DNA from: Candidatus Omnitrophota bacterium
GTDB taxonomy: Bacteria > Omnitrophota > Gorgyraeia > JABMRG01 > JAFGKX01
Length of the DNA stretch: 64,000 nucleotides
Reading direction: 5' to 3'
Assembly (NCBI GenBank): GCA_043797125.1
Contig: JAZDPX010000012.1
Coordinates: 24,376 to 88,375, forward strand
Both the position numbers and the translations under genes were made by a program. The notes below the pieces were generated by a model that worked only from the letters and a program-made list of their open reading frames with translations, made no database searches and had not been told where the DNA came from. This document shows positions 1 through 64,000 of this stretch, piece after piece (position 1 is the stretch's first letter; each line of letters starts with the position of its first letter).

Positions 1-1548
1 GAAATCGTGGGAAAACATTTTAAGGAAATAATACATCCTGATGATATTAATGCCATTGACCGCGAGAGAGTCCTGCCTAAATACGCAGGCAAGGTAACCG
101 GCGATACAAACGCGCCCAAGCTTTTTAACGAAAGAAGGACGAACGGTCGAATGACAAAAGACCTGCAGGTTAAACTTTTGCTAAAAGGCGCTAAAGACTT
201 ATTGCAGGATTACCGGTATGTTGAGATATGTTCCTCGGGAAAATGGCTTAAACTTGCCAAGGAAGGCAATAGAGAGTTTGTAGGTAGTATCGGGATTATC
301 ACGGATATCACAGAGCGCAAAAAGGCCCAGGAGGCGCTTGAGAAAGCAAAAAAAGAGCTGGAGATACAGGCTTGGGGGTTAAAAAAGACAAACGAAGGCG
401 TAAAGCTGCTCTATAAAGAATTGGAAGAAAGGAATAAGCGGCTTCAGAAGCTTGATCAGCTAAAATCTGATTTTATTTCCACGGTTTCGCATGAGTTGCG
501 CACACCTCTTTCCATTACAAAAGAGGGCTTAAACCTTATTTTAGATAAAATCGCAGGCGACATTACACAAAAGCAGCATGAGATACTTACTGTTTCAAGA
601 GACAATATAGACCGCCTGGCGCGGATGATAAACAACCTGCTTGATGTATCAAAAATAGAGGCAGGCAAAGTAGAATTAAAAAAGTCACTTTTTAATATAA
701 ATAACCTGATATCCGAGCTCGCATTCACTTTTGAGCCTAAATTAAAGAGCAAAGGGTTAGAACTTAAATTAAGCCTCACTAAAGACGAAATTAATATTTT
801 TGCCGACGCGGATAAAATTACCCAAACTTTTACCAACCTGATATATAATGCCATAAAGTTTACTGAAAAAGGTTTTATAGAAATTTCAGCAAAAGAAAAA
901 GAGAATGAGGTTGAGTTTTCTGTGTCAGATACCGGTAAAGGCATAGCAAAAGAAGACCTGCCTAAACTATTCAGCAAGTTTGAGCAGTTTGGACGCATGC
1001 ATGGTTCGGGGGATAAAGGCACGGGCCTGGGCCTTTCCATAGCTAAGAGCATAGTAGAGCTGCACAAGGGTATGATTTGGGCTGAAAGCACGCTTGGCGA
1101 AGGAACAAAGTTTATTTTTACTTTACCGAAGTATACGAGCGAAGGCGTATTGAAAGAGCATATTGATAAAGCTATAGCAGATGCGCAAGAAAAGAATTCT
1201 AAGCTGTCTGTTATCGCGGTATCCCTTGCCAGCTCTGATAGATTAAATGAGGCGTTGCCCGATGAGAAAATACAGTCTGTGTTAAAAGATATTGAAAATA
1301 TACTTGATAGCAGTCTGCTTCGTTCCGAGGATATATCAGTTAAGGCTACGGGCGAGATAATAGTTGTTTTAGCTGATTGCGATAAAGAGAGCGCGTTGAA
1401 AGTAAGGTTAAGAATTGAGCAGGCTATACGTAACTACTTGACCAGCAGGGAATTGACTGATAAAATTAAGCTGCTATTTAGCTGTATTACCTATCCCGAT
1501 GAGGCAAAGACTTCTGAGGAGATAGTAAAAAAGACAAAGGGTATATAA
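1..1548 (+). CDS. PAS sensor histidine kinase (5' partial) with a C-terminal degenerate GGDEF-like domain
   Basis: Frame is open to the window edge. HisKA H-box SHELRTPL. HATPase_c G-boxes DTGKGI and GTGLGLSIAKSIVELH. The last ~150 aa align to the GGDEF fold, but the GG(D/E)EF position reads ATGEI. Confidence 0.8.
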   Translation, partial: EIVGKHFKEIIHPDDINAIDRERVLPKYAGKVTGDTNAPKLFNERRTNGRMTKDLQVKLLLKGAKDLLQDYRYVEICSSGKWLKLAKEGNREFVGSIGIITDITERKKAQEALEKAKKELEIQAWGLKKTNEGVKLLYKELEERNKRLQKLDQLKSDFISTVSHELRTPLSITKEGLNLILDKIAGDITQKQHEILTVSRDNIDRLARMINNLLDVSKIEAGKVELKKSLFNINNLISELAFTFEPKLKSKGLELKLSLTKDEINIFADADKITQTFTNLIYNAIKFTEKGFIEISAKEKENEVEFSVSDTGKGIAKEDLPKLFSKFEQFGRMHGSGDKGTGLGLSIAKSIVELHKGMIWAESTLGEGTKFIFTLPKYTSEGVLKEHIDKAIADAQEKNSKLSVIAVSLASSDRLNEALPDEKIQSVLKDIENILDSSLLRSEDISVKATGEIIVVLADCDKESALKVRLRIEQAIRNYLTSRELTDKIKLLFSCITYPDEAKTSEEIVKKTKGI

Positions 1549-1550
1549 AC

Positions 1551-1937
1551 ATGGGAGCAAAAATGGGTGAAAAAAAGATTTTGGTGATAGACGATGAGGC
1601 AGATATCCTCGATGTCGTCAGCGCCTTGTTAAAATTTAACGGCTATGAAGTAGATACCGCAGGCGATGGCCTTGAAGGATTGGAAAAGGCAAGTTTAGGA
1701 AAGCCGGATTTAATTCTTTTGGATATTAAAATGGCCCAGGTTGACGGCTATACTGTTTTACGTAAATTAAAACAAAACCAGCTTACAAAACACATTCCCG
1801 TTATTGTTATGACTGTTTACGATAAAATGAGAGACCTGTTTGAAGCCGAGGGCATAGCTGATTATATTGTTAAGCCCTATGACGACCAGGATCTTTTGCT
1901 AAGGGTGGCGAGGATAATAAAAGAAGGAAAGAGGTGA
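1551..1937 (+). CDS. single-domain response regulator receiver (CheY-like)
   Basis: REC motifs ILVIDDE...LILLDIKM...DGYTVLRKLK...KP; no output domain. Confidence 0.8.
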   Translation: MGAKMGEKKILVIDDEADILDVVSALLKFNGYEVDTAGDGLEGLEKASLGKPDLILLDIKMAQVDGYTVLRKLKQNQLTKHIPVIVMTVYDKMRDLFEAEGIADYIVKPYDDQDLLLRVARIIKEGKR

Positions 1938-1943
1938 TAGGCC

Positions 1944-2312
1944 TTGGACAAAAAAAAGATATTGATAGTTGATGACGAGGTTCAGTTAGTTGAGATGGTT
2001 AAGATGCGGCTTGAGGCCAATAACTACGATGTTATTACCGCGCATGACGGCGATGAAGCCATAGAAAAGGCAAGATTGAGCCCGGATTTGATTCTTTTGG
2101 ATGTTATGATGCCTAAGTCAGATGGTTTTGAGGTGGCTAAAAAGCTAAAGGCCAATTCCAAGACACAACCTATACCCATAATTATGTTTACCGCAAGAAG
2201 CGAATCAGAGGCAACTAAAAAGGCGCTTGACGCTGGGGCTTATGACTATATTGTAAAACCATTTAACCCTGTGGTGTTGTTAAATAAAGTTAAGGACGCG
2301 TTAAAAAAATAG
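1944..2312 (+). CDS. single-domain response regulator receiver (CheY/PilH-like)
   Basis: REC motifs ILIVDDE...DLILLDVMMPKSDG...YIVKPF; no output domain. Confidence 0.8.
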   Translation: MDKKKILIVDDEVQLVEMVKMRLEANNYDVITAHDGDEAIEKARLSPDLILLDVMMPKSDGFEVAKKLKANSKTQPIPIIMFTARSESEATKKALDAGAYDYIVKPFNPVVLLNKVKDALKK

Positions 2313-2330
2313 GAGCTTGAAGCTAACTAT

Positions 2331-4025
2331 ATGGAAAAAGATATATTAAATATTTTGGTTGAGGAAGGGCTGATTACCTCTAAACAGCTCGATGAGATAA
2401 AAGGCGAACAAAAATTAACCAATCTTACGGCGCAGAAAATTTTGCTTAGCAAAGGCTATATAAGCGACGAGCAGCTTGCAAAAGCGCAAGGCAAGGTTAT
2501 GGATGTCGGGTATATAAAGCTCTCAGATATAAAAATTGACGCGCAGGTTATACAAATGGTGCCTATGGATGTGGCGCGCAGATACAACGCAGTTCCGGCA
2601 AAGATGCAGGGCAATGACCTTTACGTAGCTTTTATTAACCCCGCGGATTTACCAGCCAGAAACGAAATAAGACTGCTTACGGGCTGCGTAATAAAGCCGA
2701 TGATAACAACCGAAAAAGAGATAGTGCAGGCCATAAGCAAATATTATAAGGTTGAAGACTCCGGCAAACAGGCGCTTATCGATATGCGCGTTAAGGAGCT
2801 TAAGGACAAAAAGAAGGAAAAGGCCTCTGCCCAAACGCAGGAACAAGTAGACAAACTGGAAGACATGCCTGTTGTGCGCTTAGTAAACGATATTATTGCC
2901 GGAGCTATAAACGCAAAAGCCAGCGACATACATTTAGAGCCGCAGGATCCCGAGATGAGGGTCCGTTACAGGATAGACGGAATTTTACACGATGTAATGA
3001 AGGTGCCAAAACATATCGAGTCAGCCGTAATTTCCCGTATTAAGATTATGTCTAATCTGGATATTACCGAGAGACGACGCCCGCAGGACGGCCACATTAC
3101 AATAAAAAAAGAAGCCAAGGATTATGATTTCAGAATTTCAACGCTTTTGACTATAAACGGAGAAAAGGTAGTTATAAGGATTTTAGACAGGGCCAGCATG
3201 CTGATAAGCTTGGAAAGATTAGGTCTTACGTCATATGATCAGAAAATTTTCAGGTCATTGGTTGATAAGCCTTACGGCATGGTATTGGTTACAGGCCCGA
3301 CAGGAAGCGGCAAGACCACGACGCTATACGCTGTTTTAAGCCAGCTTAACAAAAACGAACGCAATATCATTACCATAGAAAATCCTGTTGAATACAAGCT
3401 AAACGGCATAAACCAGATTCAGGTGGATAGCGGAGTTAATATGACATTCGCAACAGGCTTAAGAACCATCTTAAGGCAGGATCCTGATATTATAATGGTC
3501 GGTGAAATCAGAGACAAGGAGACAGCGGAGATAGCAATTCATGCGGCATTGACAGGCCATTTGGTTTTTAGCACCCTGCATACCAACGATGCGCCCAGCG
3601 CTGTAACGCGTTTGGTAGATATGGGGGTGGAGCCGTTTTTAATCTCATCTACCGTAATAGGCGCGATAGCGCAGAGGCTGTGCAGGGTCATCTGCCCCGA
3701 ATGCAAACAGGAATATTCCCCGTCACAAGACGAACTAAATATTTTAGAACACAAAGCGCAGGATACAAAATTAGTCCATGGCAAAGGATGTGATTTCTGC
3801 TATCACACCGGTTTTAAGGGCCGCAGCGCCATTTTTGAAGTTATGAAGATAAGCGAGGCAATTGCGCAGCTTATATTGGATATGCGCCCGGTGCCGGAAA
3901 TAAAAGCGCAGGCAATGAAAGAGGGCATGAAGACGCTGAGGCAGAACGGCATACAGAAGGTGCTGGATAAAATTTCCACAATAGCAGAAGTAAAAAGGGT
4001 AGTTTATACAGAGGAAAATAAATAG
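2331..4025 (+). CDS. pilB: type IV pilus assembly ATPase PilB/GspE family
   Basis: N-terminal T2SSE_N-like domain. Walker A GPTGSGKTTT, Asp box, His box, tetracysteine motif CPECK...CDFC. Confidence 0.9.
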   Translation: MEKDILNILVEEGLITSKQLDEIKGEQKLTNLTAQKILLSKGYISDEQLAKAQGKVMDVGYIKLSDIKIDAQVIQMVPMDVARRYNAVPAKMQGNDLYVAFINPADLPARNEIRLLTGCVIKPMITTEKEIVQAISKYYKVEDSGKQALIDMRVKELKDKKKEKASAQTQEQVDKLEDMPVVRLVNDIIAGAINAKASDIHLEPQDPEMRVRYRIDGILHDVMKVPKHIESAVISRIKIMSNLDITERRRPQDGHITIKKEAKDYDFRISTLLTINGEKVVIRILDRASMLISLERLGLTSYDQKIFRSLVDKPYGMVLVTGPTGSGKTTTLYAVLSQLNKNERNIITIENPVEYKLNGINQIQVDSGVNMTFATGLRTILRQDPDIIMVGEIRDKETAEIAIHAALTGHLVFSTLHTNDAPSAVTRLVDMGVEPFLISSTVIGAIAQRLCRVICPECKQEYSPSQDELNILEHKAQDTKLVHGKGCDFCYHTGFKGRSAIFEVMKISEAIAQLILDMRPVPEIKAQAMKEGMKTLRQNGIQKVLDKISTIAEVKRVVYTEENK

Positions 4026-5114
4026 ATGCAGGAATTAAAACGCACATCAATATTATTCAGGACATACAGTAGATTATCTTCTGACGATCTGGTGACTTTT
4101 AGCCAGCAGTTTGCTTCTATGCTGGGAGCGGGGCTCTCACTTATAAGATGCCTGGACGCTTTGGAAAAGCAGACAGAAAACATGATTTTAAAAAAAGTGA
4201 TTAAGGATGTGCGCTTAAACATAGAAGGGGGCAGCTCATTTTCAGAGGCTCTGGCTAAACACCCTAAAGTCTTTTCGGATTTTTTCATAAGCCTTGTAAG
4301 CGCAGGCGAGAAAGCAGGTGTTATGCCCGAAGTTTTAGACAGGCTGGCAAGCTATTTGGAAAGCCAGCAGGCTTTAAGGCAAAAAGTAAAAAGCGCGTTT
4401 GCATACCCGACTATTGTAGGAGCGCTCGCGCTTTTGGTCATGGCGTTTTTGGTTGTGGTAATCGTGCCCATATTTAAGGATATATATGCGCGCATACATG
4501 TGCCGCTTCCCGCCCCGACTGTGGCGTTAATCACGGTGAGCAATATTGCCGTTAAATTCTGGTGGGCGTTGCTTTTTTTTGTTGCCGGAGTTATTATCGG
4601 GTATTATCGGATAAAAGATATACCTGTGGTAAGAAGGCAAATAGATAATTTTAAAATTAATATGCCGGCTTTTGGAAATGTTGTGCGAAAGGCGGCGGTT
4701 TCCCGTTTTATCAGGACATTCGGCGATATGTTAAGAAGCGGCGTTTCAGTGCTGCAGGCTATAGATGTTTCTGAAAAGGTCGCGAAAAATATTGTTATAT
4801 CGGAACTTGCGCGAAGAATGAAAGAAAATGTGCGCCGCGGAGGCTTAATTACCGAGCCGCTTCTGGGGGACCAGAGGATATTTCCTCCTTCGGTAGTGCA
4901 GATGATGGCTGCCGGCGAGGAAAGCGGCACTTTGCCGCATATGCTCCAGAAAAGCGCGGATACATTAGATAGGGATGTGGATACAGCGGTAAAAAGGCTT
5001 GTTGTTAAGGTAGAGCCTATTTTGACTATGCTGTTGGCGGCATTTGTCGCTTTTATCGCATTGGCGATATATCTGCCTATCTTTGATCTAATTAAACAAA
5101 TAAGCGCAAAATGA
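4026..5114 (+). CDS. pilC: type IV pilus inner-membrane platform protein PilC/GspF
   Basis: Two T2SS_F repeats, each followed by a TM segment. Immediately downstream of pilB. Confidence 0.8.
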   Translation: MQELKRTSILFRTYSRLSSDDLVTFSQQFASMLGAGLSLIRCLDALEKQTENMILKKVIKDVRLNIEGGSSFSEALAKHPKVFSDFFISLVSAGEKAGVMPEVLDRLASYLESQQALRQKVKSAFAYPTIVGALALLVMAFLVVVIVPIFKDIYARIHVPLPAPTVALITVSNIAVKFWWALLFFVAGVIIGYYRIKDIPVVRRQIDNFKINMPAFGNVVRKAAVSRFIRTFGDMLRSGVSVLQAIDVSEKVAKNIVISELARRMKENVRRGGLITEPLLGDQRIFPPSVVQMMAAGEESGTLPHMLQKSADTLDRDVDTAVKRLVVKVEPILTMLLAAFVAFIALAIYLPIFDLIKQISAK

Positions 5115-5138
5115 GTCGTTATAAAGTTTGTTTTTTTA

Positions 5139-5240
5139 CACAGATGATCGCAGATTAGAAGAAACAGACGATCACAGATTATTTTCCCACGTATCTGTGA
5201 TCATCTTGTATCTTTTCATCTGTGCTAATCTGCGCAAAGA
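5139..5240 (+). promoter_or_regulatory. array of four CACAGAT(G) motif copies (two forward, two reverse) upstream of the major pilin gene
   Basis: GATCACAGAT (5171-5180) and ATCTGTGATC (5194-5203) form a perfect 10-bp inverted repeat. Flanking copies sit at 5140-5158 and 5216-5236. The array lies between the pilC stop and the pilin RBS. Confidence 0.35.
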
Positions 5241-5272
5241 CAATCAGTACAAAATGAGAGGGGGTGAAGAGT

Positions 5273-5596
5273 ATGTTTAGCGAAAAAAGAGCTTTTACAT
5301 TGATAGAAATTCTGTTTGTAATAATTGTTATCGCGGTGTTGGCGGCAATTGCCATACCCAGAATTGTAACCAGCACGGCAACAGCAAAGACAAACGCCTG
5401 CTTGGCTAACCAGTCTATTATGGATACGCAGATTGAGCAATACCATATGGATACAGGAAACTGGCCTGGCACTTTAGCTACCGTTACGGGGAATACGTCA
5501 TATTTTCCAGATGGCGCGCCTACCTGTCCGGAAAGCGGCACTTATTCTATGAACGGAACTACGTATAGAACAAGTTGCAGCAATAGCGACCATTAA
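5273..5596 (+). CDS. type IV (major) pilin with prepilin N-terminal methylation motif
   Basis: Strong SD AGGGGGTG 8 nt upstream of ATG 5273. Leader MFSEKRA followed by FTLIEILFVIIVIAVLAAIAIP. C-terminal cysteines. ORF-track start 5264 (GTG) is less likely. Confidence 0.8.
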   Translation: MFSEKRAFTLIEILFVIIVIAVLAAIAIPRIVTSTATAKTNACLANQSIMDTQIEQYHMDTGNWPGTLATVTGNTSYFPDGAPTCPESGTYSMNGTTYRTSCSNSDH

Positions 5597-5600
5597 TAAT

Positions 5601-6038
5601 ATGAAGCGTAAGATTAGGGCGGGTTATACCTTTATCGAACTTGTGTTTGTCATATTGGTAGTGGCTATATTGGCGGCAGTAGCGCTATTTCGCCCTGGTT
5701 TTGATTTTACTGTCAAGGCCAAGGTAAGAACAGCTGCCCAACGCCTGGTTTCTGATTTGCGCCTTACCAGAACGCTGGCCGTTACAAATAATGAAAATTA
5801 TAAACTTGTAATTGACCAGAACAACAATGAATACAGTATTTTTGATTCGGGCAATACGCAGTCAGGCGCTACCAGGACCGTTGATTCTAATATTACGCTG
5901 ACCGGCGATACGGAATTTATTTTTCAAGCCCTTGGTAATGCCTCAAGCGGAAGCAGCGCTTCGCTTGAGGCAGAGTCGAATCAGTATAACATCGACGTAG
6001 TTTCAGTCACAGGCATGGTAAACATGCAAGAGCAATAG
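5601..6038 (+). CDS. prepilin-type minor pilin/pseudopilin
   Basis: MKRKIRAG followed by YTFIELVFVILVVAILAAVA, a class III signal and N_methyl motif. Resembles GspH/FimT. Confidence 0.75.
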   Translation: MKRKIRAGYTFIELVFVILVVAILAAVALFRPGFDFTVKAKVRTAAQRLVSDLRLTRTLAVTNNENYKLVIDQNNNEYSIFDSGNTQSGATRTVDSNITLTGDTEFIFQALGNASSGSSASLEAESNQYNIDVVSVTGMVNMQEQ

Positions 6039-6437
6039 ATGAATAAAAGAGGGTTTACGCTCATAGAGGCCATAGCATCCGTGCTTCTTATAGGGGTGGC
6101 TATTGTGCCCATAGCGAAGATTTTGACTCAAAGTTTTGTTATAAGTACCAAGGAAGAAAGATTTACCAAGGTCGTATTTTTGGCAGAAAGAAAAATTGAA
6201 GAGGTTAAGAACAAGGCCTTATATGATTTTAATACGGACAGGGATCAAAGCGCGACAGCATTTACCGATACAGGTTTTACAAATTATAAATATACAGTTG
6301 CTGATAATATTATTGAAGATGACGATTCGGCATTAAAGCAGATTCAGGTAATAGTCTGGCATGATGAGGATAACGATAATGCTGTTGATGCTAACGAAGA
6401 GTCAATTACGCTTGATACTAAAATTGCAGAAAGATAA
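6039..6437 (+). CDS. prepilin-type minor pilin/pseudopilin
   Basis: MNKRG followed by FTLIEAIASVLLIGVAIVP. Confidence 0.75.
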   Translation: MNKRGFTLIEAIASVLLIGVAIVPIAKILTQSFVISTKEERFTKVVFLAERKIEEVKNKALYDFNTDRDQSATAFTDTGFTNYKYTVADNIIEDDDSALKQIQVIVWHDEDNDNAVDANEESITLDTKIAER

Positions 6438-7551
6438 GGAAAAATTTGTAACGGGGTTTACACTTACAGAAGTGCTCTTTGTGGTGTTGTTGATTGCTTT
6501 ATTGATAGCGGTTGTGTATCCTTATCTTAGGGCTACGCACACCGGGTGGAAGACGCTTGACAGAAGGCAGGAAGTGATTCAGAATGCTCGCGTCGGAATG
6601 GATAAGATGAACAGATTGTTAAGAGAGGCAACCGGGTTTACCAGCGTAACAGGCGCTTCTGATAATAACGGCAGGATTGTTTTTTTGGATAAAGATTCAA
6701 ATACAGTTGAATTTAAAAAATATAACGACGGGACAAACGACATGTTGGGATATGTTACGGGCGCTAACACATATTCCCTGGCAGGGCCGATAGAGGCACT
6801 TACATTTACCTGCTATAAAGAAGACGGCGTGACTACGACTACCACAGCTTCTGATATTAAGTCTGTTGAAGTTAAAATGGTGGTTGCGGATAGCGAGTCA
6901 GAAGTGCCTTCGCAGACATTTATATCAAGAATCTTTTACCGGAAGGATACGGCAACCGCTATTGTAATAAACGAGATTTTATATTATCCGTGTAATGATA
7001 CAGGTTCTGATAAAGAGAGAGAATTTGAATTTATCGAAGTATATAATAACGGCGCCGAAAATATTGATCTTAACGGCTGGCAGATCCAGGATAGCGGCGG
7101 CACAGACACAGATATTATCGAGGCATATGGCGCAAGCTCAACAATATTGACCGCAGGCGAATACGCTGTTATCGGCGCAAAAGACACTAAGATATTTACC
7201 AAGCTGAATATAACATGCGACATTAAATTAAAAACCAATGATAACGAGTTTGGCGATAATAAGTTGGGAAATTCCAACGATACTGTTGTTTTAAAAAATT
7301 CAGGCGGCGTTCAGATAGACAGCGTTTCCTATTCATCAAGCTGGGGTGGCGGCTATAGCCAAACTGGCAACACAGGTACATCGTATTCATTGGAGAGAAT
7401 AGACCCATCCGGAACTTCCAATGATTCCGGCAACTGGGACCAGAATGAAAGCGCAAGCCCGAATGCTGTCGTTGTTTTGGGATCAGGCAGTAATAAAGTT
7501 ACAGTATCGTTTTATTGCACGCCGGGAGAACTAAACAGTGTATCTGACTGA
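6424..7551 (+). CDS. prepilin-type pseudopilin fused to a C-terminal lamin-tail domain (LTD)
   Basis: In-frame TTG at 6424 gives leader MQKDKEKFVTG followed by FTLTEVLFVVLLIALLIAV. The ATG at 6361 is out of frame with the upstream gene and gives a nonsense N-terminus. The C-terminal ~140 aa match LTD hallmarks INE...EFIEVYN...DLNGW...GEYAVI...VVLKNSGGVQIDSVSY. Confidence 0.7.
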   Translation: MQKDKEKFVTGFTLTEVLFVVLLIALLIAVVYPYLRATHTGWKTLDRRQEVIQNARVGMDKMNRLLREATGFTSVTGASDNNGRIVFLDKDSNTVEFKKYNDGTNDMLGYVTGANTYSLAGPIEALTFTCYKEDGVTTTTTASDIKSVEVKMVVADSESEVPSQTFISRIFYRKDTATAIVINEILYYPCNDTGSDKEREFEFIEVYNNGAENIDLNGWQIQDSGGTDTDIIEAYGASSTILTAGEYAVIGAKDTKIFTKLNITCDIKLKTNDNEFGDNKLGNSNDTVVLKNSGGVQIDSVSYSSSWGGGYSQTGNTGTSYSLERIDPSGTSNDSGNWDQNESASPNAVVVLGSGSNKVTVSFYCTPGELNSVSD

Positions 7552-7963
7552 TAAAAGAGGAGTAATGTTGCTGCTTGTAGTTTTTATTATTCTTGTTATG
7601 ACAGTTCTTGTAATCGGCTATCTGCAGGCTGCAACCACAGAGACAGAGATTATGCGAAACCACAAGATGTCTACCCAGGCGCTATATATCGCGGAAGCAG
7701 GAATAGAAGATGCAATATATACTATCAGGCAAACAGGAAACAGCCAGTGGGATGCTGGTTTCCAGAATAAAGAATTTCCAGCAGGTTCAGGCAACACCTA
7801 TACGGTTGTAGTTGATAATTCTAATTATCCGAGCGTTATTATAACGTCTGTTGCAACAGTTTCAAGCACATATCAAAGGGGAGTTGAGGCGGAGATAGCT
7901 GTTTCAGGCCCGCCTACATCCGCCCCCTATCCTGTTAGCATGAATTATTGGAAGGAAGCATAA
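7538..7963 (+). CDS. PilX/GspK-like minor pilin (PilX_N-type N-terminus)
   Basis: KRGVMLLLVVFIILVMTVLVIGYLQAATTETEIMRN resembles the PilX N-terminal domain. Lies in the pilin cluster. Confidence 0.6.
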   Translation: MYLTDKRGVMLLLVVFIILVMTVLVIGYLQAATTETEIMRNHKMSTQALYIAEAGIEDAIYTIRQTGNSQWDAGFQNKEFPAGSGNTYTVVVDNSNYPSVIITSVATVSSTYQRGVEAEIAVSGPPTSAPYPVSMNYWKEA

Positions 7964-7969
7964 ACATAA

Positions 7970-9457
7970 ATGAGTATTTTTAAAAAAGGCACCCAGGCAG
8001 TTGGTTTGGATATCAACCAGGAAACAATCACTGTAATTGAGATTGCTAAGTCCAAACAGGGGTTTGTTCTTAAAAATATTGCAGCATGCCCTACGCCTTC
8101 CGGTTCAATAGAAAAAGGCATAATTGTTAACCCTAAAGCGCTTGGTAAAACGATTAAAGAGCTGTTTATCAAAAATAATATAAAATCAAGACAGGCAACT
8201 GTTGCGGTTTGGGGCCCCGGAGCGCTTGTTCATCTAAGCAAAATTCCAGCTATACCTGATAAAGAAATAAAAGAGGCATTAAAATCAGAGGTTTCCCATT
8301 ATATAGTTTTTGCCGGAGGCGAGACTGTTACGGATACATATAAACTTGAAGAGATAATAGATAATGGAGTTAAAAAAACTCAGGTATTGCTTGGTGTGGC
8401 AAAAAAGGATGTTGTTAATTCGTATGTTGAGGCCGCAAAATATGCCGGCCTTGAGTTAATCGCCATAGACATAGGCTGTTTAGCTGTTATGAGGGCATTA
8501 TATTCCAACGCATTGAGGGCTCAAAGCAATGAAGCAGTTGTTTTGGCGACTGTTGAAACGGAAAACACGGTCCTTTCCGTGCTAAGAGGAGGGATTTTAT
8601 CATATTCTTATAATATTGACGCGGGAAGCAGAGATAGGGAATTTGCATCTAAGCTAACTTTTGAGCTTAAGTCTGTTATTAACTATTATCAATCTGAACA
8701 TACAGAGGTTGTCAAAAAAATAGTCATAGCAGGCGAGATACAGAAACTCGGGGCAATAGAAAAGGATTTAAGCGCGGAGTTTGCGGGAATAGGCGTGGAA
8801 AAAGGCCTTGTTGGCGCTGATATTCAATACGACAAAAGCGCTTCTCCATTTTCTGTCAGGGCTGTCGGCCTTGCCATGCTGGCAAAAGGAGTAGGCGAGT
8901 ATCCGGTCAAGATAAACCTTCTTCCGGCAGAAGAGATAAAAATTCAAGAAGCAAAAATCCAGGTGCTTAAATTCTTGATTGCTCTGTGCTTTTTAATATT
9001 TTTAATATTAATATCCTTTGCAGCTATAAAATTATCTATTAAAGCAACAGCGTCAAAGATACTTGTTATTCAACAACAGTTGGAGAAGCCAAGCCCGCAG
9101 CTACAAAGGCTTTTGGGGATTGAGCAGGGCGCAAGAGCATATACAGGCGAAATAGAAAAGCAAAACGGCATTATTGACACGGCGGGTAAAGCTAAGGCAT
9201 CCGATTTGTTAGACGAGATAAGGCGCCTGACGCCAAAAGATGCGCGGCTGATTAAATTAACAAAAAAGGAGAACACGGTAATCTTTAGCGGCGAGGCAGT
9301 TTCGCAGGAAGCGGTATTTAATTTTGTTCGCAGCCTGAAAGGGTCAGGTTATTTTGAAGAAGCAAAGCTTCAAACAGCGGAATCTAAAAGCGATCAGGAA
9401 AAGACTTATATTGATTTTGCCATAATCTGTCAATTAAGTTCCGGAGAGAACCAATGA
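7970..9457 (+). CDS. PilM-PilN fusion protein (actin-like ATPase domain plus PilN TM/periplasmic domain)
   Basis: N-terminal ~350 aa are PilM-like (VGLDINQETITVIEI..., actin-like fold). Then INLLPAEE, the PilN signature INLLP, followed by a TM helix and a coiled-coil segment. Confidence 0.7.
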   Translation: MSIFKKGTQAVGLDINQETITVIEIAKSKQGFVLKNIAACPTPSGSIEKGIIVNPKALGKTIKELFIKNNIKSRQATVAVWGPGALVHLSKIPAIPDKEIKEALKSEVSHYIVFAGGETVTDTYKLEEIIDNGVKKTQVLLGVAKKDVVNSYVEAAKYAGLELIAIDIGCLAVMRALYSNALRAQSNEAVVLATVETENTVLSVLRGGILSYSYNIDAGSRDREFASKLTFELKSVINYYQSEHTEVVKKIVIAGEIQKLGAIEKDLSAEFAGIGVEKGLVGADIQYDKSASPFSVRAVGLAMLAKGVGEYPVKINLLPAEEIKIQEAKIQVLKFLIALCFLIFLILISFAAIKLSIKATASKILVIQQQLEKPSPQLQRLLGIEQGARAYTGEIEKQNGIIDTAGKAKASDLLDEIRRLTPKDARLIKLTKKENTVIFSGEAVSQEAVFNFVRSLKGSGYFEEAKLQTAESKSDQEKTYIDFAIICQLSSGENQ

Positions 9458-10089
9458 CGTTTAATCCGCTTGAAGGCGTTTTAAAGTTCGTGTATAAATT
9501 AAAAATATACCAAAGGCTAATTCTTGCTTTGCTGACAATGTTTTTATGTTGCTATGCCGTGTATAATTCTCTTATTTCAGCGCAGCTTATTAATTTAAAT
9601 TCCATAAAAAAGCAGCTTATGGTGCAGGCAAACCTTATAGAGTCTAAGAGAGAGAAAACAAAACAGCTGCTGCAGCTCGAGGACGGTTATAATAAACTCC
9701 GCGAAGACATAAACAAAAAGAATATGAGATTTTTTAGCGACGAAGAAGCTATTGATTTTTTCAAAAATCTAAACAAATTAGTCGGTCAAGACTCCGGCAA
9801 CGAGCTCATTTTTATAAAGCCGCTGTCGGAAGATACTATCGGTGAATCATTGATAGACGGGGCCAGGTATATTTACAAAAGGTCAGATGTTCAGTTAATT
9901 ATAAGTGGAGGGTTTAGCTCCATATATGAACTTTTCAAGAAATTATCGGATTTTAATAAAGTTATTAGCATAAAGGATTTTGACATAGAACTCAAGCAGA
10001 GTGAAAACATGATGCTTAAATCTGATTTTGTCTTAAGTATATATATTTTAAGCCACAAGGAAGAAAAGACAATTGAAAACAACGCATAA
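9454..10089 (+). CDS. pilO: PilO-like inner-membrane pilus assembly protein
   Basis: N-terminal TM helix, coiled-coil region, position after pilMN. Call rests on architecture and position. Confidence 0.5.
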   Translation: MTFNPLEGVLKFVYKLKIYQRLILALLTMFLCCYAVYNSLISAQLINLNSIKKQLMVQANLIESKREKTKQLLQLEDGYNKLREDINKKNMRFFSDEEAIDFFKNLNKLVGQDSGNELIFIKPLSEDTIGESLIDGARYIYKRSDVQLIISGGFSSIYELFKKLSDFNKVISIKDFDIELKQSENMMLKSDFVLSIYILSHKEEKTIENNA

Positions 10090-10474
10090 AATAAATATTA
10101 GGTATTTAATCATTTTAATCGCCGTAGCAATGTTGGCTTGCGTTGTAAGCTTAGAAGGCGTATATTCGCAGGATACTGCAGAGAAACCCAAAAAGGAAGA
10201 TCTTGCACCCGATATATACGGCAGATACGACCCGTTTGCGCCAATAGGAATGGATTATAACGGTTCATCCGCTAATAAAATGCTGGGCCTTACTTTGGAA
10301 GGCGTGATAACCGGGTCTACAAAACCTCTTGCAATAATAAACAACACAATTGTAAAAGAAACCGACATAATAGAGGGTAAAAAAATTAAAAAGATTCAGA
10401 CAGATAGAATTACTATTGAAGATGAAAACGGCAAGGAACACGAACTTAAACTGTTTAAAGAAGAGGATAAATAG
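10073..10474 (+). CDS. pilP: PilP-like pilus assembly lipoprotein
   Basis: Signal or TM segment. YDPF motif (PilP-type RDPF hallmark) followed by a beta-rich C-terminus LTLEGVITG...AIINNTIV... Confidence 0.5.
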   Translation: MKTTHKINIRYLIILIAVAMLACVVSLEGVYSQDTAEKPKKEDLAPDIYGRYDPFAPIGMDYNGSSANKMLGLTLEGVITGSTKPLAIINNTIVKETDIIEGKKIKKIQTDRITIEDENGKEHELKLFKEEDK

Positions 10475-10485
10475 GGGGAGGGAGC

Positions 10486-10695
10486 ATGTTTATTTTTGGT
10501 TTAATAGGCATAGTAGCATTGGCTTTAGGAATACTGCATTTTACCAGCACGGATACAATATGTAAAATAGATGAAATCGGGAAAAAGGTTATCATTACCA
10601 TGGATAAGATGGTAAAAAAATACCCTAAAAGATTAGGCGTGCTTTACATTATTGCCGCTACTTTCCTGATTTATGTTGGCTTCTTTTTGAAATAA
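10486..10695 (+). CDS. small two-TM membrane protein, hypothetical
   Basis: 69-aa ORF with two hydrophobic helices. 3' end overlaps the convergent gene. No recognisable motif. Confidence 0.3.
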   Translation: MFIFGLIGIVALALGILHFTSTDTICKIDEIGKKVIITMDKMVKKYPKRLGVLYIIAATFLIYVGFFLK

Positions 10696-12785
10696 TTTAA
10701 AGCCTTGTATAGATTCAGCCTTGCCTGTACGTGATTCGGGTTAAGGCGCAGCGCCTTTCTCCAAAATTTAATCGCCTTATCTTGATTTCCGATAGCGTTG
10801 TATATTACCCCGATATTGTTATAAGCAAATGCCGACCCCGAATCAGAGCGTAAGATTGCCCTAAACGCTTTCAGAGAATCATTTATTTTTCCTTTTTCGT
10901 AAAATAAAAGCCCAAGCCTGCTAAAGGCCTCGGTATGATTGGGGTTTGCCTTGACAACTTTTAAGAACTCCTCAATTGCCTTATCGCTTTCGCGCTTTTT
11001 TTCGTATGCAAGCCCGAGGTTATAATGGATAAACGGGCTTTTTTGGTCCGCATTTTTTGCCTCTTCTAATACAGATATGGCCTCATCATACAGGCCGATT
11101 ATTCTTAGGAATTCCCCTTTCTTAAAAAGCGTAAACGGAAACAGCCCCTTTACTGCCTTTTGAGCAGGATATTGTTTAATTACTTCGTAGATATTAGGAT
11201 ATTTATTGATAATATCCCTGTTCGCAAAAGAATTTTTTACAAAGACGCAGGATATCTCGTCAAAAAAGACAAGCCTCCAGTCGCTATTGTTATAAATATA
11301 TTCCAGAAGCGCGTCAGAATCAATGTATATGCGGCTTAAAATTATATAATTTATGTCAAAACCTTTCGTCACCTTGTCAAATTCTTTAGGATGCGATGTT
11401 AAGTCCACGTAGCCTTTGTAGAATTTCGGGCCGTATACTTCGGTTCTGCCGTCGATAAACACCTTTCTTTCAGGGGTAAGCCGAAAGATAAGATAACCGC
11501 CTATTTCGTAGGCATTGAACATATTGCCTTTGATGTTATTTGCCAGGATAAAGCGAACAGCGTCCTTTGGATATTTTGCATCCAAATCCCCAAGCCCGAA
11601 ACTTCGCACTGTTTTTTCCCTGAAGCAATATCTTGGAGATGTGGCAATAAAAGTTAAAGAAAGCATGCCGGCGATAAGACATAGAAGCAGTAGTAATTCT
11701 AAAACCATAGGGGACAGTTTCCCGAACAATTTGGAAAGCGTCTCCCGAACAAATCGGAAAGCGTCTCCGGATTGAGCAGATTCAAAGTTAAGCATGGTAA
11801 TAGGAGCGGTGAGTATGGCAAAATCAATGATATTTCTATTGGCCTTAAACGAAAAGGCCAAAAAAATAGCGTAAATGATAAGGTGCGTAGGATTCAAGCG
11901 CTTGTAATTTAAAACAAAGCCGGCTAAAGATAAAAATATCAGAAGTTTATAATAAGGGTAAGGTTGTAATTTTAAGATATTGTAAATATTAAGAGGCGGC
12001 TGCAGCTCCGTGATGTATTTCATTATAACTTCCTGCCAGCCGCTGTTGTTTATGCCTGTTAATGTCAAAAACGGATACAAAGCCCCGGTTAAGCCGTTTG
12101 GATTTATCAGGCCTGCTAATATGGCTGCCGCTGCAACACGCAGCAGCGTATTAAGTTTTTCTCTTTTCATGCGCTGCAATGCCTCGCCGATTAAATAGGA
12201 GAGTATAAGTATTATCCCCATTAAAGAGCCGCCGTGCAGATTTGTCCAAACCATTTGCAAGACAGGCAGTAAAAAAATTAGTTTCGTATTTTTGTATTTA
12301 AAATTATGCAATATTGAAAAATATATAACAAGGAATAAGGAATTGAACATGAAGGGGCGCTCAAGAAATCTATGTTCTGAAGCCAAAACCGCCACGACCG
12401 TTAAAATCACAGAAACCAAATATAAATTCTTGCGAAAACAAACAGCAAAAACAATAAAAAACGCAGCGCCAAAAACAAGCGCCTTCAAAACCACGATGCC
12501 GCCCAAGCCAAAGCCCCTGAAAATTAAGAAAAGCAAGACATCAGCCAACCACTGATGGTTAACCCATCGATGGCCAGGCACTGTATATGAAAATATATCG
12601 ATTTTTGGGATAAAACCATTGGCTAATATATACTCCCCTGTTTTTAAGTGCCACCAGATGTCAAAATCCCTTATATTTTGAATTAACATGGCAGCTACAA
12701 ACGTAAAAAGCCCTAAAAATACAGCGTATTTCGCGGCCTTTAGCAAGACAGGCAGCCAAGGAAAGAAAAAATTTTGCTTTTTCAT
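10671..12785 (-). CDS. polytopic membrane protein (GT-C/PMT-like N-terminal domain) with C-terminal TPR repeats
   Basis: At least 10 predicted TM helices in the N-terminal 450 aa. The C-terminal 170 aa contain about four TPR units (NLGLAYEKK..., AFSRLGLLFYEKG..., AYNNIGVIYNAIG...). Confidence 0.7.
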   Translation of the reverse strand: MKKQNFFFPWLPVLLKAAKYAVFLGLFTFVAAMLIQNIRDFDIWWHLKTGEYILANGFIPKIDIFSYTVPGHRWVNHQWLADVLLFLIFRGFGLGGIVVLKALVFGAAFFIVFAVCFRKNLYLVSVILTVVAVLASEHRFLERPFMFNSLFLVIYFSILHNFKYKNTKLIFLLPVLQMVWTNLHGGSLMGIILILSYLIGEALQRMKREKLNTLLRVAAAAILAGLINPNGLTGALYPFLTLTGINNSGWQEVIMKYITELQPPLNIYNILKLQPYPYYKLLIFLSLAGFVLNYKRLNPTHLIIYAIFLAFSFKANRNIIDFAILTAPITMLNFESAQSGDAFRFVRETLSKLFGKLSPMVLELLLLLCLIAGMLSLTFIATSPRYCFREKTVRSFGLGDLDAKYPKDAVRFILANNIKGNMFNAYEIGGYLIFRLTPERKVFIDGRTEVYGPKFYKGYVDLTSHPKEFDKVTKGFDINYIILSRIYIDSDALLEYIYNNSDWRLVFFDEISCVFVKNSFANRDIINKYPNIYEVIKQYPAQKAVKGLFPFTLFKKGEFLRIIGLYDEAISVLEEAKNADQKSPFIHYNLGLAYEKKRESDKAIEEFLKVVKANPNHTEAFSRLGLLFYEKGKINDSLKAFRAILRSDSGSAFAYNNIGVIYNAIGNQDKAIKFWRKALRLNPNHVQARLNLYKALNYFKKKPT
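11690..11775. repeat. two tandem copies of a short dispersed repeat (TTTCCCGAACAA...GGAAAGCGTCTC) embedded in-frame in the TPR membrane protein gene
   Basis: gacagtttcccgaacaatttggaaagcgtctcccgaacaaatcggaaagcgtctcc. Its reverse complement matches 34967-35002 in the bio esterase-BioC gene at 31/33 nt. Confidence 0.5.
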
Positions 12786-12847
12786 TTTAATTATTTAGTA
12801 TATCATATATAGTAAGTTATGCAATGTAATATTGCCATTAGAAATCA

Positions 12848-12876
12848 TTGACAACACTAATGCGTTATGTTAGTAT
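12848..12876 (+). promoter_or_regulatory. sigma70-type promoter for the tRNA cluster
   Basis: TTGACA (12848-12853), 17-nt spacer, TAGTAT (12871-12876). The first tRNA begins at 12893. Confidence 0.5.
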
Positions 12877-12892
12877 ATCTGCTCATATATGA

Positions 12893-12968
12893 GCCCGCAT
12901 AGCTCAATTGGTAGAGCAGCGCCCTCTTAAGGCGAAGGTTCCAGGTTCGATTCCCGGTGCGGGTACCA
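12893..12968 (+). tRNA. tRNA-Lys (anticodon CUU)
   Basis: Cloverleaf by eye: acceptor GCCCGCA/TGCGGGT, D-arm GCTC/GAGC, anticodon loop CTCTTAA, T-loop TTCGATT, 3' CCA encoded. Confidence 0.9.
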
Positions 12969-13108
12969 TGAACCATTCGACAAAACCTTTGGTTTTGTCT
13001 CAGGTTCATGGCACAGCCATGAAAGTTTTGTCGAATGATGAATGCCCTGTACCCGAGCCCCGATGCTTCGGGGCGAGTGGTTCAGGGCAACCATGCTTGC
13101 TTGTATTC

Positions 13109-13193
13109 GCGGATGTGGCGAAATTGGCAGACGCGTGCGGCTTAGGACCGCATGGAGCAATCCATGGGGGTTCAACTCCCTCCATCCGCACCA
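13109..13193 (+). tRNA. tRNA-Leu (anticodon UAG), long variable arm
   Basis: Acceptor GCGGATG/CATCCGC, anticodon loop CTTAGGA, variable arm TGGAGCAATCCATG, T-loop TTCAACT, CCA encoded. Closely resembles canonical tRNA-Leu. Confidence 0.9.
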
Positions 13194-13232
13194 GCGAATT
13201 TTGCTACGCAAAATTTGTGAAACTAAAAAACG

Positions 13233-13307
13233 CGGGTGTAGCTCAGTTGGTAGAGCATTACGTTGCCAACGTAAATGTCGTCGGTTCGAACCCGATCACC
13301 CGCTCCA
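13233..13307 (+). tRNA. tRNA-Gly (anticodon GCC)
   Basis: Acceptor GCGGGTG/CACCCGC, anticodon stem TTACG/CGTAA with loop TTGCCAA, T-loop TTCGAAC, CCA encoded. Confidence 0.9.
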
Positions 13308-13339
13308 TCTTTACCAAAGCGAAAAGGAGCTAATCAAAA

Positions 13340-13804
13340 ATGCAGATAAAAGATTTTTTAGATCCAAAGGCGATAAATATTGATTTGAAAGCTGACACCA
13401 AAGAGCATGTTATAAAGGAATTGCTTGATATGCTGGTTGAATCAGGCGCAATAAAAAACAAGGATAAACTCTTCAAGATCCTGATGAACCGGGAAGCGCT
13501 TGGCTCAACAGGCATAGGCCAAGGCGTAGGTATCCCCCACGGAAAGACAGATGCTGTTACAGACATAGTCGGCGCATTCGGCATTTCTAAAGCCGGCGTA
13601 GACTTTGATTCCCTTGATGGCGAACCCACCCATATATTTTTCCTGCTGTTGGCTCCGGAGGATACGGCAGGGCCGCACCTTAAAGCGCTGGCAAAAATAT
13701 CCCGCTTGCTTAAAGATAAATTTTTCCGGGATGAGCTTGTGAAAGCCGGCTCAAAGAAAGAAATTTTAGACATAATAAACGAAGAAGACAAGAGAAACCA
13801 GTAA
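13340..13804 (+). CDS. ptsN: PTS IIA-Ntr (nitrogen regulatory IIA protein), fructose-type EIIA
   Basis: PTS_EIIA_2 fold with phosphorylatable His in GVGIPHGKT. Clustered with yvcK, ptsH and ptsI. Confidence 0.8.
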   Translation: MQIKDFLDPKAINIDLKADTKEHVIKELLDMLVESGAIKNKDKLFKILMNREALGSTGIGQGVGIPHGKTDAVTDIVGAFGISKAGVDFDSLDGEPTHIFFLLLAPEDTAGPHLKALAKISRLLKDKFFRDELVKAGSKKEILDIINEEDKRNQ

Positions 13805-13826
13805 GAACCTTCTCTTAAAGCACATC

Positions 13827-15113
13827 ATGCGCAAAAGAAAAATAATTTCCAAAATAAGAAATATCTTAAAGCCGCTTAAATGGTTTTACCCTGGCATGAG
13901 GGTTAAGCGGTGGCTGCTTTTATCATTTATAGGCGTTATAATGATAGTTGCCGGAGGCCAGTTTTTATCGGGGCCTACGCCGGTCTTTCGCATGGTGGGA
14001 ATAATATATATGCTTGTCGGCATAATCGTTATTTTTTTTGGAATGAGAAAGATGGTGGCTTCTTTTATCACAATATTTTTGCCGGAGCACGAGCAGGATT
14101 TGGTTGATATCGTATATCAAAAGAGGCACTTAAGTAAAGGCCACAGAATAGCAGCGATTGGAGGCGGCACCGGGCTTTCAGTGCTTTTGCACGGGCTTAA
14201 ACGCCACACAAGCAATATTTCAGCCATAGTTACTGTTACTGATGAAGGAGGCTCATCAGGCAAATTACGCGAGGAATTCGGCATATTGCCTCCGGGAGAC
14301 ATAAGAAATTGCCTGGTGGCATTAGCAGATACAGAGCCTTTAATGAGCGATCTTTTTCAATACCGTTTTGACGGCGGATCATCGGCTTTGCAAGGGCATA
14401 GTTTTGGAAATATCTTTCTCCTTGCAATGAGCAAAGTTACAAAAGATTTTGAGGAGGCTGTCAAAGAATCAAGCAAGATCCTGGCGATAAGCGGACAGGT
14501 AATACCTTCGACATTAGAGAAGGTGCGCCTGCTCGCGGAATTTGAAGACGGGACAAAAGAATTGGGCGAAACGCGCGTCTCTAAAAACCAGAAGCCTATA
14601 AAGCGTATTTCGCTTATCCCTTTACATTCTAAGGCAACCAATAGCGCCACAGAAGCGATAAAGGCATCGGAGGTTGTAATACTCGGTCCGGGCAGCTTAT
14701 ATACAAGCGTGATACCAAATCTTTTGGTTGACGGAATATCAGACGCTATTTATAATTCAAGCGCTATCAAGATATATATATGCAATGTCATGACTCAAGC
14801 CGGCGAAACAGACAACTATAAAGCAAGCGACCATATTAAGGCATTGCTGGATAACACAAAACTCGGCAAAGTAGATTATGTAATAGTGAATAATGCCGGC
14901 GTGCCTAAAGAACTGCTTGCCAAATACCAAGAAAAGCAGGCTTACCCTGTTGAGCCTGACGCAGAAAATATCAGGGCCATGGGCATAACCCCGATAGAAG
15001 ATAATGTGATAGATGCAAGAGACTATGTAAGGCATAATCCAAACAGGCTGGCTAAGGCAATTGTGGATATAATTTCTATAGCCAAGACCGAGGCAGCGCA
15101 TCAGGAATATTAA
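13827..15113 (+). CDS. YvcK/UPF0052 gluconeogenesis-factor family protein with N-terminal two-TM extension
   Basis: IAAIGGGTGLSVLLHGLK...VTVTDEGGSSGKLR is the CofD/YvcK signature. The first ~95 aa contain two hydrophobic helices absent from typical YvcK. Confidence 0.8.
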   Translation: MRKRKIISKIRNILKPLKWFYPGMRVKRWLLLSFIGVIMIVAGGQFLSGPTPVFRMVGIIYMLVGIIVIFFGMRKMVASFITIFLPEHEQDLVDIVYQKRHLSKGHRIAAIGGGTGLSVLLHGLKRHTSNISAIVTVTDEGGSSGKLREEFGILPPGDIRNCLVALADTEPLMSDLFQYRFDGGSSALQGHSFGNIFLLAMSKVTKDFEEAVKESSKILAISGQVIPSTLEKVRLLAEFEDGTKELGETRVSKNQKPIKRISLIPLHSKATNSATEAIKASEVVILGPGSLYTSVIPNLLVDGISDAIYNSSAIKIYICNVMTQAGETDNYKASDHIKALLDNTKLGKVDYVIVNNAGVPKELLAKYQEKQAYPVEPDAENIRAMGITPIEDNVIDARDYVRHNPNRLAKAIVDIISIAKTEAAHQEY

Positions 15114-15118
15114 AATAT

Positions 15119-15430
15119 ATGGCAATAGAAAAAAAAGTAGTTATTAAGAACAAGCAAGGGCTTCACGCGCGCCCCGCAGCCACATTCGTGCAGATTGCAA
15201 ATAAATTTGAAAGCGAGATAATCGTAAAAAAGGACAACGAGGAGGTAAACGGTAAGTCCATTATGGGCATATTAATGCTGGCGGCTGAAGAAGGAAGCGT
15301 AGTCTATATAAGGGCGCAAGGCGTTGATTGCAAGGAGGCTGTTGAGGCGCTTGAGCAGATTTTAATAAACCAGACAGACGATATTAAGCAGCAAATAAAT
15401 AACAAGAAATACAAAGGAAAGAAACAATGA
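15119..15430 (+). CDS. ptsH: phosphocarrier protein HPr
   Basis: Active-site His in GLHARPAA and regulatory Ser in NGKSIMGIL. Confidence 0.85.
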   Translation: MAIEKKVVIKNKQGLHARPAATFVQIANKFESEIIVKKDNEEVNGKSIMGILMLAAEEGSVVYIRAQGVDCKEAVEALEQILINQTDDIKQQINNKKYKGKKQ

Positions 15431-17181
15431 TCACATTAAAGGGCATACCTGCCTCTCAACAGATATGCGTGGGCAAGGCATTTTTGTTTGACAGCCAGGA
15501 TGTTTCCGTTATAAAGAAAAAGATCAGCAAGGAAAGTATCCCTAAGGAAATCCTGCGTTTTGAAGAAGCGCTTATAAAAACCCGCTCCGAGATTATAAAG
15601 ATCCAGGAAAATATTTCCAAGGAAATGGGCGTTGAGCACGCCGAGATTTTTAATGCCCACCTTTTAGTCCTGGAAGACAGGATGATAATAGACGAAGTAA
15701 TTAATACGCTAAAAAGGGAATGTTACAACGTAGAATTTATATTTACCAAGCTGCTCAAGAAGTATATAGGCGTTTTCCAGAAGATGGACGACGAATACCT
15801 TAGGGAGCGGATAAGCGATATAGAAGACGTCGGCAAGAGAATGCTTAAAAACCTTATGGGCATAAAACGCCAGACCCTTGCCGATATAAAAGAAAAGGTT
15901 ATAGTGGTTGCGTATGATTTATCCCCGAGCGATACCGCCACCATGCACAAGAAAAATGTAATAGGTTTTATTACTGATATAGGCGGTAAGACCTCGCATA
16001 CGGCAATCATGGCTAAATCATTGGAAATAGCTGCGGTAGTAGGCCTTGAGACCGCAACAAAGGCAGTTAAAAACGACGATATATTAATAGTCGATGGTTT
16101 ATCCGGCGTTGTTTGGGTGAATCCCGATAAAAAGACCCTGCAGAAATACCAGAAGGAAAAGATAAGATATAAGAAAATAAACAAGGATTTGGAGGATTTA
16201 AAGGATCTGCCAAGCCAGACTAAAGACGGGCGGCGTATAGAAGTTTCTGCCAATATAGAATTTCCGGAAGAGGTGCCGTCTGTGATTTCACACGGAGCGG
16301 AGGGCATAGGCCTTTACAGGACGGAATATTTTTATATGTCCAGGCACGACCTGCCTTCGGAAGATGAACAATACCGCGCGTATAAAGACGTAGCAGTGAG
16401 GATGAAGCCCAATTCCGTAATTATCAGGACCCTGGACCTTGGGGGAGATAAATTTTTGTCTCAGCTTGAACTGGCAAAGGAAATGAATCCTTTCCTTGGC
16501 TGGAGGGCTATACGCTTAAGCCTTGCCAAGCCGGATTTATTTAAAATGCAGCTGCGCGCAATATTAAGGGCCTCAGCCTTCGGCAAAGTAAAGGTTATGT
16601 ATCCTATGATTTCCGGCGTTGAAGAGGTCGACGCTGCTAATAAACTGCTAAACGACGCAAAAAATGAACTTATAAATCAAAATATAGATTTCGATAAGAC
16701 AATACAGGTGGGCGCCATGATCGAAGTCCCATCAGCAGCGTTGATAGCGGATATTATTGCTAAAAGAGTGAGTTTTTTCAGCATAGGAACGAATGACCTT
16801 ATACAATACTCGCTAGCAGTGGACAGGGTGAATGAAAAAATAGCCTATCTCTACGAGCCCGTGCATCCGGCTGTGCTGCGCTTAATCAGGAATGTTGTTG
16901 ACGCCGCCCACAAAAACAATATTTGGGCCGGCATGTGCGGCGAAATGGCTGGGGAACCGGCATTTGTGCCTTTGCTGGTCGGATTAGGCCTGGATGAATT
17001 TAGCGTTCCGGCCGTATCCGTGCCGCAGATAAAGAATGTGATACGCTTAATAAATTACGAAGATTCCAAAAAATTGGCGGCAAAAGCCTTGCAGCTTTCA
17101 ACAGGAAAAGAGGTCGAGGCTTTATTGGCAGAGAGTTTCAGGGAAATTTTAAGTAAGACAGGTAAGAATGACAAAGAGTAA
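15427..17181 (+). CDS. ptsI: phosphoenolpyruvate-protein phosphotransferase (PTS enzyme I)
   Basis: PEP-utilizer motifs GGKTSHTAIMAKSLEIAAVVG, IGTNDLIQY and a PEP-binding TIM barrel. 584 aa. Confidence 0.9.
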   Translation: MITLKGIPASQQICVGKAFLFDSQDVSVIKKKISKESIPKEILRFEEALIKTRSEIIKIQENISKEMGVEHAEIFNAHLLVLEDRMIIDEVINTLKRECYNVEFIFTKLLKKYIGVFQKMDDEYLRERISDIEDVGKRMLKNLMGIKRQTLADIKEKVIVVAYDLSPSDTATMHKKNVIGFITDIGGKTSHTAIMAKSLEIAAVVGLETATKAVKNDDILIVDGLSGVVWVNPDKKTLQKYQKEKIRYKKINKDLEDLKDLPSQTKDGRRIEVSANIEFPEEVPSVISHGAEGIGLYRTEYFYMSRHDLPSEDEQYRAYKDVAVRMKPNSVIIRTLDLGGDKFLSQLELAKEMNPFLGWRAIRLSLAKPDLFKMQLRAILRASAFGKVKVMYPMISGVEEVDAANKLLNDAKNELINQNIDFDKTIQVGAMIEVPSAALIADIIAKRVSFFSIGTNDLIQYSLAVDRVNEKIAYLYEPVHPAVLRLIRNVVDAAHKNNIWAGMCGEMAGEPAFVPLLVGLGLDEFSVPAVSVPQIKNVIRLINYEDSKKLAAKALQLSTGKEVEALLAESFREILSKTGKNDKE

Positions 17182-17188
17182 TAAAACC

Positions 17189-17932
17189 ATGAAGGCATTA
17201 ATGCTGGCTGCGGGATATGCTACCAGATTATGGCCGCTTACTTTGGATAAACCAAAACCGCTCCTTCCTATCAAGGGAAAACCGATTATGGAATACAGTG
17301 TTGATAAAATTGCAAAAATTCCCGATATTGGCGCTGTATACGTAGTTACTAACAGCAAATTTGTAAAGAGTTTTCAGGGTTGGGCAAACGGTTATAAAAC
17401 AGATAAAAAGATTTTGGTAATAGACGATGAAATGAAGACCGTGGACCAACGCCGCGGCGCGATAGGCGACATACTATACAGCATCGAAAATAAAAAAATA
17501 AAAGATGATTTGTTGATAATTGCAGGCGATAATTTATTTAATTTTTCCATAAAGGATTTTATGGCATTTGCCGTTTCGCATAAGCCCTACGCAACCATAG
17601 GGGCCTTTGATGTAAAAGATTTTGAGCTTGCGAAAAATTACGGCATAATAAAAATCGATAAGAACGCGAAAATAATTAATTTTATTGAAAAGCCGAAGGA
17701 CCCGCCGTCTACACTGGCTGCGATGTGCCTGTATTTTATTCCGGCCGAGAAACTTTCGCTAATCAAAGAATATAAAAGCCAGGGTTCCCCCCTTGACCTT
17801 GCGGGAAATTTTATAAAATGGCTAAGCGAAAAAGAATCGGTATACGGTTATGTATTCACAGGAACGTGGATGGATATAGGAGACAAAGAAACGCTTAAAT
17901 ACGCCCAGGAAAACTATAAGGAGGAGCAATGA
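17189..17932 (+). CDS. sugar-phosphate nucleotidyltransferase (NTP_transferase family)
   Basis: [28 protein letters not shown] nucleotide-binding loop. Start taken at ATG 17189 (RBS AAAGAG upstream); the ORF-track start at 17168 overlaps ptsI. Confidence 0.7.
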
Positions 17933-19077
17933 AACACAGTTATCTTTTTACTTCGGAGTCTGTGACAGAAGGGCACCCGGATAAAATCTGCGATCAGATC
18001 GCAGACGCCATACTAGATGCAATATACCAGAAAGATACAAAGGGCAGAGTTGCCTGCGAGGCCATGGTAACAACAGGTTTGGCAATGGTGGCTGGCGAGG
18101 TTACGACCTCCTGCTACGTTGAAATACCGAAGATTATAAGAAATACAATTAAAGAAATCGGCTATACAGATCCTGTATATGGTTTTGATCATTTGACCTG
18201 CGGCGTTATAACTTCAATTCAGGAACAATCGCCTGACATTGCGTTAGGGGTCGATACCGGAGGAGCAGGGGATCAAGGCATGATGTTCGGCTACGCCAGC
18301 AACGAAACCCCCGAATTAATGCCTTTACCCATAACTTTGGCTCACAAGATTACCAGGAGGCTGGCAAAGGTTCGCAAGGAGGGCGTATTAAAATATCTGC
18401 GTCCCGACGGCAAAAGCCAGGTTACGGTAGAGTATCATAAAGGAAACCCAAAAAGAATAGAGGCCATAGTAGTGAGCGCGCACCATGACCGAAAGGTTAA
18501 ATTAAATCAGATACGCGAGGACATAAAGAAACAGGTCATTAATGAAGTTATCCATCCGAAGTTGATGGATAAAAACACGAAGATATTTATTAATCCGACA
18601 GGCAGATTTGAGGTTGGCGGTCCGCAAGGCGACACGGGTGTTACAGGGAGAAAGATAATAGTAGATACCTATGGCGGGGTGGGAAGCCATGGCGGTGGCT
18701 GCTTTAGCGGAAAAGACCCGACCAAGGTTGACAGGTCAGCGTCTTACATGGCCAGATATGTCGCAAAAAATATAGTAGCAGCGGGCCTGGCAGACAAATG
18801 CGAAATACAGATTGCGTATGCCATAGGAGTTGCCGAACCGGTAAGCGTGATGGTGGGCACTCACAGGACGGGCAGAATAGATGATGGTAAAATAAAAAAA
18901 ATAGCCTTAGAGACATTTGACCTTACTCCTTCAGGTATCATTAAACATCTTAATTTAAGAAGGCCTATATATAAGCAGACCGCCAGCTACGGGCATTTCG
19001 GAAGAAAAGAACAGGATTTTACCTGGGAGTGGACGGACAAGGCAGCGGAGCTTAAGAGAAAAGCTAGCAGGATATAG
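17929..19077 (+). CDS. metK: S-adenosylmethionine synthetase
   Basis: [32 protein letters not shown] and other hallmark MetK motifs. Confidence 0.95.
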
Positions 19078-19104
19078 TCGATGGTCGATGGTCGATGGTC
19101 GATA
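19078..19104. repeat. heptanucleotide tandem repeat (GTCGATG) x3.5 in the metK-ahcY spacer
   Basis: tcgatggtcgatggtcgatggtcgata directly follows the metK stop and precedes the ahcY RBS. Confidence 0.6.
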
Positions 19105-19121
19105 AGGAAGGGAATGCTTAT

Positions 19122-20378
19122 ATGAAATATGATGTTAAGGATTTAAAATTAGCAAAAAAGGGAAAGCTTCGTATCGAGTGGGCTGGCAATGATATGCCGG
19201 TCTTAAAACAGATTGCCGCGCGCTTTAAAAAAGAAAAACCGCTTAAAGGCGTGAATATCAGCTGTTGCCTGCATGTAACTACTGAAACAGCCAACCTTGT
19301 TTTAGCTTTAAAAGAGGCAGGGGCAAATGTCGCGCTTTGCGCGTCAAATCCTTTAAGCACGCAGGATGATGTTGCAGCCTCATTGGTGAAGGATTATCAT
19401 ATTTCCACATTTGCGATAAAAGGTGAAGACGCAAAAACATATTACAGGCATCTTAATAGCGTCCTGGATATAAAACCCAATGTTACAATGGATGACGGCG
19501 CTGATTTGGTTTCAGCCGTGCATAAAAAAAGGCGTAACCTATCTAAAAATATTTACGCCGGCACAGAGGAGACAACGACGGGAGTTATAAGATTGCGCAG
19601 CCTTCAGGAAAAAGGGCTTTTGCTTTTTCCTGTCATTGCTGTTAACGACGCAAAGACCAAGCATCTTTTTGATAACCGTTATGGCACAGGCCAGTCTACT
19701 ATAGACGGTATTATAAGAGCAACCAACAAGTTGCTGGCTGGCAGCACTTTTGTTGTGTGCGGTTATGGCTGGTGCGGAAGAGGAATAGCGATGAGGGCAA
19801 AGGGCTCCGGCGCTGATGTAATAGTAACCGAGGTGGATCCTTTGAAGGCGATAGAGGCGACTATGGATGGTTATCGGGTCATGCCGTTAAAACAGGCGGT
19901 AAGGCTGGCAGATATATTTGTTACTTCAACGGGCGATGTATCGGTAATATCAAAAGAACATTTCAAGCTTATGAAGAACGGGGCAATTATAGCGAACGCC
20001 GGCCATTTTAACGTTGAACTTGATATTGCAGCTTTGAAGTCGTTGAGTAAAAGCACAAGAACGGTAAGAGATTATAACGTGGAATTTACTTTAAAAAACA
20101 ACAGGAAGATTTACCTGTTAGGAGATGGCAGGCTGGTTAATCTTGCATGCGCAGAGGGGCATCCTGCCAGCGTCATGGATATGAGCTTTGCAAACCAGGC
20201 CTTAAGCGCCGAATATGTGGTAAAAAATAAATATAAATTAAAAATAGGGGTTTACGTTGTGCCAAAACATATCGATGAAAAAATCGCCTTTCTTAAGTTA
20301 AAATCCATGGGCGTAAATATTGATAAACTCACCAAGCAGCAGGAAAAATATCTTGCCAGCTGGGAGGCTGGAACATAG
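19122..20378 (+). CDS. ahcY: adenosylhomocysteinase
   Basis: SAHH N-terminus [17 protein letters not shown]-binding [30 protein letters not shown]. Start set at ATG 19122; the upstream in-frame start at 19095 lies within the repeat. Confidence 0.9.
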
Positions 20379-20387
20379 GAGATAAAA

Positions 20388-21479
20388 ATGGATCCACAAA
20401 ATTATTTAAAGATGATGCTGGATAAGGGGGCTTCAGATCTTTATTTTAAGGTAGGCAGCCCTCCATGCCTTAGGGTAAATGATGAGCTCAAGCTCTGCGA
20501 CGAAAATAGACTCAAACCCGAGGATACGGAAGCTGTCGCTAAGAAGATTATCGGTAAGGAGAAATTCGATGAGTTTATCCAGAAAAGAGAACTTGATGCA
20601 GCTTATAGCGTTTCTGGTGTGGGGAGATTCAGGGTTAATATGTATATACAAAGAGGTACCGTATCAATAACGCTGCGTTCTATCAAAAGCCAAATTTCAT
20701 CTTTTGCCGAATTAAATTTGCCTATAGATATAATGCAGAGGCTTTCCTCCTGCCAGAGGGGCCTTGTATTGATAACAGGGCATGCCGGCAGCGGCAAAAG
20801 CACCACGTTAGCGGCTATCATTGATTATATAAATGAAAATACAGCGAGGAATATAATAACCATAGAAGATCCCATTGAATTTTTACATCGCGATAAAAAA
20901 TCAATAATATCGCAAAGAGAAGTTGCTACAGATACCGATAGCTTCAACGTGGCATTGCGCCATGTTATACGCCAGTCTCCGGATGTGATACTTATCGGCG
21001 AAATGAGGGATTTAGAGAGCATACAGACAGCCATGATGGCGGCTGAGACGGGGCATTTGGTTTTAAGCACACTGCATACTGTTGATACAACCCAGACAAT
21101 CGAGAGGATTATTAATTATTTTCCGACCCACATGCATCATCAGATAAGGATGCAGTTCGCGCTTCTTTTCGCGGGTGTTATCTCAATGAGGCTTATTCCG
21201 CGTTGCGACAAACCCGGGCGCGTTCCCGCATGCGAAATAATGCTGCCGTCTCCCACGGTAAAAAAGATGATACACGAAGGCAGGATAAATGAGATAATAG
21301 ACGCCATTCAGGACGGCGCCATCTTTAGGATGCAGTCTTTCAATCAGGCGCTTATTGACTGGGTTAAGAAAGGCGTCGTAAGCAAAGAATCCGCTCTTGA
21401 AAACGCCAGTAACCCCGATGAGCTAAGGCTGGAATTTGCCGATATTTTTTCCGGCAAAAAAACACATGAAAAACAGTAA
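20388..21479 (+). CDS. pilT: PilT-family type IV pilus retraction ATPase (variant Walker A GHAGSGKST)
   Basis: T2SSE core with Asp and His boxes. Length and organisation are PilT-like. Confidence 0.8.
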   Translation: MDPQNYLKMMLDKGASDLYFKVGSPPCLRVNDELKLCDENRLKPEDTEAVAKKIIGKEKFDEFIQKRELDAAYSVSGVGRFRVNMYIQRGTVSITLRSIKSQISSFAELNLPIDIMQRLSSCQRGLVLITGHAGSGKSTTLAAIIDYINENTARNIITIEDPIEFLHRDKKSIISQREVATDTDSFNVALRHVIRQSPDVILIGEMRDLESIQTAMMAAETGHLVLSTLHTVDTTQTIERIINYFPTHMHHQIRMQFALLFAGVISMRLIPRCDKPGRVPACEIMLPSPTVKKMIHEGRINEIIDAIQDGAIFRMQSFNQALIDWVKKGVVSKESALENASNPDELRLEFADIFSGKKTHEKQ

Positions 21480-21493
21480 GAGAGGAGTTTGAA

Positions 21494-22543
21494 ATGCTGG
21501 ATATTAAGGATCTTTTAAGGCACGCTTCGGAAAAAGGCGCTTCTGATTTGCATATTACGCAGGACATGCCACCTATGTTGAGAATAGACGGAGAATTGCA
21601 CACAACAGCATTTGATATTTTGAACAGAGAGCAGACCAAAAAAATGGTTTATGGTATTTTAAATGATAAGCAGAAAGTGAGGTTCGAGGAAAATCTAGAA
21701 CTGGATCTTTCCCTTTATGTGCCGGATTTGTGCCGTTTTAGGGTAAACGTGCACATGCAAAAAGGCAGCGTCGAGGCGGCATTCAGGGTTATACCGAATA
21801 CCGTGCAGACCGTAGAAAAACTGGGCCTTCCCCGCATAGTATCTGAATTGGCAAGGCTGCCAAACGGGCTTGTGCTGGTAACAGGGCCCACAGGAGTAGG
21901 CAAGAGCACAACGCTCGCTTCTATGGTGGACCAGGTTAACAATGAAAGGCACTGCCATATTATCAGCGTAGAAGATCCGATAGAATATGTGCATCAGAAT
22001 AAAAACAGCATAGTGAAGCAAAGAGAGGTGGGTATTGATACCTTGTCTTTTTCCAACGCGCTAAAGCACGCGCTCAGGCAGGACCCTAACGTTATATTGG
22101 TAGGCGAAATGAGGGATCTGGAAACCATATCTACGGCAATAACAGCTGCTGAAACAGGGCATCTAGTGTTAAGCACTCTTCATACGCCTGATGCCCCGCA
22201 GACCATAGACAGGCTTATAGATATATTTCCTCCTCATCAGCAGGAACAGATAAAAGTGCAGCTATCAGGCTGTTTTCAGGGAGTTATATGCCAGCAGCTG
22301 CTTGTAAGAAAAGATGGCAGGGGAAGGATTCCTTCGTGCGAGATAATGACAGGTACATCAGCGGTCAGAAGCCTTATACGGGAGCACAAGACAGAACAGC
22401 TTATGACAGTTATACAGACAAGCGGCAAGCACGGCATGATAACGATGGATAAATCCATAAAAAAGCTGTATCTAGACGGCCTGATAGATCTTGAGACAGC
22501 GCATGATAAAATAAAAGACAAGGCAGAGTTTGAAAAGTTATGA
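21494..22543 (+). CDS. pilT: PilT/PilU-family twitching motility ATPase
   Basis: Walker A GPTGVGKSTT, Asp and His boxes. The AVRSLIRE motif near the C-terminus resembles the PilT AIRNLIRE signature. Confidence 0.85.
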   Translation: MLDIKDLLRHASEKGASDLHITQDMPPMLRIDGELHTTAFDILNREQTKKMVYGILNDKQKVRFEENLELDLSLYVPDLCRFRVNVHMQKGSVEAAFRVIPNTVQTVEKLGLPRIVSELARLPNGLVLVTGPTGVGKSTTLASMVDQVNNERHCHIISVEDPIEYVHQNKNSIVKQREVGIDTLSFSNALKHALRQDPNVILVGEMRDLETISTAITAAETGHLVLSTLHTPDAPQTIDRLIDIFPPHQQEQIKVQLSGCFQGVICQQLLVRKDGRGRIPSCEIMTGTSAVRSLIREHKTEQLMTVIQTSGKHGMITMDKSIKKLYLDGLIDLETAHDKIKDKAEFEKL

Positions 22544-23529
22544 GCAGGATTAAAAGAATAGCGGTTTTAACCAGCGGCGGCGATTGTTCAGGGATGAATG
22601 CGGCAATAAGAGCTGTGGTAAGGTGCGCCATATTCAACGGGCTTTCCGTATTTGGCGTTATGCGCGGCTATGAAGGTTTAATAAAAGGAGACATGAAGCA
22701 GTTAAACAGGCGCTCTGTCAGCAACATCATAAATATGGGCGGTACAATTCTCAAGACGGCGCGAAGCAAAGAATTTATGACAAAAAACGGCCAGCGCAAG
22801 GCATTAAGACAGATAGCGAAATTTAAAATAGACGGTTTAGCCATAATAGGCGGCGACGGTTCTTTTAGAGGGGCGCACATTCTATGCGCCGATTATGGAG
22901 TACGCTGCATAGGCATACCCGGAACCATAGATAATGATATTAACGGAACAGACTTTACTATTGGTTCAGATACAGCGGTCAATGTTGCGCTGGATGCCAT
23001 AGATAAAATAAGAGATACTGTTAGCAGCCTGGAAAGGATTTTTGTAGTCGAAATTATGGGCAGAGAATGCGGTTATATAGCGGCAAGGGTTGCTCTTGCA
23101 GGCGGCGCGGAAGATGTATTAATGCCGGAGATGAAATTTGACATGAGCAAAATATGCAGAGAAATAAATGCCGCGCACAAAAAGGGCAAGCTAAGCTGGA
23201 TTCTGCTGGTTGCCGAGGGAGTTGGAAGCGCGCATGAAGTTGCCAAGATTGTTCAGAAAAAAACAGGTTACGAAACAAGGGTTACGGTGCTTGGCCACAT
23301 ACAAAGAGGGGGCCGGCCCACCGCGCAGGATAGAATTTTAGCTGCAAGGTTAGGCGCAAAGGCTGTAGAACTTTTAATACAGGGTGAAAGCGATAAAATG
23401 GCGGGTATTGTATCGGACCGGGTAATGGCAGTAGACCTTGAATTTGCCTGTAACCAAAAATCTAATGTAGAAGAGAATACAAAGAAAAATATAGAGTTGT
23501 ATAAACTGACAAAGATTTTAGAGGCGTAA
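22540..23529 (+). CDS. pfkA: ATP-dependent 6-phosphofructokinase
   Basis: IAVLTSGGDCSGMNAAIRAVV, IGGDGS, GIPGTIDND. Confidence 0.9.
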   Translation: MSRIKRIAVLTSGGDCSGMNAAIRAVVRCAIFNGLSVFGVMRGYEGLIKGDMKQLNRRSVSNIINMGGTILKTARSKEFMTKNGQRKALRQIAKFKIDGLAIIGGDGSFRGAHILCADYGVRCIGIPGTIDNDINGTDFTIGSDTAVNVALDAIDKIRDTVSSLERIFVVEIMGRECGYIAARVALAGGAEDVLMPEMKFDMSKICREINAAHKKGKLSWILLVAEGVGSAHEVAKIVQKKTGYETRVTVLGHIQRGGRPTAQDRILAARLGAKAVELLIQGESDKMAGIVSDRVMAVDLEFACNQKSNVEENTKKNIELYKLTKILEA

Positions 23530-23534
23530 AGAGT

Positions 23535-24626
23535 TTAAGCCGGCGCTTTTTTGATAAGCATAACAGCAATTGTAAAGAATACAACATTCGGAAGATGAAC
23601 AGCAATAAGCGGCGGTAAAAAATTTCCCTTTCCTAAAGACAAGCAGACCCCTATAAATCCATAATATAACAATCCCGCTATTATACTTATCCCCATACTC
23701 GCGGCAACGCCTCCCCTGACCGTAGTTAAGGAAAAAGGGATGCCTAAGAGTATCATTATAAAAACGCAAAATGGCAGCGCTAATTTAAAATAAAGGTCTG
23801 TCCTTAACCGGTCAATAGTTTTTTTATCAGCGCCTTTGACTCTGTTTATATATATCTTAAGCTGAGAGTAATTCATGTAGGTGGCCGCGCCCTCACCTTT
23901 TAGAAGATCAGAGGGTTTATCAGGAAGCCTTACAACCTTTTTATTGAAAGTCAAAACTTGTCCCCTGGGGTGGCCGAACTCGTCAAAGCGGTATACTATC
24001 ACGTCGTAAAATGTCCATTTTTCATTAAACCAAACCCCGTACCTCGCAAGTATTTTTCGTTTTAATTTTTGATCCTTGTCATGTTCGAGTATTATGACTT
24101 CGTCGAGCCTGTTGGTGGCGGGGTTAAAGCCCTTTGCATATATCATCTGGGAAGCTTTTCCGTAAACGGTCAGATTTTTGACTGACTTTAATTCTTTATC
24201 TTTTTTATTGGATTCTATATATTCTGTTTTTATTTTTTCCGATACCAAGGCCCCCTTTGGCGCGATATTTTCATTTACATAGAATATGCCTAGACAGATT
24301 ATTATGCCGATAACGAATATGGGCCGCATTGTCGCAAATATGTTTATGCCGCTTGCCTTCATAGCGGTTAATTCGTTATTCTTGTTCATGGCGCTTAAAA
24401 CATAAACTGTTGCTAAAAGCCCTGCCAGAGGGGTTGTCTGCACAAATATGAGAGGGCTGAAGGAAATATAGAATCGCGCCAAAATTTCAAGAGGCACTCT
24501 ATTTTTGAGTATTTCATCCATGTGCCCCAGCATATCAGCGATAATAAAAAGCAGATAGAATACTGTAAGGCAGTAGAAAAGGGAAGACACAAAGCCTTTA
24601 ACTATATATTTATCCAGTATCTTCAT
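23535..24626 (-). CDS. LptF/LptG-family LPS export permease (YjgP/YjgQ)
   Basis: Six-TM topology with a central periplasmic beta-jellyroll region. Tandem with a paralog. Confidence 0.7.
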   Translation of the reverse strand: MKILDKYIVKGFVSSLFYCLTVFYLLFIIADMLGHMDEILKNRVPLEILARFYISFSPLIFVQTTPLAGLLATVYVLSAMNKNNELTAMKASGINIFATMRPIFVIGIIICLGIFYVNENIAPKGALVSEKIKTEYIESNKKDKELKSVKNLTVYGKASQMIYAKGFNPATNRLDEVIILEHDKDQKLKRKILARYGVWFNEKWTFYDVIVYRFDEFGHPRGQVLTFNKKVVRLPDKPSDLLKGEGAATYMNYSQLKIYINRVKGADKKTIDRLRTDLYFKLALPFCVFIMILLGIPFSLTTVRGGVAASMGISIIAGLLYYGFIGVCLSLGKGNFLPPLIAVHLPNVVFFTIAVMLIKKAPA

Positions 24627-24699
24627 CCCGCACCTTTTTTATATTTCTTCCGCACCCTTTTAATATTCATCGCTGAATACCAAAAAGGTGCGGGATTAA

Positions 24700-25794
24700 C
24701 TAACACTCCGCTATCCTTACATAAAGCGAAATACCGGCAGCCAAAAATATGACATTCGCTGCCCACAGGCCTAAATAAGGCGGCATGATTTCCTTAAGCG
24801 CCAAAGCCTCCCCTGCTATAAATATGCCGTAATAACTCAGCATAATAATCAGGCTTAAGCCGAAGGCTACGGATTTTTCTCGTCTCCTTGTATTTATCGC
24901 AATAGGCAGCCCTACCAGCGCGAATACAAAACTTGAAAATGCCAGGGCTATCTTTTTGTGTATTTCAATTATAAGCGGCGTGGGCTTTATATTAGATGCC
25001 TTCATTGTGAGGGCCTCGGCTTTAAGCTCCTTTATCGACATATCTTTCGGTTTTTTTGTAACGTTAACATCTACAAGTTCTTCAGAAAGGTCCAGGGTGA
25101 GATTATAGTTTTTAAAATTTACCTTATAATAAAGATTAGGATTTTTGGGGTTTGGTTCATCGATTGTTCCGTTTATCAATTTTAGCAACACCGTGCTTTT
25201 TTCCGGGAATGTTGTTATTTCGCCTCCCTGCGCTATAATGGTCCTTGTGGGATTATCTTCCTGCAGTCTGTATACCCTGATATTTTCAAGCTTGTTCCCG
25301 TTTATGCCGTATATAAATATGATATGGTCTTTAAAGTCTTTGATAAAAACCCCGGGCTCAAGATAAGCTATCGGGTTCTTAAGGCCGATTTCTTTTACCG
25401 TCTTGTTTATAAAATAATGAGACCTGGTAATTATGGTGTCATTTAGATAAACCTGAAAAAGGCTCAATATAAACGCAAACACTATTACAGGAAACCCTAT
25501 TCTATATATACTTATGCCGCTCGCCTTCATAGCAACCACTTCATTATCAGATGCCAGCCTGCCAAAACACATTACTATTGAAGCGAGTATGGCCATGGGC
25601 AGCGTATAACTTAGCAGGTATGGTATGAAGGCCGAAAAGACCTTTGCCATCAGGATAGGGTTTACGCCTTTATTGATGACCATGTCCGTCATCTTCATGA
25701 CATTGCCTATTACCATCACAAAAGTGAACACCGCCAGAGATATGAAAAACGGCCCCAGCAGTTCTTTTAGCACATAATTTCTCAATGTCCTCAT
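24700..25794 (-). CDS. LptF/LptG-family LPS export permease (YjgP/YjgQ)
   Basis: Paralogous to the adjacent gene. The pair implies an outer membrane with LPS. Confidence 0.7.
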   Translation of the reverse strand: MRTLRNYVLKELLGPFFISLAVFTFVMVIGNVMKMTDMVINKGVNPILMAKVFSAFIPYLLSYTLPMAILASIVMCFGRLASDNEVVAMKASGISIYRIGFPVIVFAFILSLFQVYLNDTIITRSHYFINKTVKEIGLKNPIAYLEPGVFIKDFKDHIIFIYGINGNKLENIRVYRLQEDNPTRTIIAQGGEITTFPEKSTVLLKLINGTIDEPNPKNPNLYYKVNFKNYNLTLDLSEELVDVNVTKKPKDMSIKELKAEALTMKASNIKPTPLIIEIHKKIALAFSSFVFALVGLPIAINTRRREKSVAFGLSLIIMLSYYGIFIAGEALALKEIMPPYLGLWAANVIFLAAGISLYVRIAEC

Positions 25795-25798
25795 TTAT

Positions 25799-26599
25799 TT
25801 ACAGCCCTCTCGCCAATGTTAACAGAAACACCGATTTAGTTCCGGCCTTTTTTAAAACAGATGCGCATTCGTCGGCAGTGGCAAACGTGGTTGCAACATC
25901 GTCCACTAGCAGCACAGCCTTTTTGTTAAATATATTTTTGTCTTTAACGGAAAACGCGCCTTTAATATTGTCCATGCGCTGAAACCTGCTTAAATGCGTC
26001 TGCTGGGCGGTGTATCTGTTCCTTTTTAACGCATTATAAACAAGCGGCAGATTGAATATGTTAGATACGCGGCTGGATATAAGCAGCGATTGGTCAAACC
26101 CTCTTTCGCGTATTTTTCTTTTGTGCAGCGGAACAGGCACTACCATATCTATGGCCTGTGTATCCATGTGCGTTTTTATGAATTGCGTCATTAATTCATC
26201 AAACAGGCAGACCAGGTATCTGTTTTGTTTATATTTAAAATTGTGTATAAGTTCTTTAATCAGCCCGTCGTAATTACAGCAGGAAAACGCCTTATCAAAG
26301 CTGTAATTTGTTCCCATGCATTCTCCGCATACTGCGCTTAAGTTTACCGCGCCGCACAAAGAATGGCCGCATCTTATGCAGAACGGAGGCTTGTTTATTG
26401 TTATGGTTTTAAAGCAGCTTTCGCACAGGTACAATTTATTTTTGTAATCGAGGCTCTTGCCGCAGCCTTGGCAATTTTTTGGATAGATCAAATTCAAAAA
26501 TGCCAAAAAGGCATCTTTTGCCGGGTTTACAACTGTCAACATAGAGGATAATATAACACTAATTATTAGAGATGTCAAAAGGAGATTTTTCTCTTGCAT
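25799..26599 (-). CDS. comF: ComF/ComFC-family competence protein (zinc-ribbon plus phosphoribosyltransferase domain)
   Basis: N-terminal CQGCGKSL...CESC and CIRCGH...CGEC zinc ribbons. C-terminal PRTase motif VLLVDDVATTFATADE. Confidence 0.7.
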   Translation of the reverse strand: MQEKNLLLTSLIISVILSSMLTVVNPAKDAFLAFLNLIYPKNCQGCGKSLDYKNKLYLCESCFKTITINKPPFCIRCGHSLCGAVNLSAVCGECMGTNYSFDKAFSCCNYDGLIKELIHNFKYKQNRYLVCLFDELMTQFIKTHMDTQAIDMVVPVPLHKRKIRERGFDQSLLISSRVSNIFNLPLVYNALKRNRYTAQQTHLSRFQRMDNIKGAFSVKDKNIFNKKAVLLVDDVATTFATADECASVLKKAGTKSVFLLTLARGL

Positions 26600-26644
26600 A
26601 ATGGCGTATATTGATTATAATAGGCAAAAACAGAGGAGGCGGTC

Positions 26645-27571
26645 ATGGCGCTTATATCATCAAAACAAATGTTTCAAAAGGCACTAAAGGAAAACTACGC
26701 AGTAGGGGCTTTTAATGTAAATAATATGGAGATAATACAGGGTATAACCGAGGCCGTAAAAGAAGAAAAGGCCCCGCTTATACTGCAGTTTTCAGCAGGC
26801 GCGCGCAAATATGCAAAACATGTATACCTCATGCACCTTGTAGAAGCTGCGATTGAGGACACGGGCCTGGATATCGTCCTGCACCTTGACCACGGCGAGG
26901 ATTTCCAGATATGCAAGTCGTGCATTGACGGCGGGTTTACATCAGTCATGATAGATGCGTCAAAACACCCGCTTGGTGAAAACATCAGGATTACAAAAGA
27001 GGTAGTGGATTACGCGCACTCAAAAGGCGTTGTGGTTGAAGCGGAATTAGGCAGGCTCCAGGGAGTGGAAGATAACGTATCCGTTTCCGAAAAAGAAGCT
27101 ATATTAGTGCACCCTGATGAAGCAGAAGAATTTGTCAAAAAAACGCATTGCGATTCTCTGGCAATAGCCATTGGAACCAGCCATGGGGCATACAAGTTTA
27201 AAGGCGAAGCGAAGCTGCATTTTGACAGGCTGGCAGAAGTTGAAAAACGCTTGCCCAATTTCCCGCTTGTCCTGCATGGTGCTTCAAGCGTCTTGGATGA
27301 GTATGTGAAGATATGCAATCAATACGGCGGAAAGCTTCCCGGAGCAAAGGGCGTGCCCGAGGAAATGATTTCCAAGGCAGCGAAGATGAATGTTTGTAAG
27401 GTTAATATTGATACTGACTTGCGTCTGGCCATGACTGCCATGATAAGAAAACAGTTTGTCGAGGATCCAAGCAACTTTGATCCCAGAAAATATTTAACTC
27501 CCGCAAGAGACGCGATAAAACAGGTTGTAAAACAGAAATTGCAGGTGTTAGGCTGTGTTGGTAAGGCATAA
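26645..27571 (+). CDS. fba: class II fructose-bisphosphate aldolase
   Basis: YAVGAFNVNNME, LHLDHG, IAIGTSHGAYKF, GASSV. Confidence 0.9.
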   Translation: MALISSKQMFQKALKENYAVGAFNVNNMEIIQGITEAVKEEKAPLILQFSAGARKYAKHVYLMHLVEAAIEDTGLDIVLHLDHGEDFQICKSCIDGGFTSVMIDASKHPLGENIRITKEVVDYAHSKGVVVEAELGRLQGVEDNVSVSEKEAILVHPDEAEEFVKKTHCDSLAIAIGTSHGAYKFKGEAKLHFDRLAEVEKRLPNFPLVLHGASSVLDEYVKICNQYGGKLPGAKGVPEEMISKAAKMNVCKVNIDTDLRLAMTAMIRKQFVEDPSNFDPRKYLTPARDAIKQVVKQKLQVLGCVGKA

Positions 27572-27583
27572 CGATAATATAGA

Positions 27584-28402
27584 ATGAAAAAGGCCATAGC
27601 TGTTCTTTTGCTTTTTGTCTGGGCATATGTATTATTTGAAAAAGGTTATTTATTAAATCAGAAAAATTTTACATTTCCAACGTTAACCCTAACGCCGGTA
27701 TCGATACCGGTGCCTGTGCCTATTCCGACATTTAAGATTATAGAGAAGCCGGAAGAACCTATCTCGCCTCCAGAGGAACAACAACCCCCGTTTCAAGCCC
27801 AAGAGACTTTTAATTTTTTCTATTCAATGGGCCCGATAAGAGCCGGAAGCGCCAAGCTTACCTTTGTAGGCAAGGTTGACTTTGAAGGCAAAGACAGCTT
27901 CCTTATAAACTTTGAAAGCAAAGTCGGGGTTTTCTATGATTTTGAAAAAATTTACACTGACCCTGAAACATTTTACCCGTTATATGTGCATAGAAATATC
28001 AACAACTTAGGTTTTTCCAATATTATAGAGGAAAGGTATGATCAGGTAAATTATAAGGTAGAGATTATTAAACGCGGCATCTTTGGAAAAAAAAGCGATG
28101 TTATAAAAAAACACGCGCCCATCCAAAACGCCGTCCTTCTTATATATTCCTGCAGGAGGCTTGAACTTGCAAAATTAAAGCCTGGCTATGAATTCTATGT
28201 TCAGCTGCCGGTCGATGAATTCAAGGTGATATTTAGAAAAATAAATAAAATTAAAACTCCTGCCGGCGCTTTTAATGCGTACTTGTTTGAGACCGAACCT
28301 GAAAAAATAAGGCTATGGATAAGCACAGACGCCAAACACATACCATTGAAGATGGAAAATCTTACTTCGTTGGGGCCTTCCTCCATTGTTTTTGAAGACT
28401 AA
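27584..28402 (+). CDS. secreted hypothetical protein, possibly DUF3108 family
   Basis: Signal peptide followed by a Pro-rich linker. YSMGPIRAGSAKLTF resembles the DUF3108 N-terminus. Confidence 0.4.
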   Translation: MKKAIAVLLLFVWAYVLFEKGYLLNQKNFTFPTLTLTPVSIPVPVPIPTFKIIEKPEEPISPPEEQQPPFQAQETFNFFYSMGPIRAGSAKLTFVGKVDFEGKDSFLINFESKVGVFYDFEKIYTDPETFYPLYVHRNINNLGFSNIIEERYDQVNYKVEIIKRGIFGKKSDVIKKHAPIQNAVLLIYSCRRLELAKLKPGYEFYVQLPVDEFKVIFRKINKIKTPAGAFNAYLFETEPEKIRLWISTDAKHIPLKMENLTSLGPSSIVFED

Positions 28403-28409
28403 ACCTTAG

Positions 28410-29498
28410 ATGAAAAAAAGAGCGGTTGTTGCGATGAGCGGCGGCGTTGATTCCTCCACCGCAGCCTATTTATTGTTAAAAAAAGGCTACGATGTTATCG
28501 GAATAAGCCTTAAACTTTTTAACTCGCAAGACAGTAAAGAGCCAACTCAAGGTAGAAAGGCCTGCTGCGGCATACAAGGGATAAATGACGCAAGGGCTGT
28601 AGCGCTTAAGTTAGGCATTCCTTTCTACGCGCTTAATTATGTTGAAGAATTCAAGGCAGGTGTCATAGATTATTTTTTAAATGAATATAAAAACGCAAGG
28701 ACGCCGAATCCTTGCGTTATGTGCAACGAAATAATAAAGTTTGACAGCCTCTTAAAAAAGGCAAAGTCCCTTGGCGCAGATTTCATTGCCACAGGCCATT
28801 ACGCGAAAGTCGGTTACGATAAAAAAGTAAAAAGGTACATTCTTAAAAAAGCCAAAGACATTCGCAAGGACCAGTCGTATTTTTTATTCTCTCTGCCTCA
28901 GGAGTCGCTTAAGCATACTATTTTTCCGCTGGCGGATTTTACTAAACACCAGGTGCGCAGGGTAGCTAAAAAAATCGGAATCAAGGTTTACAATAAACCT
29001 GCCAGTCATGAGATTTGTTTTATCCCGGATAATAACTACAGGGATTTTCTTATAAAGAATGATCCGGCAATAGCAAACCCGGGGCCGATAATTGACAGGC
29101 AAGGGAAGGTTTTGAGCTCTCATAAAGGCATAGGGTTTTACACGGTAGGCCAGAGAAGGGGCCTTGGCATCTGGGGTAAACACCCTCTTTATGTAATTGC
29201 ATTGGACGGCAAAAGAAACACGGTTATAGTCGGTGAAAAAAAAGATTTATATTCCAAGAGGTTAATAGCAAAAAGAGTTAATTGGATAGCGATTAGCGGC
29301 CTTGATAAGCCGCTAAAAGTCAAGGCGCAGGTCAGGTATAATCAGCCGCCTTCATGGGCAGTTGTATCAAAAATTGATAAAGATAAGGTAGCAGTTGATT
29401 TCCTCAGACACGAGGAGGCAGTTACCCCAGGTCAGGCTGTTGTGTTCTATCACAATAACGTTGTTTTAGGCGGCGGCATTATTGAAAACGGAGCTTAA
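28410..29498 (+). CDS. mnmA: tRNA-specific 2-thiouridylase
   Basis: PP-loop AMSGGVDSS. Catalytic cysteines in NPCVMCNEIIKF and CF. Confidence 0.9.
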   Translation: MKKRAVVAMSGGVDSSTAAYLLLKKGYDVIGISLKLFNSQDSKEPTQGRKACCGIQGINDARAVALKLGIPFYALNYVEEFKAGVIDYFLNEYKNARTPNPCVMCNEIIKFDSLLKKAKSLGADFIATGHYAKVGYDKKVKRYILKKAKDIRKDQSYFLFSLPQESLKHTIFPLADFTKHQVRRVAKKIGIKVYNKPASHEICFIPDNNYRDFLIKNDPAIANPGPIIDRQGKVLSSHKGIGFYTVGQRRGLGIWGKHPLYVIALDGKRNTVIVGEKKDLYSKRLIAKRVNWIAISGLDKPLKVKAQVRYNQPPSWAVVSKIDKDKVAVDFLRHEEAVTPGQAVVFYHNNVVLGGGIIENGA

Positions 29499-30506
29499 AT
29501 GAAAAAGGTAAAGGCAATATCCTTAATGTCAGGCGGGTTAGACAGCATATTGGCAACCAGGCTTATGCTTGAACAGGGCATAGAGATAGAAGCTGTAAAC
29601 TTTCTGACTGTGTTTTGCACTTGCACCAGCCGTGGGAAGACTTGCCTGGCAAGCAAATCCGCTGCAGATAACTTAGGCATTAAGCTTAAGGTGTTTGAAA
29701 TAAGCAAAGAGTATTTCCAGATAATAAAAAATCCCAAACATGGCTACGGCAGCAACATGAACCCCTGCCTTGACTGCCGCATATTAATATTCAAGAAGGC
29801 GGCGGAATATATGAGGCAGACAGGCGCGTCTTTTTTAATAACAGGTGAGGTTTTAGGCGAGAGGCCAATGTCTCAGAGGAGGGATGCCTTAAGAATTATA
29901 GAAAGAGACAGCGGCCTGGAAGGATTAATATTGCGTCCCCTTTCGGCAAAGCTGTTTGAGCCGACCATTGCCGAAAAAGAGGGCTTGGTAGACAGGGAAA
30001 AGCTGCTTTCTATTAAGGGCCGTTCCCGCAAGCCGCAGATTCAATTAGCTAAGGATTTCGGGATAAATGATTATCCGTGCCCTGCGGGCGGATGCCTGCT
30101 GACAGACCCCGGATTCGCGGCGCGGATAAGGGACCTGATAAAACATAAACCCGATTTTAATATAAATGATGTTAAGCTGCTTAAGGCAGGAAGGCATTTT
30201 CGTTTAACCAAAACAGCAAAACTCGTGGTAGGCAGAAACGAAAAAGAAAACGATATTCTGCTTGCCTTAGCCAACGATGATGATTTATGTTTTCATCCTG
30301 TAAATACAACAGGCCCGACCGCGATAGGAAGAGGCGAGTTTGACCGCGGCGTAATATCCCTGGCAGCGTCAATAGTCGCAAGATACAGTGATACAGTCAG
30401 CGGCGGGCAAATAGAAATCGCGCATAAAGATTATAGCGGTAAGGTTATTAGCAAGATTGCGCCGCCTTTGGCGCAAGAGGCGCTGCTGGATAGTCTAAGG
30501 ATATAA
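29499..30506 (+). CDS. PP-loop ATP pyrophosphatase superfamily protein (MnmA/ThiI-like tRNA sulfurtransferase paralog)
   Basis: SGGLDS PP-loop, NPCLDCR, ITGEVLGERPMSQ. Exact family not resolved by eye. Confidence 0.55.
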   Translation: MKKVKAISLMSGGLDSILATRLMLEQGIEIEAVNFLTVFCTCTSRGKTCLASKSAADNLGIKLKVFEISKEYFQIIKNPKHGYGSNMNPCLDCRILIFKKAAEYMRQTGASFLITGEVLGERPMSQRRDALRIIERDSGLEGLILRPLSAKLFEPTIAEKEGLVDREKLLSIKGRSRKPQIQLAKDFGINDYPCPAGGCLLTDPGFAARIRDLIKHKPDFNINDVKLLKAGRHFRLTKTAKLVVGRNEKENDILLALANDDDLCFHPVNTTGPTAIGRGEFDRGVISLAASIVARYSDTVSGGQIEIAHKDYSGKVISKIAPPLAQEALLDSLRI

Positions 30507-30593
30507 GGCCTGTTGCAATTTGCTCCCCCCGATGTCATTCCCGCGAAACTTGTCCCCGTGAAAACGGGGAGCGGGGATCCATAGTTCGGCTTT

Positions 30594-30820
30594 TGCAATG
30601 TTTGGTGCTAAATCCTTTTAGCTTTTGCGTGCCTGCCTTCGCTTGTCGCTCGCAAAAAGGATCGTTTCGCCTTCGGCGAAAGGCGCTTTTTGCTCGCTGT
30701 GGCAAAAATCGCTCACTTCTCGCTTAGGTTTTCGCGATTTTTGACAGTCGCTCCGGCAGGACACGCAAAAGCTTTTTTAATGTACCTCGCATTGCAGAAA
30801 CCTCACTTAGATGAATTAGG
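30594..30820. mobile_element. MITE-like highly structured repeat element, copy 1
   Basis: Terminal inverted repeats GGCTTTTGCAATG...CATTGCAGAAACC. Internal nested palindromes. A second copy sits at 36438-36621 with near-identical termini and both end in ATTAGG. No ORF. Confidence 0.5.
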
Positions 30821-30902
30821 GTCAGGGCTCAATAATCAACAAAAATTGTAAAATGTTGAAAATTGAGATCAGGCCCTATATTTCACAGAAAAGAGGCAAG
30901 AT

Positions 30903-31076
30903 ATGGCAATTGTAAGATCTATTGTGTGCTTTGACAAGAATTTTCAGCTAGTCGTAAGCGTATTGATAGCAGTGCTTGCTTTCATTTATAGCTTGACAAA
31001 TGTCTTTACTTATGATATTCTTTATATAAGTCTATATAAAATAACAAAAGGAAGACCGCTTTTATATTATTACTAA
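30903..31076 (+). CDS. possible 57-aa single-TM micro-protein in an AT-rich segment
   Basis: ATG preceded by AGAGG. Hydrophobic core LVVSVLIAVLAFIYSL. No other support. Confidence 0.2.
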   Translation: MAIVRSIVCFDKNFQLVVSVLIAVLAFIYSLTNVFTYDILYISLYKITKGRPLLYYY

Positions 31077-31135
31077 TTTATGATTTTAGTATTAACGGGG
31101 CAAAGACAAAAAAGATATTTTTAAATTACAAAGCC

Positions 31136-32092
31136 ATGAAGCAAGTTTTGATGATTATTGCAATAATCTGTTTTTGTTGGTCGCAAACGATTTGGGCAAT
31201 TGAAGTCGACGGTTATAGTTTAAGACCCATTGCAACCTCTCTTGCGCCAAACGAAACCATCCCCCAACCAGGAGCTGAATCTTCTTTGTCCCATCTTGAA
31301 CATTTAATCCCTTATTTAACCAGCGAAAAAGCGGATACGCGCACAGAAGCAACAGCCATAGTGAGAGCTGCCGTTGCTAAGATCAAAAACGTTAAAGCTA
31401 TTGCTTTTGACTTTGCTGGAGTAGTATCTCTGGATGGGATATCTGTCACTCTGCGAACATTAAAAGACCGGCTTGGTATCGATTATGATAAATTAGAGGA
31501 TGTATTTTTTGGGTCAGAATATTTTGAATGGACCGCGGGAAAATTGACGAAAGACGAATTTTGGCAAAAGATTCGCGACAGACTTAGGAATGAACAGCAC
31601 GTTGACTTATTCGGGTTCATGCCAAAAGACGAGATTGAAAAACTTTGGTTTGGGGCATATGTGATAATGCCGGGGATGGTGGAATTGATAAGAAACTTAA
31701 AAGATCGCGGATATAAAGTTATACTATTTACCAACAATGCCAAAGAAAAATTTGGTTACGCAATGGAAAAATATAGGCTTGATGACCTATTTGATTGTAT
31801 TTTAAATACCGCGGATATTAACTGTACCAAAAAGGACAAAGAAAGCTATGAAAAACTTGTAGAGAAATCGGGGGTTCAGCCTGAAGAAATATTATTTGTA
31901 GATGATAAAAAAGTTTTTTTTGAACACCCTAACAATATGGGTATATTGACACTCGAATATTCTTGTATGATCAGTTGCGTGCCCCTTAAAGATAATTCTG
32001 TGATTGCAGAACTCTTAAACGGAAAAATAAGCGGGTTAATATCTCAAGGAGATTACAGAAGAATCGCTGAATCTATAGGCGCTGCTGCCTGA
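31136..32092 (+). CDS. secreted HAD-superfamily hydrolase-like protein
   Basis: Signal peptide. HAD motif I-like IAFDFAGVV (second Asp replaced by Ala), Lys motif KVILFTNN, motif IV FVDDKK. Confidence 0.5.
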   Translation: MKQVLMIIAIICFCWSQTIWAIEVDGYSLRPIATSLAPNETIPQPGAESSLSHLEHLIPYLTSEKADTRTEATAIVRAAVAKIKNVKAIAFDFAGVVSLDGISVTLRTLKDRLGIDYDKLEDVFFGSEYFEWTAGKLTKDEFWQKIRDRLRNEQHVDLFGFMPKDEIEKLWFGAYVIMPGMVELIRNLKDRGYKVILFTNNAKEKFGYAMEKYRLDDLFDCILNTADINCTKKDKESYEKLVEKSGVQPEEILFVDDKKVFFEHPNNMGILTLEYSCMISCVPLKDNSVIAELLNGKISGLISQGDYRRIAESIGAAA

Positions 32093-32185
32093 CCCTTACG
32101 AGTACGTACCGTTTACCGACTCAATTGGTAACCTGTTCTTACCTTAAGCTTATAACTGTCCCCCGGATTCCCGCTTGCGCGGGAA

Positions 32186-32217
32186 TGACAAACCTTAAAA
32201 GGTTTGTCATTTTTTTA
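32186..32217 (+). terminator. rho-independent terminator
   Basis: TGACAAACC-ttaaaa-GGTTTGTCA hairpin followed by TTTTTTT. Preceded by a second hairpin ATTCCCGC-ttgc-GCGGGAAT. Confidence 0.6.
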
Positions 32218-32248
32218 TGGAAATCGTCAACCCAACCTGCTACAATAG

Positions 32249-33184
32249 TTGACAATTATGGAAACCGCCTCAAAAACCACAAAAAACCAGCTCCTTGAGC
32301 TGGAGCTTTCCGAGCTTTTACTTAGAGCCAATAGGATAAGGCAGCAATTTATAGCTGACAGAGTAGAGCTTTGCAGTATTACGAACGCCAAAAGCGGCTT
32401 ATGCAACGAGGACTGTAAATTCTGCGCCCAGGTATCACGCTACAAAGCCGCAAAACAGACGTATCCCCTTAAAAGCGTAAAAGAGATAGTAGCGGCCGCA
32501 AAAACTGCCAAATGCGCAGGCGCAGGAAGGTTCGGTATTGTAACAAGCGGCAACCGCCTGAACGCAAAAGAGCTGGGCGATATAGCGGCTGCAATATCAA
32601 AAATTAAAAATGAAGTTAATATTATTGTTTGCGCATCCTTAGGTGCCCTTAATGAAAATGAGCTGAAAAAATTAAAAGACGCAGGGCTTTCGCGTTATCA
32701 TCACAATATCGAGACATCCGAAAGGTTCTACCCGAACATCGTCTCTACGCATAGTTTTAAAGAGCGCATAGATACAATAAGGGCCGCCAAGCAAGCAGGC
32801 TTAGAGGTTTGCAGCGGCGGCATAATCGGCATGGGTGAGAGCTGGCAGGATAGAATTGATATGGCGCGCACTTTAAAAAAATTAAATGTGGATTCTGTGC
32901 CCTTAAACCTGCTTGTGCCTATAAAAGGGACGCCTTTGGAATTTATTGAGCCTATTTCCTGCAAAGATGCAATCAGGGCAATAGCTATTTTTAGAATCAT
33001 ATTAAAGGACAAGACCTTAAAGATAGCCGCAGGAAGAGAAAGCGTTTTAAAGGATTTTCAGACCTTAGGATTTTTAGCAGGCGCTAATGGAATGATTATA
33101 GGTGGTTATCTTACTGTTAAAGGCAATCCCCTGCAGGATGATTACAAACTTATAGAACAAGTAAAATCTTTATGGAGCAAATAA
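32249..33184 (+). CDS. bioB: biotin synthase
   Basis: Radical-SAM CNEDCKFC (CxxxCxxC). BioB length and motifs. Confidence 0.9.
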   Translation: MTIMETASKTTKNQLLELELSELLLRANRIRQQFIADRVELCSITNAKSGLCNEDCKFCAQVSRYKAAKQTYPLKSVKEIVAAAKTAKCAGAGRFGIVTSGNRLNAKELGDIAAAISKIKNEVNIIVCASLGALNENELKKLKDAGLSRYHHNIETSERFYPNIVSTHSFKERIDTIRAAKQAGLEVCSGGIIGMGESWQDRIDMARTLKKLNVDSVPLNLLVPIKGTPLEFIEPISCKDAIRAIAIFRIILKDKTLKIAAGRESVLKDFQTLGFLAGANGMIIGGYLTVKGNPLQDDYKLIEQVKSLWSK

Positions 33185-34326
33185 ACCAGTTTTTAAAAGA
33201 GGCAGAAGAAAACGGCCTTTTAAGAATCCTGCACCCGGCAGATTACAGAAGAAACGGCGTGATTTGCATTGAAGGCAGAGAATATGCTGATTTTTCATCC
33301 AATGATTATCTTGGCTTATCGCATCATGCTTATATAAAAAGCGCCTCATGCAATATTATAGAAAAACTCGGCGCCTCATCAAGCGCATCCAGATTATTAA
33401 GCGGAAGCTTAACGCTTCACAGCGAACTTGAAGACAGAACCGCCTCTTTTAAAGGCAAGGAAGCAGCTCTTATTTTTAATAGCGGCTATCAGGCAAACAT
33501 AGGGATAATAAGTTCGTTGTGCTCAAGGGGCGATGTTGTCTTCACCGACAAGCTAAGCCACGCGAGCATAATCGATGGGGTATTGTTATCCGGGGCGAAA
33601 CTTTTTAGGTTTCTGCATAATGACGCAGGGAGTCTTGAATCTTTATTAAAAACGCACAGGCAAAAATTTAAAAACGCCCTGATAATAACAGAAACAGTTT
33701 TCAGCATGGATGGGGACATAGCGCCTTTGAAAGACTTAGTAAGCATAAAAGAAGAATACAACTGCCAAATCATGATTGATGAAGCTCATGCAACAGGCGT
33801 ATTCGGCGATAGTGGCTCAGGGATTGCGGAAAAGGAGAATTTAACAGATTCCATAGATTTGATTATGGGGACATTCAGCAAGGCCCTCGGAAGCTTCGGT
33901 GCCTATTTGGCTTGCTCAAAAAATATAAAAGATTATTTAATAAATACATCAAGAAGCTTTATATATTCCACCGCATTGCCACCCTCGGTTATAGCGGCAA
34001 ATTTGGCCAGCCTTGAGTTAATTAAAAAGGAGCCGTTTAGAAGGCGGGAACTTTTGCAGAAAGCGTCATATTTTAGAAATGAATTATCAAGCCTCAGGCT
34101 TACAGTAAAAGGCTCTTCGCAAATAATACCTTTAATTGTTAAGGACAGCCGTAAGGCAGTAAAAATCAGCAGCCTCCTTAAAGAGAAAGGCTTCTGGGCG
34201 CCTGCCATAAGGCCGCCTACGGTCCCTGCCAATGAAGCGCGAATAAGGTTTTCCTTAAGTTATTGCCACACAAAAGATGTATTGGATAGGCTTATCAATG
34301 ATATCTATGAAATCAACGAATTTTAA
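33172..34326 (+). CDS. bioF: 8-amino-7-oxononanoate synthase
   Basis: Class II aminotransferase fold. PLP lysine in TFSKALGSFG. FSSNDYLGLS. Confidence 0.85.
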   Translation: MEQINQFLKEAEENGLLRILHPADYRRNGVICIEGREYADFSSNDYLGLSHHAYIKSASCNIIEKLGASSSASRLLSGSLTLHSELEDRTASFKGKEAALIFNSGYQANIGIISSLCSRGDVVFTDKLSHASIIDGVLLSGAKLFRFLHNDAGSLESLLKTHRQKFKNALIITETVFSMDGDIAPLKDLVSIKEEYNCQIMIDEAHATGVFGDSGSGIAEKENLTDSIDLIMGTFSKALGSFGAYLACSKNIKDYLINTSRSFIYSTALPPSVIAANLASLELIKKEPFRRRELLQKASYFRNELSSLRLTVKGSSQIIPLIVKDSRKAVKISSLLKEKGFWAPAIRPPTVPANEARIRFSLSYCHTKDVLDRLINDIYEINEF

Positions 34327-34354
34327 ATACATAAACAGGAATAAAGAGAGCACA

Positions 34355-35848
34355 ATGGTTTTTGTGCCCGGCTGGGCAACTGATTACAGGATTTTTGATT
34401 CGCTAAAGCAGGATTGCAACTGCCTGATCCCTGAGAGTTTTCACCCGTTCGATTTTAAAGAGCGTCTTTTGAATGCGTTAAAAAAAAATAGCATAGAAAG
34501 GCTCTCGCTTTTTGGATTTTCGCTCGGTGGTTTTGTCGCAGCGGAATTTGCTTTTGAATTTCCAAAGCTGGTAGATGAGCTTGTGTTGGTAGGCATAAGA
34601 AAAAGATACGACCCCTTGGCGATAGAGACGATAAAACAAAAGCTTCTAAAAAACAAAAACGCCTTTTTGTACACATTTTACAGTCAGTGTTTTTATAATA
34701 AAGACGCCTTTTCCTTTTTTAAGAAGAATTTGCTCAAAATTTATTGCGATTGTATGGAGCTGGATTACCTGCTTGAAACTTTGGAGTATCTAAAAAATTC
34801 TAGAATAACATCCCAGATGCTGAAAGCAATAAAGAGCGTAAAAATCATGCACGGAGAATTTGACGCAATAGCCCCGATAGAAGAGGCCAGGGATATAGCA
34901 CGCAGCTTAAACAATGCAGAGTTCGCATGCCTACAAAACGAAGGCCACATCCCCTACAGCTGGAGACGCTTACCAAATTGTTCGGGAAAGTGTCCCAAAA
35001 TTGTTCGGGAAAGTGTTCCCGTCTTGTTCGGGAAACAGTTTCCTGAACAGATCAGAAAGCGTTTCCCGAGCAAGTTGGAAAACGTCTCGATGAACAAAGA
35101 AGCTATAAGAAGGAATTTTTCGAAATACGCAGGATATTATGATCAATACTGCAATATACAGAATGCCTGCGCGCAAGAACTCATAGGAAAATTAAACGGC
35201 GCTCATTTCAATAATATTCTTGATATCGGCTGCGGAACAGGAAACTACACTAAATTTTTAAGGGAAAAATTTCCAAAGGCCGCAATAAAGGCGATAGACA
35301 TCTCGGAAAACATGATAGAAATAGCGAAGCTTAAATTATCGGGCGATAATATAGAATTTATCGTTGCCGATGCGGAGACAATAGACCTTGACGCTGGGTT
35401 TGACCTTTTAAGCTCAAACGCTTCCTTGCAATGGTTTGAAAACCTAGAAAGCGCTCTTATAAAATATAAGGAATTACTGGCAGCAGGAGGCGTCGCGCTG
35501 TTTTCTGTATTCGGGCCCAACACTTTTCATGAGCTGGATGAGTCCCTGAAGCAGGTATTCGGCAAAAGTAAAAGCATAAGTTCCTATAATTTTCTGGAAA
35601 AAAGAAAAATAGAGGCTGTCTTAAGCGGACTTTTTAATGAAATCCAGATAGAGCAAAAGATATACACCGAAAAACACGCCTCTTTGACAGACCTGCTTAA
35701 AAAAATAAAATATACAGGCACAAGAGGCAATGGCGCTCGTACGCTTTGGAGCATTGGCACATTAAGCAGGCTTGAAGACGTATATAAAAAGAAATTCAAC
35801 GATATAACAGCAACATACGAGGTGTTTTTTTGCAAAGCGGTAAAATGA
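34355..35848 (+). CDS. fusion of pimeloyl-ACP methyl ester esterase (BioG/BioH-type alpha/beta hydrolase) and malonyl-ACP O-methyltransferase BioC
   Basis: N-terminal ~215 aa carry the GFSLGG nucleophile elbow and His near the end. C-terminal half carries SAM motif ILDIGCGTGNYT and BioC-like sequence. Start set at ATG 34355 (RBS AAAGAGAG). Confidence 0.75.
   Translation: MVFVPGWATDYRIFDSLKQDCNCLIPESFHPFDFKERLLNALKKNSIERLSLFGFSLGGFVAAEFAFEFPKLVDELVLVGIRKRYDPLAIETIKQKLLKNKNAFLYTFYSQCFYNKDAFSFFKKNLLKIYCDCMELDYLLETLEYLKNSRITSQMLKAIKSVKIMHGEFDAIAPIEEARDIARSLNNAEFACLQNEGHIPYSWRRLPNCSGKCPKIVRESVPVLFGKQFPEQIRKRFPSKLENVSMNKEAIRRNFSKYAGYYDQYCNIQNACAQELIGKLNGAHFNNILDIGCGTGNYTKFLREKFPKAAIKAIDISENMIEIAKLKLSGDNIEFIVADAETIDLDAGFDLLSSNASLQWFENLESALIKYKELLAAGGVALFSVFGPNTFHELDESLKQVFGKSKSISSYNFLEKRKIEAVLSGLFNEIQIEQKIYTEKHASLTDLLKKIKYTGTRGNGARTLWSIGTLSRLEDVYKKKFNDITATYEVFFCKAVK
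34967..35090. repeat. intragenic array of a ~23-nt repeat (TTGTTCGGGAAAGTGTCCC; three direct copies plus one inverted) in the esterase-BioC linker
   Basis: ccaaattgttcgggaaagtgtccc / aaaattgttcgggaaagtgttccc / gtcttgttcgggaaacagtttcc / tttcccgagcaagttggaaaacgtctc. Each copy is read in a different codon phase. Confidence 0.6.
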
Positions 35849-36465
35849 AAGCTATTTTTGTTACAGGCACCGGAACAGGCGTAGGAAAGACCACTGTCTG
35901 CAGACTGCTGGAAAGATTCCTTAAGACAAATGGATACAGGACGATAACGCAGAAGTGGATCTGCACAGGCAGTAAAACCCTTCCCATAAATAAAGATAAG
36001 CAGCCTTACACATTTAAATTTCCTGCCTCGCCTCATCTTGCGGCGCGGCTCGAACGAAAATGTGTAAGTAAAAAAATAATAAAACAAAGTTTCAGGAATT
36101 TGCAGAGGCAGTTTGATTTTGTAATAGTAGAAGGCATAGGTGGGGCGCTTGTGCCTTTTAATAATAAGCAACTGGTGATAGATATTGCCAAAGAACTGAA
36201 GCTGCCAGTTTTGGTAGTAATAGATAATAAACTCGGCGCCATTAACCATGCCCTATTAACTATCGAGGCCTTGCGGCGAAGAAAGATGAACATAATAGGC
36301 CTCATCTTCAATAACCGCCGCAAGAGTCAGAACAAAATAATCTTGAATGATAATGTTGATATAATAAAAAGGCTGACAGGGAAGCGGGTGCTGGGAGTAC
36401 TGCCATTCATTCAACGGCGGGCCCTATCTCACCGTTGGTTCGGTTTTTGCAATGCTTGGTGCTGA
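35830..36465 (+). CDS. bioD: dethiobiotin synthetase
   Basis: P-loop FVTGTGTGVGKTTV. Length about 210 aa. The last ~10 codons and the stop lie inside the MITE-like element. Confidence 0.85.
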   Translation: MQSGKMKAIFVTGTGTGVGKTTVCRLLERFLKTNGYRTITQKWICTGSKTLPINKDKQPYTFKFPASPHLAARLERKCVSKKIIKQSFRNLQRQFDFVIVEGIGGALVPFNNKQLVIDIAKELKLPVLVVIDNKLGAINHALLTIEALRRRKMNIIGLIFNNRRKSQNKIILNDNVDIIKRLTGKRVLGVLPFIQRRALSHRWFGFCNAWC

Positions 36466-36621
36466 AATTTTTCGCCGTCCTTTTGGACTTACGGCTTGGT
36501 CGCTTACCCTATAATAAAGAATCTTAGCCGCTTCCGCGCCGTAAGTCCTAAAAGGACATTTGGCGAAAAATTTCTAATGCACCTTCGCATTGCAAAAACC
36601 TCACCAATGGTAAATATTAGG
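36438..36621. mobile_element. MITE-like structured repeat element, copy 2 (overlaps bioD 3' end)
   Basis: Termini GGTTTTTGCAATG...CATTGCAAAAACC. Internal 28-bp stem TTTTTCGCCGTCCTTTTGGACTTACGGC/GCCGTAAGTCCTAAAAGGACATTTGGCGAAAAA. Confidence 0.5.
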
Positions 36622-36945
36622 CCGAGGGGTGTTACTTTAGAATTCGCAACTGATTAAAGGCTTAAGGCGTTGCCGAAAAAACAATAGCGGAGGATTTGGT
36701 ATACTTGCTTAGGAGTAGGCAAAACTTAGGAGTGCCTGCCTACCGTCAGGCAGGCAGGCTGGGGACACCGAAACTGAACCCTTGTATAGTAGGGCCGGCT
36801 TAAGCCTGCCCTACTATCAGTAGGTGAATTTCGGAGGGGCCCCAGCCGAACGACTATAGTTTTGCCCAAATCCGAAGCGTGTTTTTGAGGCAATGCCTTA
36901 AGCCTATTAATGTAGCTCAAATTGCAAAAGCCTCAACTTAGGTGA
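36590..36945. repeat. left arm of long inverted repeat flanking bioA
   Basis: Reverse complement matches 38297-38607 at roughly 85-90% identity by eye, e.g. cctcaaaaacacgcttcggatttgggcaaaactatagtcgttcgg and ctgcctgcctgacggtaggcaggcact. Confidence 0.7.
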
Positions 36946-36949
36946 TAAT

Positions 36950-38296
36950 ATGAATACGTGGATAGAGAAGGATCTCAAGTACGTTTGGCATCCGTATACC
37001 CAAATGAAGGATTGCAAGAAACTCCCGCCTATTCTGATCGAGCGGGCAAAGGGTATTAAGCTCTACGATAACAAAGGTAATTTTTACTACGATACCATCT
37101 CAAGCTGGTGGTGCAATGTCCACGGGCATAACCATCCCAAAGTAAAAGCGGCGATTAAAAGGCAGCTGGATTTATTTGAGCACGTGATGTTTGCCGGCTT
37201 TACGCATAAGCCCGCCATTATGCTGGCAGAAGAACTTATCCGCATTTCTCCCGAATCCCTGACAAAGGTGTTTTTTTCAGATAACGGCTCAACAGCTGTT
37301 GAGACAGCGCTTAAAATGTCTTTTCAATATTGGCATAACACAGGCAAAAGCAAAAAGACAAAATTTCTTTCCTTAGATTACGGGTATCACGGCGACACAA
37401 TAGCGACGATGAGCGTAAGCAGCGTTGATTTGTTCAATATAAAATATAAAGCGCTTATGTTTAACTCGTACAAGGCGAGTTCGCCTTACTGCTATCGCTG
37501 CCCCGTAGGAAAAAATCGCAATAATTGCAGTATAGAGTGCATAGGTTCGCTGGAAACCGCGCTTAAAAATCATAACAGCGAAATAGCCGCTGTTATATTA
37601 GAGCCACTGGTTATGGCTGCAGGCGGAATGATTATATATCCTAAAGAATATCTGGAAAAGGCAGGCGCACTTGCTGAAAAATACAATGTCCACCTGATAT
37701 TAGACGAAGTTGCAACAGGCTTTGGCAGGACAGGAAAGATGTTTGCCTGCGATTATACGGATATACAACCTGACTTTATGTGCCTGTCTAAAGGCATAAC
37801 AGCGGGTTTTCTTGCGATGGGCGCAACGTTGACTACGGATAAGATTTACAATGCCTTTTATGCGGATTATCAGAAGAAAAAGACATTTTATCACGGCCAT
37901 ACCTATACCGCTAACCCTTTATGCTGCGCAGCAGCATTAGCGAGCCTTGGTGTGTTCCGCAAAGAGTGCACTTTAGACAAAATAGACAAACTTATTCCAG
38001 TTTTTCATAAAAAGCTGGAAGGTTTTAAGAATCTTCCAGCTGTCGGAGACATCCGCTACATAGGCATGATAGGCGCTCTGGAATTAGTTAAGGATAAAAA
38101 TACCAAAGAGGCATTTGGCTTTAAAGAAAGAATAGGCCAAAAGATTTATGCCGAAGGCTTAAAAAGTGGCATTTTGTTAAGGCCGCTTGGAAATATAATT
38201 TATTTCTTCTTGCCTTTATGTATTGCAGAGCGCGAGATTAAACTCATTTTAGAAAAGTCCTATAATATACTTTCCAGAATCAGCAAATCTATTTAA
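36950..38296 (+). CDS. bioA: adenosylmethionine-8-amino-7-oxononanoate aminotransferase
   Basis: Class III aminotransferase. N-terminal YVWHPYTQM. PLP-lysine region typical of BioA. Confidence 0.9.
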   Translation: MNTWIEKDLKYVWHPYTQMKDCKKLPPILIERAKGIKLYDNKGNFYYDTISSWWCNVHGHNHPKVKAAIKRQLDLFEHVMFAGFTHKPAIMLAEELIRISPESLTKVFFSDNGSTAVETALKMSFQYWHNTGKSKKTKFLSLDYGYHGDTIATMSVSSVDLFNIKYKALMFNSYKASSPYCYRCPVGKNRNNCSIECIGSLETALKNHNSEIAAVILEPLVMAAGGMIIYPKEYLEKAGALAEKYNVHLILDEVATGFGRTGKMFACDYTDIQPDFMCLSKGITAGFLAMGATLTTDKIYNAFYADYQKKKTFYHGHTYTANPLCCAAALASLGVFRKECTLDKIDKLIPVFHKKLEGFKNLPAVGDIRYIGMIGALELVKDKNTKEAFGFKERIGQKIYAEGLKSGILLRPLGNIIYFFLPLCIAEREIKLILEKSYNILSRISKSI

Positions 38297-38607
38297 GGCT
38301 TAAGGCATAGCCTCAAAAACACGCTTCAGATTTGGGCAAAACTATAGTCGTTCGGCCGGGGCCCCTCCGAATTCACCTACAGATGGTAGCGCAGGCTTAA
38401 GCCTGCGCTACCATCCAAGGGTTCATTCGGTGTCCCCGGCCTGCCTGCCTGACGGTAGGCAGGCACTGCTATGTTTTGCCTACAACCAAAACAAGCGAGC
38501 CAAATCTTCCGCTATTGTTTTTTCGGCAATGTCTTAAGCCTTCAAAGCGGAGACATTGTCAATAAGTTAGGCTTTTGCAATGTGAGGCGCATATGTTTAA
38601 GGCCTGT
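38297..38607. repeat. right arm of long inverted repeat flanking bioA
   Basis: Inverted copy of 36590-36945. Contains hairpin GGTAGCGCA-GGCTTAAGCC-TGCGCTACC. Confidence 0.7.
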
Positions 38608-38751
38608 GGTAATTCGAGCAGGGCTTGCGAGGCCGAGCGGGCATGGTTCGCCCTTGTTTCCATACAGGCGAGAGCGAAGGCCGAGGTCAGAGCACAAAAA
38701 TCCACGCTGGGGATTTTTGTGCGTCCCTGCGAGAATTGCCACAGGCCTTAA
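38607..38751. repeat. 145-bp palindromic structured element
   Basis: Ends TTAAGGCCTGTGGTAATTCGAGCAGGGC and GTCCCTGCGAGAATTGCCACAGGCCTTAA pair over about 28 bp. Internal perfect hairpin GCACAAAAATCC-acgctgg-GGATTTTTGTGC. Confidence 0.5.
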
Positions 38752-38774
38752 GCAAGTCTACTCAAATATTAAAC

Positions 38775-38802
38775 TTGACATATATTAAAGTACATATAAA
38801 AT
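38775..38802 (+). promoter_or_regulatory. candidate sigma70 promoter for rpe-rpiB
   Basis: TTGACA (38775-38780), 16-nt spacer, TAAAAT (38797-38802). Confidence 0.35.
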
Positions 38803-38850
38803 AGCAAATATAATACTAATATTTACCCCGGCAAAGGAACAGCATATAAT

Positions 38851-39525
38851 ATGAAAACAGAAATCGAGATACTTCCTTCATTATTATCAGCGGATTTTTC
38901 CATACTTACAGAAGAGATAAAAAAGGTTGAACAGGCAGGCTGCAAAAAGCTGCACCTGGATGTGATGGATGGTCACTTTGTGCCTAACATAACCATCGGC
39001 CCTGTTGTGATAAAAAAGATAAGAAAAAAGACCAAGCTTTTTCTCGACGCGCACCTTATGATAGAGAACCCGCAAAAATATATCAACGATTTTAAAGAGG
39101 CAGGCTCCGACGGTATTACCATACACCAGGAAGCGTGTGAAGATTTTTTAGGCGCGATAAGACAGATAAAAAGTTTAGGCCTGGTAGCCGGAGTGGCATT
39201 AAGGCCGAAAACTTCCGTTGATACAATTAAGAATATTATACACGAGGTGGATTTGATTTTAATTATGTCCGTTGAGCCGGGTTTTGGCGGGCAGGCGTAT
39301 ATTGACGGTTCAGAAAAGAAGATAGAAGAGCTGGCGCGCCTGATTAAGGCAAAAGGCCTCAACACACCAATACAGGTTGACGGCGGGATAAATATCCTAA
39401 CTGCGCCGCTGGTAGCTAAAGCAGGGGCAACGCAGCTCGTTGCCGGGAACGCTGTTTTTTGCGGGGATGTCATAAAGAATATTAACGCGTTATATAAAAG
39501 CATAGGTAAAAAAAATGAGAAATAA
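38851..39525 (+). CDS. rpe: ribulose-phosphate 3-epimerase
   Basis: ILPSLLSADF...HLDVMDGHFVPNITIGP...MSVEPGFGGQ. Confidence 0.9.
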   Translation: MKTEIEILPSLLSADFSILTEEIKKVEQAGCKKLHLDVMDGHFVPNITIGPVVIKKIRKKTKLFLDAHLMIENPQKYINDFKEAGSDGITIHQEACEDFLGAIRQIKSLGLVAGVALRPKTSVDTIKNIIHEVDLILIMSVEPGFGGQAYIDGSEKKIEELARLIKAKGLNTPIQVDGGINILTAPLVAKAGATQLVAGNAVFCGDVIKNINALYKSIGKKNEK

Positions 39526-39529
39526 ATTT

Positions 39530-39979
39530 ATGATAGTCATTGGTTCTGATCACGCTGGTTTTAAGCTGAAGCAATATCTTAAAGCGGAGCTGAATAAGCT
39601 TGGTTACAAAATAAAGGACATAGGTACCTTTAGCGAGGAAAGCGTAGATTACCCCGATTATGCAGAGAAAGTAGCTTGTTTGGTAAGTAAATCCAGACAG
39701 AAAAAAGGTATTTTAGTTTGCGCAACAGGAATAGGCATGTCTATAGCAGCTAATAAAATACCCGGCATAAGGGCTGCTTTGGCGTACGATGTATCTGTGG
39801 CAGCGTTGAGCAGGCAGCACAACGACTCAAATATCCTTGTCCTCTCCGGAAGGCCCTGCAACAAGGCAAGAGCAAGAAAGATTTTGCTTGTGTGGCTTAA
39901 AACGGAATTTGAAGGCCAAAGGCACGCAAGAAGAGTGCAAAAGATAGCGAGAATAGAAAAGAAACATCCGGGTGTTTAG
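39530..39979 (+). CDS. rpiB: ribose-5-phosphate isomerase B
   Basis: MIVIGSDHAGFKLK...VCATGIGMSIAANK. Start taken at ATG 39530. Confidence 0.9.
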   Translation: MIVIGSDHAGFKLKQYLKAELNKLGYKIKDIGTFSEESVDYPDYAEKVACLVSKSRQKKGILVCATGIGMSIAANKIPGIRAALAYDVSVAALSRQHNDSNILVLSGRPCNKARARKILLVWLKTEFEGQRHARRVQKIARIEKKHPGV

Positions 39980-40035
39980 TTTAGTAGGTTCCCGCCAAAG
40001 CATTTCCTAAAAATACATATACACAACAGGTGAAC

Positions 40036-41067
40036 ATGACAAAGAAAGATATCAAGGATTTTACTCAGGAAGAGCTTGAAAAGATAGTATTAAAGCTCAA
40101 AGAACAGCCATATAGAGCAGAGCAGGTATTTTTCTGGCTTTATAAAAAGGGCGTGGATAATTTTAGCCAGATGAACAATATACCTAAGTCGCTTCAGCGC
40201 TCATTAAGCGAAAACTATTTATTAAGCGCTCTTACACTCGCAGAGCATCAAAAGTCACAGGACGGCGTTGAGAAGTTTCTCTTCAGGCTTTCGGACGCAA
40301 ATTATATAGAAACGGTGCTTATACATTCAAAATACCGCCAGACAATATGCATTTCAACGCAGGTGGGCTGCAAATTTAGATGCCTGTTTTGCGCAAGCGG
40401 GTCCAAAGGTTATGTAAGAAACCTAAAACCCGCTGAAATAGTAAACCAGGTATTATTCCTGCAGAACAATTTCCTGAATACGATAACCAATTACGTATTT
40501 ATGGGCATGGGCGAGCCGCTGGATAATTACGATAATTTATCAAAGGCGCTTTTGATAATGAACGATGAAAAGGCAATGAATATAGGTTCAAGGAGAATGA
40601 CGATTTCAACCTGCGGCATAATCCCCGGCATAGATAAGCTTAAAAAATTAGGCCTGCAGGTTAATTTATCCGTATCCCTGCATGCTGCGGATAATCAAAA
40701 AAGAGATAAACTGATGCCTGTTAATAAAATTTACCCGCTTGAAAAACTTATAACAGCGTGCGAGAAGTTTATGGAAAAAACAGGCAGGATAATTACGCTT
40801 GAATATGTGTTGATGAAAGAGAAAAACGATACTGCACAGGATGCGGACGCGCTCTCTGTCATAGCCAAGAGGCTGAACGCAAAGGTGAATCTAATTGCGT
40901 ATAGCAGGGTTGGTAACTTAGGGCTAGAATCCCCGCTTGCAAAAGACATAGCCCTGTTTGCAAATAGGCTCCGTAAAAACGGCGCAAAGGTTACGGTAAG
41001 AGATTCAAGAGGCAAGGATATAGCTGCCGCCTGCGGGCAGCTCGCCGGGAAAAAGAAAGATGAGTAA
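40036..41067 (+). CDS. rlmN: 23S rRNA/tRNA adenine-C2 methyltransferase RlmN (radical SAM)
   Basis: CISTQVGCKFRCLFCASG (CxxxCxxC) and MGMGEPLDN. Typical length. Confidence 0.9.
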   Translation: MTKKDIKDFTQEELEKIVLKLKEQPYRAEQVFFWLYKKGVDNFSQMNNIPKSLQRSLSENYLLSALTLAEHQKSQDGVEKFLFRLSDANYIETVLIHSKYRQTICISTQVGCKFRCLFCASGSKGYVRNLKPAEIVNQVLFLQNNFLNTITNYVFMGMGEPLDNYDNLSKALLIMNDEKAMNIGSRRMTISTCGIIPGIDKLKKLGLQVNLSVSLHAADNQKRDKLMPVNKIYPLEKLITACEKFMEKTGRIITLEYVLMKEKNDTAQDADALSVIAKRLNAKVNLIAYSRVGNLGLESPLAKDIALFANRLRKNGAKVTVRDSRGKDIAAACGQLAGKKKDE

Positions 41068-42334
41068 AGGCGCAATTTACGACGTCGCTGTTATTGGCGC
41101 AGGCGCAGCCGGGACCATGGCTGCTATCAGGGCTGGTGAGCTTGGCAGGAAAGCGCTTTTAATTGAGAGAAATAATTCCATAGGCAAAAAGATCCTTCTT
41201 ACAGGCAAAGGCAGATGCAATATTACCAATAGCGCTTCTATTGATACGTTCATAGAAAAATTTCAGGAACAAGGCGAATTCTTCAGGACAGCTTTTCACA
41301 AGTTTTTTAATCAGGATTTGATTGATTTTTTTCAGGCCAAAGGCCTGGAGCTTAAAGAGGAAAGGCAGGGCAGGGTTTTTCCAGCAACAGATAAAGCCGA
41401 GTCTGTTCTTGAAGTTTTCAATAAATGCCTTGTTGATAATAAAATAGATACGCTTTTTAATACGCGCCTGGTCGGAATCAACATAGAAGACGCCGGCTTT
41501 AAGCTGGCCCTAGACAATAATAACAGCATCCACGCAAAAAAGGCGATTCTGGCGACAGGGGGGATTTCTTATAAAGCCACAGGCTCTACAGGCGACGGAT
41601 TTTTAATAGCCAAAAAACTCGGGCATGAAATTACGCCTTTAAAACCCGCCCTGGTTCCTTTAAAGGTAAGCCAGCCATGGATAAAACAATTGCAGGGGTT
41701 GTCATTACGAAACATACGCATCAGTTTTGAGTGCGCCAAAAAGAAAAAAGCCTCCGCGATAGGAGAATTGATGTTTACGCATTTCGGGATTTCAGGGCCA
41801 TTAGTTTTGGATCTAAGCGGCGAAATAGTAAACTTGCTTGAAAAACATAAGAAAATAGATCTTTTTATAGATTTTAAGCCGGCTCTTAAGCGCGAGCAAC
41901 TCGAAACCAGGCTGCTAAAAGAGTTTAAGGCAAGAGGAAATATGCAGTTAAAAAGCATCATGAAAGGCCTGCTGCCACAGAGGATGATACAGGTGTTTAT
42001 ATGCTTGCTTAATTTAAACCCTATGGTAAAATTAAACCAAATTACGCAAGGACAAAGGCGTTCTATAATAAATCTGCTAAAGGCGCTGCCTTTAACAGTT
42101 ACAGGCGCGTTGCCCATAGAAGAGGCAATGGTTACAAACGGTGGGGTTTCAACAAAGCAAATTAACCCAAGGACCATGGAATCCAGGCTTGTAAGCGGCC
42201 TGTATTTTGTGGGAGAAATTATAGACGGCTGCGCTCCGAGCGGCGGCTATAATCTTCAACAGGCATTTTCAACAGGTTATCTTGCCGGCGAGGAGGCAGC
42301 TCGCCAGGTAAATCAGCTAAAGGATAAAGGTTAA
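41060..42334 (+). CDS. HI0933/BaiN-family NAD(FAD)-utilising flavoprotein
   Basis: YDVAVIGAGAAGTMAAIRA dinucleotide fold and GKGRCNITN motif. Confidence 0.8.
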   Translation: MSKGAIYDVAVIGAGAAGTMAAIRAGELGRKALLIERNNSIGKKILLTGKGRCNITNSASIDTFIEKFQEQGEFFRTAFHKFFNQDLIDFFQAKGLELKEERQGRVFPATDKAESVLEVFNKCLVDNKIDTLFNTRLVGINIEDAGFKLALDNNNSIHAKKAILATGGISYKATGSTGDGFLIAKKLGHEITPLKPALVPLKVSQPWIKQLQGLSLRNIRISFECAKKKKASAIGELMFTHFGISGPLVLDLSGEIVNLLEKHKKIDLFIDFKPALKREQLETRLLKEFKARGNMQLKSIMKGLLPQRMIQVFICLLNLNPMVKLNQITQGQRRSIINLLKALPLTVTGALPIEEAMVTNGGVSTKQINPRTMESRLVSGLYFVGEIIDGCAPSGGYNLQQAFSTGYLAGEEAARQVNQLKDKG

Positions 42335-42350
42335 AGGATAGACGACTATT

Positions 42351-43727
42351 ATGAAAAGAAAACTCTCCATTATTATTTGCGTCGCTTTATTAGCGGCGCT
42401 GGGAGGCCTGAAAATAGGCTTTAGTGTGCATCAGGCCATAACAATAGGCGTGTTTTTAATGTCGCTTCTGGGGATAATATTCTTCTGGGATTTACGGCTT
42501 AGCTTTGTTTTTTTAGGCGCAGGAATTTTACTTATCACGCGGTCTGTTGACCTGGAAAACCTCATAAAATTCGCGTCCCTTGACGTAATACTTTTTCTTA
42601 TAGGAATGATGATCTTAGTCGGCATGATGAACGAGGCAGGCCTGATTATGTGGATTATAACCAAACTGTTGACTGTTAAAAAAATAACAGGCAGGAAACT
42701 TTTTGTGCTGATTATGCTGGTTTCAGCTACCTGTACAGGGCTTATGGATGAAGTGACCTCGATAATAATAATGACAAAGATTATTCTGACAATTTGCGAT
42801 TTCTTCGAGATAAACCCCGTACCTTTATTGATTTCCTCGGTTTTGGCGACAAACATAGGTTCTGCCAGCACTGTTCTCGGTAACCCCATAGGCGTGCTTA
42901 TAGCCGCGAGAGGCAACCTTACGTTTGAGGATTTCTTAACGCAGGCCTTGCCTATAACGATAGTTGTTTTATTGGTTACCATTTGTTTTTTGCTATTTTG
43001 GTTCAGGAAATATATCGCGCAGCTTAACGAAAAACTTGTCTCGCTCGGCGAGAACAAGTTTTTTCTATCGCTTATTTCTATTCCGGCTGATAGAAAGGTG
43101 AGAATAAGCATATTTATTTTTTCGCTTACCTTACTAAGCATCGCCCTTCACAGGCGTATAGAATTATTGTTTGGCCTTGAAGAAAATACCCTTTTGTTAA
43201 TGCTGCCTATTATTGCGGCCGGGATAGTCTTAGTCTATCGGCGCGATAAAGTGCGTTATTACGTTGAACATGAGATTGAATGGTTTTCTTTGCTGTTTTT
43301 CCTGTTTCTTTTCGCTTTGGCAGGGGTTATTAAATACTCAGGCATATCTGATATTTTCGCGAACAAGCTTGTCGCCACTATCGGGACAAACCAGAATCTT
43401 TTTTCAGCAATTATGCTGTATTCAAGCGGCATTCTTTCGGGAGTATTAGATAATACGGTTGTTGTGGCAACCTATGTGCCCATAGTCCAGAGCTTGGGCT
43501 CTTTAGACATACCGCTAAGGACTTTATGGTGGGCAATATTATTCGGCGCCTGCTACGGCGGAAACATTACAATGATAGGCTCTACTGCTAACGTAGTCGC
43601 GTTGGATATCCTGGAAAAAACGGAAAACAAAAAGATAAACTTTTTTGAATGGATGAAACTCGGCCTTATTGTCGGAATCATATCCATGACAATCGCGTAT
43701 GCCTTTCTTTTTCTTTTTTTCAAATGA
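42351..43727 (+). CDS. ArsB/NhaD-superfamily anion/cation permease
   Basis: About 12 TM helices with an internal repeat. Family call is tentative. Confidence 0.6.
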   Translation: MKRKLSIIICVALLAALGGLKIGFSVHQAITIGVFLMSLLGIIFFWDLRLSFVFLGAGILLITRSVDLENLIKFASLDVILFLIGMMILVGMMNEAGLIMWIITKLLTVKKITGRKLFVLIMLVSATCTGLMDEVTSIIIMTKIILTICDFFEINPVPLLISSVLATNIGSASTVLGNPIGVLIAARGNLTFEDFLTQALPITIVVLLVTICFLLFWFRKYIAQLNEKLVSLGENKFFLSLISIPADRKVRISIFIFSLTLLSIALHRRIELLFGLEENTLLLMLPIIAAGIVLVYRRDKVRYYVEHEIEWFSLLFFLFLFALAGVIKYSGISDIFANKLVATIGTNQNLFSAIMLYSSGILSGVLDNTVVVATYVPIVQSLGSLDIPLRTLWWAILFGACYGGNITMIGSTANVVALDILEKTENKKINFFEWMKLGLIVGIISMTIAYAFLFLFFK

Positions 43728-44665
43728 GTCGTAAGCCTAAAAAATTATTTTTTGTTTTTTACTGCTTAATTTGCGCCTTTTTATCGGCAGGTTGTCAAAA
43801 TAAACGCCTCTATACAGAAACCTGCATTGCCATGGGAACATTTATAGAGGTAAAATCCCCGCACAAAGAAGCCGCAGGCATTGTCTTTAAAGAGATAAAA
43901 AGAATAGAGAGCCTGTTAAGCAAATATAATCCGGAAAGTGAAGTCTCAAGGTTAAATAAATCCGGCGCATTAAATGTAAGCCCCGAGACATTTTTTGTGG
44001 TGAAAAAATCAAAGGAATTCTGGCAGGCAACCGGCGGCGCGTTTGATATCACTGTTAGCCCCCTGATAGACCTTTGGGGGTTTACCGATAAAAAATATAA
44101 TGTGCCGGCAAAAGAGGAAATTGAGAATACGCTGAAGCTTATCGGGTCAGATAAAATTATTTTAGAAGACAAAGACAATACGATAAAATTCTCAACTTTC
44201 GGGATGAAGATAGACTTAGGCGCTGTTGCTAAGGGCTATGCCCTTGATTGCGCAAAAAATAAACTAAAACAGGCAGGAATAGAAAATTGCCTATTAAATG
44301 CGGGCGGACAAGTATTTGCATTGGGAAATAATTACGGCTTACCATGGAGAGTTGCCATTAGGGGAGCGCGCGAAAATAAATTTGCCGGATATTTAGAACT
44401 GGAAAATAAATCTGTTTCCACGTCCGGAGATTACGAGCAGTTTTTCCTTGAAGGTAATAAGCGTTATGCGCATATTATAGACCCTAAAACCGGCTATCCC
44501 GTTGACTCTGACGTTGTTTCAGTTACGGTGGTTGCCGAAGACGGCTTAACCGCCGATGTTCTTTCAACCGCAATTTTTGTATTAGGCAAAGAAAAAGGCA
44601 AAAGCCTGGCCAAGAAGTTTCCGGATACAAAAGTGAAAATAATAGTAACAGTTCAGCCACAATAA
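43724..44665 (+). CDS. apbE: FAD:protein FMN transferase ApbE (lipoprotein)
   Basis: Lipobox LSAGC. ApbE motifs GGAFDITV and GAVAKGYALD. Start at 43724 overlaps the upstream stop as ATGA. Confidence 0.8.
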   Translation: MSRKPKKLFFVFYCLICAFLSAGCQNKRLYTETCIAMGTFIEVKSPHKEAAGIVFKEIKRIESLLSKYNPESEVSRLNKSGALNVSPETFFVVKKSKEFWQATGGAFDITVSPLIDLWGFTDKKYNVPAKEEIENTLKLIGSDKIILEDKDNTIKFSTFGMKIDLGAVAKGYALDCAKNKLKQAGIENCLLNAGGQVFALGNNYGLPWRVAIRGARENKFAGYLELENKSVSTSGDYEQFFLEGNKRYAHIIDPKTGYPVDSDVVSVTVVAEDGLTADVLSTAIFVLGKEKGKSLAKKFPDTKVKIIVTVQPQ

Positions 44666-44678
44666 GTATCTCGACTCG

Positions 44679-44710
44679 GACGTAGCGGAGGCTTAAGCCT
44701 CCGCTACGTC
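44679..44710. repeat. perfect hairpin GACGTAGCGGA-GGCTTAAGCC-TCCGCTACGTC (GGCTTAAGCC REP-like family)
   Basis: Same GGCTTAAGCC core and GTAGSGC arms as hairpins at about 36788-36816 and 38378-38406. Confidence 0.6.
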
Positions 44711-44772
44711 GGGAGGCCTTCCAATAGCTGAGCTATTACAAATAATAAGTTCTACTAGAACATAAAGAGTAA

Positions 44773-45003
44773 ATGGAAAAAGTATCTTTAATTAAACTTA
44801 AGCCAAATCATAAAGGAAAAATTTCTGAGATTTCAGGGGGCGTGGCTCTTCAAAGAAGGCTTATGAATTTAGGTATATATAAAGGCAGAGAAGTTACCAA
44901 GCTTAGCCATATCGGTTTAAGAGGCCCTGTTGTAATGAGGGTTGGCAGGAGCATCCTTGCTTTAGGGCATGGCATGGCATCAAAAATTATATTGGAAAAA
45001 TAA
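44773..45003 (+). CDS. feoA: ferrous iron transport protein A
   Basis: 76-aa FeoA SH3-like domain. Immediately precedes feoB. Confidence 0.8.
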   Translation: MEKVSLIKLKPNHKGKISEISGGVALQRRLMNLGIYKGREVTKLSHIGLRGPVVMRVGRSILALGHGMASKIILEK

Positions 45004-46727
45004 TGATAAAGAAGATTTATCTTATCGGCAATCCCAACGTAGGTAAGAGCGTGGTATTTTCGCGCCTCACAGGCGTTCAGGCAATATCTTCTAATTATCC
45101 CGGCACAACCGTAGAAATAACCAAAGGCTATCTGAAATTAGGCGAAGATAAAATTGAGGTTGTAGACCTGCCCGGGACCTATTCGCTTGAGCCTTCTTCT
45201 TCAGCGGAAGAAGCGGCAGTGTCTTTGCTGAAAGAATATCCAAAAGAAGAGATAGCGGTAATCAACATTATCGACGCTACTAATCTTGAGAGAAATTTAC
45301 TCCTGACTTTGCAGTTGCTGGAGCAGGGGTATCCGGTAATAGTTTGCCTTAATATGTGCGATGACGCCGGGCACAGGGGCATACACATAGATTTCCAAAA
45401 GCTGGAAAAACTCCTGGGCGTTGCAGTTATTCCTACCTGCGCAGTAACGGGCTCAGGGATAAAATCATTAATCAGCAGGATACAGGAGGCAGAGCCTGCA
45501 TTAATAGATAAACTCGTTTCTGAGGCGCGCTGGCTTGAAATAGGCAAAATTGTTGAGCAGGTCCAGCGATTAGAACACAGGCACCATACCCTAAGAGAAT
45601 TATTGGAGGATGCGTCTGTCAGGCCTTTATCAGGCCTTTTGATGGCTGCGGGCGTAATTTACGCCTCATTTAAAATTGTGCGCTTTGTTGGAGAGTTTAT
45701 CGTTAACAGGATAACCGACCCTGTCTTTATTAATTTTGTAAAACCCCTTTTGGAAAAATTGACCCTTCATTGGCAGGAGGAAGGGTTCTGGTTTCACCTT
45801 TTAATCGGCGACTTGATAAACGGCAAAATTGATTTTAAGCAATCCCTCGGCGTGCTTACAACAGCCCCTTACATTGAATTCGGCATGGTCTTGCCTTATA
45901 TGATATCATTCTATTTTATCTTAAGCCTTTTGGAAGATATCGGATATCTGCCGCGTCTGGCAATACTTCTGGATAATGTTTTGCACCAGTTGGGCTTACA
46001 TGGTTTTGCAATTATTCCCGTGCTCTTGGGCTTCGGTTGCAATGTCCCGGGCATCTTAGCAACGCGGTCTCTTGAATCCAAACGCGAAAGGCTCATCGCG
46101 TCGACCGTTATTTCCATAGGCGTGCCATGCGTTCCGCTGCAGGCAATGATTTTCGGCTTGCTGGGTAAATTCGGAGGATTTTACGTAGGCGGTGTATATC
46201 TGGTTTTATTCAGCCTGATTTTAATATTGGGGATTATTTTAAACAGCGCGCTCAAAGGCTATAGCCCGGAATTTCTGTTGGAGATTCCGCCATACAGGCT
46301 TCCTCCGTTGAATGTCCTGTTAAAAAAATTATACTTTCGCATCAAGGCCTTTTTAATCGAGGCAGTGCCCGTAGTGCTTATCGGCGTTATGGTTGTAAAT
46401 ATACTCATATACTTTAAGCTTTTTGATATAGTGACCGGCATATTCGCCCCCGTGGTCAATGGTTTATTTGGCCTGCCAAAGCAGGCTATAGCCGCTCTTA
46501 TTATCGGATTCTTAAGAAAAGATGTTGCTGTCGGAATGCTGATGCCGTTGGGCTTATCTGCTAAGCAACTGTTTATCGCGGCAACGTTATTGGCAATATC
46601 GTTTCCGTGCATTGCCACGTTTATTGTTTTATGGAAAGAGCTGGGCATGAAAGATTTAATAAAATCAACGCTTATCATGATATCTGTCAGCGTAATAGTC
46701 GGGACAATGCTTAATTTTTTTATATAG
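45003..46727 (+). CDS. feoB: ferrous iron transport protein B
   Basis: N-terminal G-domain IYLIGNPNVGKS...DLPGTYSL followed by a polytopic permease domain. Confidence 0.9.
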   Translation: MIKKIYLIGNPNVGKSVVFSRLTGVQAISSNYPGTTVEITKGYLKLGEDKIEVVDLPGTYSLEPSSSAEEAAVSLLKEYPKEEIAVINIIDATNLERNLLLTLQLLEQGYPVIVCLNMCDDAGHRGIHIDFQKLEKLLGVAVIPTCAVTGSGIKSLISRIQEAEPALIDKLVSEARWLEIGKIVEQVQRLEHRHHTLRELLEDASVRPLSGLLMAAGVIYASFKIVRFVGEFIVNRITDPVFINFVKPLLEKLTLHWQEEGFWFHLLIGDLINGKIDFKQSLGVLTTAPYIEFGMVLPYMISFYFILSLLEDIGYLPRLAILLDNVLHQLGLHGFAIIPVLLGFGCNVPGILATRSLESKRERLIASTVISIGVPCVPLQAMIFGLLGKFGGFYVGGVYLVLFSLILILGIILNSALKGYSPEFLLEIPPYRLPPLNVLLKKLYFRIKAFLIEAVPVVLIGVMVVNILIYFKLFDIVTGIFAPVVNGLFGLPKQAIAALIIGFLRKDVAVGMLMPLGLSAKQLFIAATLLAISFPCIATFIVLWKELGMKDLIKSTLIMISVSVIVGTMLNFFI

Positions 46728-46739
46728 GAGGGAGCAGGT

Positions 46740-47591
46740 ATGTTTAGGAAATTATTGTTTATTTTAATTATTATTGCCTTCGCAAGTTCTGCGTTTGCCG
46801 CCAGAGGTAAAAATTCGATACAAGTCAAAGGTTCGGATACCATGGTTAATTTAGGCCAGGCCTGGGCTGAAAAATTTATGGAGAAAAACCCGGGCTATTT
46901 TGTGGCAGTTACAGGCGGAGGCTCAGGCACAGGGCTTTCAAGCCTTATAAGCGGCACCTGCGATATTACTATGAGCTCAAGAAACATCAAAGAAAAGGAA
47001 ATCGGCCTTGCCAAACAGAAAGGCGTAAATCCCAATGAAATAAAAGTAGCGTTAGACGGCCTTGCTGTCGTGGTAAACCCGGGCAATCCCGTGACTAAGC
47101 TTACCGTGGCCAAACTGGCAGGTATTTTTACCGGGAGAATCTCTAACTGGAAAGAAGTCGGCGGTAGAGATGAAAGAATAGTGATACTTTCACGCGAGGT
47201 TAACTCAGGAACCCATGTTTATTTTAAGGAACACATATTAAGAGGCAACGACCCTAACAGCAAAGAAGAATTCGCGCCGGCAGCTTTAATGCTTTCATCT
47301 TCCCAGGCAATTGCCGATGAGGTAGCTGGAAATTCCGCCGCTATCGGATATTATGGAATGGGCTATATTTCAAAAAACCAAAAACCATTAGCCATAGCAG
47401 TAGATGAAAATTCAGAATATGTAGCGCCCGCAACGGAAAACGTCATAAACGGTAAATACCCTGTTTTAAGGCCGTTGTTTCTTTATACCAACGGCACGCC
47501 GCAAGCGCAGGTAAAAAAATTTATAGATTTTGCGCTTTCCGAAGAAGGCCAGGATATTGTCTTAGAAACTGATTTTGTGCCTGTTAAATAG
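46740..47591 (+). CDS. pstS: phosphate ABC transporter substrate-binding protein
   Basis: Signal peptide plus PBP motif KGSDTMVNL...GGGSGTG. Confidence 0.85.
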   Translation: MFRKLLFILIIIAFASSAFAARGKNSIQVKGSDTMVNLGQAWAEKFMEKNPGYFVAVTGGGSGTGLSSLISGTCDITMSSRNIKEKEIGLAKQKGVNPNEIKVALDGLAVVVNPGNPVTKLTVAKLAGIFTGRISNWKEVGGRDERIVILSREVNSGTHVYFKEHILRGNDPNSKEEFAPAALMLSSSQAIADEVAGNSAAIGYYGMGYISKNQKPLAIAVDENSEYVAPATENVINGKYPVLRPLFLYTNGTPQAQVKKFIDFALSEEGQDIVLETDFVPVK

Positions 47592-48474
47592 TTTGAAGTT
47601 GAAAGCCGTGAATAAGGTAAAAGAATTTATAATTGAAAAATTAATCTTTGTTTGTGGGTTAGTTTCCGTTTTTTTTGTGGTATTAATTTTTCTTTTTCTG
47701 CTTAAAGAAGGGCTTGCGTTATTTAGGACCGCAGGCCCTTTAAAGTTTCTTTTTGGCAGGAACTGGTATCCTATTTCCGAACCGCCTCAGTTGGGAATAC
47801 TTCCGTTAATTCTCGGTTCATTATTTGTTACTTTAGGGGCAGCTATTATTTCTATCCCTATCGGGGTCGGGTGCGCGGTTTTCATCGCAGAAATAGCCCC
47901 CTTAAAAATCAAGGAGGCGCTCAAGGCAGGCATAGAATTGCTGGCAGCTATACCAAGCGTTGTCTTGGGATTTATCGGCATGGTGACCCTTGTGCCTTTG
48001 GTAAAAGGAGTTTTTCACCTGCCGACAGGGCTGACCGCATTGTCAGGGTCTGTAATGCTGGCATTTATGGCTATGCCCACAATAGTTTCAATAGCGGAGG
48101 ATGCGCTATATTCGGTCCCAAAGATATATAAAGAAGGCGCTCTCGCGCTTGGGGCGACGCGTTGGCAAATGATATGGCGGGTAATGCTTCCGGCTGCATC
48201 AAGCGGCATACTTGCGGCGGTCATGCTTGGGATAGGCAGGGTAATAGGCGAGACCATGGCGGTAATGATGATTACAGGCAATGCTGCGGTTATGCCGAAA
48301 AGCATTTTGGCGCCTGTCAGAACATTGACCGCTACCATTGCCGCTGAAATGGGCGAGGCTGTGATGGGCAGCGAACATTATTTTGCTTTGTTTGCCATTG
48401 GTATAGTTTTATTTGTTATCAGTTTTGCCATTAATGTAACCGCGGACTTATTTTTACACAAAAGGCAGGGATGA
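47575..48474 (+). CDS. pstC: phosphate ABC transporter permease PstC
   Basis: Six-TM BPD_transp_1 permease in pst operon context. Confidence 0.85.
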   Translation: MCLLNSLKLKAVNKVKEFIIEKLIFVCGLVSVFFVVLIFLFLLKEGLALFRTAGPLKFLFGRNWYPISEPPQLGILPLILGSLFVTLGAAIISIPIGVGCAVFIAEIAPLKIKEALKAGIELLAAIPSVVLGFIGMVTLVPLVKGVFHLPTGLTALSGSVMLAFMAMPTIVSIAEDALYSVPKIYKEGALALGATRWQMIWRVMLPAASSGILAAVMLGIGRVIGETMAVMMITGNAAVMPKSILAPVRTLTATIAAEMGEAVMGSEHYFALFAIGIVLFVISFAINVTADLFLHKRQG

Positions 48475-49319
48475 AAAACCCTTATAGAACACAAAATATC
48501 GCATTTTCACTTTTGTTCTTAGCGACGCTTTTAATAGTAATCCCTGTAGGCTTAATCGTCGTCGTTATTATACAGAAAGGGTTACCCGCAATTAACTGGC
48601 AGTTTCTTTCGGATATGCCGCGGCAAGGAATGCGTGCAGGCGGTATATTCCCGGCAATTATAGGAACGATATATTTGGTGACGGGCGCTATTGTTTTTGC
48701 TCTGCCGATAGGGCTTCTTGCGGCAATATACTTAACCGAATACGCAAAAGATAACCTGCTTACGCGCCTTATAAAATTGGCAATCGTCAACCTTGCAGGA
48801 GTGCCTTCTGTGGTTTACGGGCTTTTTGGCCTGGCGCTTTTTGTGGTATTTCTTAAATTCGGAGTATCGATTATTTCCGGCTCTCTTACCCTCGGGATTA
48901 TGATTCTTCCCGTCATTATTACTACTTCGCGCGAGGCCCTGGAAAGCGTGCCGCATTCATTTCGCGAAGTAAGCCTGTCTTTAGGCGCAAGCAAATGGCA
49001 GACCGTAAGGCACATTGTCCTTCCCAGCGCCGTACCGGGCATATTAACCGGAACTATTTTAGGTTTAGGAAGGGCGGCTGGAGAAACAGCTCCTATTCTT
49101 TTTACTGTCGCGGCTTTCTACCTGCCGCAATTGCCCAATTCTATCTTTGATCAGGCGATGGCGTTGCCCTACCATCTCTATGTCATCTCAACACAGGTGC
49201 CTAATGTCGATGAGAAGATAAGGTATGGGACAGCGTTTGTCTTGCTAACATTGGTTTTATTTATGAACCTAGTGGCGATAATAATACGCTATAAGTTTAG
49301 AAAGAAAAAGAAATGGTAG
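48471..49319 (+). CDS. pstA: phosphate ABC transporter permease PstA
   Basis: Six-TM permease with EAA-like loop, in pst operon. Confidence 0.85.
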   Translation: MKNPYRTQNIAFSLLFLATLLIVIPVGLIVVVIIQKGLPAINWQFLSDMPRQGMRAGGIFPAIIGTIYLVTGAIVFALPIGLLAAIYLTEYAKDNLLTRLIKLAIVNLAGVPSVVYGLFGLALFVVFLKFGVSIISGSLTLGIMILPVIITTSREALESVPHSFREVSLSLGASKWQTVRHIVLPSAVPGILTGTILGLGRAAGETAPILFTVAAFYLPQLPNSIFDQAMALPYHLYVISTQVPNVDEKIRYGTAFVLLTLVLFMNLVAIIIRYKFRKKKKW

Positions 49320-49326
49320 CGCTGCA

Positions 49327-50070
49327 ATGAAATTTAAGATACGCGATCTGAATATTTGGTTTGGCTGTGTGCGCGCCATAAAGCAATTGAACATGGAAAT
49401 TCAGGCCAATGAAATTCTAAGCATAATAGGGCCTTCAAACAGCGGGAAAACGACTTTCTTGCGGGCGCTCAACCGCCTTAACGATCTCAACGCGGATTTT
49501 AAAATAAAAGGAACAATAGAGTTTGAAAAAAAAGATATCCGCGCGGTTGAGGTAGGAGAATTGCGGCGCAAGATAGGCATGGTATTCGCGCTGCCGTTGC
49601 CTTTGCCGTTATCCATATTTGATAATGTAGCCTACGGGCTAAGAATGTCCGGCGAAAGAAAAGCCAGCAACTTGGAAAATAAGGTAAAAGAGGCATTGAA
49701 TCAGGCGCATCTTTGGGATGAAGTAAAAGACAGATTAAACGAATCAGCTTTTAAATTATCAGGAGGCCAGCAGCAGCGCCTCTGTATCGCAAGGACGTTG
49801 GCGGTAGGGCCCGAGGTAATTCTGTTTGACGAACCCTGCTCGGGGCTTGATCCCATTTCCACGGCAAAAGTGGAAGATGCAATGATTAAGCTCAAAGAAA
49901 AATACACGATAGTTTTGGTAACCAATAACGTAAAGCAGGCCGCGAGGGTAGGAGATAAAACAGCGTTCTTTTTAAGCGGCGAGCTCGTTGAGTTGGACAG
50001 GACCGATAAGATTTTTACCGCTCCGCAAGACAAGCGCACGAACGATTACATAATAGGAAAATTCGGCTGA
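49327..50070 (+). CDS. pstB: phosphate ABC transporter ATP-binding protein PstB paralog 1 (intact LSGGQ; Q-loop Gln and H-loop His substituted)
   Basis: Walker A GPSNSGKT, signature LSGGQQQRL, Walker B ILFDEP. Q-loop position reads MVFALPLP. H-loop reads VTNN instead of VTHN. Confidence 0.9.
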
Positions 50071-50825
50071 TGGTAAAAATTACAACTAAAAATCTAAACC
50101 TTTGGTATGGCGCTTTTCATGCCTTAAAGAACATAAACTCGAGCTTTGAGGCAAATAGAATTACGGCCATAATCGGGCCTTCGGGGTGCGGCAAATCCAC
50201 CCTGCTTAGAGTCTTCAACCGGATGAACGACTTAATAGACGGGGTGCGCACCGACGGCGAAGTTTTAATAGACGATACAAATATCCTGAATTCCCACACA
50301 GATTTGGTGTTTCTACGCAAAAAGGTAGGGATGGTATTCCAGCGGCCCAATCCATTTCCTTTGTCAATTTATGAAAATATTGTTTTTGGGCAAAAGATTC
50401 ATGCCGACAGCATAACCAGAGGCGCATTGAATACAATTGTGGAGGCAAGCCTGAGGGACGTCCTTCTGTGGGATGAATTGAAGGACAGGCTTAATAAGCC
50501 TGCCTTGATGTTGTCGCTGGAGCAGAAACAAAGGCTTTGCATTGCGCGGCTTATTGCCGTTAAACCCGACGTATTATTAATGGATGAGCCCTGTTCCGCC
50601 CTGGACCCGCAGGCAACCGCAAGGGTCGAAGAATTGATGCGTGAACTGAGGAACAGGTACACCATAATAATAGTCACCCATAATATGCAGCAGGCAGCGC
50701 GCGTTTCGGATAATACGGGTTTTATGCTTTTAGGCGAGTTGATAGAATTTGGAAAAACACAAGAAATATTTACTGCTCCGTCTGATAAACGCACGGAAGA
50801 TTACATTACCGGAAGATACGGATGA
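50070..50825 (+). CDS. pstB: phosphate ABC transporter ATP-binding protein PstB paralog 2 (canonical Walker A/Q/H; degenerate signature LSLEQ)
   Basis: Walker [11 protein letters not shown]-loop [10 protein letters not shown], Walker B LLMDEP, H-loop [11 protein letters not shown]. Signature position reads LSLEQKQRL. Confidence 0.9.
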
Positions 50826-50828
50826 AAA

Positions 50829-50875
50829 GTCCCTCGGAAGCTCTTATTCATCGCTTCCTCGGGACGATTTTTGTT
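50829..50875 (+). terminator. rho-independent terminator after pstB2
   Basis: GTCCCTCGGAAGC...GCTTCCTCGGGAC stem followed by GATTTTTGTT. Confidence 0.55.
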
Positions 50876-50897
50876 CCACAAAAATCGGAGGCCAAAC

Positions 50898-51563
50898 ATG
50901 GAAAGACATGTTGACCACGAACTAAAAGAACGCAAAGCAGATATGTTAAGGAGGGGCGCTTTGGCGGAAGAGGCCATCTATAAATCAATTGAGGCGCTGA
51001 AGAACCGGGATAAGGCTGCGGCGGAATCCGTTATAGACGACGATTCCAATATCGATAAATTAGAATTGGCCGTGGATGAAAAATGCATTGATTTGATAGC
51101 GCGCTATCAACCCATGGCTCGTGACCTTCGCTTTATCGCAACCGGTATGAAAATAAACGCCGAGCTTGAAAGGATAGCGGATATTGCGGTGGATATAGCT
51201 CAGCGTACGCTTGAAATCGTGGATAAACCTTTGTTAAAACCGTTAATCGATATACCCAAGATAACTACCATTGCTCAAAACATGGTCAAGATGTCCATTG
51301 ACGCGTTCGTCAAAGGCGACAGCGCCCTAGCCAAAAAAGTCTTATTATCCGATACCGAAGCTGATCAGCTTCGTAATGCTATACAAAAGGAACTCATCGA
51401 GGATTACATGGCCAAAGACGGCAGCACTGCGTCGAGGGCGGTTCAATTACTGCTGATAGCCCGTTTTTTGGAGCGCATATGCGATCATGCTACCAATATA
51501 GCGGAAGATGTGATATATATGGTTCAGGCAGAAGTTGTAAGGCATCATCCCGAGAAGATTTGA
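50898..51563 (+). CDS. phoU: phosphate signalling complex protein PhoU
   Basis: Two PhoU repeats. RBS GGAGG before ATG 50898. The ORF-track TTG start at 50871 lies in the terminator. Confidence 0.85.
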   Translation: MERHVDHELKERKADMLRRGALAEEAIYKSIEALKNRDKAAAESVIDDDSNIDKLELAVDEKCIDLIARYQPMARDLRFIATGMKINAELERIADIAVDIAQRTLEIVDKPLLKPLIDIPKITTIAQNMVKMSIDAFVKGDSALAKKVLLSDTEADQLRNAIQKELIEDYMAKDGSTASRAVQLLLIARFLERICDHATNIAEDVIYMVQAEVVRHHPEKI

Positions 51564-51576
51564 AGGAGGAATAAAG

Positions 51577-52233
51577 ATGAATAATAAAGAGCGGGTATCC
51601 GCCATGCAGAAATTGAGAAAGGATTTTTTAGCCGGCATAGCTATTATTTTTCCGATAGCGGTTACGGCATATATTTTAATCATAGCCTTTAAATTCGCGG
51701 ATGGAATTTTAGGCAAGGCGCTAAACAGGTATATACATTATTATTTTGGCTACAAGATCCCAGGAATAGGTATTGTGCTGGGAGTGCTTTTAGTGCTATT
51801 CACAGGAATGCTTGCCAATCGTTTTATCGGCATAAAATTGTTTCCGGTTTTGGAGCGCTTTATAATAAAACTGCCGATTCTGCGGCATATCTATGCGCCG
51901 GCAAAACAGCTCTCGAATTTTTTCTTTAAAAACAATAAAGATTCTGTGTTCAACAGGGTTGTCCTGGTTCCGTATCCGAACGACGATACCTATTCAATAG
52001 GGTTCATGACAAACGATGAATTATCCGAAATTGACGCAAAATTAGGTAAAAAGATTGTGTCAGTGCTTATTTCAACGCCGCCATCGCCTTTTAGCGGGCC
52101 TATTATTTTTGTTCCAAAAGAAAAGGTAAAGCCGCTTGATTTATCCATGGAAGAGGCGATTAAATTTATCGTGTCAGGGGGATTGATTGCCCCTAACAGG
52201 TATCTTAACAAGAATAAAGAAAACATAATATGA
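51577..52233 (+). CDS. DUF502-family membrane protein
   Basis: Two N-terminal TM helices. Sequence pattern resembles DUF502. Assigned by eye. Confidence 0.5.
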   Translation: MNNKERVSAMQKLRKDFLAGIAIIFPIAVTAYILIIAFKFADGILGKALNRYIHYYFGYKIPGIGIVLGVLLVLFTGMLANRFIGIKLFPVLERFIIKLPILRHIYAPAKQLSNFFFKNNKDSVFNRVVLVPYPNDDTYSIGFMTNDELSEIDAKLGKKIVSVLISTPPSPFSGPIIFVPKEKVKPLDLSMEEAIKFIVSGGLIAPNRYLNKNKENII

Positions 52234-53930
52234 TTTATCATATAGTTCTTATTGCCGTAGTATTTTTCATACTGGCTTTTCGTTTTTACGGCTCTTTTTT
52301 AGCCAAAAAATTTCAGGTTGAGGATTCTTCACCCACGCCTGCCTGCCAGATAAATGATGGCATAGATTACGTCCCTGCAAAACCTGCCTTGCTTTTAGGC
52401 CAGCATTTTTCAGCTATTGCCGCAGCCGGGCCAATTGTAGGGCCTATTCTTGCCTGCATCTGGTTTGGCTGGGTACCTGCGCTTTTATGGATTGTGTTAG
52501 GCGCGGTTTTTATAGGCGGCGTGCATGATTTCGGCAGTTTATTCGCGTCGCTTAAGCACAAGGCAGCATCTATAGGAGAAATTGTCAAGGATAACATGCC
52601 AAGGGTCTATAAATTATTTCTTGTCTTCGTGTGGCTTGCGCTGGTTTATGTCATTATTGCCTTTACCGATATTACCGCGCACACTTTTAAGACAACTGTC
52701 GGGGGCGAGGCCTTTGGTCCGGCAGTGGCAGGCTCATCAGCTCTCTATCTTTTGGCAGCAATTGCAATGGGAATTTTATTATACCGTTTTAAAATCAGGC
52801 TTTGGCTGGCGACATTAATATTTTTACCTTTAATATTATTTATTATCTGGGCAGGGCCGCGCCTGCCGCAGCCTATATTAACTTCCTTGTCAGGAATTTC
52901 AGTCAAGCAATGGGATGCGATACTTTTGGTTTACTGCCTGGCAGCGTCTTTGTTCCCTGTGTGGCTTTTATTGCAGCCGCGAGGGTATTTAGGCGGCTGG
53001 TTTTTATATCTGGTTATTTTAATCGGGTTAATCGGGGCTGTCTTTGGCGGATTTCGCATAGAATATCCCGCTTTTAACTTAAGCGGATTAAAAAGCGCGG
53101 ATAATGCCAAATCAATTTTTCCTGTATTGTTTATTACCGTTGCCTGCGGCGCTGTTTCAGGATTTCACGGTATTGTTTCATCAGGCACTACCTCAAAACA
53201 GGTCTGCAAATATAAGGATAGTTTGCCCATTGGTTACGGCACGATGCTTTTAGAGGGGTTAGTAGCGGTTCTGGCGATAGCTACGGTGATTATGTTGCCA
53301 AAAGGTTCGCAGATTTTGAAATCCGACCCGAATTTAATTTATGCGCAAGGCCTTGCCCGCTATTTAGGTTTGCTGAAAATAAATTACGGGCTGGCTTTAG
53401 CTTTTGCGCTTTTGGCATTTTCCACTTTTGTGTACGACACGCTGGATGTCTGCACAAGGCTGGCGCGCTATATTTTCCAGGAATTAACAGGATGGAAATC
53501 AAGGCAAGGCGGATTTATAGCCGCTCTTATCAGCCTTATTATCCCTTTTGTTTTCCTTATGTTTACCGAGGAAAAGGGCTATCTTGTGGCGTGGCCTATT
53601 TTTGGCACATCAAATCAGCTTTTGGCCAGTTTGATATTATTGGCAATTTCAGTATGGCTGATTAAATCAGGGAAAAGGCCTTTTTATGTAATTTTACCGA
53701 TGTTATTTATGATGGTAATGACTATCTGGTCATTGTTTAGCTTGGTTGTTCCTTTTATCAGCAGCTTACCAGCAATATTACAGGGTGAAACAAGCGCTGA
53801 TATTTTAATTTCAGGCATTTGCGCAGTTGCGCTTTTGGCTTTAAGCCTTACGTTAATTTACGAGGCAGCCATATCGCTTATGGGCAATGGAAACAGTAAA
53901 GGCATTAAACAAGGAGCAAAAGTTTCTTAA
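52230..53930 (+). CDS. cstA: carbon starvation protein CstA-family transporter
   Basis: Polytopic, about 16 TM helices. N-terminus VVFFILAFRFYGSFLAKKF is CstA-like. Confidence 0.8.
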   Translation: MIYHIVLIAVVFFILAFRFYGSFLAKKFQVEDSSPTPACQINDGIDYVPAKPALLLGQHFSAIAAAGPIVGPILACIWFGWVPALLWIVLGAVFIGGVHDFGSLFASLKHKAASIGEIVKDNMPRVYKLFLVFVWLALVYVIIAFTDITAHTFKTTVGGEAFGPAVAGSSALYLLAAIAMGILLYRFKIRLWLATLIFLPLILFIIWAGPRLPQPILTSLSGISVKQWDAILLVYCLAASLFPVWLLLQPRGYLGGWFLYLVILIGLIGAVFGGFRIEYPAFNLSGLKSADNAKSIFPVLFITVACGAVSGFHGIVSSGTTSKQVCKYKDSLPIGYGTMLLEGLVAVLAIATVIMLPKGSQILKSDPNLIYAQGLARYLGLLKINYGLALAFALLAFSTFVYDTLDVCTRLARYIFQELTGWKSRQGGFIAALISLIIPFVFLMFTEEKGYLVAWPIFGTSNQLLASLILLAISVWLIKSGKRPFYVILPMLFMMVMTIWSLFSLVVPFISSLPAILQGETSADILISGICAVALLALSLTLIYEAAISLMGNGNSKGIKQGAKVS

Positions 53931-54911
53931 ATGGATCTAGTTCTAGTAGGTTCAATTTTATTGATGGCTATTGCAGTAGGATGGTCAATAGGCGCAAACG
54001 ACGCAGCTAATTCTTTAGGCACTGCAGTTGGCTCAAGAGTGTTGACATTGCGTCAGGCGATTATTCTGATCAGCGTCTTTGGTTTTCTCGGAGCATTTCT
54101 GCAGGGCGCTCATGTAACCAAAACCATTGGTAAAGGCATTGTAGCCATTGATAAATTAGACAAAGACGCGGCTTTGTATTTAGCTTTAGTCGCTTGTTTC
54201 GCTACTTGCGCGTGGGTAATATTGGCTACTTACTGGAAGATGCCTATCTCTACCAGTCACTCTATTGTTGGCGCAGTGGCAGGCGCAGGCATTGCTATAC
54301 ACGAGCCGCTTAAATGGAAAGTCCTTTTTGACATATTTCTTTGCTGGGTGTTTACCCCTGTCGGCGCGGCTGTTTTAGGGTATCTGTTTTACCGGATTTT
54401 TAAAATTATATTTTACAAGTTTTTTCCGCGCAAATACCTGAAGCAAACTTTAACGGTTTTGATAATTGTAAGCGGCTGTTATGTTTCTTATACATGGGGA
54501 GCAAACGATGTTGCTAATGCAACCGGAGTTATTGCTGGCGCAGGGGTGCTTACGCCGACAACGAGCGTGATCCTGGGCGGCCTGGCAATAGCCTTAGGCA
54601 TTATAACATGGGGATATAAAGTTATTGAAACAATCGGCGTGCGCATAACATCGCTTTTGCCGATTATGGCGTTTTCAGCGCAATTAGCCAGCGCTATTAA
54701 CGTCCATGTTTACACCATTTTTGGCATACCTGTTTCTACAAGCCATTCTATTGTAGGTGCGATTTTCGGCGTGGGATTAGTCAGGGGCGTCAGGGCTGTT
54801 AATATGCATATCTTAAAGGAAATAATTGTCTGCTGGTTAGCTACGCCGTTTATTTCCGGGGTAATCAGTTTTTTACTTTTAAAGGGTATTGCGATTTTTA
54901 TAAAAATATAG
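53931..54911 (+). CDS. inorganic phosphate transporter, PiT (PHO4) family
   Basis: Duplicated GANDVAN signature (GANDAANSLGTAVGS and GANDVANATG). Confidence 0.85.
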   Translation: MDLVLVGSILLMAIAVGWSIGANDAANSLGTAVGSRVLTLRQAIILISVFGFLGAFLQGAHVTKTIGKGIVAIDKLDKDAALYLALVACFATCAWVILATYWKMPISTSHSIVGAVAGAGIAIHEPLKWKVLFDIFLCWVFTPVGAAVLGYLFYRIFKIIFYKFFPRKYLKQTLTVLIIVSGCYVSYTWGANDVANATGVIAGAGVLTPTTSVILGGLAIALGIITWGYKVIETIGVRITSLLPIMAFSAQLASAINVHVYTIFGIPVSTSHSIVGAIFGVGLVRGVRAVNMHILKEIIVCWLATPFISGVISFLLLKGIAIFIKI

Positions 54912-54921
54912 GAGGAATAAA

Positions 54922-55590
54922 ATGAAGGAGAGAAGGAATTTTTTAGGCTGGCTTGAAATGGCGGAGGAACAATCAATTCTACAGGATGCCCAGAAGCATG
55001 TAGATGAAACCTACAAGACAGTTACATATTTTGCCGAGGCGATTAAGGCGTTTATTCAGGGCGACCTTAATGCCAAGGCCGCCGCAATTGAAAGCGTGAG
55101 AAAAAGCGAGCACGAAGCGGATATACTAAGGTCTAAAATGGTAAAGGAGCTATCAGAGGGCATATTCATGCCGCCTGACAGAGAAGAGATGATGCGTTTT
55201 GTCAGGACCCTGGATAAGATTGCTGACTGGACAAACGGGGCTGCCAGGATTTTGGGATTTATCGAGCATAAAATCCCGGAACCAATCTTGCAGAATATCT
55301 CAAGTGCCGCAGGATTGATTTTTAATTCAATTAGCAGTCTCAAAGAGGCTATTAAGGCCTTAACCAAAAATGACTTAAAAAACGCGTTAGCCAGCTGCGA
55401 AGATGTTGATAGAATCGAGCACGATGCCGATGACCAGAAAAAAGTCTTAATCGAGTCAATTATACACGCTAAGCTTGAGCCGACAAGCCTTTTACTATGT
55501 TATCAATTGGCAGAATATATGGAAGGCGTAACAGATAAAATAGAAGACGCGGCTGATTTTGTTAAGATTACTGCTATAAAATCGAAATAA
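54922..55590 (+). CDS. PhoU-like DUF47 protein (Pit accessory/regulatory protein)
   Basis: Helical bundle with PhoU-like repeats. Immediately downstream of the PiT gene, as is typical for DUF47. Confidence 0.65.
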   Translation: MKERRNFLGWLEMAEEQSILQDAQKHVDETYKTVTYFAEAIKAFIQGDLNAKAAAIESVRKSEHEADILRSKMVKELSEGIFMPPDREEMMRFVRTLDKIADWTNGAARILGFIEHKIPEPILQNISSAAGLIFNSISSLKEAIKALTKNDLKNALASCEDVDRIEHDADDQKKVLIESIIHAKLEPTSLLLCYQLAEYMEGVTDKIEDAADFVKITAIKSK

Positions 55591-55604
55591 TAAAAGAGGT
55601 TTTT

Positions 55605-56135
55605 ATGATGCCGGTTGGACCACTGATGAAAGAACACAGGCTTATCGAGCGCATGATACGGATAACGGGTGGTAAGCTTGATAAAATAAAGCAAACAAAA
55701 GATGCGGATACGCTATTTATTGACGCGGCAGTGGATTTCATAAGGACATACGCGGACAAATGCCATCACGGCAAAGAGGAAGACATATTATTCAGGGAGC
55801 TTGCTAAGAAGGAATTATCCGACGAGCATAAGAAAATTATGAATGAATTAATAGAAGAGCATAAGCTAGCTAGAAATAATACAAGACAGCTAATTACAGC
55901 AAAAGAGAATTACGCTAAAGGCGATAAAAACGCTTTAAAAGATATCATGTCAAATATGGAAATATTAGTTAAATTTTATCCAAAACACATCGAGAAAGAA
56001 GATAAACGTTTTTTTATTCCGTGCATGAGCTATTTTACAGAGCTTCAAAGAGATGCAATGCTTAGCGAAATGCTGGAATTTGACAGAAACATGATTCATA
56101 AAAAATACGCCGATATTGTCGAAGGATATGAATAA
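55605..56135 (+). CDS. hemerythrin HHE cation-binding domain protein
   Basis: H...HxxxE pattern (KCHHGKEEDILF, EEHK). Four-helix-bundle length. Confidence 0.65.
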   Translation: MMPVGPLMKEHRLIERMIRITGGKLDKIKQTKDADTLFIDAAVDFIRTYADKCHHGKEEDILFRELAKKELSDEHKKIMNELIEEHKLARNNTRQLITAKENYAKGDKNALKDIMSNMEILVKFYPKHIEKEDKRFFIPCMSYFTELQRDAMLSEMLEFDRNMIHKKYADIVEGYE

Positions 56136-56574
56136 TTCAAGAAGAGCCCCCATAGTGCTTTCCCAGAAAATAGCGATGTTAATTATAGTTGTGTTTTCTT
56201 TATCTGCTTCAGTCAGATTATTCAGTTACGCGGTTGATTTCAACGGTGCGGATATAAAGAATAACAACATAAGCCGATATGAAAGCCGCTTTAGCGAAAT
56301 CAGGAAAATGTTAGCTAGCGAAAAGGTTGTCGGGTATATTACGGAAAAGACTCCGGAAGAAATCACTGCTGATGCAAACGCTACGGCTGAGTATTTTTTG
56401 ACACAATACGCTATTTCGCCGACGGTTGTCGATAATAAAAAATTTGACGGTCTCGTCGTAGGAAATCTTCACTCCGGCTATTTATCTGGTAATGCCAGCA
56501 CTAAAAAACTTTCTTTAATAAAAAATTTCGGAAACGGTGTAATGCTATTAAAGAGTGTAGGAGAATCAGAATGA
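56116..56574 (+). CDS. membrane-anchored hypothetical protein
   Basis: N-terminal TM helix. No recognisable motif. Confidence 0.3.
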   Translation: MSKDMNNSRRAPIVLSQKIAMLIIVVFSLSASVRLFSYAVDFNGADIKNNNISRYESRFSEIRKMLASEKVVGYITEKTPEEITADANATAEYFLTQYAISPTVVDNKKFDGLVVGNLHSGYLSGNASTKKLSLIKNFGNGVMLLKSVGESE

Positions 56575-57992
56575 TAATAGCTTCCTTATTCGCTTTTCTT
56601 TTGCCGGCAATGATAGGCCTACTAATAATTTATTTATCTTGGCCGGATCAATACTCAATTTTTAAAAATCCCCTGATTAAATTTTCACTTGCGATAGGCT
56701 TAGGATTTGGAATATCGTCATTATGTTTTTTTATTTGGGTCATCATTCTTGGCCCTAAGAACGGATTTGTTCCTTCCATAATGTCAGAATTTTTATTATT
56801 AATCGTATTATCTATTATCGCCTTGCGGCACCTCAAGAAAAACGCCGGATCTCAAATGCAAGATTGCGGTATCCGCCCAAATCCCGTTAAGCACCAGCTC
56901 CTCTACAAGATTCTTTTAAGCGTTACTTGCGTTGTTTTCGCAATGACGGCGGTATCTTTTATATGCATGTCACTTAAAGAACCGCACGGAGGTTGGGACG
57001 CGTGGGCCATATGGAATATGCATGCGCGTTTCCTATTTAGAGGCGACCTTGATTGGCGCAATGTATTTTCTGCAGCAATAGACTGGACACATTCTGATTA
57101 CCCTTTTCTTATTCCAGGGCTAATAGCTCGCTGTTGGAGATTTATAGGCAAGGAGATGGTGTGGCCGCCTTGTGCAATAGCCATGCTTTTTACGCTAGGG
57201 ACAGCTGGCGTAATCATTTCTTCACTTTCTATAATAAAAGGTAAAATAGATGGCCTTTTGGGCGGTTTGATGTTAATGGGAACATCTTTTTTTATACAAC
57301 ACGGCGCCTCGCAGTATGTGGATGTGCCGCTGTCATTCTTTTTTTGTTCGGTTTTGGCGCTATTTAGTATCATAGATTTTTCATATCACGATAGGCAAAA
57401 ACTTTTACCTTTAGCGGGCATGATGGCGGCTTTTTCAGCATGGACCAAAAATGAAGGTATTGTATTTCTTTTTTCGCTTATCGCGGCACGATTTATAATA
57501 GTTATAAGATCCAGAGGTTTTAAGGCCTATATGAAAGAAACAGGGTTATTGATAATAGGCATAATGCCGGTCGCTCTTGTTTTGGCTTATTTTAAGTTGT
57601 ATTTAGCGCCGCGCAACGACCTTTCCAGAGGTAATTTTTTAGCAACCGTAACAGATTTTCCCAGATATCTTTTTATCATAAAGGCCTTCCTTGGCCAGTT
57701 TATACATTTTGGAGCTTTTTTCATAGGAGCAATACCTCTTTTATTTATATACCTGTTTATATCAGGAGTAAGCATAAAGAAAAAATATATTTCAGTTCCA
57801 GCGACCTCATTTATAGTTCTTTGTCTGATGACCTGTTTTTACTTCCTTGTGTATCTTATTACGCCACGCGACCTAAGCTGGCATCTGGGCACATCTCTTG
57901 ATCGTCTGTTCCTGCAATTATGGCCCAGCACAATATTGTTTATTTTTCTTATAGCCAAACCTATTGAAGGAGACCAGCTAACATTACAATGA
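56571..57992 (+). CDS. polytopic integral membrane protein, hypothetical (possible GT-C-like glycosyltransferase)
   Basis: At least 11 predicted TM helices. Start codon overlaps the upstream stop. No diagnostic motif recognised. Confidence 0.4.
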   Translation: MIIASLFAFLLPAMIGLLIIYLSWPDQYSIFKNPLIKFSLAIGLGFGISSLCFFIWVIILGPKNGFVPSIMSEFLLLIVLSIIALRHLKKNAGSQMQDCGIRPNPVKHQLLYKILLSVTCVVFAMTAVSFICMSLKEPHGGWDAWAIWNMHARFLFRGDLDWRNVFSAAIDWTHSDYPFLIPGLIARCWRFIGKEMVWPPCAIAMLFTLGTAGVIISSLSIIKGKIDGLLGGLMLMGTSFFIQHGASQYVDVPLSFFFCSVLALFSIIDFSYHDRQKLLPLAGMMAAFSAWTKNEGIVFLFSLIAARFIIVIRSRGFKAYMKETGLLIIGIMPVALVLAYFKLYLAPRNDLSRGNFLATVTDFPRYLFIIKAFLGQFIHFGAFFIGAIPLLFIYLFISGVSIKKKYISVPATSFIVLCLMTCFYFLVYLITPRDLSWHLGTSLDRLFLQLWPSTILFIFLIAKPIEGDQLTLQ

Positions 57993-58201
57993 TACAGATA
58001 TCCAGATGGCATATCTCCCAACTGCCTCTCAACGCCACCTTTTTCTTAAGAGATATTTTTAATGGATAAACATATACACATACGTACTTTCGGATGGCCG
58101 TTGTCCACCCTATAGACGCACGATGGCGAGCTTGGCGGAGGCGTTGGTAGGGGCGGATTGAGAGCAAGTATTATAGACAGGTTTATTAAAGGTTGTGATG
58201 T

Positions 58202-58780
58202 ATGAAAATTCGAGAAAGCGGGATGCCTGAGCGTGAAATGTGGGAGAAATTCTTTAGTCCTGCAAAAATTCTGTCCACGCTCGGCATAAATAGTCAAACA
58301 GGTGACGTTGCTGAGTTCGGGTGCGGCTACGGCACCTTTACGATTCCGGCCGCGAAAGTAATCAAAGGAGAAATATACGCGCTGGATCTTGAGCCTGATA
58401 TGATCCTATTTACTGATGAAGAAGCTAACAAGGGCGGTTTGACCAATGTGAAAACAGTCCTGCGTGATTTTATGGCAGAGGGATCCGGCCTTCCGGATGG
58501 AAGCGTGGATTATGCGATGCTCTTCAATATTCTTCATCTTGAAAAACCAATGATTCTTATTAATGAGGCAAAGCGGATTTTGAGGGAAGGCGGCAAGCTT
58601 GGGATCATTCATTGGAATTACGATCCGAAGACGCCGCGCGGGCCTTCGATGGATATTCGGCCAAAACCGGAAGATTGCACAAAATGGGCGGAAAGCGCCG
58701 GGTTCGGCGGAGCTGTCCAGTATGACTTAAAGCCATATCATTACGGCATCGTTTTAACGAAAGCGGAGGTTATAAGATGA
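58202..58780 (+). CDS. class I SAM-dependent methyltransferase
   Basis: Motif I VAEFGCGYGTF. Acidic residue after beta2 (ALDLEPDM). Methyltransf_11/25-like. Confidence 0.7.
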   Translation: MKIRESGMPEREMWEKFFSPAKILSTLGINSQTGDVAEFGCGYGTFTIPAAKVIKGEIYALDLEPDMILFTDEEANKGGLTNVKTVLRDFMAEGSGLPDGSVDYAMLFNILHLEKPMILINEAKRILREGGKLGIIHWNYDPKTPRGPSMDIRPKPEDCTKWAESAGFGGAVQYDLKPYHYGIVLTKAEVIR

Positions 58781-59097
58781 GGATCGGGGTTATTATTTCA
58801 AGCAATGATGCAGAAACGTCTTGGAACGCGTTTCGGTACGCCAACTTTTGTTTGGGGCAAAAAGACGAGGTGAAGGTGTTTCTAACCGGCAAGGGCGTTG
58901 AATACCAAAAGATAAGTACCGAGAAGTTCAATACGATCGAGCAGGCAGAGAAATTACTTCAGGCCGGAGGCAAGATACTGGCTTGTGGAACATGTATTAA
59001 GTCTCGGAATCAGGAAGGCACGGAAATGTGCCCGATCAACACCATGAAGGATATGTACGAGATCATTAAAGAGAGCGACAAGGTGGTCACCTTTTAG
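58777..59097 (+). CDS. DsrE/DsrF-like family protein
   Basis: About 106 aa with conserved Cys in ILACGTC. Translationally coupled (ATGA) to the methyltransferase. Confidence 0.55.
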   Translation: MRIGVIISSNDAETSWNAFRYANFCLGQKDEVKVFLTGKGVEYQKISTEKFNTIEQAEKLLQAGGKILACGTCIKSRNQEGTEMCPINTMKDMYEIIKESDKVVTF

Positions 59098-59498
59098 CAC
59101 AGCCAAGTTTAGAATCATTAGAGCCCTATGGCTGTGCCGGGTGGCATAGTCATAGGGTTTTCTGTTTACGGGTCCTTGGAAGCCGGTGTCGGGTGAGGGT
59201 CGGGCGAGGCGCGGGTTGTCAGTGATTATGGTCAAAAAAATCGATGACAATGTCAATTCAACGGGTGTCTTGGGCATCTATGGTCAGATTGGCTGGAATG
59301 AGCGTTCCCAGACGGTAAACAAGCGACTTTCGGGGTGTCCTGCAGGCGGTCGGGGTCGTCAAAAAGGGCGTTTTTGAGTGACATGGATGGACATTTGGTG
59401 CGTTGTATAAACGTTATGCGATTGTAACTGTAGGCGGTACTTTTGATGAACGAAAGTACAGCAAGATTTGGGTGAATTTTAATGCTCACTTTAGGCTA

Positions 59499-59565
59499 AT
59501 GTTCACTAAACAGTGAACATTGTTGCGCGAACATCGTGTCAGAAAAAGCATATAGTTTTTCTGAC
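59499..59565 (+). promoter_or_regulatory. candidate operator boxes: palindrome ATGTTCAC-N6-GTGAACAT, a third GAACAT half-site, and perfect IR GTCAGAAAAA-N8-TTTTTCTGAC
   Basis: Perfect 8-bp arms at 59499-59520. Extra half-site at 59530-59535. 10-bp arms at 59538-59565. All lie just upstream of the XRE gene promoter. Confidence 0.45.
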
Positions 59566-59597
59566 AAGGCCAATCCTGTTTTGCTGGCTGTTTTTGA

Positions 59598-59626
59598 TTG
59601 ACTCCCAATGCTTTTCGTGCTATAAG
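59598..59626 (+). promoter_or_regulatory. sigma70-type promoter for the XRE regulator operon
   Basis: TTGACT (59598-59603), 17-nt spacer, TATAAG (59621-59626). RBS AGGAGA and ATG at 59655. Confidence 0.45.
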
Positions 59627-59654
59627 ATGCAATATGCGCAATAGGAGAATAACT

Positions 59655-59891
59655 ATGATAAACACAGGAGCAGGGCATATGGATATCATAAAAAAATTAG
59701 AGCTGTACCGTCTTGAGAACAAGATCACACAGCAGGATTTAGCCAAGGAGCTGGGTGTTGCTTTTTCGACCGTGAGCCGATGGTTTAACGGCAAGACCGT
59801 TCCCAGTAAAATCCAGCAGTATCATGTCGAGAAGTATTTAACCAAGAAGAAAATAACATTTTCGGCTAAGAGCGTAAAAGAGGTCAAGTAA
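59655..59891 (+). CDS. XRE-family HTH transcriptional regulator (controller C-protein-like)
   Basis: HTH_3 motif ITQQDLAKELGVAFSTVSRWFNG. About 78 aa. The ORF-track start 59598 lies upstream of the predicted promoter. Confidence 0.7.
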   Translation: MINTGAGHMDIIKKLELYRLENKITQQDLAKELGVAFSTVSRWFNGKTVPSKIQQYHVEKYLTKKKITFSAKSVKEVK

Positions 59892-59892
59892 G

Positions 59893-61341
59893 ATGAAATA
59901 TAAAATCTTTGTCAGTGGTGCACAGAAGGAGTTGAAGAAAGAACGCCGGGCAGTCAAAGAGTTTATCCGTAAGGATGCGCTTTTATCAGAATATTTCGAT
60001 GTTTTTCTTTTTGAGGATTCTCCCGCCAAGAGTAAATCAGCCGAAGTAGCTTACATCGAAGAAGTCCGCAAAAGCGACATTTACATCGGCATTCTCGGAC
60101 AGCAATATGGCGGCTCCGGAAAAGAAAAGATGTCGCCGACAGAAGCAGAATTCCGCGAAGCCAAGGTGAAACACAAGGAAATATTGATCTATATTAAAGG
60201 TCAAAACACCGCAGATAAGCTCCGTGACGGTGGTATGCAGGAATTTATAACGGAAATTAAAAATCCGAAGGCAGGGTACAGTTATGGAAGATTTGATACT
60301 GCTACCGAATTAACCAATCTGGTTTACGAGAGCCTGATATCCTTTCTTAAAGAAAAAGGTGAGATTGGAAAGGCGGGATTTGATCAACGAATTTGCGAGG
60401 GGGCTAAGCTATCCGACATTGACGAGAATAAGGTTAAATGGTTTTTAAAGACAGCGCGGTCAAAACGTAATTTCCCGCTTGGGTTGGATGCTTCCGTGAC
60501 CGACATTTTTATTCATTTGAAACTACTCAAGGACGGTAAGCTGACTAATGCCGCCATTTTATTATTCGGCAAGAATCCGCGAAAGTTTTTTGATCAGGCA
60601 AAGATCAAGTGTGTGCAATTGCCCAGCACTGAGGTCGTGAAGCCGTTTTCGTCGTATCATATTTATGAGGAAGAAAACCTCTTTGAACAAGTCGATAAGG
60701 CAGTATCGTTTGTTTTGGATGCCATTAAATTTCCTGTCATTCAACAATCGCATACAGTGCAGGTAGCGCGGCCTCGTGAGATACCTGAGTTTGCTATCCA
60801 TGAAGCAATCGTTAATGCTGTAGCGCATCGTGATTACAATACAACGTCATCTGTTCAGGTGATGGTTTTTCTCGATCGCGTTGAGATATGGAATTCCGGA
60901 ACGCTTCCCGGGAATCTCAAAGTGGAGGATCTAAGAAAACCACATTCTTCACATCCGTCAAATCCGACGTTAGCGAGTGTTCTATTTTTTGGAGACTATA
61001 TACAACAGGTGGGATCCGGCACAACGGAAATGATTCGACAGTGTAAAGAACATGGACTTCCGGAGCCGGAGTTCATTTCAGTGCGAAATCTTGAGTTTAA
61101 GACGATACTGGCAAGGGATGTCTTTACGGAAACTAATCTTGCCCAAATGGGGCTTAATGACCGTCAGGTTAAGGCTATCAAGTATATCAAGGAGCATAGG
61201 CAAATTTCGCGTAAAGACTATGTTAGTTTGGTATCTATATCTCCTCGGCAAGCTCTAATTGATCTCACAGAACTGGTAGAGAAGAAAGTCTTAATATTGA
61301 TAGGCAAGGGAAGATCGTCTAAATATACATTGCGCAAATAA
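59893..61341 (+). CDS. DUF4062 - AlbA_2 (Schlafen-like divergent AAA) - HATPase_c_4 - wHTH protein, putative defense/regulatory ATPase
   Basis: N-terminus KIFVSGAQKELKKERRAVKEFI is DUF4062-like. Middle region has the AlbA_2 pattern. C-terminus GSGTTEMIRQCKEHGLPEPEF is the HATPase_c_4 signature, followed by a winged helix. Confidence 0.7.
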   Translation: MKYKIFVSGAQKELKKERRAVKEFIRKDALLSEYFDVFLFEDSPAKSKSAEVAYIEEVRKSDIYIGILGQQYGGSGKEKMSPTEAEFREAKVKHKEILIYIKGQNTADKLRDGGMQEFITEIKNPKAGYSYGRFDTATELTNLVYESLISFLKEKGEIGKAGFDQRICEGAKLSDIDENKVKWFLKTARSKRNFPLGLDASVTDIFIHLKLLKDGKLTNAAILLFGKNPRKFFDQAKIKCVQLPSTEVVKPFSSYHIYEEENLFEQVDKAVSFVLDAIKFPVIQQSHTVQVARPREIPEFAIHEAIVNAVAHRDYNTTSSVQVMVFLDRVEIWNSGTLPGNLKVEDLRKPHSSHPSNPTLASVLFFGDYIQQVGSGTTEMIRQCKEHGLPEPEFISVRNLEFKTILARDVFTETNLAQMGLNDRQVKAIKYIKEHRQISRKDYVSLVSISPRQALIDLTELVEKKVLILIGKGRSSKYTLRK

Positions 61342-61345
61342 TGTT

Positions 61346-61381
61346 CGATTAGTGCGCGATTTGCGCGATTAGTGCGCGATT
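61346..61381. repeat. direct repeats CGATTAGTGCGCGATT x2 (GCGCGATT x3) upstream of radC
   Basis: cgattagtgcgcgatt-tgcg-cgattagtgcgcgatt. Confidence 0.5.
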
Positions 61382-61412
61382 AAATAAGCGAAGAACAGAG
61401 AAGAGAAGAATA

Positions 61413-62114
61413 GTGAAGGAAAGAAAAGCGACAGGTATAAAGACTTGGCCGGAGGATGATAGGCCGCGTGAGAAGTTGCTCAAGAAGGGTGCAGGGGCTT
61501 TGAGTAATTCAGAGCTTCTGGCTATTCTTCTTCGCACCGGCACGCAAGGCACCAGCGCAATTGACCTTGCTCGCAAGGTTTTGAAGAAATTCGGCACGTT
61601 CCGGAACATGGCGCATACGGATTCGCGCGATTGGAAGGATCTCAAGGGTTTAGGCGGGGCTAAGATTGCCCACATTCAGGCCGCGCTTGAAATCGGGCGG
61701 CGCTATCGCGAGGACGATGTGTCCACCGGGAAGCAGAAGATCGCCTCTGCCAAGGATGTTGTAGATATCGTCATGCCTCAGCTCCGCGACCTTAAGACGG
61801 AGGTGTTTAAGGTCGTTTACCTTGATAGTAATAACCGTATTATCGACATCGTGGATACCGCGGTTGGAACCGTTGATCAGGCATTCCCGATTGTCCGTGA
61901 AATAATCCACGCCGCCTTGCAGAAATTCGCGAAATCAATCGTTTGTGCTCACAATCACCCATCTGGCGAGGTTAATCCAAGCCGGGGCGATATCACTTTT
62001 ACGAATGAGCTTTATAACGCTGGGAAACTTATGCAGGTCGATATTTTGGATCACCTCATAGTAGGAAATGACAAATTTTACAGTTTTGCCGATGAAAATA
62101 AACTTGTAAGTTGA
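61413..62114 (+). CDS. radC: RadC-like JAB/MPN domain protein
   Basis: Helix-hairpin-helix [18 protein letters not shown] motif [14 protein letters not shown]. Stop overlaps the hsdM start region. Confidence 0.85.
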
Positions 62115-62128
62115 GGGAAGGGAATACT

Positions 62129-63679
62129 ATGGCACAAAATCATATAGCAGAGCTTGAGAAGCGATTGTGGGCGGTGGCTGACGAGTTACGAGCCAATTCT
62201 GATTTAAAGGCATCCGAATATTCAGCGCCAGTATTAGGGCTAATCTTTTTAAGATACGCAGATTATCGTTTCACCAAGCAAGAAAAGATACTCTCCGAGA
62301 AATCTACCAGCCGCAGAAAAATTAGTAAAACAGATTACCAAGCCGCAGGCGTTATGTATTTGCCTGATGAAGCGCGCTTTGCTTTTCTGTTGAACTTGCC
62401 GGAAGGTGCGGATATCGGCAAAGCGATCAATGAAGCTATGAAAGCGGTTGAACGCGAAAACGAAGACCTCAAAGGCATTCTTCCTAAAACGTACAACAGA
62501 TTTGACAACAACCTTTTGGTTGAACTGATTAAATTAATGTCATCAATTAAGGAAGATATCGAAGGTGATGCTTTCGGGAAAATTTATGAGTACTTCTTGG
62601 GTGAGTTTGCCATGACCGAAGGACAGCAAGGCGGGGAGTTTTTTACGCCGACTTCTGTTGTCAAATTGATCGTTTCAATTATCCAGCCGTTTCACGGGAA
62701 AATATTTGATCCGGCATGCGGATCGGGCGGTATGTTTGTCCAGAGTGCTGAGTTCGTAGAGGAGCACAAAAAGAAAGCCGTTGATGAGATTAGTATTTAT
62801 GGGGAGGAAAAAACGCGGGAGACGGTCAATCTCTGCAAAATGAACTTAGCGGTTCACGGATTATCGGGTGATGTTCTGCAGGGGAATTCTTATTATGAAG
62901 ATTTGCACAATATGGCTGGTGCATTCGACTTTGTCATGGCCAATCCTCCATTCAACGTCAATCGCATTGATAAAGATCGGATCAAGAATGACCGCAAGCG
63001 ATTTCCGTTTGGAATGCCATCGGCAGATAATGGCAATTACCTTTGGATTCAACTTTTTTACAGTGCGCTGAATGAAAAGGGGCGGGCAGGGTTCGTTATG
63101 GCCACTTCAGCAAGCGATGCCCGTGGAAGCGAGCAAGAAATCCGAAAGAAGTTAATTGATGATAAGACGGTAGATGTAGTGATAGCAGTTGGGTCGAATT
63201 TCTTTTATACGGTCACTTTGCCGGTGACACTGTGGTTTCTCGATAGGGCTAAAAAGAAAAGCGATCGCAAAGACAAAGTGCTTTTTATCGATGCTCGTAA
63301 AATCTTTAATCAGATAGATAGAGCCCATCGGGAATTCTTACCCGAACAGGTAGAGCTTATCGCAAATATTGTCAGAATGTACCGCGGTGAAAATATCGAA
63401 ATAGAACATGGTAGTGAAAAATTCATGAAGGAAAGCTTCCCGAAGGGAAGGTATCAAGATATTACCGGTCTGTGCAAGGTAGCTACCTTGAAGGATATTG
63501 AAGAATTAGGTCTCAGTTTAAATCCCGGTCGATATGTTGGGATAGTTGAGGATGAACGAGACGGTTTTGATTTTAAGGAAAGATTAGAAGTGCTGAATGA
63601 GGAATTGCAGACACTAAATGTTGAGGCGAAAGAGCTTGAGGGGACAATTTCTGAGAACATAAGCAAGATATTGGGTTAA
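62129..63679 (+). CDS. hsdM: type I restriction-modification system DNA methyltransferase subunit
   Basis: HsdM N-terminal domain ([11 protein letters not shown]), SAM motif DPACGSGGM, catalytic NPPF (VMANPPFN). Start set at ATG 62129 (RBS GAGGGAAGGGAA). Confidence 0.9.
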
Positions 63680-63681
63680 AC

Positions 63682-64000
63682 ATGATGCAGTACAAAACTA
63701 TTGATGACATAGCATTTATCAATCCCGACTCGATCAAGCGGGGGTATCCTCATAATGATATCGAATATATCGATATTGCTTCTGTTGGTTCCGGGAATTT
63801 GATGAAAACCACATCAATCACTTTATCTGAGGCATCGAGCAGGGCTAAACGTTTGGTAAAAAATGGCGACACTATTTTGTCTACAGTGCGGCCGAATCGA
63901 CGGTCTTTTTTATATGTTAAAAAGCCAAAGGATAATATTGTCGTATCAACTGGCTTCGTGGTGTTGAGAGCTAAGAATGGGACGGACCCGAGGTATTTGT
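63682..64000 (+). CDS. hsdS: type I restriction-modification specificity subunit HsdS (3' partial)
   Basis: ATG follows directly after the hsdM stop. The frame is open to the window edge. Target-recognition-domain-like N-terminus; TVRPNRRSFLYV...STGFVVLRAK is typical of HsdS. Confidence 0.7.
   Translation, partial: MMQYKTIDDIAFINPDSIKRGYPHNDIEYIDIASVGSGNLMKTTSITLSEASSRAKRLVKNGDTILSTVRPNRRSFLYVKKPKDNIVVSTGFVVLRAKNGTDPRYL

Follow-up and report, generated by a model that had tools for sequence, protein, structure and literature searches.

In the 64-kb window analysed here (the whole stretch of DNA, 64,000 nucleotides, from a metagenome-assembled contig of an uncultured Omnitrophota bacterium), the biotin gene bioA is bracketed by A and A', which we interpret, with a probability of roughly 0.6, as diverged copies of one non-coding MITE- or REPIN-like element of ~248 bp that inserted into a formerly compact operon. 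We regard the repeat pair as real and as fairly ordinary bacterial junk DNA. The genes, the two copies and the short duplication at the left copy are located as follows.

35830-36465, + strand: bioD
36653-36657: ATTAA, upstream half of a putative 5-bp target-site duplication at the left copy
36658-36905, + strand: element A, the left copy, a 248-nt quasi-palindromic non-coding repeat
36906-36910: the matching ATTAA downstream, which completes the putative duplication
36950-38296, + strand: bioA (adenosylmethionine-8-amino-7-oxononanoate transaminase, 448 aa), intact
38296-38541, - strand: element A', the right copy, a 246-nt sequence that matches the reverse complement of A at 88.9% identity

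Self-comparison of the window by blastn returned one inverted match, between 36654-36905 and 38545-38296 (88.9% identity over 253 aligned columns, E ~1e-87 to 1e-89), and a repeat search of the window resolved the same inverted repeat as four arms of 82-96% identity. The first-pass annotation had described, by eye, an inverted repeat of ~300 bp at 85-90% identity: the inverted arrangement and the identity hold and every matching sequence block that it cited is present in the window, but the length is ~250 bp, not 300. Aligned together with their flanks (MAFFT), A and A' have a mean column identity of 91%. The arms differ at 27 of 250 alignment columns (~11% divergence) and share perfect blocks of at most 28-29 bp; they lie ~1.4 kb apart. 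A profile search (nhmmer) found no copy in the 64-kb window besides these two, with scores of 302-306 bits in this relative orientation versus 52-55 bits on the opposite strand; because the scores differ by orientation, the inversion is genuine and not a mere product of the quasi-palindromic nature of each copy. Beyond the high-identity arms the similarity is limited to one weak match of 31 nt (36585-36615 versus 38555-38585, 74%), which is explained by ends of a second repeat family, B, that lie there, including one just beyond A'. Misassembly of the metagenome-assembled contig could also generate an inverted repeat, but we give this hardly any credence because artefactual inverted joins give identical arms, whereas the differences between these arms are structured and compensated, and because the genes on either side are intact and syntenic.

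Both copies are discrete quasi-palindromes whose identity falls from 89% to unalignable at the repeat ends. The terminal inverted repeats of the element are AGGCTTAAGG...CCTTAAGCCT, and the terminal arms of the two copies measure 26 nt (88% complementary) and 30 nt (83% complementary). By our estimate, the exact ATTAA duplication around the left copy would arise by chance in ~0.1-0.4% of cases; the flanks of the right copy, ATTTA and TCAAA, hold no matching duplication, which counts against a MITE-like reading, as does the G+C content of A, which is higher than in typical MITEs. Direct repeats around MITEs fade with age (PMC10969869). Neither a search with one translated frame of A against a 5.8-billion-sequence protein database nor one with another frame against a 1.84-billion-protein representative library, both aimed also at mis-called ORFs in other copies of A, found protein relatives. 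Membership of a known RNA family was considered for A and A' and rejected: Rfam, run on the whole window at the gathering threshold, had no match there, its matches being three tRNAs, all elsewhere than the bioA locus, and permissive E-values over 36200-38900 returned only sub-threshold microRNA-hairpin noise.

The position of bioA is informative about which sequence moved. The operon order bioB-F-H-C-D-A, with bioA last and in the same orientation, is shared by the window and three Omnitrophota relatives, in which bioD either overlaps bioA or is separated from it by 10 nt, with the next gene close behind bioA. A comparison with relatives had been proposed by the first-pass annotation; run on these three, which are distant (BioA 70-73% identical), it showed that the A/A' arrangement is missing both where bioD meets bioA and at the 3' end of bioA. 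Because the operon is compact in all three, the spacers seen here are interpreted as lineage-specific insertions, and the conserved position and orientation of bioA argue that the repeats came to bioA rather than the reverse. It had also been suggested that bioA may have been mobilised as a cassette between repeat elements. Two elements would then have carried it into the locus as a composite transposon; in Acinetobacter, integrons are flanked by MITE pairs that apparently mobilise them (PMC10969869). The conserved order and orientation contradict this; in addition, the closest homologues of BioA are Omnitrophota proteins, base composition is unremarkable and no duplication is shared outside the pair (ATTAA versus TCAAA), so we consider such mobilisation very improbable.

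Inversion of bioA by recombination between the arms, which could flip the gene on and off, was a further suggestion. Inverted repeats of ~250 bp do bracket a single gene, and their longest perfect blocks are close to the minimum for homologous recombination. Yet ATTAA is intact on both sides of the left copy, which argues against an odd number of inversions since insertion because a single inversion between the arms would split the duplication; the arms, at 11% divergence, have not been homogenised; no recombinase, site-specific or other, was found within ~13 kb either side of bioA; bioA is co-oriented with the operon, as in the relatives; and it is hard to see what a cell would gain from inverting a biosynthetic gene away from its operon. 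A bioA switch is therefore scarcely more plausible to us than a mobilised cassette.

Further hairpin elements lie in the window.

30580-30812: B2, second full member of the B family; z -7.8
36429-36613: B1, a 185-nt long hairpin of the second repeat family with ends GGYTTTTGCAATG / CATTGCAAAARCC; z -14.2
36911-36945, + strand: Y2, a solo B-family right end
38555-38590, + strand: Y3', a solo B-family left end just beyond A'
38594-38754: C, a long hairpin of 161 nt (arms of 30 nt) that has no sequence relationship to A or B; z -9.1
44679-44710: a stand-alone perfect 32-bp palindrome, GACGTAGCGGAGGCTTAAGCCTCCGCTACGTC

B2, which has the same ends as B1 and a different palindromic core, sits in another long spacer, and the palindrome at 44679-44710 repeats the apical-hairpin module of A for a third time, once more with a compensated pair. 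Of the five long hairpin elements in the 64-kb window, four cluster around bioA, a pattern that fits places where nested insertions are tolerated. Y2 directly precedes the bioA start codon and carries an AGGTGA ribosome-binding site; a promoter-like match at 36922-36949 was discounted as a bioA promoter because it ends 1 nt before the bioA ATG. The last ~16 codons of BioD cannot be aligned with the relatives, the final ~12 (36429-36465) overlapping B1 and the others lying just upstream of it; at the other end of the locus, A' overlaps the final base of the bioA stop codon with its own first base (38296), and the BioA C terminus is 2 residues longer than in the relatives. Judged from these sequences, the insertions appear to have reshaped the end of BioD and the stop codon of bioA.

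Searches for additional copies of A were negative throughout. Two exact patterns, one a conserved 22-mer and the other built from three structural blocks, had no matches in 185,579 species genomes, no copy was present in 125 retrieved loci, blastn against plasmids and phages gave no match, and scans of viral contigs with an apical-hairpin pattern and with a B-family-end pattern gave 0 matches each. Among 21 ORFs at 23.5-47 kb of the window there was no transposase, recombinase or RAYT; 20 Pfam-matched proteins in this interval are all housekeeping or metabolic, and one further, overlapping minus-strand ORF has no Pfam match. Multi-copy dispersal is the defining property of a mobile repeat, and that just two copies, 1.4 kb apart, are known from the window and the collections searched counts against the MITE- or REPIN-like reading. 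An alternative interpretation is that A was never mobile and that A, with an adjoining B-family end, was copied in inverted orientation across bioA, for example by replication template switching. This would account for the number and proximity of the copies, for the right copy having no flanking duplication, for the lack of copies in the other collections searched and for the B-family end just outside each arm (36588-36600 and 38570-38582). We nevertheless consider it unlikely because identity breaks off sharply where the terminal inverted repeats end, the stretches that separate the A copies from the B-type ends differ in length (57 versus 28 nt) and are unalignable, the left copy has a clean 5-bp duplication, and modules of A occur singly elsewhere. 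Element A was, more probably, mobile.

The palindromic structure of both copies is pronounced. The left copy folds with a dG of -138 kcal/mol (z -10.6) and the right copy with -133 kcal/mol (z -11.4), each as a long branched hairpin with a central GGCTTAAGCC hairpin, and the apical hairpins are located as follows.

36786-36817: apical hairpin of A, ATAGTAGGGCCGGCTTAAGCCTGCCCTACTAT
38383-38415: apical hairpin of A', ATGGTAGCGCAGGCTTAAGCCTGCGCTACCATC, differing from the left by two compensated pairs and one repaired mismatch

The paired hairpin substitutions described in the first-pass annotation, ATAGTAGGGCCGGCTTAAGCCTGCCCTACTAT on the left becoming ATGGTAGCGCAGGCTTAAGCCTGCGCTACCAT on the right, are present as it gave them. 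In total, 23 substitutions separate A from A', including 4 two-sided compensations, in addition to 1 paired co-deletion; 6-7 pairs are broken (12.2 expected by chance), and four or more compensations have P = 1.1e-4 in 200,000 random-substitution simulations; the counts use a structure predicted from a single copy. REPIN hairpins often show compensatory changes (PMC3116915). Both strands fold equally well, with 3-4 G-U among ~90 pairs, which indicates a DNA-level palindrome rather than a strand-specific RNA. The paired changes had been read as selection on the structure; they do exceed chance (P ~1e-4), but pairing on both strands marks a DNA palindrome, for which selection is one explanation among others. 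We infer that the palindrome has been maintained at the DNA level, either because a hairpin or cruciform in single-stranded DNA would be required for propagation of the element or because one arm may be repaired with the other as template. Palindrome-templated repair is able to yield paired changes without selection.

This locus illustrates cleanly that covarying hairpins between genes are not, taken alone, evidence of a functional RNA. If the structure were a selected RNA device, the arms would pair on the operon transcript into a ~200-bp duplex enclosing bioA, like the processing stalks of 16S and 23S rRNA, and RNase III acting on it would excise or destabilise the bioA message, uncoupling bioA from bioBFHCD. 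Predicted energies favour such pairing (A:A' cofold of -431 kcal/mol versus -266 for two local hairpins, and 199 long-range A:A' pairs in the 2-kb minimum-energy fold), no intrinsic terminator was found between bioD and bioA, the paired substitutions exceed chance, and Correia elements are known RNase III substrates (PMC2649163, PMC10969869). However, the compensations keep within-arm and not between-arm pairing, the arms are 11% divergent, G-U pairs are almost lacking and folding is equally good on both strands, the A/A' arrangement is missing in all three relatives, and co-transcriptional folding would be expected to favour the local hairpin of the 5' copy, made 1.4 kb earlier; we therefore judge an RNA device improbable.

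We return to insertion as the preferred reading. The copies would have landed, most likely separately, at the tail of a once-compact bioB-F-H-C-D-A operon, the left one in an ATTAA site within a bioD-bioA spacer that B1 had already opened and the right one at the bioA stop codon, beside a B-family end and element C; bioA itself would have neither moved nor inverted. Likely consequences are that translational coupling between bioD and bioA was lost and that a repeat end now supplies a new bioA ribosome-binding site; if the operon is read through, its RNA would contain very stable hairpins or a long-range duplex that RNase III could cleave, as in Correia elements. The locus would then show how selfish palindromic DNA can pry apart the closely coupled genes of a biosynthetic operon in the Omnitrophota, a phylum that is streamlined and uncultured: the elements would have replaced a protein tail and donated a stop codon as well as a ribosome-binding site. 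This is of value for annotation and no surprise.

One arm of the element carries an extra module, a side branch that also occurs far from this locus.

36735-36755, + strand: 21-nt side-branch hairpin CCTGCCTACCGTCAGGCAGGC in A
38443-38463, - strand: the 21-nt side hairpin in A'

This 21-mer occurs in at least 115 unrelated metagenome contexts from at least two phyla. The metagenome scan, made with a 20-mer from the side hairpin, returned at least 120 loci and recovered that hairpin only and no other part of A; among the matches listed, 118 copies have 115 distinct flanks. Among the matches listed, 71 of the 115 distinct flanks have C at position +1. Carriers include an Omnitrophica WOR_2 contig and a Flavobacteriaceae conjugative transposon. 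The 21-mer is nested within sister hairpins in at least 5 loci, lies in frame inside real protein genes and is inserted between tRNA positions 9 and 10, with a related hairpin in the T-loop; at one locus (L101) an intact tRNA-Gly stands beside the interrupted copy, and related, not strictly orthologous, sites (L030, L082, L070 and L118) have one or two hairpins each. One third of the 20-mer contexts are unusually structured (z below -3). A longer palindrome capped by the 20-mer was looked for and ungapped pairing of the flanks was no better than in the control; in 20 loci the 20-mer lay within no known structured RNA besides tRNA, and no paper containing the sequence was found in the published literature.

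The 21-mer may be mobile, and we tentatively raise a further reading, clearly short of even odds, in which element A is a mosaic of nested tiny mobile hairpins and its oriented side branch is a cross-phylum 'nano-transposon'. An RNase III stalk that excises the bioA message is, in our judgement, less likely than this. If the mosaic reading is true, the bioA inverted repeat would be a by-product of hairpin-on-hairpin accretion. If confirmed, a 21-mer shared verbatim between phyla and found in tRNA genes and reading frames would matter more than the repeat pair. It raises the questions of how so tiny a sequence spreads and whether the interrupted tRNAs and proteins still function.

Among known systems, MITEs have terminal inverted repeats and give stable stem-loop transcripts that RNase III can cut (PMC10969869, PMC2649163). 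The Correia elements of Neisseria (CREE/NEMIS) share with A a short non-coding form, terminal inverted repeats and a position beside or inside operons; CREE fold into hairpins in the mRNA, are documented RNase III substrates and can alter the expression of neighbouring genes (PMC2649163, PMC10969869). Correia elements are ~100-155 bp long and exceed 100 copies in a genome; they use TA as insertion site and contain promoter and IHF sites, whereas A is ~248 bp, forms a branched hairpin, is known from two copies and has no sequence similarity to them. The architecture of QMITE2 from Coxiella burnetii also resembles that of A: it has terminal inverted repeats of 23-29 bp, direct repeats of 7-9 bp and an embedded GTAG-type palindrome, its predicted hairpin is very stable, and two copies bracket a chromosomal gene cluster (PMC10969869). 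It differs in organism and sequence and is multi-copy and IS1111-targeted, in contrast to the two copies of A in 64 kb. The MITE pairs of Acinetobacter class 1 integrons likewise bracket one or more genes with two copies of one element (PMC10969869), but those MITEs are identical and the bracketed segment occurs in different genomic contexts, which is the evidence for its mobilisation, whereas A and A' have diverged by 11% and bioA is in its ancestral syntenic position.

REPINs and A are both symmetric palindromic units with conserved ends and compensatory changes on both sides, consistent with constraint at the DNA level (PMC3116915). REPINs, however, are ~100 nt long, reach hundreds of copies and have a cognate RAYT gene, whereas A is ~248 nt, has two copies in the window and is accompanied by no RAYT at 23.5-47 kb. 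The BIMEs of E. coli are mosaics of smaller hairpin modules that are also found separately. Pneumococcal BOX elements resemble A in being assembled from smaller hairpin modules that also occur on their own (PMC3049150). The modules of A that are found apart are the apical hairpin at 44679-44710 and, in metagenomes, the side hairpin; A has no sequence relationship to BOX or BIME elements, and its module make-up, read from two copies, is provisional.

The 21-mer, for its part, is comparable to the cyanobacterial small dispersed repeats (SDR), reportedly confined to one cyanobacterial subgroup: both are tiny hairpin repeats in many unrelated contexts that nest within themselves and are embedded in larger mini-transposons. 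Rickettsia palindromic elements insert in frame in protein genes, and the 21-mer shares this behaviour. Unlike SDR, the 21-mer occurs at least in Omnitrophota and Flavobacteriaceae contigs and inside tRNA genes, and, if the nano-transposon reading is true, few known mobile DNAs would be as small, and its host range would greatly exceed that of the cyanobacterial SDR.

Self-comparison of the window by BLAST returned one strong inverted match around bioA, 36654-36905 against 38545-38296, in which 88.9% of 253 aligned columns are identical (E varying by run between about 1e-87 and 1e-89). The same pair was recovered by a repeat search of the window as four successive arms (82-96%), and a MAFFT alignment agreed with it. 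The inverted repeat described in the first-pass annotation is therefore borne out, with arms measuring about 250 bp rather than the ~300 bp estimated there; a weak outer extension (36585-36615 against 38555-38585, 74%) belongs to a different repeat family. A profile built from both copies gave each a score of 302-306 bits when read in the correct direction and 52-55 bits on the opposite strand, so the copies are truly inverted to each other and each is a quasi-palindrome; the profile found no third copy in the 64-kb window.

Features of the biotin operon region, in window coordinates:
30580-30812, B2, full member of a second hairpin repeat family (B), away from bioA, z -7.8
32249, start of bioB
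33172, start of bioF
34277-35848, fused bioH-bioC, one 523-aa ORF
35830-36465, bioD
36429-36613, B1, full member of family B, z -14.2
36658-36905, A, left repeat copy, a discrete unit
36911-36945, solo B-family end directly before the bioA ATG
36950-38296, bioA
38296-38541, A', right repeat copy, a discrete unit
38555-38590, solo B-family end
38594-38754, C, unrelated hairpin element near bioA, z -9.1
downstream of bioA, rpe, rpiB and rlmN in that order

Both copies carry terminal inverted repeats of 26-30 nt (AGGCTTAAGG...CCTTAAGCCT) and a hairpin at the centre (GGCTTAAGCC), and fold into a branched long hairpin of -138 (A) and -133 (A') kcal/mol, with folding z values of -10.6 and -11.4 against dinucleotide shuffles. 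An exact ATTAA stands on both sides of A (36653-36657 and 36906-36910), whereas the flanks of A' differ (ATTTA versus TCAAA) and show no duplication. The first base of A' is the final base of the bioA stop codon, and BioA exceeds its relatives by two residues. The palindrome arms are unequal, the left being 40 nt longer than the right; 21 of those 40 nt form a self-contained side hairpin (CCTGCCTACCGTCAGGCAGGC; 36735-36755 and 38443-38463), whose removal left the main stem unaltered on refolding. A perfect 32-bp palindrome (GACGTAGCGGAGGCTTAAGCCTCCGCTACGTC) at 44679-44710, 14 nt past the stop of an ApbE-family gene, repeats the apical-hairpin module of A a third time, standing alone, and shows one more compensated base pair.

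The window derives from a metagenome-assembled genome of Candidatus Omnitrophota. Gene order bioB-F-H-C-D-A is the same in three related Omnitrophota loci (BioA 70-73% identical), placing bioA in its ancestral position and orientation. In these relatives bioD either overlaps bioA or stops 10 nt short of it, and 0-60 nt separate bioA from the next gene, so the spacers of 485 bp and 555 bp seen here are lineage-specific insertions. This synteny contradicts mobilisation of bioA as a cassette between repeat elements, and we consider a composite transposon extremely unlikely. Recombination between the arms, which would make bioA an invertible switch, is very unlikely given the intact ATTAA duplication at the left copy, the 11% divergence of the arms, the ancestral orientation of bioA and the lack of any transposase or recombinase gene between 23.5 and 47 kb of the window. 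That the pair arose by local inverted duplication we judge improbable, and we give a probability of roughly 0.6 to the reading that treats A and A' as a pair of old MITE/REPIN-like palindromic copies inserted on either side of bioA in a region made permissive by earlier hairpin insertions. The initial observation stands, and its interpretation stands in part: structure-preserving change is upheld, inversion and the mobilised cassette are not. Elsewhere in the operon, bioH (alpha/beta hydrolase) and bioC (methyltransferase), fused here, are two overlapping genes of ~225 and ~255 aa in the three relatives; the bioC portion of this fusion has an inverted match in a 704-aa minus-strand ORF at 10671-12785 (34962-35020 against 11768-11710; 35 nt at 94%, 59 nt at 80%). 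The window also holds two adjacent paralogous genes at 20388-22543 (~65% DNA identity, 20750-21121 versus 21857-22228) and three clustered tRNA genes (12893-13304).

Between A and A' there are 23 substitutions, plus 4 gap columns in the alignment. Read against the consensus fold, the differences include four two-sided compensations (G-C to A-T, T-A to C-G, A-T to G-C and G-C to C-G), one paired co-deletion and three changes from G-U to Watson-Crick pairs. Bias towards the consensus structure was avoided by scoring either copy on the minimum-energy structure predicted for its counterpart; this gave 4 compensations, 6-7 broken pairs and 2 conservative changes on one side only. Under a random-substitution model, P(≥4 compensations) = 1.1e-4 and 12.2 broken pairs are expected. 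These counts, together with the third apical hairpin, support the earlier claim that paired substitutions preserve the structure, and arms both diverged and compensated make an assembly artefact scarcely credible. Templated repair of one palindrome arm from its partner could also yield paired changes without selection. In either copy the two strands fold to nearly the same energy (-125 to -135 kcal/mol) and only 3-4 of about 90 pairs are G-U; a strand-specific RNA normally has more G-U pairs and strand asymmetry, so this Watson-Crick symmetry points to a DNA palindrome, the same symmetric pattern as in REPINs (PMC3116915).

An RNase III-type duplex enclosing the bioA ORF had also been suggested. 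Predicted A:A' pairing (-431 kcal/mol) outcompetes the two local hairpins (-266 kcal/mol), and 199 long-range pairs appear in the lowest-energy structure predicted for 36600-38600, so the duplex is thermodynamically sound if bioD-bioA and the 3' spacer form one transcript. A selected RNase III stalk would nonetheless be a doubtful, minority hypothesis, because the arrangement is missing in relatives and so gains no conservation support, because the compensations keep pairing inside each arm and not between arms, and because folding kinetics should favour the local hairpin of the 5' copy. No intrinsic terminator with a U-tract was found within the elements.

Five long hairpin elements occur in the window, and four of them (B1, A, A' and C) cluster around bioA. 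Family B is represented by two complete members plus two solo ends; its conserved ends of ~35-40 nt (GGYTTTTGCAATG... / ...CATTGCAAAARCCTCAC) enclose differing palindromic cores, and the bioA ribosome-binding site, AGGTGA, is part of a solo end. The final ~12 BioD codons (36429-36465) overlap B1, a 185-nt element; the C-terminal ~16 residues of BioD (RRALSHRWFGFCNAWC, 36418-36465) cannot be aligned with relatives, and the tail is wholly missing in one of them (L123), which suggests that it is dispensable. Under the preferred reading of two old palindromic copies, such earlier hairpin insertions would have left the region permissive, and A and A' would then have inserted on either side of bioA. 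Just past element C and ~50 nt upstream of rpe lies a near-consensus sigma-70-like promoter (38775-38802, TTGACA-16 nt-TAAAAT, 11/12 matches), a prediction suggesting that rpe may be transcribed independently of the bio operon. No relatives of A were found among 185,579 species genomes (two exact patterns), plasmids, phages, 125 retrieved loci, viral contigs (apical-hairpin pattern) or protein databases (two translated frames), and none of family B among the retrieved loci and viral contigs, plasmids and phages being queried with the B1 region only.

The side hairpin is far more widespread. A single metagenome scan with its 20-mer returned at least 120 loci with at least 123 exact copies, against a chance expectation of about 1-2 (a rough estimate assuming a collection of ~1e12 bases), and CCTGCCTACCGTCAGGCAGGC occurs verbatim in two viral contigs. 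Among the matches listed, nothing beyond the hairpin matches A, flanks are distinct in 115 of 118 usable copies and the following base is C in 71 of 115; differing flanks and this preference for C indicate that the unit is an oriented 21-mer. Copies among these matches are mostly intergenic (median stop-free span 73 aa versus 250 aa at random positions), and one third have unusually structured surroundings. At least five copies are nested mid-way in a sister hairpin, and loop variants within the same loci fit RCCGKC. It is carried by, among others, an Omnitrophica WOR_2 contig (L019) and a conjugative-transposon region of Flavobacteriaceae adjoining traM (L045). In one locus (L101, 440-800, minus strand) a tRNA-Gly(GCC) copy is interrupted by the 20-mer at the junction of nucleotides 9 and 10 and, in its T-loop, by a related hairpin; an adjacent tRNA-Leu(UAA) has a hairpin at the matching T-loop position, and an intact tRNA-Gly stands alongside. 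In another (L022, 160-290, minus strand), hairpins interrupt a tRNA-Leu fragment at 9/10 and in the D-arm. Within protein genes, a 33-nt in-frame insert (PGLPAYRQAGR) separates ADH_N from ADH_zinc_N in a dehydrogenase, whose tandem paralogue has a frame-shifting 50-nt compound insert (both in L010, 690-740 and 2440-2500), and a TonB-dependent receptor carries a 24-nt in-frame insert (RLPDGRQG; L079, 3240-3275). A literature search for the hairpin sequence found no publication. Among the closest described phenomena are Rickettsia palindromic elements, which the in-frame inserts resemble, and the small dispersed repeats that Elhai is reported to have described in cyanobacteria in 2008 (cited in PMC3116915).

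Judged by sequence, A and A' are outside every named family. Their architecture is akin to that of Correia/CREE and QMITE2-type MITEs (PMC2649163, PMC10969869) and also to that of REPINs (PMC3116915): like MITEs, they have terminal repeats, a suitable size, no coding capacity, a stable stem-loop and no counterpart at the orthologous sites of relatives. A putative target duplication flanks the left copy but not the right.

Follow-up and report, generated by a model that had tools for sequence, protein, structure and literature searches.

A tandem PstB pair with complementary motif changes in an Omnitrophota phosphate importer operon, and the single consensus ATP site that it predicts

The pst operon and its two ATPase genes

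The window (the whole stretch of DNA that was analysed, 64,000 nucleotides long) comes from a Candidatus Omnitrophota MAG and carries a complete phosphate importer operon in the order pstS-pstC-pstA-pstB1-pstB2-phoU, with all genes on the + strand. The operon opens with the gene for the periplasmic phosphate-binding protein PstS (46740..47591; TIGR02136 PstS family, 268 bits vs a cutoff of 206.6), which is followed by the permease genes pstC (47575..48474; TIGR02138, 296 bits vs 196) and pstA (48471..49319; TIGR00974, 302 bits vs 193), and it closes with phoU, encoding the phosphate signalling complex protein (50871..51563; TIGR02135, 190 bits vs 130). Between pstA and phoU lie two genes for ATPase subunits, pstB1 (49327..50070, 247 amino acids) and pstB2 (50070..50825, 251 amino acids), exactly where the initial annotation had placed their reading frames. 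In PstB1 the signature is intact and the catalytic half altered; in PstB2 the catalytic half is canonical and the signature degenerate. The stop codon of pstB1 overlaps the start codon of pstB2 in the sequence TGATG (50068..50072, +), suggesting that the two genes are translationally coupled; in relatives the two genes either overlap, by 1 or 4 nt, or lie 3 nt apart. Both PstB proteins are free, and the permeases (BPD_transp_1-type) and the binding protein are separate, which is the architecture of a type I importer. A promoter and terminator scan of positions 44500-55500 returned counts that did not exceed those of shuffled sequence and is thus uninformative on operon boundaries. Two antisense reading frames within pstB1 and pstB2 (49701-50039 and 50399-50794, - strand) were set aside as mechanical, unsupported ORFs.

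Both proteins match TIGR00972, the NCBIfam PstB profile, far better than any other family. PstB2 (370.3 bits) scores above the equivalog cutoff of 343.2 bits and PstB1 (340.1 bits) 3 bits under it, so that PstB1 receives a generic name only. The two paralogues are 48% identical to each other, and PstB1 and PstB2 are respectively 46% and 58% identical to E. coli PstB, whose structure 9k3x was the closest PDB match of both in phmmer searches (E=8e-76 for PstB1, E=4e-95 for PstB2). An AlphaFold2 model of PstB1 (pLDDT 95.1) matched chain 9k3x_C best, with a TM score of 0.95 and an rmsd of 1.1 A; as modelled, the PstB1 fold is indistinguishable from that of transporter-bound PstB.

Complementary motif changes and their conservation

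When aligned to E. coli PstB, neither protein showed a gap inside any motif, indicating that the motifs had been assigned correctly. Moreover, the Walker B motif of PstB1 aligned to E. coli E179, and the deposited hydrolysis-dead E. coli chain (9k3s) is the wild-type sequence with E179Q at this aligned position, a substitution that largely abolishes ATPase activity (PMC12976172). Misassignment of the motifs was therefore ruled out, and the complementary degeneracy proposed in the initial annotation, with PstB1 altered in its catalytic half and PstB2 in its signature half, was borne out motif by motif.

All motif positions given here are on the + strand. PstB1 retains an aromatic residue in its A-loop region WFG (49357..49365), where Phe12 aligns to E. 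coli Tyr20. Its Walker A motif, GPSNSGKTT (aa 35-43; 49429..49455), carries Asn at the second consensus Gly and keeps Lys41 and Thr42; its Q-loop MVFALP (49579..49596) has Ala88 for Gln; and its H-loop VTNN (49918..49929) has Asn200 for the switch His. The signature LSGGQ (aa 144-148; 49756..49770) is intact, Walker B (VILFDE, 49816..49833) keeps Asp168 and the catalytic Glu169, and the D-loop SGLD (49840..49851) differs from that of canonical PstB by a clade-specific Gly in place of Ala. PstB2 mirrors this pattern: Walker A (50175..50201) and Walker B (VLLMDE, 50571..50588) are canonical, the Q-loop MVFQRP (50331..50348) keeps its Gln, the H-loop VTHN (50673..50684) its His, and the D-loop reads SALD. 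The PstB2 signature, however, is LSLEQ (aa 148-152; 50511..50525), with Leu-Glu in place of Gly-Gly.

These motif states were counted in 241 PstB1-type relatives, 120 from Omnitrophota and 121 of Planctomycete type. The Q-loop Gln was replaced by Ala or Ser and the H-loop His by Asn in every one of them (241/241 each), while the Walker A Lys and the Walker B Asp-Glu were kept just as strictly (241/241 each) and LSGGQ was intact in 240. The D-loop Gly was found in 237/241, as opposed to Ala in 36/44 canonical PstB. An A-loop aromatic residue was widespread (Phe in 118/120 Omnitrophota; Tyr, Phe or His in 106/121 Planctomycete-type proteins). The second Gly of Walker A, in contrast, was Asn in 119/120 Omnitrophota and remained Gly in 93/121 Planctomycete-type proteins; as far as the alignments go, the Gly-to-Asn change is specific to Omnitrophota and not clade-wide. 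Among 120 close PstB2 relatives, the Q-loop Gln and the H-loop His were both invariant (120/120), Leu-Glu occupied both signature Gly positions in all 120 by alignment count, and the exact string LSLEQ was present in 118 by regex count. At other loci, the partners of PstB1-type proteins carried LSAEQ, LSGEQ, LSPEQ, LAPEQ, LTLEQ or LPMDQ, an acidic residue (E or D) recurring at the second signature Gly throughout the clade. At positions conserved in canonical PstB, the clade-specific changes of PstB1 fell mainly on Walker A, the Q-loop (Q98, F103) and H210, with T39, A40 and L195 also changed in Omnitrophota, and those of PstB2 on G156, G157 and two nearby positions of the helical subdomain.

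The paralogues travel together. A PstB1-type gene was followed by a signature-degenerate pstB2, in this fixed order, at each of the 24 related loci whose downstream sequence was long enough to tell (the window not counted), so that relatives share the paired substitutions; this is the opposite of the situation against which the initial annotation had weighed its own reading, with a single canonical pstB in relatives and two decaying copies here. Carriers of the pair are other Omnitrophota, one Planctomycetia MAG and untyped metagenome contigs, and the documented taxonomy of the wider clade comprises Omnitrophota and Planctomycetes/Planctomycetia only. No signature-degenerate neighbour was found beside canonical pstB at ~70 loci carrying the latter. 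Together with the fixation of the substitutions, this puts the pairing well outside what chance would produce. One relative (locus L002) has an additional canonical pstB nearby. Single-copy pstB genes with deviant signatures also occur in otherwise normal pst operons (LSIGQ at L137; LTADE plus MVFD at L138), so a deviant signature alone is no proof of a dead site. As for the limits of the family, a PstB1 search of 50%-identity representatives gave a best match of 56% identity and did not cleanly isolate it; the more distant PstB1-type and signature-degenerate proteins that this search also yielded seeded later searches. With a Planctomycete PstB1 as the query, the plasmid tblastn matches all stayed below 60% identity and carried the label pstB or phosphate ABC ATP-binding protein; motifs were examined in one of these matches, H11, and a Bacillus locus from the same search (L139) has one canonical pstB and no tandem pair.

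Could the pair nevertheless be a recent tandem duplication in which one or both copies are turning into pseudogenes? The non-consensus residues are all that speaks for this, and we regard it as practically negligible. Both reading frames are intact, and hundreds of relatives, the most distant of them about 46-50% identical, share the same fixed substitutions. Both genes are under strong purifying selection, with low non-synonymous change (pN 0.08-0.26) and saturated synonymous sites (pS 0.65-0.96). In a tree built without the motif columns, PstB1 and PstB2 formed separate clades (82 and 78 of 100 bootstraps) and were never sisters (0/100), which indicates that the pair is old. Conservation, selection and phylogeny together thus refute decay or recent duplication. 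Pairwise distances between PstB1 orthologues also correlated with those between their PstB2 partners (r=0.72), as expected of genes inherited together.

A predicted heterodimer with one consensus ATP site

Complementary defects imply that a head-to-tail dimer of the two proteins would contain one complete and one doubly altered site. We consider it probable that PstB1 and PstB2 form an obligate heterodimer in which one site is consensus and the other degenerate, the latter probably binding ATP with little or no hydrolysis. In this model, PstC and PstA would each carry one of the paralogues, which together would supply the two nucleotide-binding domains (NBDs) of one PstSCA-B1B2 phosphate importer. 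Each ATP bound by E. coli PstSCAB is held jointly by Walker A/B from one PstB and LSGGQ from the opposite subunit (PMC12976172). By the same geometry, site 1 of the ATP-closed dimer would combine Walker A, Walker B, the Q-loop Gln and the H-loop His of PstB2 with LSGGQ of PstB1; being fully canonical, it would hydrolyse ATP. Site 2 would pair Walker A/B of PstB1, devoid of the Q-loop Gln and the H-loop His, with the LS-x-(E/D)-Q signature of PstB2. Nucleotide is most likely still bound there, because the Walker A Lys and Thr, the Walker B Asp-Glu and the A-loop aromatic residue of PstB1 are strictly conserved; hydrolysis would be slow or absent and the role of the site structural or allosteric. 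We infer from this arrangement that about one ATP would be used per pump cycle.

Judging from the motifs, only the heterodimer can provide a complete site: two PstB1 subunits would leave both sites without Gln and His, and two PstB2 subunits would present LSLEQ at both. In particular, a signature kept in 240/241 proteins that have all lost the Gln and the His makes sense only if it serves a competent partner. Mutation of the H-loop His removes nearly all ATPase activity in HlyB, HisP and MalK, and the CFTR mutation G551D, which puts an acidic residue in place of the second Gly of the signature, abolishes ATP-dependent gating. Nevertheless, the catalytic Glu of Walker B, whose loss has been named the hallmark of degenerate sites (PMC7544095), is kept throughout the PstB1-type proteins, and hydrolysis at site 2 may be residual or rewired. 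In E. faecalis, PstB1 can be replaced by an excess of PstB2 (PMC12096839), suggesting that PstB paralogues are sometimes able to act as homodimers.

The conserved Walker residues could also mean that the heterodimer turns over ATP at both sites and spends two ATP per cycle, the Ala, Asn and Glu replacements being tolerated or rewired (for example with the kept Walker B Glu and the Glu of the trans signature compensating for the missing His and Gln). The invariance of the PstB1 catalytic Glu, Walker A Lys and Walker B Asp, the recurrence of an acidic second signature position in the partner and the existence of single-copy PstBs with deviant signatures are all compatible with this. We think it unlikely, however, since the Gln of the Q-loop, the His of the H-loop and the glycines of the facing signature contribute independently to one site and all have been replaced and fixed, and the corresponding His and G551D mutations are as damaging elsewhere as described above; conserved Walker A/B motifs, for their part, are a typical feature, too, of degenerate sites where ATP is bound and not hydrolysed. 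Alternatively, PstB1 might be a pseudo-ATPase outside the motor, acting in signalling or regulation (e.g. with PhoU and PhoR), with transport driven by a homodimer of PstB2 in spite of its LSLEQ signature. The score of PstB1 under the equivalog cutoff, the position of phoU directly downstream of the pair, the complete operons with a single deviant-signature PstB and the accessory nature of one E. faecalis paralogue (PMC12096839) would fit such a role. Yet the perfect LSGGQ would be useless unless it closed on a partner's ATP, a PstB2 homodimer would have two altered signatures, the predicted PstB1 fold is that of a transporter-bound subunit, and the genes are strictly co-located, fixed in order, apparently translationally coupled and co-inherited; we therefore hold this explanation to be very unlikely.

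If the preferred heterodimer with one consensus site is correct, site 2 could in addition have been repurposed as an allosteric sensor of nucleotide or phosphate, or else as a slowly running timer, gating the single active site and perhaps PhoU/PhoR signalling as well. The retained Walker A Lys, Walker B Asp-Glu and adenine-stacking aromatic residue, along with the invariant acidic residue from the partner signature, make such a function conceivable, though we rate it as quite unlikely. Phosphate uptake and Pho signalling would then be tied to the energy or phosphate status of the cell, and Omnitrophota and Planctomycetota would share a conserved type I importer whose degenerate site has a regulatory use.

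The number of ATP that type I importers use per cycle is debated. One intact site is reportedly not enough in MalK2. As cited in a passage of PMC3971661, a single intact site can suffice in the type I importer HisP2MQJ. Under the heterodimer model, the best-known high-affinity phosphate system would provide, in the present clade, a natural and evolutionarily stable example of a type I importer with a single canonical site, and with it a test case for the ATP-to-substrate stoichiometry and the contribution of a non-hydrolytic site. The clade would also illustrate a different route to degeneracy, with loss of the Q-loop Gln and the H-loop His and retention of the catalytic Glu. Since Pst also acts on the Pho regulon by way of PhoU, the phosphate signalling of Omnitrophota and Planctomycetota may be influenced by an asymmetric motor. 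Finally, pathway reconstructions that count pstB1 and pstB2 as redundant copies miss what is probably an obligate pair. In the literature searched, a limited collection, we found no description of a PstB consensus/degenerate-site pair in a phosphate importer, and reviews treat degenerate ATP sites as a feature of ABC exporters (PMC3971661, PMC7756269). The kind of asymmetry is thus already known from exporters; what differs here, as read from the motifs, is its occurrence in a type I importer and the kept catalytic Glu.

Comparison with known systems

The initial annotation had likened the pair to TAP, CFTR and TM287/288, and this holds in part. Like TM287/288, TmrAB, BmrCD, PatAB, TAP1/TAP2, CFTR, MRP1 and SUR, the Omnitrophota system has two non-identical NBDs with complementary substitutions, the catalytic half of one and the signature of the other being affected, such that one composite site is predicted to be canonical and the other altered. 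Another shared feature is that the degenerate NBD has its H-loop His replaced and keeps its Walker A Lys. Those systems, however, have their NBDs fused to transmembrane domains, being type IV exporters or channels, and they have usually lost the catalytic Glu of Walker B (PMC7544095), which PstB1 keeps, having lost the Q-loop Gln instead. Homology extends to the shared ABC ATPase fold and no further, so the likeness is one of functional analogy only.

Among importers, RbsA, NupO and other CUT2-type ATPases likewise have one of two ATP sites predicted to be degenerate (PMC11466899), but their NBDs are fused in one polypeptide and the degeneracy extends to the Walker A Lys, which is lost, whereas PstB1 and PstB2 are free proteins and PstB1 keeps its Lys; substrate class, transporter type and protein family differ as well. 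Two adjacent pstB genes in a pst(-phoU) operon are also found in Firmicutes, as E. faecalis PstB1/PstB2 and B. subtilis PstBA/PstBB, the latter modelled as a heterodimer on PstCA (PMC11466899). The E. faecalis proteins are non-equivalent, and yet their motifs are identical in both copies (PMC12096839), unlike those of the Omnitrophota pair, which differ at Walker A, Q-loop, signature and H-loop. The closest structural counterpart is E. coli PstSCAB (9k3x, 9k3s; PMC12976172), with the same operon, subunits and fold. It conforms to the PstB homodimer that the initial annotation had taken as usual for Pst, with two identical PstB, one on PstA and one on PstC, and two ATP at two equivalent canonical sites (PMC12976172); the Omnitrophota operon encodes two different PstB in their place.

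Motif state of the two PstB proteins and their operon

The pstS-pstC-pstA-pstB1-pstB2-phoU operon (46740-51563) lies on one strand and every gene in it matches its own NCBIfam model. The two ATPase ORFs sit where the initial annotation had placed them (pstB1, 49327-50070 (+), 247 aa; pstB2, 50070-50825 (+), 251 aa), and their products share 48% identity. E. coli PstB (PDB 9k3x, 9k3s) is the best solved relative of each, and the alignments to it contained zero gaps inside any motif. PstB1 keeps the signature LSGGQ and the Asp-Glu of Walker B (VILFDE); its Q-loop Gln is replaced (MVFALP, Gln to Ala88), as is its H-loop His (VTNN, His to Asn200), and it has a variant Walker A (GPSNSGKTT) and the D-loop SGLD. 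PstB2 is canonical in Walker A (GPSGCGKST), Q-loop (MVFQRP), Walker B (VLLMDE) and H-loop (VTHN), with the D-loop SALD, and its signature reads LSLEQ. The Walker B assignment was independently confirmed: the E179Q substitution of the hydrolysis-dead E. coli construct 9k3s falls at the aligned residue. Apart from the D-loops and the Walker B of PstB1, the initial annotation had described both proteins in these terms (Walker A of PstB1 as GPSNSGKT), and the coordinates and gap-free motif alignments bear it out in every detail. Given a confident AlphaFold2 model (pLDDT 95.1) that superposes on the PstB chain 9k3x_C (TM 0.95, rmsd 1.1 A), PstB1 is predicted to be a well-folded NBD, not a remnant.

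PstB2 scores above the TIGR00972 cutoff (370.3 vs 343.2 bits, NCBIfam) and PstB1 slightly below it (340.1 bits), which probably explains why public records name the partner PstB and PstB1 only 'phosphate ABC transporter ATP-binding protein'; NCBIfam has no model of its own for the PstB1-type clade (relatives with Q-loop Gln and H-loop His replaced). The window belongs to a Candidatus Omnitrophota MAG: an NCBI protein assigned to such a MAG matches PstB1 at 100% identity, and the nearest genome loci are all from Omnitrophota MAGs. No further PstB-like genes were found within the 64 kb window.

The pstC ORF as called has a TTG start and a 17-nt overlap with the end of pstS (47575-47591); its real start may lie further downstream. 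Upstream, on the same strand, 12 nt separate the end of feoB (FeoB_N, Gate and FeoB_C domains; 45003-46740) from the pstS start. This interval holds no convincing promoter or terminator, so the genes for iron and phosphate transport may share a transcript. Immediately downstream of phoU and on its strand, three overlapping or abutting ORFs (51577-54911) encode a DUF502 membrane protein (51577-52233), a CstA carbon-starvation transporter (52230-53930) and a PiT/PHO4-family phosphate transporter (53931-54911), the last of which clusters secondary with high-affinity phosphate uptake genes.

Conservation, pairing and origin of the pair

The same paired substitutions recur in relatives of both proteins. 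Among 120 close PstB1 relatives (77-83% identity), the Q-loop Ala, the H-loop Asn and SGLD were found in all 120 and LSGGQ in 118 (regex count). The 120 PstB2 relatives all kept the canonical Walker A, Q-loop Gln, Walker B Asp-Glu and H-loop His; LSLEQ was present in 118 (regex count) and Leu-Glu at both signature Gly positions in 120/120 (alignment count). Searching with a profile of distant PstB1-type proteins added 117 sequences, some annotated from Planctomycetes/Planctomycetia MAGs, with Q-loop Ala/Ser, His to Asn (exact VTNN in 115) and Asp-Glu in every one, and LSGGQ in 116. In a single alignment of the PstB1-type proteins, Gln to Ala/Ser, His to Asn, Walker A Lys and Walker B Asp-Glu each stood at 241/241 and LSGGQ at 240/241. 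The Walker A Gly to Asn change is Omnitrophota-specific (119/120 Omnitrophota PstB1; Gly kept in 93/121 Planctomycete-type sequences). Purifying selection on both genes is strong: orthologue comparisons gave non-synonymous differences of 0.08-0.26 against saturated pS values of 0.65-0.96, and dN/dS was 0.04-0.09 for those pairs with estimable dS.

Seven Omnitrophota-type genome loci (62-82% identity) carry a PstB1-type gene followed directly by an LSLEQ or LTLEQ gene. A Planctomycetia MAG (GCA_020849035.1) has pstS-C-A-B1-B2-phoU-phoB-phoR with the partner signature LSAEQ, and in one further contig the partner reads LSGEQ. In the metagenome scan, a signature-degenerate gene followed the PstB1-type gene in 15/15 cases with enough downstream sequence (LSLEQ, LTLEQ, LSPEQ, LAPEQ, LPMDQ or LSGEQ), and the 58 canonical loci of that scan had one canonical pstB each. 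PstB1-type genes without a visible partner lay at contig ends or had a truncated partner. The order was B1 then B2 in every case, the pstB1 stop and pstB2 start overlapping (TGATG in the window) or lying within a few bases. In neighbour-joining bootstraps, with all motif columns left out against circularity, the PstB1-type and PstB2-type clades were recovered in 82/100 and 78/100 replicates and the two as sisters in 0/100; PstB1 orthologue distances and partner distances were correlated (r=0.72). Altogether, these results show that the pair is old and inherited as a unit, present in at least Omnitrophota and Planctomycetota, each member having a single origin as far as this sampling shows.

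Other arrangements were also met. Downstream of pstC-pstA, the Logan contig SRR9674389_1869 (142 kb; L140:1465-3765) has three tandem PstB-like genes: a PstB1-like gene (MVAPLP, VTNL, LSGGQ), a PstB2-like gene (LQLEQ, canonical catalytic half), and a third in which both halves are degenerate, since Walker A (Lys to Arg, GPLGSGRTT), signature (LNRGL) and H-loop (ATND) are all altered. On the metagenome contig Ga0265595_1006577 (L123:2314-3072), pstA is followed by a single pstB with Lys to Arg in Walker A (GPAHSGRST), Ala in the Q-loop and Glu to Ala in Walker B (LLDAP), and the next 3 kb downstream hold no second pstB; these motifs suggest a solitary PstB that is catalytically dead. A 137-aa minus-strand ORF separates pstC and pstA there. 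In one further class (L094:1244-1987, L097:644-1399, L119:1790-2536), LSGGQ is intact, the Q-loop carries Asp (MVFD[LV]P), the H-loop reads VPHN or APHN, and Walker A departs from consensus; the available sequence showed no second pstB.

A candidate asymmetric ATPase

A screen for clade-fixed different residues covered the positions where conservation among canonical PstB reaches at least 85% (E. coli numbering). Both PstB1 groups had replaced C47 and S50 of Walker A, Q98 and F103 of the Q-loop, and H210; Omnitrophota PstB1 additionally differed at Y20 (A-loop, to Phe), T39, A40, G46 and L195, and Planctomycete-type PstB1 at S45. The D-loop Ala to Gly change was clade-wide in PstB1. In PstB2 the changes fell at G156, G157 and two helical-subdomain residues nearby. 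In E. coli PstSCAB, PstA and PstC each dock one PstB and each ATP lies between Walker A/B of one PstB and LSGGQ of the other (PMC12976172). Mapped on this geometry, the altered catalytic-motif residues would converge on one composite site.

The most likely arrangement is an obligate PstB1-PstB2 heterodimer. Both sites would be defective in either homodimer, and only the heterodimer would hold one complete site, with its catalytic half from PstB2 and its signature from PstB1. The best internal evidence for this is that LSGGQ is almost invariably kept in PstB1 though the protein's own Gln and His are gone: only a competent partner could make use of that signature. The second site would lack the Q-loop Gln and switch His and would face PstB2's altered signature. 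In HlyB, HisP and MalK, mutating the H-loop His leaves almost no activity. The second signature Gly gives way to an acidic residue in the window, as in nearly all partners; the equivalent change in CFTR, G551D, abolishes ATP-dependent gating. Because the Walker A Lys/Thr and Walker B Asp-Glu are retained in PstB1, along with an A-loop aromatic in most members, nucleotide binding still appears to be under selection. The second site would thus bind ATP with slow or absent hydrolysis, and the pump would cost about one ATP per cycle; we infer heterodimer assembly, hydrolysis loss and stoichiometry alike. For the histidine permease, a type I importer, one intact site can support transport, as cited in PMC3971661. 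The initial reading of one consensus and one degenerate site from complementary motifs is supported and extended by these sequence comparisons.

Several observations temper this reading. PstB1 retains the catalytic Glu, the loss of which is described as the hallmark of degenerate sites (PMC7544095). Signature deviation extends beyond heterodimeric pairs and alone does not prove inactivity: single-copy pstB genes with LSIGQ (L137:1962-2783) or with LTADE and MVFD (L138:3001-3786) occur in otherwise ordinary pstC-pstA-pstB(-phoU) operons. In E. faecalis, surplus PstB2 can replace PstB1 (PMC12096839). Canonical and asymmetric Pst motors also coexist in one genome, and the asymmetric Pst may be specialised, not a simple replacement: the Omnitrophota MAG contig JBAZEP010000040.1 (L002:1-7365) carries two pst units back to back, a permease fragment with a fully canonical pstB (561-1322) and a 354-aa ORF (1315-2379), then an asymmetric pstSCAB1B2-phoU operon. 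The product of the 354-aa ORF combines two PhoU domains with a low-molecular-weight phosphatase/ArsC-like domain (PF01895 + PF01451) in one chain.

Comparison with known ABC transporters

Reviews treat degenerate sites as an exporter feature (PMC3971661, PMC7756269), and degenerate sites are predicted in fused-NBD importer proteins, RbsA and NupO among them (PMC11466899). Within the papers searchable, none was found linking PstB with a degenerate or consensus site. The principle of one consensus and one degenerate site is already familiar to ABC specialists; what we describe is an asymmetric PstB pair of ancient origin, conserved and co-inherited in Omnitrophota and Planctomycetota. A natural Pst importer with a single consensus site would be a clean system for the ATP stoichiometry question, and the pair is also suited to asking what non-hydrolytic sites do in importers. 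The tandem pstB genes of Firmicutes (E. faecalis, PMC12096839) have canonical motifs in both copies, unlike PstB1/PstB2. The TAP/CFTR/TM287-288-style asymmetry initially proposed holds as a functional likeness, which would extend to TmrAB and BmrCD, but not as family membership or as the same substitutions: PstB1/PstB2 stand outside those exporter families, being free NBD subunits of a type I importer with a substitution set different from theirs.

Follow-up and report, generated by a model that had tools for sequence, protein, structure and literature searches.

A putative miaB-targeting mobile element with a mosaic defence cargo in a Candidatus Omnitrophota genome

Introduction

Genomic islands specific for dusA (Farrugia et al. 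2015; PMC4482086) use the 5' end of a tRNA-modification gene as their insertion site and carry variable cargo. They provide the target gene with a replacement 5' end, and a remnant of the original one stays behind at the opposite junction; a Polaromonas element targets a MiaB-like (rimO) gene (PMC4482086). The miaB element proposed here resembles the dusA islands in all these respects, but it would be mobilized by a large serine recombinase (LSR) where they use tyrosine integrases. Unlike theirs, its attP would lie within the recombinase open reading frame, so that integration removes the last ~20 residues of the enzyme, and its substitute miaB start would be encoded out of frame inside the recombinase gene.

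Among defence proteins, the DUF4062 domain has been characterized in two preprints (10.64898/2026.05.01.722283 and 10.64898/2026.06.25.731849) as a TIR-like NADase that has a catalytic Glu; both are silent on Schlafen, AlbA, HATPase and RadC. Swarozyc (KpSwz) and Evangelion (Eva01) are single-gene DUF4062 defence systems. The Schlatpase proteins (such as DIP2311/3LMM and SLFN-pAgo) combine SLFN_AlbA_2, GHKL (PF13749) and HTH domains and are often located in type I restriction-modification (R-M) loci, as is the DUF4062 protein examined here. The immigration control region of E. coli exemplifies a type I R-M locus with allelic cassette exchange.

Here, we analyze a 64,000-nt window of a Candidatus Omnitrophota genome, the last 6 kb of which are probably the left-hand portion of a mobile element acquired by horizontal transfer.

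Results

Composition and gene content

The original prediction of an island relied on a GC content of 47-55% against about 40% elsewhere, which proved overstated: the GC content is 44.4% at 57993-64000 and 42.1% in the background, placing the island within the top ~2% of 6-kb windows, and 500-nt windows reach 48-52% solely at 58.0-59.5 kb and inside radC. The compositional break nevertheless holds for tetranucleotides and codon usage. In the sliding-window analysis, the tetranucleotide L1 distance of the island (0.279) lies ~13 sd over that of background 6-kb windows (0.128 +/- 0.011, maximum 0.155), and all 2-kb windows from ~58.0 kb to the end have z values of 3.1-5.6, compared with a background maximum of 2.8. 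The share of AGR among arginine codons is 24% in the island and 64% outside (AGR:CGN 21:67 vs 480:267; Fisher p = 5e-13), that of ATA among isoleucine codons 23% and 51%, and non-host codon use extends to all island genes, radC included. The shift is not the one toward CAG, GGC and CGC that had been claimed: from outside to island, CAG falls from 66% to 58% and GGC from 49% to 29%, with CGC unchanged.

Pfam and other profile searches confirmed the proposed change from housekeeping to defence and regulation, the genes to the left encoding housekeeping and transport functions (FeoB, pstSCAB-phoU, CstA, PiT, hemerythrin). When related loci (denoted by L numbers) were compared, the same modules were found in unrelated contexts, with differing left flanks. 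This distribution, together with the foreign composition, supports horizontal acquisition, as originally suggested.

Table 1. Features of the island and its left junction (window coordinates)
Feature	Position	Strand	Remarks
Native miaB 5' fragment	58062..58096	+	ATG-initiated, 11 codons (MDKHIHIRTFG); B arm of attL-type junction
Mini-ORF MDKHIHIRTFGWPLSTL (then stop)	from miaB ATG, ends 58115	+	miaB fragment read on past junction
LSR gene relic	58097..58161	+	P' arm; last 22 codons and stop, GRCPPYRRTMASLAEALVGAD (then stop); frame begins 58090
Class I SAM-dependent small-molecule methyltransferase	58202..58780	+	Pfam Methyltransf_25/11/31; cargo
DsrE/DsrF-like small protein	58777..59097	+	Pfam DsrE, E 7e-10; cargo
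Terminator-like hairpin, then T-rich tract	59124..59157	+	15-nt arms, 87% complementary
Conserved non-coding block (leader)	59169..59394		Island framework; precedes the abortive-infection module, whatever its type
Perfect palindrome AATGTTCACT-aaac-AGTGAACATT	59498-59521		Candidate operator
Perfect palindrome TGTCAGAAAAA-gcatatag-TTTTTCTGACA	59537-59566		Candidate operator
XRE-family HTH regulator	59655..59891	+	78 aa; Pfam HTH_3, E 5e-11
DUF4062 + linker + GHKL ATPase + C-terminal wHTH	59893..61341	+	Pfam; predicted abortive-infection effector
Short repeat array, TGCGCGATTA x3	61346..61382		Marks module junction
Full-length RadC/YicR	61413..62114	+	HhH N-domain, JAB domain, intact HNHPSG...S..D motif; first R-M operon gene
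HsdM, type I R-M methyltransferase subunit	62129..63679	+	516 aa; Pfam HsdM_N, N6_Mtase; PADLOC MTase_I, 728 bits
HsdS, type I specificity subunit, N-terminal part	63676..64000	+	PADLOC Specificity_I, E 7e-17; cut at window end

An attL-type junction in miaB

The left edge of the island is an attL-type junction at 58096/58097, where native miaB breaks off after its first 11 codons and the final 22 codons of an LSR gene follow (Table 1). The miaB fragment fits the N-terminal pattern x-(Y/F)-(I/L)-x-T-(F/Y)-G, then CQMN, of intact miaB-family genes (L171, L156, L160). The LSR relic matches the C-terminus of the L001 recombinase in tblastn (95.7% identity over 23 aa, E 2e-8), and this tail is also present in L003, L041, L171 and L172 and, in a diverged form, in L156. 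Such a fusion is expected to arise from an attP inside the 3' end of the recombinase gene. In five relatives, similarity begins at 58080, the upstream flank is different in each, and each left flank diverges exactly at the att core. The earlier remark that neither integrase nor tRNA marks this boundary is correct for tRNA, none being found near it, nor any Rfam match there, but overlooks the scar of the recombinase gene. The window contains no miaB body, and no empty site was found in a close relative, the best homologues of the left-flank gene being ~42% identical.

Relatives display four site configurations, all around the shared sequence ..T(T/A)(C/T)GGnTG that ends at the break: intact miaB (L171:5695, L156:12426, L160:9853); recombinase joined to miaB (L158 and L159, where the same recombinase up to ACCTACGGCTG is followed by two different miaB alleles); miaB 5' end joined to recombinase tail (window 58089, L003, L171, L172 and L041, the B arm of L003 being the same miaB start as in L171); and recombinase joined to tail (L001, L156, L157, L160). 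Where the last stands beside an apparently intact miaB (L156, L160), tandem accretion or decay has to be assumed. The surrogate miaB start, a miaB-frame ATG, lies within two recombinases that are just 47% identical to each other.

The region from 58097 to past 64000 probably forms the left-hand portion of an integrative element, or of a tandem array of such elements, from a family that is mobilized by an LSR and inserts at the 5' end of a gene for a miaB-family tRNA methylthiotransferase. To judge from the relatives, the recombinase body would lie at the extreme right, joined to the remaining miaB, and its 3' end would encode, in another frame, a substitute ATG and ~20 codons that restore a complete MiaB. 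This junction is a prediction for this genome because the window stops short of the island's right end; together with hsdR, it is predicted to be located past 64000. The expectation that the island continues beyond the window, with hsdR downstream, is supported by a 93% identical relative with the order RadC-hsdM-hsdS-hsdR, in which hsdS, hsdR and a Lamassu-like pair occupy the region past the window end.

Modular cargo

The cargo is a modular mosaic of three units. The first two genes probably constitute a metabolic cargo unit: the methyltransferase (PDB match 3dh0, E 3e-14) shows island-type arginine codon use, and its stop is overlapped by 4 nt by the start of the DsrE-like gene (GC3 0.61), the product of which weakly matches the YedF selenium-metabolism family. 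The pair is missing in L001 and L003; in L171, the two proteins are 96% and 97% identical, respectively, and the DsrE-like protein of L005 is 75% identical.

The non-coding gap of about 500 nt noticed originally is present at 59098-59654 (557 nt, 46.1% GC; 52.5% in the first 300 nt). Its hairpin is kept in L001, L003, L049 and L150, and its palindromes in these four as well as L005, L021 and L171. The leader block is 72-86% identical in L001, L003, L049, L150-155, L166-168 and L171, and a core of ~80 nt occurs additionally in L002, L034 and L036; the block produced no Rfam match and no covariation support, and was absent from viral contigs.

Relatives exchange the abortive-infection module and the type I R-M cassette at fixed junctions, namely, 59394, 61382 and the RadC 3' end. 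Similarity to L149, L004, L009, L010 and L012 ends at 61381/61382, where the repeat array (present also in L042 and L049) ends, and the RadC block begins at 61379-61397 in L001, L003, L034, L036, L049 and L166. Behind the same leader, AbiEi/AbiEii take the place of the HTH and DUF4062 genes in some relatives; one identical DUF4062 protein precedes three type I R-M operons that differ from one another, and the breakpoints lie 10-16 nt ahead of the radC stop; and L149 is 94% identical up to 61382, followed by a different hsdM without radC. Modules probably pass between elements via recombination at these framework junctions.

Alternative origins

An LSR-mobilized, miaB-targeting element with a mosaic defence cargo is, in our assessment, the likely explanation of the locus as a whole. 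Exchange at fixed junctions would also be accommodated by a chromosomal defence hot-spot, in which the leader and radC are a framework native to the lineage, homologous recombination with incoming DNA swaps the modules in place, and the recombinase tail is an old scar of no relevance. The visible part of the island indeed lacks an intact recombinase, and framework neighbours recur in several genomes (methyltransferase, transpeptidase-like gene, miaB-SPOR-miaA). We regard this scenario as unlikely, given the non-host codons of every island gene, even radC, the divergence of every left flank exactly at the att core, and the occurrence of the same site both integrated (L158, L159) and as a scar. 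Furthermore, it accounts for maintenance of the island, not its arrival, and is largely compatible with decay of an LSR element.

The sharp compositional break in a metagenome-assembled genome could reflect an assembly chimera, with the last 6 kb derived from another organism and joined at about 58.1 kb, and sequences from other samples match the island at 90-94% identity, a kind of sharing that can cause mis-joins. Such an artefact is highly improbable in view of the junction, which has exactly the structure of a biological attL, with its ATG-initiated miaB fragment and the same core nucleotide break in five independent assemblies, and of the sequence left of the core, which is unique to this genome and is not a shared repeat. 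Equally hard to credit is a prophage or phage-satellite remnant with defence genes: LSRs are common as phage integrases, and RhuM, Fic and AbiE genes lie nearby in relatives, but structural, packaging and replication genes are absent from the window and all of the ~100 related loci, and 2.9 million viral contigs contain neither a homologue of the DUF4062 protein nor a copy of the leader core.

A DUF4062-GHKL-wHTH protein and its regulator

Within the putative miaB element, the HTH gene ends 1 nt before the start of the DUF4062 gene, and its product retains 81-96% identity where the DUF4062-family genes that follow are themselves just 34-43% identical. Previously labelled C-protein-like, it has no match among the solved C proteins in the PDB and lies ~1.5 kb upstream of the R-M operon; it is a generic XRE regulator of the DUF4062 gene and not demonstrably an R-M controller.

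The larger protein consists of a DUF4062 (TIR-like NADase) domain at residues 1-~160, HATPase_c_4 at residues 319-403 and a C-terminal wHTH. In a profile search, its DUF4062 domain matches that of KpSwz (10wc, E 8e-7; the PDB match is limited to positions 2-178), with E86 at the position of the catalytic Glu, and 42 homologues carry E84 and E86 without exception. Foldseek identified DIP2311 (3lmm, E 2e-10) as the best match of the structure model, which is of moderate quality (pLDDT 68.6), and a canonical SLFN_AlbA_2-GHKL protein (L047, residues 132-442) shares 44% identity with residues 163-480. The protein is thus similar to the Schlatpases, but the label "Schlafen-like" does not apply: the Schlafen nuclease domain is absent, and DUF4062 replaces it on the GHKL-wHTH chassis, an N-terminal domain swap. 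Like KpSwz and Eva01, it carries a DUF4062/TIR-like domain and its catalytic Glu at the N-terminus and, at the C-terminus, an auxiliary region regarded as the likely infection sensor, and all are encoded on mobile elements and in defence islands; the present protein differs in being paired with the upstream XRE regulator and in its auxiliary region, a homologue of the Schlatpase chassis.

The fusion is predicted to be an abortive-infection effector under XRE-HTH control. The GHKL/wHTH part would sense infection and drive ATP-dependent oligomerization, upon which the TIR-like domains would assemble into an active NADase that depletes NAD+ via Glu86. Because DUF4062 occupies the position of the Schlafen nuclease, the protein is predicted to hydrolyse NAD+ and not to cleave tRNA.

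RadC and the type I R-M operon

The same slot between conserved flanking sequences is filled by hsdM-hsdS(-hsdR) operons of more than one family, as in the immigration control region of E. coli. Unlike in such loci, the conserved upstream anchor is a full-length radC, the stop of which overlaps the first R-M gene or lies shortly before it, and its position is independent of R-M gene order; we found no description of such an anchor in the literature. The protein is identified as RadC by profile and PDB matches (NCBIfam NF000642, 236 bits, cutoff 180; PDB 2qlc, E 1e-22), and its arginine codons comprise 2 AGR and 12 CGN. In L001, L003, L005, L150-153, L162 and L166, the gene directly adjoins the first R-M gene or overlaps with it; it is missing beside some close hsdM relatives (L149, L169). 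HsdM (P0121) has a 100% match among NCBI annotations, in a metagenome-assembled Candidatus Omnitrophota genome. The radC-hsdM-hsdS(-hsdR) operon would restrict unmodified DNA; L162 is collinear with the hsdS region at 93% nucleotide identity and continues with hsdS (434 aa) and hsdR (1054 aa).

Composition and extent of the island

The segment from 58097 to beyond the window end is a real, horizontally acquired, modular defense island whose right end lies outside the window. [quoted passage not shown] Beyond these kinds, its putative features are an effector fusion, the pairing of this fusion with an HTH regulator, and the coupling of radC to the R-M operon.

Family and profile searches bore out the gene identities originally predicted for the island, and the genes upstream are, as claimed, involved in transport and housekeeping. 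The segment had also been described as jumping to 47-55% GC after 58.0 kb, with increased use of the CAG, GGC, and CGC codons; a compositional break is indeed present, but not in these quantities. The GC content is 44.4% for 57993-64000 vs 42.1% elsewhere in the window, so that only ~2% of 6-kb windows rank as high, with 48-52% (500-nt windows) reached only at 58.0-59.5 kb and in the radC gene; CAG and GGC decrease, and CGC is unchanged. The break is instead evident in tetranucleotide usage and arginine codons. In tetranucleotide usage, 57993-64000 lies at a distance of 0.279 from the remainder of the window, compared with 0.128 ± 0.011 (maximum 0.155) for background 6-kb windows, and all 2-kb windows from ~58.0 kb to the end have z = 3.1-5.6, with the background never exceeding 2.8. 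Arginine is encoded by 21 AGR and 67 CGN codons within the island and by 480 and 267, respectively, outside it (AGR share 24% vs 64%, p = 5e-13), with CGN preferred in 7 of 7 island genes. A 2% GC shift masked a 13-standard-deviation oligonucleotide shift, and GC content assessed by eye was the wrong criterion for genome scanning here. Mildly atypical tetranucleotide usage was also observed at 5500-8250 (z 2.5-2.7) and at 54.75-57.5 kb, far under the island values.

Features of the island and states of the integration site in the window and in related loci (L numbers) from other genomes or metagenome contigs
Feature	Position or locus	Content and evidence
miaB-like fragment	58062-58115	Second reading frame, reads MDKHIHIRTFGWPLSTL and a stop codon; first 11 residues fit the miaB-family N-terminus
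Large serine recombinase (LSR), C-terminal tail	58090-58161	Encodes GRCPPYRRTMASLAEALVGAD and a stop codon; 95.7% identity to the 560-aa L001 recombinase, E 2e-8
Methyltransferase-DsrE pair	58202-59097	
Non-coding gap, 557 nt		Terminator-like hairpin; block of 225 nt at 59169-59394; pair of perfect palindromes
DUF4062-GHKL-wHTH protein		Pfam: DUF4062, residues 4-90 (PF13271, 68 bits); HATPase_c_4, residues 319-403 (68.5 bits)
TGCGCGATTA array, three copies	61346-61382	Downstream of the DUF4062 gene; marks junction
RadC/YicR (UPF0758)		Full length, HhH and JAB; UPF0758_N 99.5 bits, RadC 132 bits
HsdM	62129-63679	HsdM_N and N6_Mtase (Pfam, 287 and 80 bits); PADLOC MTase_I, 728 bits
HsdS		First 107 residues, PADLOC Specificity_I, E 7e-17; gene cut by window end
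Intact miaB	L171:5695, L156:12426, L160:9853	
Recombinase body and miaB	L158, L159	
miaB 5' fragment and recombinase tail	Window, L003, L171, L172, L041	
Recombinase body and tail	L001, L156, L157, L160	

Integration site and recombinase

In nucleotide comparison, five independent loci (L001, L003, L041, L171, and L172) resemble the window from 58080 onward, each with a different flank to the left of this position. For the 85 nt from 58080 to 58164, both a small RNA and a non-coding att site were considered and rejected because the stretch consists of the coding tail of an LSR overlapping an arm of the tRNA-modification gene miaB; the miaB-family N-termini used for comparison were MTNKNDTQKKVFLATYGCQMN (L171) and MINKSEKKVFLKNFGCQMN (L156). 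A stop codon precedes the tail in its own frame, and only the last 22 codons of the recombinase gene are within the window; the recombinase body is predicted to lie beyond 64000, at the right end of the island.

The states of the site were compiled from all instances of the core ..T(T/A)(C/T)GGnTG, with the junction directly after its last nucleotide. With B and B' denoting the miaB arms and P and P' the recombinase-side arms, all four configurations of a site-specific system (B-B', P-B', B-P', and P-P') are present among the relatives. In L158 and L159, one recombinase continues up to ACCTACGGCTG and is followed by two different miaB alleles, and the sequence to the left of the core in L003 starts with MTNKNDTQKKVFL, the start of the intact miaB of L171. 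The four configurations, together with the shared miaB starts, identify 58096/58097 as an attL-type junction, with the island inside the 5' end of miaB and attR outside the window. The miaB body is absent from the entire 64-kb window, as expected if it lies past the right end, and intact miaB 5' ends occur in other genomes. In the metagenome scan, the relatives of the left-flank membrane protein were only 33-46% identical (42-46% at amino acid level for the best), too distant to show an empty site.

Left of the island, at 56116-57992, is a gene pair encoding a 152-aa protein and a 473-aa polytopic membrane protein, neither with a Pfam or NCBIfam match; among 80 metagenome loci, 55 keep the pair (24-45% identity), and some contigs have two or three copies of it. 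Three tRNA genes (Lys-CTT, Leu-TAG, and Gly-GCC) at 12893-13307 are unrelated to the island.

Other explanations of the segment were weighed against site-specific acquisition. We consider it improbable that the genes were gathered in place, at a hot spot without current mobility, and highly improbable that the segment is a chimera of the assembly. A phage or satellite remnant is equally hard to credit: searches of viral contigs with the DUF4062 protein and the core of the non-coding leader retrieved nothing.

For integration by an LSR into miaB, the closest precedent in the mode of insertion is provided by dusA-specific islands, which substitute their own sequence for the start of a tRNA-modification gene, a MiaB-like gene being another known target (PMC4482086); those islands employ tyrosine integrases, whereas here a serine recombinase carries attP in its own ORF. 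The 3' ends of two recombinase genes (only 47% identical) contain, in the miaB frame, an ATG and ~20 codons ending ..YI(K/R)T(Y/F)G. From these sequences, integration would hand MiaB a new start, including the context of the first conserved cysteine, and would strip the last ~20 residues from the recombinase. Among L156-L161, one recombinase gene has varying C-termini (545-568 aa) set by the downstream sequence, which is direct evidence of a crossover site inside the recombinase ORF. The right junction would read recombinase ORF ...T(A/T)(C/T)GGnTG joined to CCAGATGAAT, followed by the miaB body, and a restored attB would join 58096 straight to CCAGATGAA. The result is a concrete, testable attB/attP pair for an LSR family from uncultivated phyla, with an unusual layout in which the integrase gene would itself contain attP and, in a second reading frame, would also encode a new start for the target gene. 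At position 4061 of L171, within the island of this relative, a second junction-like scar (..CGTTCGGCTG joined to GCCGATGGGTGC..) hints that elements have accreted in tandem at miaB.

The DUF4062 protein and its regulator

DUF4062 is a TIR-like NADase domain that causes abortive infection in the Swarozyc and Evangelion systems (preprints 10.64898/2026.05.01.722283 and 10.64898/2026.06.25.731849). A profile of 42 homologues of the island protein matches the solved DUF4062 domain of the Swarozyc protein KpSwz (E 8e-7), with Glu86 aligned to the position mutated in the deposited KpSwz E97A structure and with E84 and E86 invariant in the 42 homologues. The match to KpSwz stops at ~residue 178, and no auxiliary region homologous to that of KpSwz or the Evangelion protein Eva01 was found in the island protein. 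DUF4062 and the catalytic Glu are thus shared with Swarozyc and Evangelion, whereas the auxiliary part is GHKL and winged HTH (wHTH).

The protein had been labeled a Schlafen-like ATPase, which holds for the GHKL/HTH chassis shared with Schlatpases but not for the Schlafen domain (PF04326), which gave no match on residues 151-320 even at E <= 5. The C-terminal region matches 3lmm and 8cil, and GHKL PF13749 and a C-terminal HTH are present. Canonical SLFN_AlbA_2-GHKL-wHTH proteins encoded within this locus set, in which residues 5-115 are the Schlafen domain, align solely with residues 163-480 (44% identity, E 2e-85). Together, the lack of PF04326 and this restricted alignment indicate that DUF4062 occupies the N-terminal place of the SLFN_AlbA_2 nuclease on the Schlatpase chassis. 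The AlphaFold model is of moderate quality (pLDDT 68.6), with a helical C-terminal domain modeled at pLDDT 86-91; its best Foldseek match is DIP2311/3LMM, and the N-domain weakly matches TIR and nucleoside 2-deoxyribosyltransferase folds. By analogy, the TIR-like domains would assemble ATP-dependently into an active NADase. This natural effector swap, a TIR-like NADase for a Schlafen nuclease on one chassis, links two defense families described experimentally only in 2026 preprints and predicts that GHKL-driven oligomerization can control either effector. The protein has relatives in many metagenome contigs and in 68 species-representative genomes, most of them from Omnitrophota. Annotated proteins of a Candidatus Omnitrophota metagenome-assembled genome are identical to it, to the island HsdM, and to the methyltransferase.

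The 78-aa XRE regulator (HTH_3, E 5e-11) is a part of the DUF4062 unit and not of the R-M operon. Its gene lies 1 nt from the DUF4062 gene, with the R-M operon ~1.5 kb downstream, behind radC, and related loci that have no R-M system at all still pair the HTH with DUF4062-type genes; the regulator is 81-96% conserved, compared with as little as 34% for its partner. The original prediction of a C-protein-like regulator was therefore abandoned: although a small XRE-type HTH, it is not adjacent to an R-M gene and resembles no C protein of known structure, its sole PDB match being deposited as DBP48 (E 8e-4).

The restriction-modification operon and radC

Members of the HsdM family 70-97% identical to the island protein occur in genomes assigned to Peregrinibacteria, Bacteroidales, Goldbacteria, Firestonebacteria, Methanoperedens, and Brocadia, and such identity across very distant lineages points to broad horizontal spread. 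In four loci (L162-165), a stretch 93% identical to 61712-64000 leads into hsdS (434 aa), hsdR (1054 aa, directly after hsdS in L162), and genes for an LmuA-like nuclease and a 1206-aa protein, which, by analogy, supports the expectation that hsdR lies downstream of the window. After hsdR, L162 (6454-11756) encodes a 266-aa LmuA/Cap4-nuclease-like protein, the 1206-aa protein, without a family match, and a 280-aa protein; these genes may constitute a Lamassu-like system and may also come next in the source genome.

RadC passes the NCBIfam equivalog model NF000642 (236 bits vs the cutoff of 180) and keeps the HNHPSG..S..D metal-binding motif in alignment with 2qlc. In at least 9 distinct loci, radC is located directly ahead of the first R-M gene, overlapping it or a few nt apart, whatever the gene order; some close hsdM relatives have no radC. 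That radC is a native housekeeping anchor was rejected given its island-type codons (2 AGR, 12 CGN) and the existence of one metagenome-assembled genome with three loci (L001, L019, L039) pairing diverged radC and DUF4062 genes. RadC has been viewed in publications as a nucleic-acid-processing enzyme or as the product of an anti-restriction-associated gene, and we found no account in the literature of radC heading type I R-M operons. Its position as the conserved first gene of such operons in these lineages offers a starting point for a gene whose function has long been elusive.

Non-coding leader and exchange of modules

The 225-nt block in the gap between the methyltransferase-DsrE pair and the HTH gene is 72-86% conserved in at least 15 loci, upstream of HTH-DUF4062 in some and of AbiEi/AbiEii in others (L166-168, L171); no coding signal was found in it. 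The block, which has a core at ~59314-59394, contains a TCAAAAA-N5-TTTTTGA palindrome as well as repeats of the motifs GGTCAAAAA and (T/G)GACAT, and many loci keep it ahead of abortive-infection modules that are unrelated. The single-sequence fold of the leader has a z-score of -2.7, driven by local palindromes; a structured RNA was rejected, with no match in Rfam and an RNAalifold covariation term of +0.39, that is, no support. Within the window, none of the motifs ATGKACAT, GGTCAAAAA, and TGCGCGATTA was significantly enriched genome-wide; they are purely local.

The methyltransferase-DsrE pair is present in L171 and L172 at 96-97% amino acid identity and absent from L001 and L003, where the counterparts of 58164 and 59124 are ~26-40 nt apart. 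It resembles small-molecule metabolism and is treated as metabolic cargo; as a defense component it was rejected, the sole match in the defense library being a generic methyltransferase-fold one, PADLOC mad2.

Similarity to L149 (94% nucleotide identity), L004, L009, L010, and L012 stops at 61381/61382, at the end of the TGCGCGATTA array; the radC block starts at 61379-61397 in other loci, and L149 has a different hsdM directly after the junction, without radC. A second breakpoint emerges from twelve contigs encoding an identical protein (P0025), in which HTH-DUF4062-PDC-S10 phosphoesterase-170 aa-RadC is constant (~97% nucleotide identity) and the type I R-M operon behind RadC takes one of three unrelated forms (R-S-M, M-M-S, and R-M-S), with breakpoints 10-16 nt before the radC stop codon.

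It is possible, if somewhat doubtful as a whole, that these serine-recombinase elements form a single family, widespread in Omnitrophota, Elusimicrobia, and neighboring groundwater phyla, with attP within the recombinase ORF. Insertion into miaB would clip ~20 C-terminal residues, which could be a built-in switch of directionality or activity, and would also donate a new MiaB N-terminus encoded out of frame. Successive elements would accrete in tandem at miaB, building defense islands in which DUF4062-GHKL/AbiE modules and type I R-M cassettes would be swapped at fixed framework sites, namely the leader of 225 nt, the TGCGCGATTA array, and the 3' end of radC, and RadC would work together with the R-M operon instead of being a passenger.

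A phosphoesterase and a 170-aa protein, both absent from the window, sit between the DUF4062 gene and radC in L150-155 and L005; the former (L150 9521-10704, with equivalents in L151-155 and L005) is calcineurin-like and matches the PADLOC candidate PDC-S10 (E 1e-67).
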